Assembly (NCBI GenBank): GCA_030668825.1
Contig: DAOVET010000080.1
Coordinates: 1-12,343 of the forward strand
Length of the DNA stretch: 12,343 bases
From: Candidatus Heimdallarchaeota archaeon
Lineage (GTDB): Archaea > Asgardarchaeota > Heimdallarchaeia > Heimdallarchaeales > Heimdallarchaeaceae
Direction: 5' to 3'
This document shows positions 1 to 12,343 of the stretch, piece by piece. The notes beneath the pieces were generated by a model. That model was not told the origin of the DNA. It saw only the letters and a program-made list of their open reading frames with translations, and did no database searches. Position 1 is the stretch's first letter, and every line of letters begins with the position of its first letter. The position numbers and the translations under genes were made by a program.

Positions 1-405
1 CCAACAGGAATAGTAAAAGTACTAGTTGGAGAAAATTTAGTTGAGCCTTCAGCTGGTGAAAGAATTGATATTAAAGTTGAAATTAAGAGCGCAACATTTC
101 AAGTCTCAGCTAATGATACTGGAGGTAGTGGAGTATGGAAAATATCTTTAGAAACAGATGAAGGTAATTTAATAACTATTGAAGGAGATTCGGGTGAAAT
201 TACTTTACTATTCTTAGAATATGGAGAACATGACATCTTAATGACAGTTTATGATAGATCTGGTAACCTTTACATATTTACTTTCTCTGTAGACTTAATT
301 CCTGTCGAAACTCGTAGTGATTTTCCTTTACCATTCCCATTTGGTCTGACTACTTTAGCTGGTTTAATCGCTTTAGTTGCAATCTACTCAAAAAAGAAGA
401 AATAG
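1..405 (+). CDS. 3' end of an Ig-like/beta-sandwich cell-surface protein with a C-terminal membrane anchor (partial; absent from the ORF track)
   Basis: Frame +1 is open from base 1 to TAG at 403-405: PTGIVKVLVGENLVEPSAGERIDIKVEIKSATFQVSANDTGGSGVWKISLETDEGNLITIEGDSGEITLLFLEYGEHDILMTVYDRSGNLYIFTFSVDLIPVETRSDFPLPFPFGLTTLAGLIALVAIYSKKKK*. It has DxGGSGV and GEHxxxxxVYDxSGN motifs typical of bacterial/archaeal Ig-like repeats, then a Pro/Phe motif, a hydrophobic helix and KKKK. Confidence 0.85.
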   Translation, partial: PTGIVKVLVGENLVEPSAGERIDIKVEIKSATFQVSANDTGGSGVWKISLETDEGNLITIEGDSGEITLLFLEYGEHDILMTVYDRSGNLYIFTFSVDLIPVETRSDFPLPFPFGLTTLAGLIALVAIYSKKKK

Positions 406-518
406 AAGATTTTTCTTCTTATATTTTTCATTTTCTTTTCTTCAATTTGAATGTCTCAGTTTAATCTATCAAAAAATTATATAAAATAGGATAAGAAAAA
501 AAAATACGAAAAGGAAGA
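406..518. terminator. Convergent oligo-T archaeal-type terminators
   Basis: T-rich tract (ttttttcttctt...ttttcttttcttc) follows the + strand stop at 405. An A-rich tract (aagaaaaaaaaatacgaaaagg, T-rich on the minus strand) follows the ridA stop at 519. Confidence 0.55.
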
Positions 519-905
519 TCACTCTTTCCATGCAGTTGCAGATATTTCCACATCTACATCCTTTGGTAACCTTTTCGCTTCAATAGCTACTCTAGCAGGA
601 GGGCTCTCTCCAAAATATTGAGCAAAAATTTCATTCATATTTGAGAATTGTTCCATGTCCTTTAGATATACCCTACATCTTACAACATCTTGAAGTGTGT
701 AACCTGCTTCTTCTACAATTGCTTTGATGTTTTCACATACTTGTTTTGTAGCTACTTTTACATCACCATAGTAAATCTTCCCAGTTGCTGGGTTTGCTGG
801 GAGTTGACCTGCTACATAAAGGAAATTTCCAGCCTTGATTGCTTGGGAATAAGGTCCTACAGGTGCTGGAGCTTTATCTGTTAAAATAATTTTTTTGGGA
901 GACAT
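519..905 (-). CDS. ridA: RidA (YjgF/YER057c/UK114) reactive enamine/imine deaminase
   Basis: Motifs [41 protein letters not shown] (catalytic Arg) and VEI; typical length of 128 aa. Confidence 0.95.
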
Positions 906-950
906 AACCTATATATGTGATATATAAAAATAAAGTTTCTTCTCTATCTG

Positions 951-1832
951 TTATTTTTCCCATAATTCAAGAATTTTGAAAATCAAACCAACACCAAAAT
1001 TTACTGCTGTTCTATTGAGGAATGAATGTCTGAATTCTACTATGTCAACGTATTTGGTTTTAGGTAAAATAATTTCTAGCATTTCTACAACCAACTGAGG
1101 AGTCAATCCAAAAGGTTCCATAGTAGCAAGAGTGGGGACATATGCTTGATCAAATGCATCTGCATCAATACTCACATAGATTCTGTCAAAATTGGAAACA
1201 AATTCAGAGATAACCTTTAGCGAATCAGCCTTATTTGAAAATATCTTCTGAGTTGGTAAATGAAGTACTTCTGTCTTATCTTGAATCTTCAAATATTCTG
1301 TAGTGGTTTGAGTATATGCATGACCACCTATAAACAACATCTGATTTTTTTCCAGTTCCAGTTTGTCTTTCAGATTAGCGAAAACAGTACCATGAGATTG
1401 AAAGATTCCAGGTGGATATTCATCTGCTAGATCTGAATGTGCATCGAACCAAATTATAGCTGTTTTATTATCCCATGGTGCAATGGAAAGTGTGTCAAAA
1501 GTTATACTATGGTCTCCTCCTAAAACTAAAATTTTAGAATTCAAATCTAAAACCTTGTCCCATAGTTTTTGGATTTTTTCCTTTTCTTTAATTGGATGAA
1601 AATTTCCAACATCATAGTAATTTGTTTTATTCTGATAAATGTTAAAAGTAGTTGAAACTGCACTAAACTCAAGAGATTTTTTCCTAAGAGCATTGGGAGC
1701 TTTTCTAGACCCCTTCTTGTTATCTTTTGTTCTTTCGAATGGAATGCCGAAAAGAAAAAGTGCATTTTTTTCTTTAAGTTTGTCTAATGATTCATAAGAT
1801 TGATCAAAGAAACCTAGAAATGTGTTTTTCAT
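951..1832 (-). CDS. Ureohydrolase (arginase/agmatinase family), binuclear metal site intact
   Basis: GIPFE...GSRKAP, DVGN, LGGDHS, WFDAHSD, SHGT, YVSIDADAFD, EPFGLT and DIVE match the ureohydrolase motifs. Substrate cannot be assigned. Confidence 0.9.
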   Translation of the reverse strand: MKNTFLGFFDQSYESLDKLKEKNALFLFGIPFERTKDNKKGSRKAPNALRKKSLEFSAVSTTFNIYQNKTNYYDVGNFHPIKEKEKIQKLWDKVLDLNSKILVLGGDHSITFDTLSIAPWDNKTAIIWFDAHSDLADEYPPGIFQSHGTVFANLKDKLELEKNQMLFIGGHAYTQTTTEYLKIQDKTEVLHLPTQKIFSNKADSLKVISEFVSNFDRIYVSIDADAFDQAYVPTLATMEPFGLTPQLVVEMLEIILPKTKYVDIVEFRHSFLNRTAVNFGVGLIFKILELWEK

Positions 1833-1876
1833 TGTCTTGAATTATATTATCTCAATAGAATAAAATTATATTGATA

Positions 1877-4447
1877 TCATTGTTCCTTTAAGTAATAATC
1901 AGGAGATGTTACAAATCTATTCTCATCTTCTGCATCTCCTACTTCAAAGTCAGTGTAAATTTCTTCCATAATCTCCTTATCACTTATATCCGCCAGTATT
2001 TTACGCTTATCAACTGAAATAATTCTGCTTAATTCTATGGTTTTCGGATTGAATTTTTCCATCGTTTCTTTCATTTGGGTGAGATTTTCAATTTTACCTA
2101 TGAGATTCATAAAAGTTATTACAATATCAGGTCTGAGTGCAACTTGTGGAGCTATACTCAGTTGCTTGCCTATAGAAATAGCTAAGTTATCAATGAAATT
2201 CTGATCTTTTTCAAAGAGTGAAGCTGGATGATCACTGATGAAAGATGCAATTAATAGTAAATCAATTGATGTCCATAAATAAAGGAAGGGTTTTTCCATT
2301 AGTTGTAAATTATATACAATACCAATTTCTGTACCTTTTACATTTTCAACTACTTTACCTTCTAAATCAAAAATTTCATTTAACTCAAATGAAGGAGCAC
2401 CGTAACAAACCTGAATCATATTACTAATTAGTCTAACATTGCCCATTGAATATAACGAAAATTTAGAATTTTCTACTTTTTCAGGGAGAATTCCTGAGTT
2501 TTTCTCAATTAAAATCCTTTTCAACATTTCAATGTCATCTATTTCATCCTCAGTTCTGTCGTATTCTTGTGCAAAATCTTCTAGAATCTTTTTCTTTTTA
2601 TCTCTGAGGGATAACTTAGTTCGAGAAATGAGAGGCTGGTTGTAAACATCATAAAAGAAATCATAAATTATTCCAAAAAGATTAGAAGATACTTTTTTCT
2701 TCTCTACAACAAGGAAGTATCCTTTCATAGGATGATATATGACAGAATGAGCTTTACCAATTGCTTTTCCAAAAACATTTCTTGCAGAAATATCTTTATT
2801 TTCAGTAATATTATCATTAATCATGTTGCTTTCTGCTGGATTGAAATAAGGAAGTACATCACCATTTTGAATAATGTCTTGACTTTTTATTCTCATTTCT
2901 CTTGCCGTTTTCTCTATCTTCTCGATGGGAACAAATAGATAATTTTGAGGTTGAAGAATTACTTCAATTATTTCATCAGTTAATACTAAACCCTTAATCT
3001 TACAGTATTCTATAATTGCTTCTGGTATTAAATATGTAAAAGGCATTTGTGGTATATTTTTAGGTAGCTCATTTAACAAAAATTCTTTTTTCTCTCTTTC
3101 ATTTTCCAGTTCAGATTCTCCACTGATCGGTATTACGATATTATCATAAATCCTTCTGACCATAGAGAGCGATAACTCTTGTTGTTGCCTTAGAATTATA
3201 CCAAATTTCTCATTTAGTTGTCCAGGACCGACCACAAAACCAACTAAATCCTTTTGTTCATCAATAACAGGTTTGCCAGAATATCTCCAAAGCGCTTTAA
3301 GTTCTGATAACAGCTGATAATCTATTTCCCTACTTGATGCACTAGTTGCAACTGTTAATTGATTGCGAAATTGTAAGGCACTAATAATTTCACTATATTT
3401 TTGAATACGATTTTCTGTCTCAAGTGTTAGATCTTTGAAGTAAGGAGTTATTATTTCTTGATACTGTAGATGATCTCCATAAATTACATCCAAGGCATCC
3501 AAATCTTTAGCGTAATCGTTAATATCTTCATCTAATAGCTCTTCATAAATTTCGAGTTGTTTGATTTTTCTGGTTAATTCATAAGTTTGAGTTTCAGAAA
3601 TTTCATCTTTGTTGTTCTCCTTAAAAAGTTTAAAAGTTTCCTTTTCCTGTTGAATAATAACCTTCCATCTTAGAGTATCTTGAGCTGCTTTTCGGAGAAT
3701 AGGGCGATGTCTTAACACTCTTTCATTAATATCATAAATTATTCCCTTCAATTCTTTTTTATCGGTAACAAGACGTCTTAACCTATTGATGTTTTCACTC
3801 AATTCATTGTTAAAAAGGAGAAAATTGTTGTGAGTATTTTTGTATAAATGTTCTGTGCTAACAGAAAATAATAGCTCAGATAATTTGTAGAAGTGTTGAA
3901 AGATTTTATGTTGCTTGGCTTCAACTTCATTCTTTTTCCCCATATATTCCTGGTCATCAATTTTTCCAGACACATACTCTTGCTCTAAAGCCATTTCCTC
4001 TTCGAATGTCTTTGTGGCTGCTTTTATAGCCATATTCATAACATATCTTACTTTTAATTCTTCAATTTCAATGGGCGGAATTTCTTCAAGCTCAATAATG
4101 GGAATCCCGGTCGCTTTAGCGATTTCGTCTTCAGTTGGAACAAATACTTCTTCTATCTTAGTCTGAGGTTTACCAGTTTCAGTTTCAGCTGGTATTAATA
4201 TTTCCCCTCTATGAATTTGATGTATATCTTGTTCAACTTCAGGTAATTTTTGTTTAGTTTCTTCTAGTTCTTTCTTTTCCTCATCTGCAGTAATAGTTTT
4301 TGGAAGATTTGCTAGAAGTTCCTTATATTTGTTTTTTAAAGTTTGATAGGTTCTTCTATCAATTGAACCACGGATGTAACGTAAATCTAAATCTCTAATA
4401 AATCGGAGAATACGTCTTCTCTTAACGTTTACTTCATCGTCTAACAT
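1877..4447 (-). CDS. 856-aa protein: N-terminal CdvA/SHOCT-like helical repeats and coiled coil, three insert-containing PRC-barrel-like repeats, acidic tail
   Basis: Long ORF. Three segments begin with the PRC-like G-K-x-V-x-D/N-x-x-G-x-x-h-G-x-V pattern (aa ~389, ~549, ~695) and end with a PRC-like h-P/x-h-x-x-I-x-x-h...h-x-h strand pair. Two LxxxY[IV]xGxIDxxxYxxxKN motifs lie at aa 20-41 and 154-175. The CDS is near certain; the domain call is by eye. Confidence 0.7.
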   Translation of the reverse strand: MLDDEVNVKRRRILRFIRDLDLRYIRGSIDRRTYQTLKNKYKELLANLPKTITADEEKKELEETKQKLPEVEQDIHQIHRGEILIPAETETGKPQTKIEEVFVPTEDEIAKATGIPIIELEEIPPIEIEELKVRYVMNMAIKAATKTFEEEMALEQEYVSGKIDDQEYMGKKNEVEAKQHKIFQHFYKLSELLFSVSTEHLYKNTHNNFLLFNNELSENINRLRRLVTDKKELKGIIYDINERVLRHRPILRKAAQDTLRWKVIIQQEKETFKLFKENNKDEISETQTYELTRKIKQLEIYEELLDEDINDYAKDLDALDVIYGDHLQYQEIITPYFKDLTLETENRIQKYSEIISALQFRNQLTVATSASSREIDYQLLSELKALWRYSGKPVIDEQKDLVGFVVGPGQLNEKFGIILRQQQELSLSMVRRIYDNIVIPISGESELENEREKKEFLLNELPKNIPQMPFTYLIPEAIIEYCKIKGLVLTDEIIEVILQPQNYLFVPIEKIEKTAREMRIKSQDIIQNGDVLPYFNPAESNMINDNITENKDISARNVFGKAIGKAHSVIYHPMKGYFLVVEKKKVSSNLFGIIYDFFYDVYNQPLISRTKLSLRDKKKKILEDFAQEYDRTEDEIDDIEMLKRILIEKNSGILPEKVENSKFSLYSMGNVRLISNMIQVCYGAPSFELNEIFDLEGKVVENVKGTEIGIVYNLQLMEKPFLYLWTSIDLLLIASFISDHPASLFEKDQNFIDNLAISIGKQLSIAPQVALRPDIVITFMNLIGKIENLTQMKETMEKFNPKTIELSRIISVDKRKILADISDKEIMEEIYTDFEVGDAEDENRFVTSPDYYLKEQ

Positions 4448-4502
4448 TCTTAATAGAATTAAAGATTGTACGTATTCAAATATGTTCCTAAATTACCCAT
4501 TT

Positions 4503-4593
4503 GAAAAATATTTAAAATGCTAGGTATGAAACAATCTAGTAGTAGGAAAAAATATTTAATACTATAAGGATTAGATTAATTTAGAAATGGTGA
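4503..4593 (+). promoter_or_regulatory. Putative BRE/TATA element(s) and Shine-Dalgarno site for profilin
   Basis: GAAAAATATTTAA at 4503-4515 and GAAAAAATATTTAA at 4546-4559 (purine BRE followed by a TTTAAWA TATA-like box). GGTGA at 4589-4593, 7 nt before ATG 4601. Confidence 0.5.
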
Positions 4594-4600
4594 AAGAATC

Positions 4601-4960
4601 ATGAGTTTTCAAGACGATGTTGCAGTAGCTGCTCAAGAAGGAACCATTGGAGTGGTTTGGTTAATTGGGGATGATTTGAAATGTTATTATCAATATGGTG
4701 ACTGGGCTGTTGACCCTACAATACCTTTCGATTCATGGAAGAATCAAAAACCAAGTATTGATTTTGGTGGAGATTTAAAATTTACAGTGATCACAATGAC
4801 TCCTGAGAGATTGATCTCAACCAATATGGGAGGTCAAGGACATTTAATTGTTGCCCGTTGTCCAAAATGGGCTGGTTGTGTAATTTCTTGGTGTCCAGCA
4901 ACTATTCAGAAAGACATAGCTTATGCTACTACAGCAAGACTTGCAGCCAAAGTAGCCTAA
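4601..4960 (+). CDS. Asgard-type profilin (actin-monomer-binding protein)
   Basis: 119 aa. SIDFGGDLKFTVITMTPERLISTNMGGQGHLIVARCP matches the Asgard profilin core as I recall it from Loki profilins (S-h-x-h-x-G-h-K-Y/F-x-h-h-x-x-T-x-E-R-x-I-x-T-N-h-x-G-x-G-H-h-h-h). It also has the hGxD...QxxxW N-terminal half, a C-terminal helix and an upstream GGTGA SD. Confidence 0.85.
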   Translation: MSFQDDVAVAAQEGTIGVVWLIGDDLKCYYQYGDWAVDPTIPFDSWKNQKPSIDFGGDLKFTVITMTPERLISTNMGGQGHLIVARCPKWAGCVISWCPATIQKDIAYATTARLAAKVA

Positions 4961-4982
4961 TGAGGATACAATTGGTGTTTTT

Positions 4983-5285
4983 TTGATTTCACATCCATCT
5001 GTTGAAATTAGGAATGATAAAATTTTTTTGTCAATTAGAGTTCATCCCAAATCTTCAGTAAATAGGATTGATGTTTCTGACTTTTCTATAGATGTCTATG
5101 TTAAAGAGCCAGCAGATAAAGGTAAAGCAAATAGATCAGTATTGAGTTGTTTAGCTAAAACTTTCAAAATTCCCTCCTCTTTTCTTTCTATTTCTCGAGG
5201 GTTAAAGTCTAGAAATAAAATAATTGTAATAAAGGATCAAAATAGTGATTTACTTTTGAAGAAAATAATTGGAAAGCATATTTAG
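4983..5285 (+). CDS. DUF167 / UPF0235 (YggU-like) protein
   Basis: LSIRVHPKSS, VYVKEPADKGKAN and ISRGLKSRNKIIVI match the family consensus (VxPxS, PPxxGKAN, GxxSRxK). TTG start 22 nt after the profilin stop, so probably co-transcribed. Confidence 0.9.
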   Translation: MISHPSVEIRNDKIFLSIRVHPKSSVNRIDVSDFSIDVYVKEPADKGKANRSVLSCLAKTFKIPSSFLSISRGLKSRNKIIVIKDQNSDLLLKKIIGKHI

Positions 5286-5848
5286 AGTTTCATCTTTTCA
5301 AATGCTCGGAGTAACTCATTTCTTTCATTAAACCGATTTTGTACGCTGCTACTCAGAGTCATAAGAGCAGTGATATTACCTTCCACTGCATCTAACATCA
5401 TCTCTTCTAGTTTGACTTTTACATCTGCTATTTTGTCTTTAAATTCTTCAGCGTTATCCAAAATATCTATTTCTAGCAAGTAGAGGATAGACAAATCAAT
5501 TCCATGTTCACCTTCAACTTCTTTTGCATCAAAAAATGTGCTATACTTATAATCTGTACTTGCTGTTTCTTTTCTCATATCTGAAACGATTTTCATGACT
5601 ATTCCTGCTGGCCCCCAGCTTGTTAATAGTTGTGAATGGATTAAAAGTTCATGCACTTGACTCATCATATCTCCGGTTTCCCTCATTAGTGTAAGTAATT
5701 TTGTTCTGAAAGCTACATCAGAATCTCTTCTTAGTTCTAATTCTTTGTATCCGTGATAGTTTTCAATATTCGCACTAAGAATTTTTAGAGCCTCACTGGG
5801 TTTCTTTGAAATTTCTTCTTCAGACAAATTCTTTTTCCTACCGAACAT
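5282..5848 (-). CDS. Conserved all-helical hypothetical protein
   Basis: 188-aa ORF co-oriented 22 nt after the ligase stop. Contains YHGYKELELRRDSD, DYKYSTFFD and LYLLEIDI, which resemble an uncharacterised family I recall with consensus PGFxGYxxxExRRxxD...YGYxGFFD...LYxxD. Confidence 0.75.
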   Translation of the reverse strand: MFGRKKNLSEEEISKKPSEALKILSANIENYHGYKELELRRDSDVAFRTKLLTLMRETGDMMSQVHELLIHSQLLTSWGPAGIVMKIVSDMRKETASTDYKYSTFFDAKEVEGEHGIDLSILYLLEIDILDNAEEFKDKIADVKVKLEEMMLDAVEGNITALMTLSSSVQNRFNERNELLRAFEKMKL

Positions 5849-5870
5849 ATACTTTCACATGTAGTTTATC

Positions 5871-7649
5871 TTATTGCTTTAAATATATTGTGCGTATTTC
5901 ATCATTTGTAGTGGCTTGTTCTGGAGCTTTGTCATGTACAGTCCTACCTGTAAATCTAGGAAATCTTAACGCCAAACCATCCATGTCGTTTTCTAATAAA
6001 CCTCTTGAGCAGGTGTGCATTTGACTTCTGGTTATTTCATCTCCTATTACCTCAATAACTATCTTAGGGTCAAACCAGATACTGCTTTCAATGTCGCTTT
6101 GATATTCTTTAGGTTTCTCTCTTTCAAGAGGTTTGAGTTCTTGAAAGAAAACTGCAAGATCTTCATCAGAGAATCCTGTTCCAATTCTAGTAAAGGTTTG
6201 ATAAACGCCCTCAATCTGATCATAACATCCTAATAGGAAGGTTCCATATTTTCCTGCACGTTTTCCTTTTCCATATTCTGCTCCAAGTATCACTAAATCA
6301 AAAGAATCAGATAATTTTGCATCGTATCCTGCCTTATATTTTACCCAATTCCAACCCCGTGCTCCAGCTTGATACACCGAATCTTTTCCAATACTTTTCC
6401 CCATAATTCCTTCACAACTATCTTGGAGTGCTTGATGGAAAAAATTATCTATTTCATCAGAGTTGTCAGCAACTGTTTGATGGGAAAACTTGACGTTATT
6501 AGTTTCTCTAACTATTTTCTGTAGATTATCTCTCCTTTCGAGATAACTAAAGTCTAATCTGGAAGTATTATTACTGTAAAGAACATCAAAAAGAAAAACT
6601 CTAACAGGAATTTCTTGAATCTTTTGATCTATATCATGTTTTCTTTTTCTCTGGGAAACATACTGAAAAGGCAAAATTGCTTCTTTTTCGTGATCGTATG
6701 CAACTATTTCTCCTTCTATAATAAACTCATTTTCTAGAGCAGCATTGTTAATGAAATCAATAACATCAGGAAATTGCTTTGTTATATCTTCAGTACTTCT
6801 TGAAAACAATTTCACTTTATTCTCTTTTTTGTGAATTTGAACTCTTAAGCCATCATATTTATACTCTAGAGCGCATTTTCTATTGAACCTTTCAAGTAAT
6901 TCTTCTGAGCTTGATACTCTTTGTGCAAGCATTACTTTAATAGGACTGAATACCTTTACTTCAATTTCCTTGACAGCCTCAAGACCATCTTTATACAGAA
7001 CTGATGAAATATAATCTATATCTGAACATCTGTTGTAAGCTCTTTCCAAAAATTGCTTATTTTCTCTCGATCCAGTTTTCGCCTTTGAAAGCGCTTCAAG
7101 CAATAATTGTACTGCAACACCTGTTCTCAAATTTCCTGCAACCAATCTAGAGATGTATCTTGCTTCCAGAGATGTAACTTTAGATAATAAACCAGATAGG
7201 ATTCTTATTTTCTTATCTGCTGATCCTTCACCAGAAGTTTGAGAAATTGTATCCAGAATTTTCCAGACATCCACAACATCATATTGTTCAGTCTCTTGTT
7301 GATTTGTGAAAGCTAAATTTGTGAAAGCTAATAGTGTCGATTGTGATTTATTATCTAGAAGTTTATGTGCTGTTTTGCCTAAATCTCCTATTTCTTCTAA
7401 GAAGCTTAGAATATTCTTCTCACTCTTACCAGTTGCTAAAGCTAGAGCTTTGATTGCCATTTTTTCTGCAAGCATTAATTCGATTCCAACAAAATCTGGA
7501 TAAAGCTTACCTAAAGTTAAAAGCGAAATTTTACCTATTTCGCTCCCATCTGATTTGGATAAAGTATTAGCTAAGATATCAACCATTTCTAGTTTCTTTT
7601 GTGTATTCTCCAATCTAAAATAACACTCGCATAAATCTTTAAACCTCAC
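5871..7649 (-). CDS. lig: ATP-dependent DNA ligase (archaeal, LigI-type)
   Basis: Motif I EYKYDGLR (KxDG), III IIEGEIV, IIIa FLFDVLY, IV EGIMGK, V WVKYK, VI LRFPRF. N-terminal DNA-binding domain with GDLG; 592 aa; GTG start. Confidence 0.97.
   Translation of the reverse strand: MRFKDLCECYFRLENTQKKLEMVDILANTLSKSDGSEIGKISLLTLGKLYPDFVGIELMLAEKMAIKALALATGKSEKNILSFLEEIGDLGKTAHKLLDNKSQSTLLAFTNLAFTNQQETEQYDVVDVWKILDTISQTSGEGSADKKIRILSGLLSKVTSLEARYISRLVAGNLRTGVAVQLLLEALSKAKTGSRENKQFLERAYNRCSDIDYISSVLYKDGLEAVKEIEVKVFSPIKVMLAQRVSSSEELLERFNRKCALEYKYDGLRVQIHKKENKVKLFSRSTEDITKQFPDVIDFINNAALENEFIIEGEIVAYDHEKEAILPFQYVSQRKRKHDIDQKIQEIPVRVFLFDVLYSNNTSRLDFSYLERRDNLQKIVRETNNVKFSHQTVADNSDEIDNFFHQALQDSCEGIMGKSIGKDSVYQAGARGWNWVKYKAGYDAKLSDSFDLVILGAEYGKGKRAGKYGTFLLGCYDQIEGVYQTFTRIGTGFSDEDLAVFFQELKPLEREKPKEYQSDIESSIWFDPKIVIEVIGDEITRSQMHTCSRGLLENDMDGLALRFPRFTGRTVHDKAPEQATTNDEIRTIYLKQ
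7302..7331. repeat. Perfect 15-bp in-frame tandem duplication inside lig
   Basis: ATTTGTGAAAGCTAA at 7302-7316 and 7317-7331, encoding LAFTN-LAFTN on the minus strand. Confidence 0.95.
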
Positions 7650-7665
7650 CTTTATCAGACCTAGG

Positions 7666-9078
7666 TTATCTTTTCTTGCCTTTTTGCTCTTTCATTTCCA
7701 GAACAATTTCACTAATCAGATGAATAAGATTTGCACTTAAAACATCAAGACTATTTTTAAGTTCTCGAACAGCTTGAGTAAGATCATCAATTTTTTGCAT
7801 TTGTTCTGCAGGTTGAACCTTCTGCACTTCTGTATCTACTTGTAACTCCTGATCAAAAATCATGATATCTTTCTCAAATTTATCCATTTCAGGAGTTCTA
7901 GGTTCTGGTATCGAAGTAATGTCACCTCTAATTGCAGATTTAGCAGCTTTTTTGCGTTTTTCCTTCTTGCTTTTATCGCGTTCTTCTTTTTCACGAATTC
8001 TTTCCAAATAAGGCAGGATTTGTGCGTAATCAATTCCTTTTCTGCGAGCCATATCTGTCAGCAGAATGTCGCGATATCCAGGATCTTCGATTTTCAATTC
8101 ATCTATATCTTTCTCTAATTCCTGAATTATTGCAATTGATTCGTAAACATTTTTGTGAGGTGCTTTTATCTCTGGTTCTCTTTCAACAGTTTTTGTAGCT
8201 CTGATTTCTTCTTTTAATGACTTCATGGCTTTTATAACTTCAGCCTTGACAGTATCGGTTTCTCCTTTAGAGAGAGCTTTCTTAACCATATCAATTTTAC
8301 TCACAGATTCAAAGGGTTCTTCCCTTGCTTTTTCTTTAACATCAATTTTTTGTACGGTTTCTGCTATATCTTCTTCTGCTTCTTCTGCAAGTTCTTCATC
8401 TTGTTTTGTAAATGCTGGCGGAACTGATACATATGTGAATAGGTTTTTAGCAAGTTTAGAATTATCTCTTAATTTAATCCCTGATTTGGAATCAGATAAC
8501 AATAGGTATGAACCACATACAAAAACTGTTCCCAAACCATAAGACGATATACACATAACAGCAGAGCTTGGTGGATCGCTTGTTTTTTTTGTCCTAGCTA
8601 GTTCTTCTACTCCTTCTTTGAGATGCAGGGAGCAACTGGAAACCATTGTTATTTCGCTAAGACCTTCAGTAATTGGATGCTTATAGAATTTTGAAACAAT
8701 TATATTGCTTTCTAATTCTAAATCAAAGTTTTGGTAATCAAAGATTTGATTAGCTACAATTTCCACATTAAAGTGTTTGAGTAGTGTGTTCAGATTAGTA
8801 TTTAATCCTTTATCTCCTCCTGCATTTGTGAAAACTGCTAGTGCTCCTCCCTCATCAACAAATCTTAGCAATGCTTTAACTTCGTGACCCATAATCTTTG
8901 AACCATCGGGACACAAGAAAACAAAGATGTCAAATTTGGAAATGTTTGAATATTTTATCGGATATGAATCATGCTTACTTATTTCATGTCCTTCCTCTTC
9001 TAGTATGTTTGCTAGTTTCTGAAAATTCTCAAAAATTTTTCCTCTCTCTTTTTGAGTTTCATCGAAAAGTATTTTCAT
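7666..9078 (-). CDS. GIFT-domain (IFT52/GldG-like, class I glutamine amidotransferase-like fold) protein with charged helical and coiled-coil C-terminal half
   Basis: aa ~1-218: ILFDETQKE, FVDEGGALAVFTNAGGDKGLNTNLNTLLKHFNV, HPITEG, GTVFVCGSYLLLSD...DNSKLAKNLFTYV. No signal peptide or TM segment. GGTGA SD at 9083-9087 (minus strand). Confidence 0.75.
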   Translation of the reverse strand: MKILFDETQKERGKIFENFQKLANILEEEGHEISKHDSYPIKYSNISKFDIFVFLCPDGSKIMGHEVKALLRFVDEGGALAVFTNAGGDKGLNTNLNTLLKHFNVEIVANQIFDYQNFDLELESNIIVSKFYKHPITEGLSEITMVSSCSLHLKEGVEELARTKKTSDPPSSAVMCISSYGLGTVFVCGSYLLLSDSKSGIKLRDNSKLAKNLFTYVSVPPAFTKQDEELAEEAEEDIAETVQKIDVKEKAREEPFESVSKIDMVKKALSKGETDTVKAEVIKAMKSLKEEIRATKTVEREPEIKAPHKNVYESIAIIQELEKDIDELKIEDPGYRDILLTDMARRKGIDYAQILPYLERIREKEERDKSKKEKRKKAAKSAIRGDITSIPEPRTPEMDKFEKDIMIFDQELQVDTEVQKVQPAEQMQKIDDLTQAVRELKNSLDVLSANLIHLISEIVLEMKEQKGKKR

Positions 9079-9195
9079 TTATTCACCCAATTTATTATTA
9101 TTGCTTTAGAGACGTATACTTAAGTACATGAACCTTATTTAGCTATACTAACTGCTTAATAAATAAAAGGTTGCTGTTGATATTTTTATACGAAA

Positions 9196-9228
9196 AAAAC
9201 CTATTAATTCTGTGAAAAAATAGGTTTT
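9196..9228. promoter_or_regulatory. Perfect 10-bp inverted repeat in the divergent promoter region
   Basis: AAAACCTATT (9196-9205), 13-nt spacer, AATAGGTTTT (9219-9228). The repeat is seen directly; a regulatory role is inferred. Confidence 0.4.
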
Positions 9229-9282
9229 CATGCAGTAAAGAATAAAAAGGACTAAAAAAGATAATACCTATCCGGTGAATTA

Positions 9283-10137
9283 ATGTCTAGTATTGATTTT
9301 GGAAAACTAAAGGAAATGGCTTCAGCTAGATTGGATATAATAATTCTTCATTCTCAAAAAGGTGGTCCTGGTAAAACAACTCTATCATGTAACATAGCTT
9401 ATGAACTTGCTAGAAGAGGGAATAAAACCATTTTGGTAGATTTAGATATAGCACAGCCAACAATTCAGCACATCTTTAAAATTCCAGATAAGAAGATCAA
9501 ACATACCATAAATGATATTCTTATGGGGAAAAAGAAAGTCAGTGAAGATGTAGTTCTTGAGACAAAGAATCCTAATTTACATATAATTGTAGCAAAGGAA
9601 AATGTCGAGTATGGTGAAGGCTTGCTTTCACTTCTTGAAGACATTCAACAGTACTCTTTCTTTGCTCTACATGAAATGACAAAATTTCTCAAAAGAATGG
9701 GATTTAGATACGTTGTTTATGATTTAGCCCCTGGTTACAGAATGGAGTCAGTTAATGCTGCTGCTATAGCTGATGCTCGAATTTTTGTAATCAGACCTTC
9801 CACTTTCAGCTTTGAAGGAGCAAAACAGATGTTAAGAGACATATACAAAAAATTAGACATAAGATCTCTTAGCTTCTTCGTATTTAATCAATTACCTCCA
9901 AAATTGAAAGATGAAAATCAGAAATTATTGGAAGAATGGAAAGACAAACTTATAAAAATCTATAAACCGGATAAAATCACTTTTCTAGATTTCTTGCCAA
10001 TATCATTCGATGTCATGGAATTGGGGATAAAAGGAGAGTATATCTTTCCTGAAGATTCAATTCTTTATGAAAAACTATCTGAAATGGTAGACAAAGTAAT
10101 TCAAGATTTAGACGAAATGAAGAAAAATAAGGTTTAA
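9283..10137 (+). CDS. MinD/ParA-family (deviant Walker A) ATPase
   Basis: SQKGGPGKTT (KGGxGKT), LVDLDIAQP (switch I), VVYDLAPG (Walker B), VFNQ. GGTGA SD at 9274-9278. Confidence 0.92.
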   Translation: MSSIDFGKLKEMASARLDIIILHSQKGGPGKTTLSCNIAYELARRGNKTILVDLDIAQPTIQHIFKIPDKKIKHTINDILMGKKKVSEDVVLETKNPNLHIIVAKENVEYGEGLLSLLEDIQQYSFFALHEMTKFLKRMGFRYVVYDLAPGYRMESVNAAAIADARIFVIRPSTFSFEGAKQMLRDIYKKLDIRSLSFFVFNQLPPKLKDENQKLLEEWKDKLIKIYKPDKITFLDFLPISFDVMELGIKGEYIFPEDSILYEKLSEMVDKVIQDLDEMKKNKV

Positions 10138-10174
10138 TTTTGCGAAAGTATCTGAAATTTCGCGATTCTTATAT

Positions 10175-10188
10175 GAAATTTTATAATA
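10175..10188 (+). promoter_or_regulatory. Putative BRE/TATA for a leaderless transcript of the Zn-ribbon gene pair
   Basis: GAAATTTTATAATA, with TTTATAA at 10180-10186 centred about 27 nt upstream of ATG 10210. No SD is present. Confidence 0.45.
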
Positions 10189-10209
10189 GCTAAAGTAAAC
10201 TGTAGTATT

Positions 10210-11193
10210 ATGAGCCTAATCAAGAAATTTCAATGTCCTCATTGCAATGCTCCAATGGATGTTAATCCTGAGGACGCAATTTTCAACTGTGTATCTTGTG
10301 GACAAGCAGTTCTCGCGGATGGTTCTAAATTTGATAATCATTACATCCTAAGGAATACGCTCAACCAGAAAAAGATACACGATATTGTGAAGGAGTTTAT
10401 TAGGAAAAAAGGGTTCATGAGGGGAATTAAAGGTTATAAGATTACAAACATTACCCCAACATTGATACCTTTTTGGGTTGTAACTTCTGATGCGTATACC
10501 CATTTTGTAGGATACCTCAAATACACAGAAACAAGAACTAGAACAGTAGGTACTGGAAAAAATAGACGAACAGTAACTGAAAGCGTTACAGTCTACCGAC
10601 CAATCGACAGAGAAATAAGAGAAAAGCGTGCAGATGTTTTACTTGGGAGGAGAGGAAGTTCAATTTATGGATATGATAAAGTAAAAAATATCGTGAGAGC
10701 AGAGTTTCCAAATGCAGTTCAATTTAACTATGATCAATTACTGGCTGATGAAAAAGAATTCAACTATCTTTCATCAGAAATAGACTTAGATGCAGCAAAT
10801 CAGCTAGGTAAAACTATTGTTTTCGATAATCATAGAGCTCAAGCTGAGAGAGCATGCACTAAAGTTTTCGATTGCGCTACACAATTAACTTACTCTGGTA
10901 CTTATTTCTTACATGCTCCAGTTTGGCAGATAGAATATGAGTTCAAGGGAGAAACCTACAGAATAGCTATTTTAGGTAGTTCTGGAAAAATAATAATAGG
11001 CGAAATTCCCGTTACAACAATTTTCAGAATTATTTTTCTCTCGCTAACAGTACTAATTCTAGGAGGAGCTGGAGTTTTGAGTTACTTCTTCCAAACTGCA
11101 GTTTATGTGCCGATAATAGCGGGAATTGTTGCAGCAGCAGTAGGATTCTTCACGCTTAAGAATACCTTCAAACCTAAATCGGTGGTGGACTAA
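10210..11193 (+). CDS. Zn-ribbon protein with two C-terminal TM helices (YdjG-like), paralog 1
   Basis: CPHC...CVSC at the N-terminus, IPFW, HAPVWQIEYEFKGETYRIAILGSSGKIIIGEIP, then two hydrophobic helices and a basic tail. Confidence 0.75.
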   Translation: MSLIKKFQCPHCNAPMDVNPEDAIFNCVSCGQAVLADGSKFDNHYILRNTLNQKKIHDIVKEFIRKKGFMRGIKGYKITNITPTLIPFWVVTSDAYTHFVGYLKYTETRTRTVGTGKNRRTVTESVTVYRPIDREIREKRADVLLGRRGSSIYGYDKVKNIVRAEFPNAVQFNYDQLLADEKEFNYLSSEIDLDAANQLGKTIVFDNHRAQAERACTKVFDCATQLTYSGTYFLHAPVWQIEYEFKGETYRIAILGSSGKIIIGEIPVTTIFRIIFLSLTVLILGGAGVLSYFFQTAVYVPIIAGIVAAAVGFFTLKNTFKPKSVVD

Positions 11194-11194
11194 A

Positions 11195-12184
11195 ATGAAT
11201 GTAAGATCAATAATGTGCCCAAATTGTGCTGCACCTTTAGAATTAGAAGCTACACAATCACATGTTACATGTCCATATTGTTCTGTAACAAGTGAACTGA
11301 AGAAAGTAACTGATCTGATTGAACATTATATGTTACCAGTTGTTTATGATGTTGAGCAAATTAGAACTGAACTTGTAGGTGACATACTTAAATATCCAGG
11401 TACTCCTGAAGATTTGCATAAATCATTAAAAATTACTAAATTAGACCTTAAATTCTACCCCTATTTCATTGTAACTGTTCACCTCCGAACAGAATACAAA
11501 GGAAATGGTGAATATGCTACATTTAGCAGTCGGTACAAATCCGGATATAGACGTATCAGTACTCATCTGAAACCTGAACAAGGGGTATTTGATGATACTA
11601 GAGAGTTCATAATATATGCAGCTGAAGAAGCACAAAATGATTTAATCAACTTTGAAATATCCACCAGAGGTAAAAGGTACTTCCAAGCACTCGAGGCAGA
11701 GAAAGTTAAAGCTGATGTAGTTCCTAGTATTTTCGATTTAGATCAAGCTAAGAATGAAGCTACACACTCAATGAGAGAGATCCATAAAGGATTGATGCTC
11801 AAAGAATTAGCTCAAATTCTTGAAGTTAGAGATCAGCCAGAAATAAAAGGTGTTTATTTGTTGCACATTCCATTCTATTTCATTGAATTTGAAGCAGCTG
11901 GAAAGAAACACAATGCTACATTAGATGGGGCAACTGGTAGGACTGTCCTAACCGATGTCCCCCGAGAAACATCCTATTGGATACAAGTTGGAGTTCTAAC
12001 TACTATTTTCGCAGCTGTAGGATTAGCTGGTATTTATCTAGCGGTTCAGAGTGCCTATACTGCTTATTTTGGAATTTTCGGTGCAATTGCCGGTCTCATT
12101 CTTGCTGGTAGAACGTTACAACTTGGACTTAAATCTAGACATAGAGAAACACAAAGGTCAAAGAAAAGGAGATTCAAGAGATAG
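11195..12184 (+). CDS. Zn-ribbon protein with two C-terminal TM helices (YdjG-like), paralog 2
   Basis: CPNC...CPYC, PEDL, FYPYF, HIPFYFIEFEAAGKKHNATLDGATGRTVLTDVP, two TM helices and a very basic tail (RSKKRRFKR). Starts 1 nt after the paralog 1 stop (TAAaATG). Confidence 0.75.
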   Translation: MNVRSIMCPNCAAPLELEATQSHVTCPYCSVTSELKKVTDLIEHYMLPVVYDVEQIRTELVGDILKYPGTPEDLHKSLKITKLDLKFYPYFIVTVHLRTEYKGNGEYATFSSRYKSGYRRISTHLKPEQGVFDDTREFIIYAAEEAQNDLINFEISTRGKRYFQALEAEKVKADVVPSIFDLDQAKNEATHSMREIHKGLMLKELAQILEVRDQPEIKGVYLLHIPFYFIEFEAAGKKHNATLDGATGRTVLTDVPRETSYWIQVGVLTTIFAAVGLAGIYLAVQSAYTAYFGIFGAIAGLILAGRTLQLGLKSRHRETQRSKKRRFKR

Positions 12185-12185
12185 A

Positions 12186-12204
12186 TTTTCTCTTTTACCT
12201 TTTT
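12186..12204 (+). terminator. Oligo-T terminator
   Basis: TTTTCTCTTTTACCTTTTT directly after the stop at 12184. Confidence 0.5.
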
Positions 12205-12234
12205 ATTTAAAAGGGGATAGTATATTTAAAAACC

Positions 12235-12343
12235 ATGAGCGATTCTATTCCTATTTTTTTCGATTTTGGAGGAACTTTAGTTGATACTCTAGAAGTAACT
12301 CGTCAAGTTTTCAAAGAAGCTTTTGGAAAAGATTTCCCTAGCA
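12235..12343 (+). CDS. 5' end of a HAD-superfamily hydrolase (partial; absent from the ORF track)
   Basis: From ATG 12235: MSDSIPIFFDFGGTLVDTLEVTRQVFKEAFGKDFPS..., containing HAD motif I (FDxxGTLVD). Open to the window end, with a TATA-like TTTAAAA about 25 nt upstream. Confidence 0.85.
   Translation, partial: MSDSIPIFFDFGGTLVDTLEVTRQVFKEAFGKDFPS

Follow-up and report, generated by a model that had tools for sequence, protein, structure and literature searches.

The window is the whole stretch of DNA that was analysed, 12,343 nucleotides from Candidatus Heimdallarchaeota archaeon (GCA_030668825.1 DAOVET010000080.1:1-12343). Its minus strand carries a gene whose product we call the triple-barrel protein, and a divergent neighbouring gene on the plus strand encodes an Asgard profilin. 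The features of the locus are listed below (A1 is the full-length alignment of 40 close homologues; the helices of the inserts were assigned by DSSP on the model).

1877..4447, minus strand: triple-barrel gene (P0001), 856 aa and a stop codon, from the ORF list and translation
4298..4447, minus strand (aa 1-50): conserved basic helical hairpin KRRRILRFIRDLDLRYIRGSIDRRTYQTLKNKY, with the columns of R12-Y41 nearly invariant in A1
4115..4297, minus strand (aa 51-111): acidic, poorly conserved linker, with a consensus of mostly 'x' in A1
3374..4114, minus strand (aa 112-358): long-helix bundle, coiled-coil-like, ~250 residues
2885..3283, minus strand (aa 389-521): unit R1, PRC-barrel-like strands 393-421 and 503-520 flanking an insert
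2957..3169, minus strand (aa 427-497): helical insert of R1, four helices (427-442, 450-464, 475-484, and 491-497)
2408..2803, minus strand (aa 549-680): unit R2, PRC-barrel-like strands 554-582 and 663-680 flanking an insert
2468..2686, minus strand (aa 588-660): helical insert of R2, helices 588-598, 614-629, 633-636, 639-648, and 655-660
1988..2365, minus strand (aa 695-820): unit R3, PRC-barrel-like strands 699-725 and 802-819 flanking an insert
2054..2260, minus strand (aa 730-798): helical insert of R3, helices 730-735, 741-747, 751-763, 767-770, 773-782, and 789-798
1880..1918, minus strand (aa 844-856): conserved C-terminal peptide RFVTSPDYYLKEQ, following an acidic low-confidence stretch
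4601..4960, plus strand: Asgard profilin, 119 aa, divergent neighbour, identified by phmmer against the PDB

Residues 389-820 were mapped by script to nucleotides 3283..1988. A sequence-only reading of the window had placed in this region three tandem PRC-barrel-like domains, each split by a long helical insert, and all eight peptides that it quoted were recovered at exactly the positions given, residues 389-406, 549-571, 695-716, 503-521, 663-680, 801-820, 472-486, and 770-784. The phmmer matches of the neighbouring gene product in the PDB were 5zza_P (E 5.9e-11), 7pbh_A 'Profilin' (E 5.6e-6), and 6yrr_A 'Profilin' (E 0.015).

The Pfam scan of the 856-aa protein assigned no family, the sole match being a meaningless one to SLATT_6 (E 0.77), and the NCBIfam scan gave no match. 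The Pfam PRC-barrel family, PF05239, for which the gathering score of 21.2 bits was used as the criterion of membership, did not match P0001 even at E<=10. Weak matches to PF05239 below the cut-off were observed in five of 40 homologues (best E 0.0089), and the distant homologue P0054 reached 13 bits (E 0.11). By the gathering score, the triple-barrel protein is outside PF05239. These results confirm the earlier proposals that the protein would be hidden from PRC HMMs and annotated as hypothetical; every source name among the matches listed is 'hypothetical'. Weak Pfam matches to DUF2589 (10/40 homologues) and DUF5741 (8/40) were commoner than those to PRC, all below the cut-offs, and lay in the N-terminal helices where their positions were visible. 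A sequence search of the PDB with the family profile retrieved no PRC entry; its matches were confined to myosin VIIa (E 0.25) and to subunit j of ATP synthase (E 2.2).

The N-terminal half, ~380 aa, is helical in the predicted model. Its hairpin consists of helices 3-25 and 31-46 with pLDDT 64-76 (AlphaFold2 and DSSP). The linker (aa 51-111) is probably disordered in the model, with pLDDT <50 at residues 51-61 and 68-111. The C-terminal tail also has pLDDT <50, at residues 833-841 and 848-856; in 40 sequences, V846, P849, and L853 of the C-terminal peptide are invariant, and S848, D850, and Y851 are nearly invariant. We infer that this peptide, which has the usual look of a docking motif, is a candidate for one.

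Repeat and predicted fold of the C-terminal half

The repeat was undetectable from the window sequence alone and became significant once homologues were added. Single-sequence Smith-Waterman scores between the units, compared with those of 300 shuffles, gave z values of -0.17, -0.08, and 0.71, which is chance level; the best E values in BLASTP between the units were 0.19-0.84, and self-BLAST returned the identity match only. Profiles were then compared by hhalign, using slices of a 44-sequence alignment composed of the 40 close and four distant relatives. R1 and R2 were aligned with a probability of 93.5% (E 2.2e-7) over 127 columns running from the first to the last strand, and R1-R3 (E 0.015, 89 columns) and R2-R3 (E 0.0066, 83 columns) were both aligned in register. 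The corresponding E values with the 40 close homologues only (A1) were 4e-4 for R1-R2, 0.22 for R1-R3, and 0.13 for R2-R3. We also searched representatives of five GTDB families with single-unit HMMs (f-numbers denote GTDB families in our sample of 301 genomes of the phylum; f1 is the family of the window, and f2-f4 belong to the same order). The order R1-R2-R3 was obtained in f1, f6, f9, f22, and f5, together with weak in-register cross-matches between the units. These profile comparisons indicate that R1, R2, and R3 are homologous, as the claim of three tandem repeats had supposed, and that R3 is the most divergent of them.

The insert is part of the R1-R2 match at E 2.2e-7, in which the insert of R1 is aligned with that of R2, which indicates that the ancestral unit already bore an insert and was multiplied by internal duplication. 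An origin by fusion of CdpB1, CdpB2, and CdpB3, or of other separate PRC paralogues, was considered, but the insert common to R1 and R2 led us to reject it. The description of the protein as a fused multi-PRC scaffold consequently holds for the presence of multiple PRC-like barrels and fails for the fusion of paralogues, the origin being duplication of an insert-bearing unit.

The whole-protein AlphaFold2 model calculated from A1 had a mean pLDDT of 77.3, with values of 74-92 per ten-residue block in the C-terminal half except for one block of 50. A second AlphaFold model, covering aa 380-690 and based on 45 sequences, had a pLDDT of 89.5 and a pTM of 0.84. DSSP assigned the same order of elements to each unit in the two models: a short strand, a long two-stranded hairpin, four to six helices, and three short strands. 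The middles of the units had looked helical in the sequence-only reading, which agrees with this assignment. In the models, the tandem units span aa ~385-822. A PRC-barrel-like fold of six strands is well supported for each of them, with a helical subdomain of ~70 residues inserted between strands 3 and 4.

Foldseek searches of the units against solved structures gave no match at E<=1e-3; the top rows were CdpB1/B2 (8qzo, E 5e-3 to 4.7e-2), followed by RimM. In a further structural search, the top 21 rows were all PRC-type proteins, and the structural comparison gave RimM barrels the highest Z for R1 and R3. PRC barrels predominated at the head of every structural list for all three units, with 70-71 of the 75-77 PRC-domain residues covered. 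The alignments to PRC barrels all span the insert, which indicates that both halves of the barrel were matched. Comparison of the repeats by AlphaFold and Foldseek, a check put forward with the sequence-only reading, therefore gave PRC barrels (CdpB and RimM) as the best solved-structure matches. At the level of the predicted fold, each unit has a strongly bent antiparallel sheet of six strands and matches solved PRC barrels over most of the domain; the units are not contiguous PRC domains of ~70-80 residues, as ~70 helical residues lie between strands 3 and 4.

Distribution among Asgards and the profilin neighbourhood

With E<=1e-3 as the limit, a word-based search retrieved 42 homologues, whose identity fell as low as 39% over the C-terminal half; these were labelled Heimdallarchaeota or Heimdallarchaeaceae except for one labelled Thorarchaeota. 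At the same limit, an exhaustive profile search of 1.84 billion representatives yielded no more than 15 proteins, of which five were distant (E 3e-13 to 7e-4) and contained the triple module; these five carry the source labels Asgard group, Promethearchaeota, or Heimdallarchaeota. The triple-barrel family was Asgard-only in the searches made. Among the sampled genomes, the close family was found in 27 of the 28 f1 genomes, in single copy, and in the genome that contains the window; it was absent from the remaining 272. The superfamily, detected with a profile of the distant members, was present in 72 of the 301 genomes. It was found in f1 (23/28), f5 (20/21), f6 (11/11), f7 (2/2), f9 (2/2), f15 (1/1), f21 (5/5), f22 (1/1), and f24 (6/7); the same profile did not find it in f2-f4 (0/15), f11 (0/76), f14 (0/68), or f17 (0/19). 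These results indicate that the gene is real and conserved and encodes an Asgard-specific structural protein.

We examined the canonical PRC genes in the same sample. PF05239 was matched in 138 of the 301 genomes, including 10/11, 1/1, and 1/3 genomes of the sister families of f1 in the same order; it was matched in none of the 28 f1 genomes, nor in the window's genome, which is 90.6% complete. Canonical PRC and triple-barrel genes coexist as different genes in f6 (11/11 genomes each) and f24 (6/7 each). Many Asgard families have neither the canonical PRC nor the triple-barrel family. In regards to division genes, the window's genome contains one SepF, two FtsZ-like, and two ESCRT-III (Snf7) genes, all of which are on other contigs and do not adjoin the triple-barrel gene.

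A census of 38 genomes was made for the adjacency of profilin. The profilin gene adjoins the triple-barrel gene in 16/18 genomes of f1, 10/10 of f6, 2/2 of f9, 1/1 of f15, and 1/1 of f22, with gaps of 58-369 nt. The f1 part of the census comprised five genera, in four of which the adjacency was observed. One of the two f1 exceptions has a membrane protein upstream in place of profilin; the other is the sole genome from the fifth genus, and its contig stops 795 nt upstream of the gene. The profilin gene is divergent from the triple-barrel gene in f1 and co-directional with it in f9, and the two genes converge in f6, f15, and f22. The other flanking genes in f6 and f15 are unrelated to those of f1. 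Profilin was not found near the triple-barrel gene at any of six f5 loci (shorter flank at least 1.8 kb, most >5 kb). A wider block consisting of an arginase-family gene, profilin, DUF167, p188, DNA ligase, and a GIFT-domain protein is common to f1, f9, and f22, and thus part of the profilin adjacency may reflect inherited synteny and not a functional coupling. The p188 product, a 188-aa protein, matched only unnamed 'hypothetical' clusters in the ESM Atlas.

Runs of 3-8 prolines occur in the disordered linker before R1 in six of nine f6 orthologues, with up to six runs per protein. The window protein has no such run, and a single PPP is present in three of 18 f1 proteins. One Heimdall profilin and one Thor profilin bind poly-proline weakly in vitro, according to a report that, in the text consulted, names no physiological ligand (Survery et al., PMC8410842).

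Comparison with known proteins and candidate roles

Recent work has placed PRC-barrel proteins at the core of both division machineries of archaea, CdvA/ESCRT-III and CdpB/SepF/FtsZ. CdvA of Sulfolobales (PDB 9s9g and 9s9i) has one barrel, whereas the triple-barrel protein has three, each split by an insert of ~70 residues. The reported order in CdvA is an N-terminal PRC barrel, a three-helix coiled coil, and a C-terminal ESCRT-III-binding peptide (10.1101/2025.09.15.676241), whereas that in the triple-barrel protein is helices, three barrels, and a peptide. No sequence similarity was detectable between the two proteins, and their C-terminal peptides are unrelated as far as judged. Furthermore, the Asgards that host the triple-barrel protein have FtsZ and SepF, unlike the setting of CdvA. 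CdpB1, CdpB2, and CdpB3 (PDB 8qzo and 8onw) are small, stand-alone archaeal division proteins with a contiguous barrel detected by PF05239, whereas the triple-barrel protein is an 856-aa, PF05239-negative protein with inserts and a 380-aa helical N-terminal half, derived from internal duplication and not from joined paralogues. RimM (PDB 2dyi, 3a1p, 2f1l, and 7cq1), which acts in bacterial ribosome maturation, has a single C-terminal barrel without an insert and a different N-terminal domain.

In regards to self-assembly, partners, and cellular role, we infer the following from the predicted fold and architecture and the genome context. We tentatively favor, at a little short of an even chance, a self-associating scaffold or adaptor; among partner systems, the gene neighborhood speaks most for profilin/actin. 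Self-association would come from homotypic contacts of the helical bundle and of the PRC barrels, of the kind described for CdvA filaments and CdpB polymers, and partners would bind to surfaces on the three inserts and on the C-terminal peptide. Polymerization of proteins combining PRC barrels and coiled coils is described in reports on CdvA (10.1101/2025.09.15.676241) and CdpB (10.1101/2023.03.28.534543). Judged by genome context, a link to profilin is no less favored than one to division.

It is quite improbable that the protein is the missing Asgard actin-assembly factor, that is, a functional analogue and not a homologue of formin or Ena/VASP, which have been described as the filament polymerases of the eukaryotic migration machinery. 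Formin and Ena/VASP combine FH2 or EVH1/EVH2 domains with poly-proline tracts that recruit profilin-actin, whereas FH2, EVH1, and EVH2 were not found by Pfam in the triple-barrel protein. If it were such a factor, the triple-barrel protein would oligomerize through its helical domain. Profilin-actin, with the profilin supplied by the neighboring gene, would be captured by the flexible linker, which is poly-proline-rich in f6, or by another motif, and the filament would be held, or anchored at a membrane site, by the three barrels with their inserts.

A cell-division adaptor is a somewhat unlikely alternative to the profilin-linked scaffold. The protein would then be the Heimdallarchaeaceae counterpart of CdpB/CdvA, its barrels would organize SepF/FtsZ or ESCRT-III at the division site, and its C-terminal peptide would be comparable to the ESCRT-III-binding tail of CdvA. 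In the reports consulted, the archaeal PRC-barrel proteins that have been studied functionally all act in division (10.1101/2023.03.28.534520 and 10.1101/2023.03.28.534543). The combination of PRC barrels, a helical coiled coil, and a conserved terminal peptide recalls CdvA, which is also the top VIA structural row for the helical domain, although the domain order is the opposite. The window's genome has SepF, FtsZ-like, and Snf7 genes without a PF05239 match, and the absence of PF05239 from f1 is mirrored by the absence of the triple-barrel family from the sister families that have PF05239 (0/15). Replacement of a canonical CdpB by the triple-barrel protein is an attractive explanation within the window's order. 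However, the pattern breaks outside f1, and the occurrence of both kinds in f6 and f24 weakens this explanation and indicates that the triple-barrel protein is not simply a CdpB substitute. The many Asgard families without either kind and the location of the gene apart from ftsZ, sepF, and the ESCRT genes also argue against a division adaptor.

It is improbable that the units are small SH3-like beta-barrels that are analogous and not homologous to PRC, in a lineage-specific repeat protein. Comparison of the units by hhalign with a profile of 10 Asgard PRC proteins gave P values of 0.003-0.007 for R3, 0.014 for the R1 core (58 columns), and 0.076 for the R2 core, none of which was significant, and significance against PRC was reached by no sequence method (Pfam, PDB profile search, or hhalign, P >= 0.003). 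On the other hand, these weak alignments are all in the correct register, and PRC barrels top the structural lists for all three units over nearly the whole domain. An ESM Atlas language-model search with aa 380-856 independently gave PRC-barrel clusters at 0.86-0.87, which is under the 0.9 line and serves as a lead only. Homology of the units to PRC barrels is likely, judging from the predicted models. The PRC-barrel claim of the sequence-only reading thus stands for the fold, through structural matches of predicted models, and was not confirmed as homology by sequence (hhalign P 0.003-0.08).

An RNA- or ribosome-associated factor, like the C-terminal PRC barrel of RimM, is highly improbable: RimM barrels gave the highest Z for R1 and R3, and PRC genes are described as often being near translation and RNA-processing genes (Zhao et al.), but neither the N-terminal domain of RimM nor an RNA-binding family was detected in the protein (Pfam and NCBIfam), no translation genes are among its neighbors, and a fold match alone is silent on function.

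The scaffold or adaptor reading makes the triple-barrel protein a concrete candidate partner for Asgard profilin. Should the protein prove to organize actin or the divisome, this would be directly relevant to the working of the pre-eukaryotic cytoskeleton, and if it is an actin-assembly factor, it would supply the actin polymerase or organizer that is apparently absent from Asgard genomes. As no more than a lineage-specific scaffold, the protein would still be a rare case of a small barrel that tolerates a whole inserted subdomain, threefold. The PRC fold is extended by these predictions to a large, previously unrecognized architecture that, in the searches made, is limited to Asgards, the window's class among them, and the insert-split family accounts for the lack of PRC matches in f1 when genomes are surveyed with PF05239.

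We found no description of the split, triplicated architecture in the main texts consulted on Asgard PRC barrels, although the supplementary tables (Zhao et al. S1/S2 and the source data of Nussbaum et al.) could list such proteins, and no work joining Asgards, profilin, and PRC was found in our literature search. What is new is a predicted barrel that is interrupted by an entire helical subdomain and occurs three times in a large protein missed by family models. In the searches made, only part of the Asgards has this protein, and its gene is linked to profilin in five GTDB families and three orientations. Multi-PRC proteins and PRC-plus-coiled-coil proteins were already known, and duplicated PRC proteins are described as widespread (Zhao et al.). 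Several PRC barrels per chain also occur in the tandem double-PRC proteins (~225-250 aa) of other Asgards, which, unlike the triple-barrel protein, are short, without inserts or a long helical N-terminal half, and detected by Pfam; two PF05239 matches in one ORF were observed in f11 genomes, for example, at G191:C239 and G269:C74.

Profilin and division-type genes

The following gene lies beside the triple-barrel gene (856 aa, three PRC-barrel-like units each split by a helical insert).

4601-4960, + strand: Asgard profilin, 119 aa, assigned by PDB sequence matches

The 119-aa product matched the PDB sequences 5zza_P (E = 5.9e-11) and 7pbh_A, which is named "Profilin" (5.6e-6), and no Pfam match was obtained for it. 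These matches indicate that the product is, at the level of sequence, an Asgard profilin. A single-sequence search found one profilin copy in the genome of the window, namely this gene. The same genome also encodes SepF, a pair of FtsZ-like proteins, and a pair of ESCRT-III proteins. PF05239, the Pfam model of the canonical PRC barrel, gave no match in this genome and none in the 28 sampled genomes of its GTDB family, f1.

DNA near-identical to window positions 1877-4960 (matching in half or more of the words sampled) was found in 14 public runs, all of which are labelled as cold-seep or marine-sediment metagenomes; no RNA runs were among the public runs listed for this region.

Conserved neighbours and the f5 arrangement

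Two further neighbours and the DUF167 (YggU) homologues of family f5 are as follows.

5282-5848, - strand: p188, conserved 188-aa protein, no family match
7666-9078, - strand: GIFT-domain protein, 470 aa, PF23355 match
L077:6936-7343, L078:5741-6034, and L080:7043-7324 (f5 loci): DUF167 homologues directly downstream of the triple-barrel gene

In f5, the DUF167 homologue is directly 3′ of the triple-barrel gene and overlaps its end, and profilin does not occupy that place, whereas in f1 and f22 DUF167 comes after profilin. In f1, f9, and f5, the p188 gene is retained close to the triple-barrel gene; the p188 product gave zero matches in Pfam or the PDB, and in the Atlas it matched only unnamed "hypothetical" clusters, both archaeal and bacterial, with scores of 0.92–0.93. 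At its N terminus, the GIFT-domain protein carries an IFT52-type GIFT domain (PF23355, 40.1 bits vs a cut-off of 27.2), behind which comes a long helical tail of charged character. Families f1, f9, and f22 have homologues of this protein in the same gene block.

Orthologues of family f6

L091:8589-11657: f6 triple-barrel orthologue, with comparable ones in L067 and L068

The f6 orthologues are about 1,000–1,070 aa long and possess a long disordered linker, with up to six poly-proline runs, immediately N-terminal of the first barrel unit.

Remaining genes of the window

1-405, + strand: 3′ end of a partial gene
9283-10137, + strand: ParA/MinD-type ATPase
10210-11193 and 11195-12184, + strand: two paralogous proteins after the ATPase

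Both paralogues have a zinc-ribbon-like CxxC...CxxC motif at the start and hydrophobic helices at the end, and the pair is kept in four genera of f1. The product of 1-405 terminates in ...PLPFPFGLTTLAGLIALVAIYSKKKK, an end that we take to resemble a PGF-CTERM/archaeosortase-type sorting signal.

Follow-up and report, generated by a model that had tools for sequence, protein, structure and literature searches.

A soluble GIFT-domain protein from a Heimdallarchaeota archaeon belongs to an Asgard-wide family with an IFT52-type head and carries a lineage-specific tail

The window analyzed here is a stretch of 12,343 nucleotides from Candidatus Heimdallarchaeota archaeon (assembly GCA_030668825.1), comprising positions 1 to 12,343 of contig DAOVET010000080.1. 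On its minus strand lie the gene for a 470-aa protein with an N-terminal GIFT domain (the GIFT protein), a DNA ligase gene and a gene for a small helical protein, p188, with the following features.

7666..9078, minus strand: whole GIFT gene, an ORF that runs from ATG to a stop codon at 7666-7668 and encodes 470 aa, from the ORF list and translation
8419..9078, minus strand: GIFT domain (the head), aa 1-220, alpha/beta GATase1-like fold, by Pfam, hhalign, VIA and Foldseek
8164..8418, minus strand: acidic linker, aa 221-305, low pLDDT and poorly conserved
7981..8163, minus strand: three-helix module, aa 306-366, with motif DPGYRDILLTDMARRKGIDY (aa 332-351), conserved and lineage-specific
7939..7974, minus strand: basic patch KSKKEKRKKAAK, aa 369-380, read from the sequence
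7852..7914, minus strand: short linear motif SIPEPRTPEMDKFEKDIMIFD, aa 389-409, tail-alignment consensus SIPxPxTPExDxFEKDLxxFD
7675..7809, minus strand: terminal amphipathic helix, aa 424-468, then the basic end KGKKR, pLDDT 80-94
5871..7649, minus strand: ATP-dependent DNA ligase with Pfam ligase N, M and C domains, 16 nt downstream of the GIFT gene
5282..5848, minus strand: p188, a 188-aa helical protein, 22 nt downstream of the ligase

A sequence-only reading of this DNA had placed an ORF at 7666-9078 without giving its strand; the ORF was confirmed and is on the minus strand. The sequence search returned a cluster of 100% identity and 79 homologs, and since homologs of the same length were recovered at E values of 1e-272 to 1e-72, the 470-aa ORF is a real gene. 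No NCBIfam family was assigned to it. The segments quoted in the earlier reading were located in the translation, namely FVDEGG...NTLL (aa 73-100), GTVFVCGSYLLLSD (aa 183-196), DNSKLAKNLFTYV (aa 205-217), DEELAEEAEED (aa 227-237, in the linker), the basic patch at aa 369-380 and IDDLTQ...SANL (aa 430-451), and the IFT52 strings that it gave for comparison were close, though not identical, to the mouse IFT52 chain. Its claim that there is no signal peptide or transmembrane helix was borne out by the charged N-terminus and by a hydropathy check, used here rather than SignalP or DeepTMHMM. The highest 19-residue Kyte-Doolittle mean was 1.53 and fell within a beta-strand region of the GIFT domain, so that by simple hydropathy the protein looks soluble and cytoplasmic.

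The AF2 model gave a confident alpha/beta domain at aa 1-220, and several comparisons show this head to be a GIFT domain and a homolog of the IFT52 N-terminal domain, as the earlier reading had proposed. IFT52 was the best Pfam family, the best PDB sequence match and the best solved fold. The Pfam family PF23355 (IFT52_GIFT) scored 40.1 bits, above its cut-off of 27.2, in a partial alignment of aa 3-109 with profile positions 2-105 of 246. Over the whole domain, hhalign paired the family alignment with 18 eukaryotic IFT52 sequences at a probability of 98.9% and an E value of 2.4e-17 (214 columns, family columns 4-222 against IFT52 columns 21-270, 26% identity). In the VIA fold search the best solved structure was mouse IFT52N, 5fms_A (Z 24.9, rmsd 2.6, 215 aligned residues), and Foldseek matched the head to 5fmr/5fms at E values of about 1e-14 with TMt of 0.77-0.83. 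When the head-family profile was run against the PDB, IFT52 chains appeared at E values of 6.3e-18, 2.8e-17 and 6.4e-14, and the next matches followed at 7e-4. Motifs of the head include ILFDETQKERG (aa 3-13), LCPDGSK (55-61), GG..NAGGDKGLNTNLN (77-97), SSCS (147-150), SDPP (167-170) and GSY (189-191). Several motifs are common to IFT52 and the GIFT protein: ILFD..[QK]KE, GG...GG[DE]...TN.N.LL, GCS, GSY..FSD and [DE]N.KL...F.W. Across 29 full-length relatives 57 columns are invariant, 50 of them in the head and 7 in the three-helix module.

The head is widespread. Matches to the head family were found in 248 of 301 Asgard genomes, mostly in single copy, and in 27 of the 28 genomes of the archaeon's own family. 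Other Asgard soluble GIFT proteins share the same head, with 35-42% identity for forms of 330-350 aa. The wider set of GIFT-domain sequences comprised 2852 clusters, and the Atlas also contains soluble single-domain forms from bacteria and Thermoplasmatota. Among Asgard relatives the database labels are 'hypothetical' or 'Gldg family protein' in NCBI and, in one UniRef case, 'IFT52 GI...'. No paper on an Asgard soluble GIFT family was found in a literature judged largely by title and abstract, and the main text of PMC10936438 makes no mention of 'GIFT', 'IFT52' or 'GldG'.

The head is joined by a disordered acidic linker to a helical tail that is restricted to the Heimdall-type long-form lineage. 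AF2 assigned low confidence to aa 223-274, 293-308, 381-398 and 412-422, with pLDDT below 50 in the first two of these, which belong to the linker; the linker varies in length and sequence among full-length relatives and contains 23 D/E against 17 K/R residues. Helices were modeled at aa 308-327, 333-346, 351-382 and 424-468. The three-helix module reached a pLDDT of 87-92 in a separate tail model, its invariant columns are D332, I338, T341, A344, G348, D350 and Y351 (29 relatives), and it had no Pfam or PDB match. Among stored proteins its DPGYRDILLTDMARRKGIDY motif is confined to 52 long-form proteins; the DPGYRDILLT module and a length of 440-474 aa are together limited to the Heimdall-type long form. 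Beyond the module, the basic patch retains its basic character in full-length relatives but varies in sequence, and the SIPEPRTPEMDKFEKDIMIFD region has low to middling pLDDT. The terminal helix has the consensus ELKNSVDVLSANLIHLxSEIVLE, and when it is set in its best heptad register hydrophobic residues occupy 9 of the 13 a/d positions. The nearest Asgard clade also finishes in a C-terminal amphipathic helix, whereas in other Asgard clades the tails are different hairpins and, in one case, a Ras-like GTPase.

Searches with the tail gave little beyond coiled regions. No Pfam family was found in the protein's own tail or in 17 tails searched, and Foldseek returned 0 matches to the tail model at an E value of 0.001 or better. 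VIA matched it to generic long helices and coiled coils alone (Z up to 5.7), in a search that barely covered model residues 1-96, where the three-helix module sits. The top PDB match of the tail profile was DotF (E 0.024), in a coiled region. A two-copy complex prediction of aa 296-470 (score 0.03, mark 0.42) speaks neither for nor against binding. The tail is a lineage-specific invention.

The explanation that we favor, with a confidence somewhat better than even, is that the protein is a soluble, non-enzymatic adaptor of an Asgard-wide family, with an IFT52-type head and a lineage-specific tail. By analogy with IFT52, the head would offer partner proteins a rigid platform on which to dock; passages of PMC9753473 describe contacts of the IFT52 head with the TPRs of IFT88 and with the IFT57/38 coiled coil. 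The tail may tether the head to another partner or oligomerize it. The ligase and p188 would be the first candidate partners because they are probably co-transcribed with the GIFT gene.

Co-transcription with the ligase, and with p188, is suggested by the arrangement of the genes. Among long-form loci that could be assessed, the ligase comes straight after the GIFT gene in 26 of 27, and p188 follows in 25 of 25, including locus L029, where the ligase is missing. For p188 no named family was found in Pfam, NCBIfam, PDB sequence and profile searches or Atlas. Within the archaeon's own family the adjacency is not specific, because the whole 12-kb block keeps its gene order. Outside that family the ligase link was present in 4 of 18 regions and absent in 14; the GIFT-ligase order on one strand also occurs in families f6, f9 and f22, with ligases of only 37-44% identity, and p188 is a neighbor in f6 and f9. 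The GIFT gene has thus been kept upstream of the ligase in four GTDB families in all. None of the sequencing runs listed as containing this DNA is recorded as RNA. A contig from sequencing run X20, probably a DNA run, crosses the GIFT/ligase junction (7625-7786) and is one of five short ones; it is uninformative on transcription.

This neighborhood invites the reading that the protein is an accessory of DNA replication or repair, its tail or head binding the ligase, p188 or DNA, and that the three genes work together as an operon. The close spacing on one strand (16 and 22 nt) and the persistence of the gene order across four GTDB families whose ligases have low identity argue for it, and the ligase is the sole ATP-dependent one in the genome (a single match to PF01068). 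The basic patch, moreover, follows a small three-helix, helix-turn-helix-like module. We nevertheless consider this reading unlikely: the protein has no homology to any replication factor, L029 has the GIFT gene and p188 without a ligase, the link is missing in 9 of the 12 sampled families outside f1, and housekeeping genes are often co-operonic without joint function.

A second alternative, which we regard as improbable, is that the head is an enzyme or small-ligand binder of the GATase1/ThuA-like fold. In the VIA search the head also resembled ThuA-like and GATase1-like proteins and glycosidase B-domains at Z 12-18, and it gave a weak Pfam match to ThuA (PF06283). The polar residues T8, Q9, E11, R12, C56, D58, S60, K61, E66, D89, N95, N97, Q111, D114, E123 and C149 of the head are invariant; as a group, with its cysteines and its Asp, Ser, Lys and Glu members, they would also suit a ligand-binding or catalytic site, which counts against the adaptor reading. 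The ThuA match, however, reached only 24.7 bits against a cut-off of 33.4, the ThuA-like structures are alike in fold alone (Z 14-16.4), and no GATase Pfam family was matched. C56 is not kept in IFT52 in the hhalign alignment. For IFT52N, the nearest relative, passages of PMC4818760 report that catalytic residues are lacking and that sugar binding is apparently absent. The same GIFT fold occurs in OST48/WBP1 (DDOST) of the oligosaccharyltransferase (6s7o_G, Z 21.0, rmsd 2.8, 213 aligned), but OST48 is lumenal and membrane-anchored, whereas the GIFT protein looks soluble. The OST48 family PF03345 did not match it at an E value of 0.01 or better, and the head-family profile found no OST48 chain in the PDB at E 1 or better.

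The sequence-only reading had gone further and suggested that this protein may be close to the IFT52 ancestor in topology and layout. IFT52 (OSM-6/BLD1), with reference structures PDB 5FMR, 5FMS and 8BD7 chain B, belongs to the IFT-B1 core. Its central domain binds IFT88 and IFT70, and its C-terminal domain binds and pairs with IFT46. Part of the proposed layout held, for the GIFT protein, like IFT52, is a soluble protein with an alpha/beta GIFT domain at the N-terminus followed by a disordered linker. The tail is where the likeness failed: in place of the central and C-terminal domains of IFT52 the protein has its own helical tail. Pfam detected neither the central domain (PF23352) nor the C-terminal domain (PF21178) in the protein or the 17 tails searched, none of 301 Asgard genomes had either domain above its cut-off, and hhalign gave the tail and IFT52 a probability of 0.07%. 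The heads differ too, since that of IFT52 carries insertions of roughly 30-40 residues (about 250-270 residues) that are absent from the 220-residue head described here. IFT52 serves cilia, and the archaeon has no cilium. The resemblance in 'GIFT + linker + C-terminal interaction domain' is therefore mere analogy, and the GIFT protein is not an IFT52 ortholog.

Phylogenies of GIFT domains were built as a quick tree of 89 rows under a site-heterogeneous model and a careful IQ-TREE analysis of 51 rows, both with soluble bacterial forms barely sampled. In the careful tree IFT52 joined the soluble Asgard proteins, and the GIFT protein fell inside an Asgard clade of 6 rows (99/97) that did not contain IFT52; IFT52 itself sat in a basal trichotomy with a poorly resolved backbone. 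In the quick tree IFT52 grouped with a Njord-type trio (support 81). FastTree had made IFT52 the sister group of all 104 prokaryotic rows (support 81), an arrangement that was lost under the site-heterogeneous model. An AU test did not reject a tree joining IFT52 to the GIFT protein's 6-row clade (delta lnL 12.14, p 0.201), and the trees leave the exact attachment point of IFT52 among soluble GIFT proteins undecided.

These results bear on the view that the Heimdall lineage is a direct, special relative of the IFT52 ancestor that kept its layout of head, linker and interaction tail. That IFT52 tops the Pfam, PDB-sequence and fold matches, that the AU test tolerates the grouping and that a ciliate IFT52 reaches 152 bits (E 8e-39) with an Asgard profile are in its favor. 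Against it stand the unrelated tail, both tree placements of IFT52, a Pfam match restricted to aa 3-109 and the IFT52-profile score of the protein, which at 49.3 bits is the lowest among 27 'core' rows, compared with a long-form median of 55 and 61.9 bits for a bacterial (Ignavibacteriota) protein. We therefore consider such special closeness very improbable.

The prospect that the protein serves an ABC-2 transporter as a GldG-like auxiliary subunit can be set aside as negligible, since the weak match to PF09822 (GldG/ABC_transp_aux, a distant GIFT-type relative) and the NCBI pipeline name of some relatives are contradicted by a score of 26.5 bits below the cut-off of 34.7, the lack of a transmembrane segment and of the DUF7088 domain carried by stored GldG-type examples, the absence of any ABC transporter gene among the 12 ORFs of the window by Pfam, and the placement across a 100/99 branch of GldG-type domains, which score no more than 34 bits with the family profile. 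Proteins of the GldG type act as auxiliaries of gliding-type ABC-2 transporters and are either exported or bound to the membrane; the GIFT gene has no transporter genes nearby in the window.

The most telling feature of the protein is its gene's conserved place upstream of the sole DNA ligase of replicative type, and this points to a role that has nothing to do with cilia. The GIFT protein itself is among the least IFT52-like members of its family, and it is the whole family, not this lineage in particular, that may be related to the stock behind the IFT52 head. We found no explanation in print for the origin of the non-coatomer IFT parts (IFT52, IFT46). That eukaryotes took the IFT52 head from the Asgard-wide soluble GIFT family is a tentative proposal, which we hold to be doubtful. 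If it is true, the core IFT scaffold would be partly Asgard-derived, with the tail replaced later, and the Heimdall-type members, with their links to a DNA ligase and to p188, would illustrate the role that the head had before there were cilia. Because homology is clear and IFT52 attaches among members of the family and not with the exported GldG-type proteins, a concrete prokaryotic family can now be tested as the group that supplied this head.

The GIFT gene is a real gene, a single ATG-to-stop ORF on the minus strand, from 9078 down to 7666, that encodes 470 aa. All segments quoted in the sequence-only reading were recovered in the translation, in the order stated there. Scoring of 7997 candidates in the protein collection returned one 100%-identical cluster and 78 more homologues at E ≤0.001. 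Homologues of 418 to 474 aa covered the whole length of the protein, and where these carried an organism label it was always Heimdallarchaeota, Heimdallarchaeaceae or the generic 'Asgard group'. Loci at 93 to 95% identity are titled 'Candidatus Heimdallarchaeota archaeon', and the window DNA is also present in metagenomes of cold-seep and marine-sediment origin.

The head (aa 1-220) is a GIFT domain. Pfam IFT52_GIFT (PF23355) matched the protein at 40.1 bits, above its cut-off of 27.2, while ABC_transp_aux (26.5 bits, cut-off 34.7) and ThuA (24.7 bits, cut-off 33.4) both fell short. A profile built from 17 heads matched three IFT52 chains in the PDB (E 6.3e-18, 2.8e-17 and 6.4e-14), the next matches being unrelated at E 7e-4. 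When the long-form family was aligned with 18 eukaryotic IFT52 proteins using hhalign, columns 4-222 corresponded to 21-270 with 98.9% probability (E 2.4e-17, 26% identity). Mouse IFT52N also ranked first among folds (Z 24.9, rmsd 2.6, 215 residues), followed by human OST48 (Z 21.0) and then by ThuA-like proteins, GATase1-like proteins and glycosidase B-domains. Foldseek agreed with this VIA ranking (IFT52N E 1e-14; OST48/Wbp1 2e-9). The IFT52-like N-terminal domain proposed from sequence is confirmed.

The AlphaFold2 model (mean pLDDT 72.1) consists of a confident alpha/beta domain at 1-220, helices at 308-327, 333-346, 351-382 and 424-468, and low-confidence stretches at 223-274, 293-308, 381-398 and 412-422. 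An alignment of 29 full-length relatives contained 57 invariant columns, 50 of them in aa 1-206 and 7 in aa 332-351. Since the N-terminus is charged and the highest 19-residue hydropathy mean (1.53) lies within the beta-strand region of the head, simple hydropathy gave no signal peptide or membrane helix, as the earlier reading had held.

The tail is not IFT52-like. No Pfam family reached its cut-off in 17 tails, and a separate tail model (pLDDT 74.8) had no Foldseek match at E ≤0.001. VIA returned only generic long-helix matches to this model (Z up to 5.7) in a comparison that barely tested the three-helix module, and the motif of that module was confined to 52 long-form proteins among all proteins compared. 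An hhalign comparison of the tail with full-length IFT52 gave 0.07% probability, and neither IFT52_central nor Itf52_C exceeded its Pfam cut-off in any of the 301 Asgard genomes searched. The proposed common layout of GIFT domain, linker and C-terminal interaction domain is therefore reduced to an analogy.

When 1.84 billion cluster representatives were searched with a profile, 2852 clusters matched at E ≤0.001, 672 at 1e-10 and 82 at 1e-30. In the best 61 of the 2852 clusters, PF23355 was the GIFT-type family of 60 representatives, and the central and C-terminal domains of IFT52 were absent from all 61. In one of the 61, P0135 (468 aa, from a metagenome), a Ras/Arf-type small GTPase (PF00071, 113.8 bits) is fused at the C-terminus of a GIFT head (PF23355, 69.8 bits). 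The fusion is of note since IFT-B contains Rab-like GTPases, but it constitutes one single-member cluster. Among 30 clusters checked for their source, 10 bore an organism name. Asgard labels (Njord-, Hel-, Loki-, Kari- and Prometh-archaeal) accounted for eight of these, and Thermoprotei and Ignavibacteriota for one each. Look-alike Atlas clusters with PF23355 also occur in bacteria and Thermoplasmatota, so a PF23355 match is not Asgard-specific. Matches at E ≤1e-10 were found in 248 of the 301 genomes of the window's GTDB phylum (84 of 90 high-quality genomes). The window's own family matched in 27 of 28 genomes, mostly with one copy, and one family elsewhere in the phylum carried 4 to 5 copies in all 68 genomes. 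The soluble GIFT family is patchily distributed across the class to which the window belongs: one taxonomic family matched in only 1 of 21 genomes, and for others in the same order the counts were 0 of 3 and 5 of 11.

The relation of the head to IFT52 was assessed by profile scoring and trees. A profile of diverse Asgard members found the ciliate protein P0255 at 152 bits (E 8.1e-39), with GldG-type (ABC_transp_aux, PF09822) domains at 59 bits or below. P0255 is a genuine IFT52 by Pfam (GIFT 286 bits, central 106.6, C-terminal 76.8) and as a query returned at least 120 eukaryotic IFT52 proteins. Against the head profile, the 120 listed scored 19.5 to 91.3 bits (median 62.4), so that among the matches listed they rank below the best 150 prokaryotic representatives (at least 99 bits) and above GldG-type domains (at most 34 bits). 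In the reverse direction, a eukaryotic IFT52 profile ranked the window's protein last among the 27 'core' rows, at 49.3 bits against their median of 75.3. Medians were 55.0 for the long-form family and 23.1 for GldG-type rows, and an Ignavibacteriota giant reached 61.9 bits.

Head-domain trees were drawn with the root on GldG-type rows, omitting fragments or partial domains (48), near-duplicates above ~60% identity and the longest branches. FastTree (133 rows) placed IFT52 outside all 104 prokaryotic rows (support 81), and a quick IQ-TREE search under LG+C20+F+G4 (89 rows) placed it beside a Njord-type trio (support 81). A careful search of 51 rows gave a trichotomy of the Njord-type trio, IFT52 (stem 1.86) and the other 35 rows (83/83). 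In this maximum-likelihood tree a 100/99 branch sets the GldG-type rows apart from the window's protein, which argues against the alternative of a generic GldG-like domain, and the window's protein lies inside a 6-row clade (99/97). We conclude from these comparisons that the IFT52 head falls with the Asgard-rich soluble proteins rather than with the GldG-type domains. The suggestion that this protein stands close to the IFT52 ancestor is not supported: its IFT52-profile score is the lowest of the core rows. Constraining IFT52 to its 6-row clade cost 12.14 log-likelihood units, and the AU test neither rejects nor establishes this grouping (p 0.201). No special closeness of the window's lineage to IFT52 is demonstrable, and because soluble bacterial forms are thinly sampled the sister group of IFT52 cannot be named.

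Genes in the window around the GIFT gene
1-405 (+): larger surface-type protein entering from the left window edge, C-terminal portion
1877-4447 (-): 856-aa protein, no Pfam or NCBIfam family
4601-4960 (+): Asgard profilin, 119 aa
5282-5848 (-): p188, 188-aa helical protein, 22-nt gap after the ligase, same strand
16-nt gap after the GIFT gene, same strand: ATP-dependent DNA ligase (Pfam)
Upstream of the GIFT gene, divergent: ParA/MinD-like ATPase
10210-11193 and 11195-12184 (+): two adjacent zinc-ribbon paralogues, divergently upstream of the GIFT gene

The ligase is the sole PF01068 match in the source genome (90.6% complete). It directly follows the GIFT gene in 26 of the 27 long-form loci that could be assessed (29 in total), and p188 lay downstream in all 25 assessable loci; in L029, the long-form locus lacking the ligase, p188 directly follows the GIFT gene. 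The entire 12-kb block is collinear within the window's family, so adjacency there proves little alone. In genomes outside that family, 18 regions flanking the best head match were compared. Four of them, from GTDB families f6 (two), f9 and f22, had the order head gene then ligase (ligase 37 to 44% identical), with p188 following in two of the four; the order was absent in the other 14. The p188 protein has invariant residues Y31, Y34, R40, W78, a T104-F105-F106 run and R176, and had no Pfam or NCBIfam family, solved relative in the PDB or named Atlas cluster. The zinc-ribbon paralogues both combine a CxxC...CxxC ribbon in the N-terminal part with membrane helices in the C-terminal part, and matched no Pfam or NCBIfam family; they lie beside the GIFT gene in every long-form locus that reaches that far, and in L029 they share its strand. 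The profilin ORF had no Pfam or NCBIfam match and was identified by phmmer against the PDB (5zza_P, E 5.9e-11; 7pbh_A 'Profilin', E 5.6e-6; 5yed_A, E 9.5e-4). It lies within the block in most long-form loci, as it does in f9 and f22. The 856-aa protein is kept in the block at 43 to 94% identity across Heimdall-type genomes. The product of 1-405 ends in a hydrophobic segment and then KKKK, an arrangement resembling a membrane anchor at the C-terminus; in L029 a 39%-identical piece is found close to the GIFT gene.

Our literature searches turned up no connection between Asgard archaea and either IFT52 or GIFT domains, and supplementary tables of Asgard comparative papers may list the family. Relatives already carry automatic labels in public databases (UniRef 'IFT52 GI...' for the database protein P0048; NCBI 'Gldg family protein'); new here are the tail and the link to DNA ligase, both undescribed.

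Together, the results show that a conserved single-copy gene encodes a soluble protein in which an IFT52N-type head is joined to a helical tail specific to the lineage. A section of PMC4818760 describes IFT52N as without catalytic residues, apparently not binding sugar, and bearing a conserved surface patch for protein contact; PMC9753473 describes how IFT88 TPRs and the IFT57/38 coiled coil form a cradle around it. By analogy with these properties, the head probably acts as a docking platform for partner proteins, with the tail serving to tether it or to drive oligomerisation, and the co-located ligase and p188 would be the first candidate partners.
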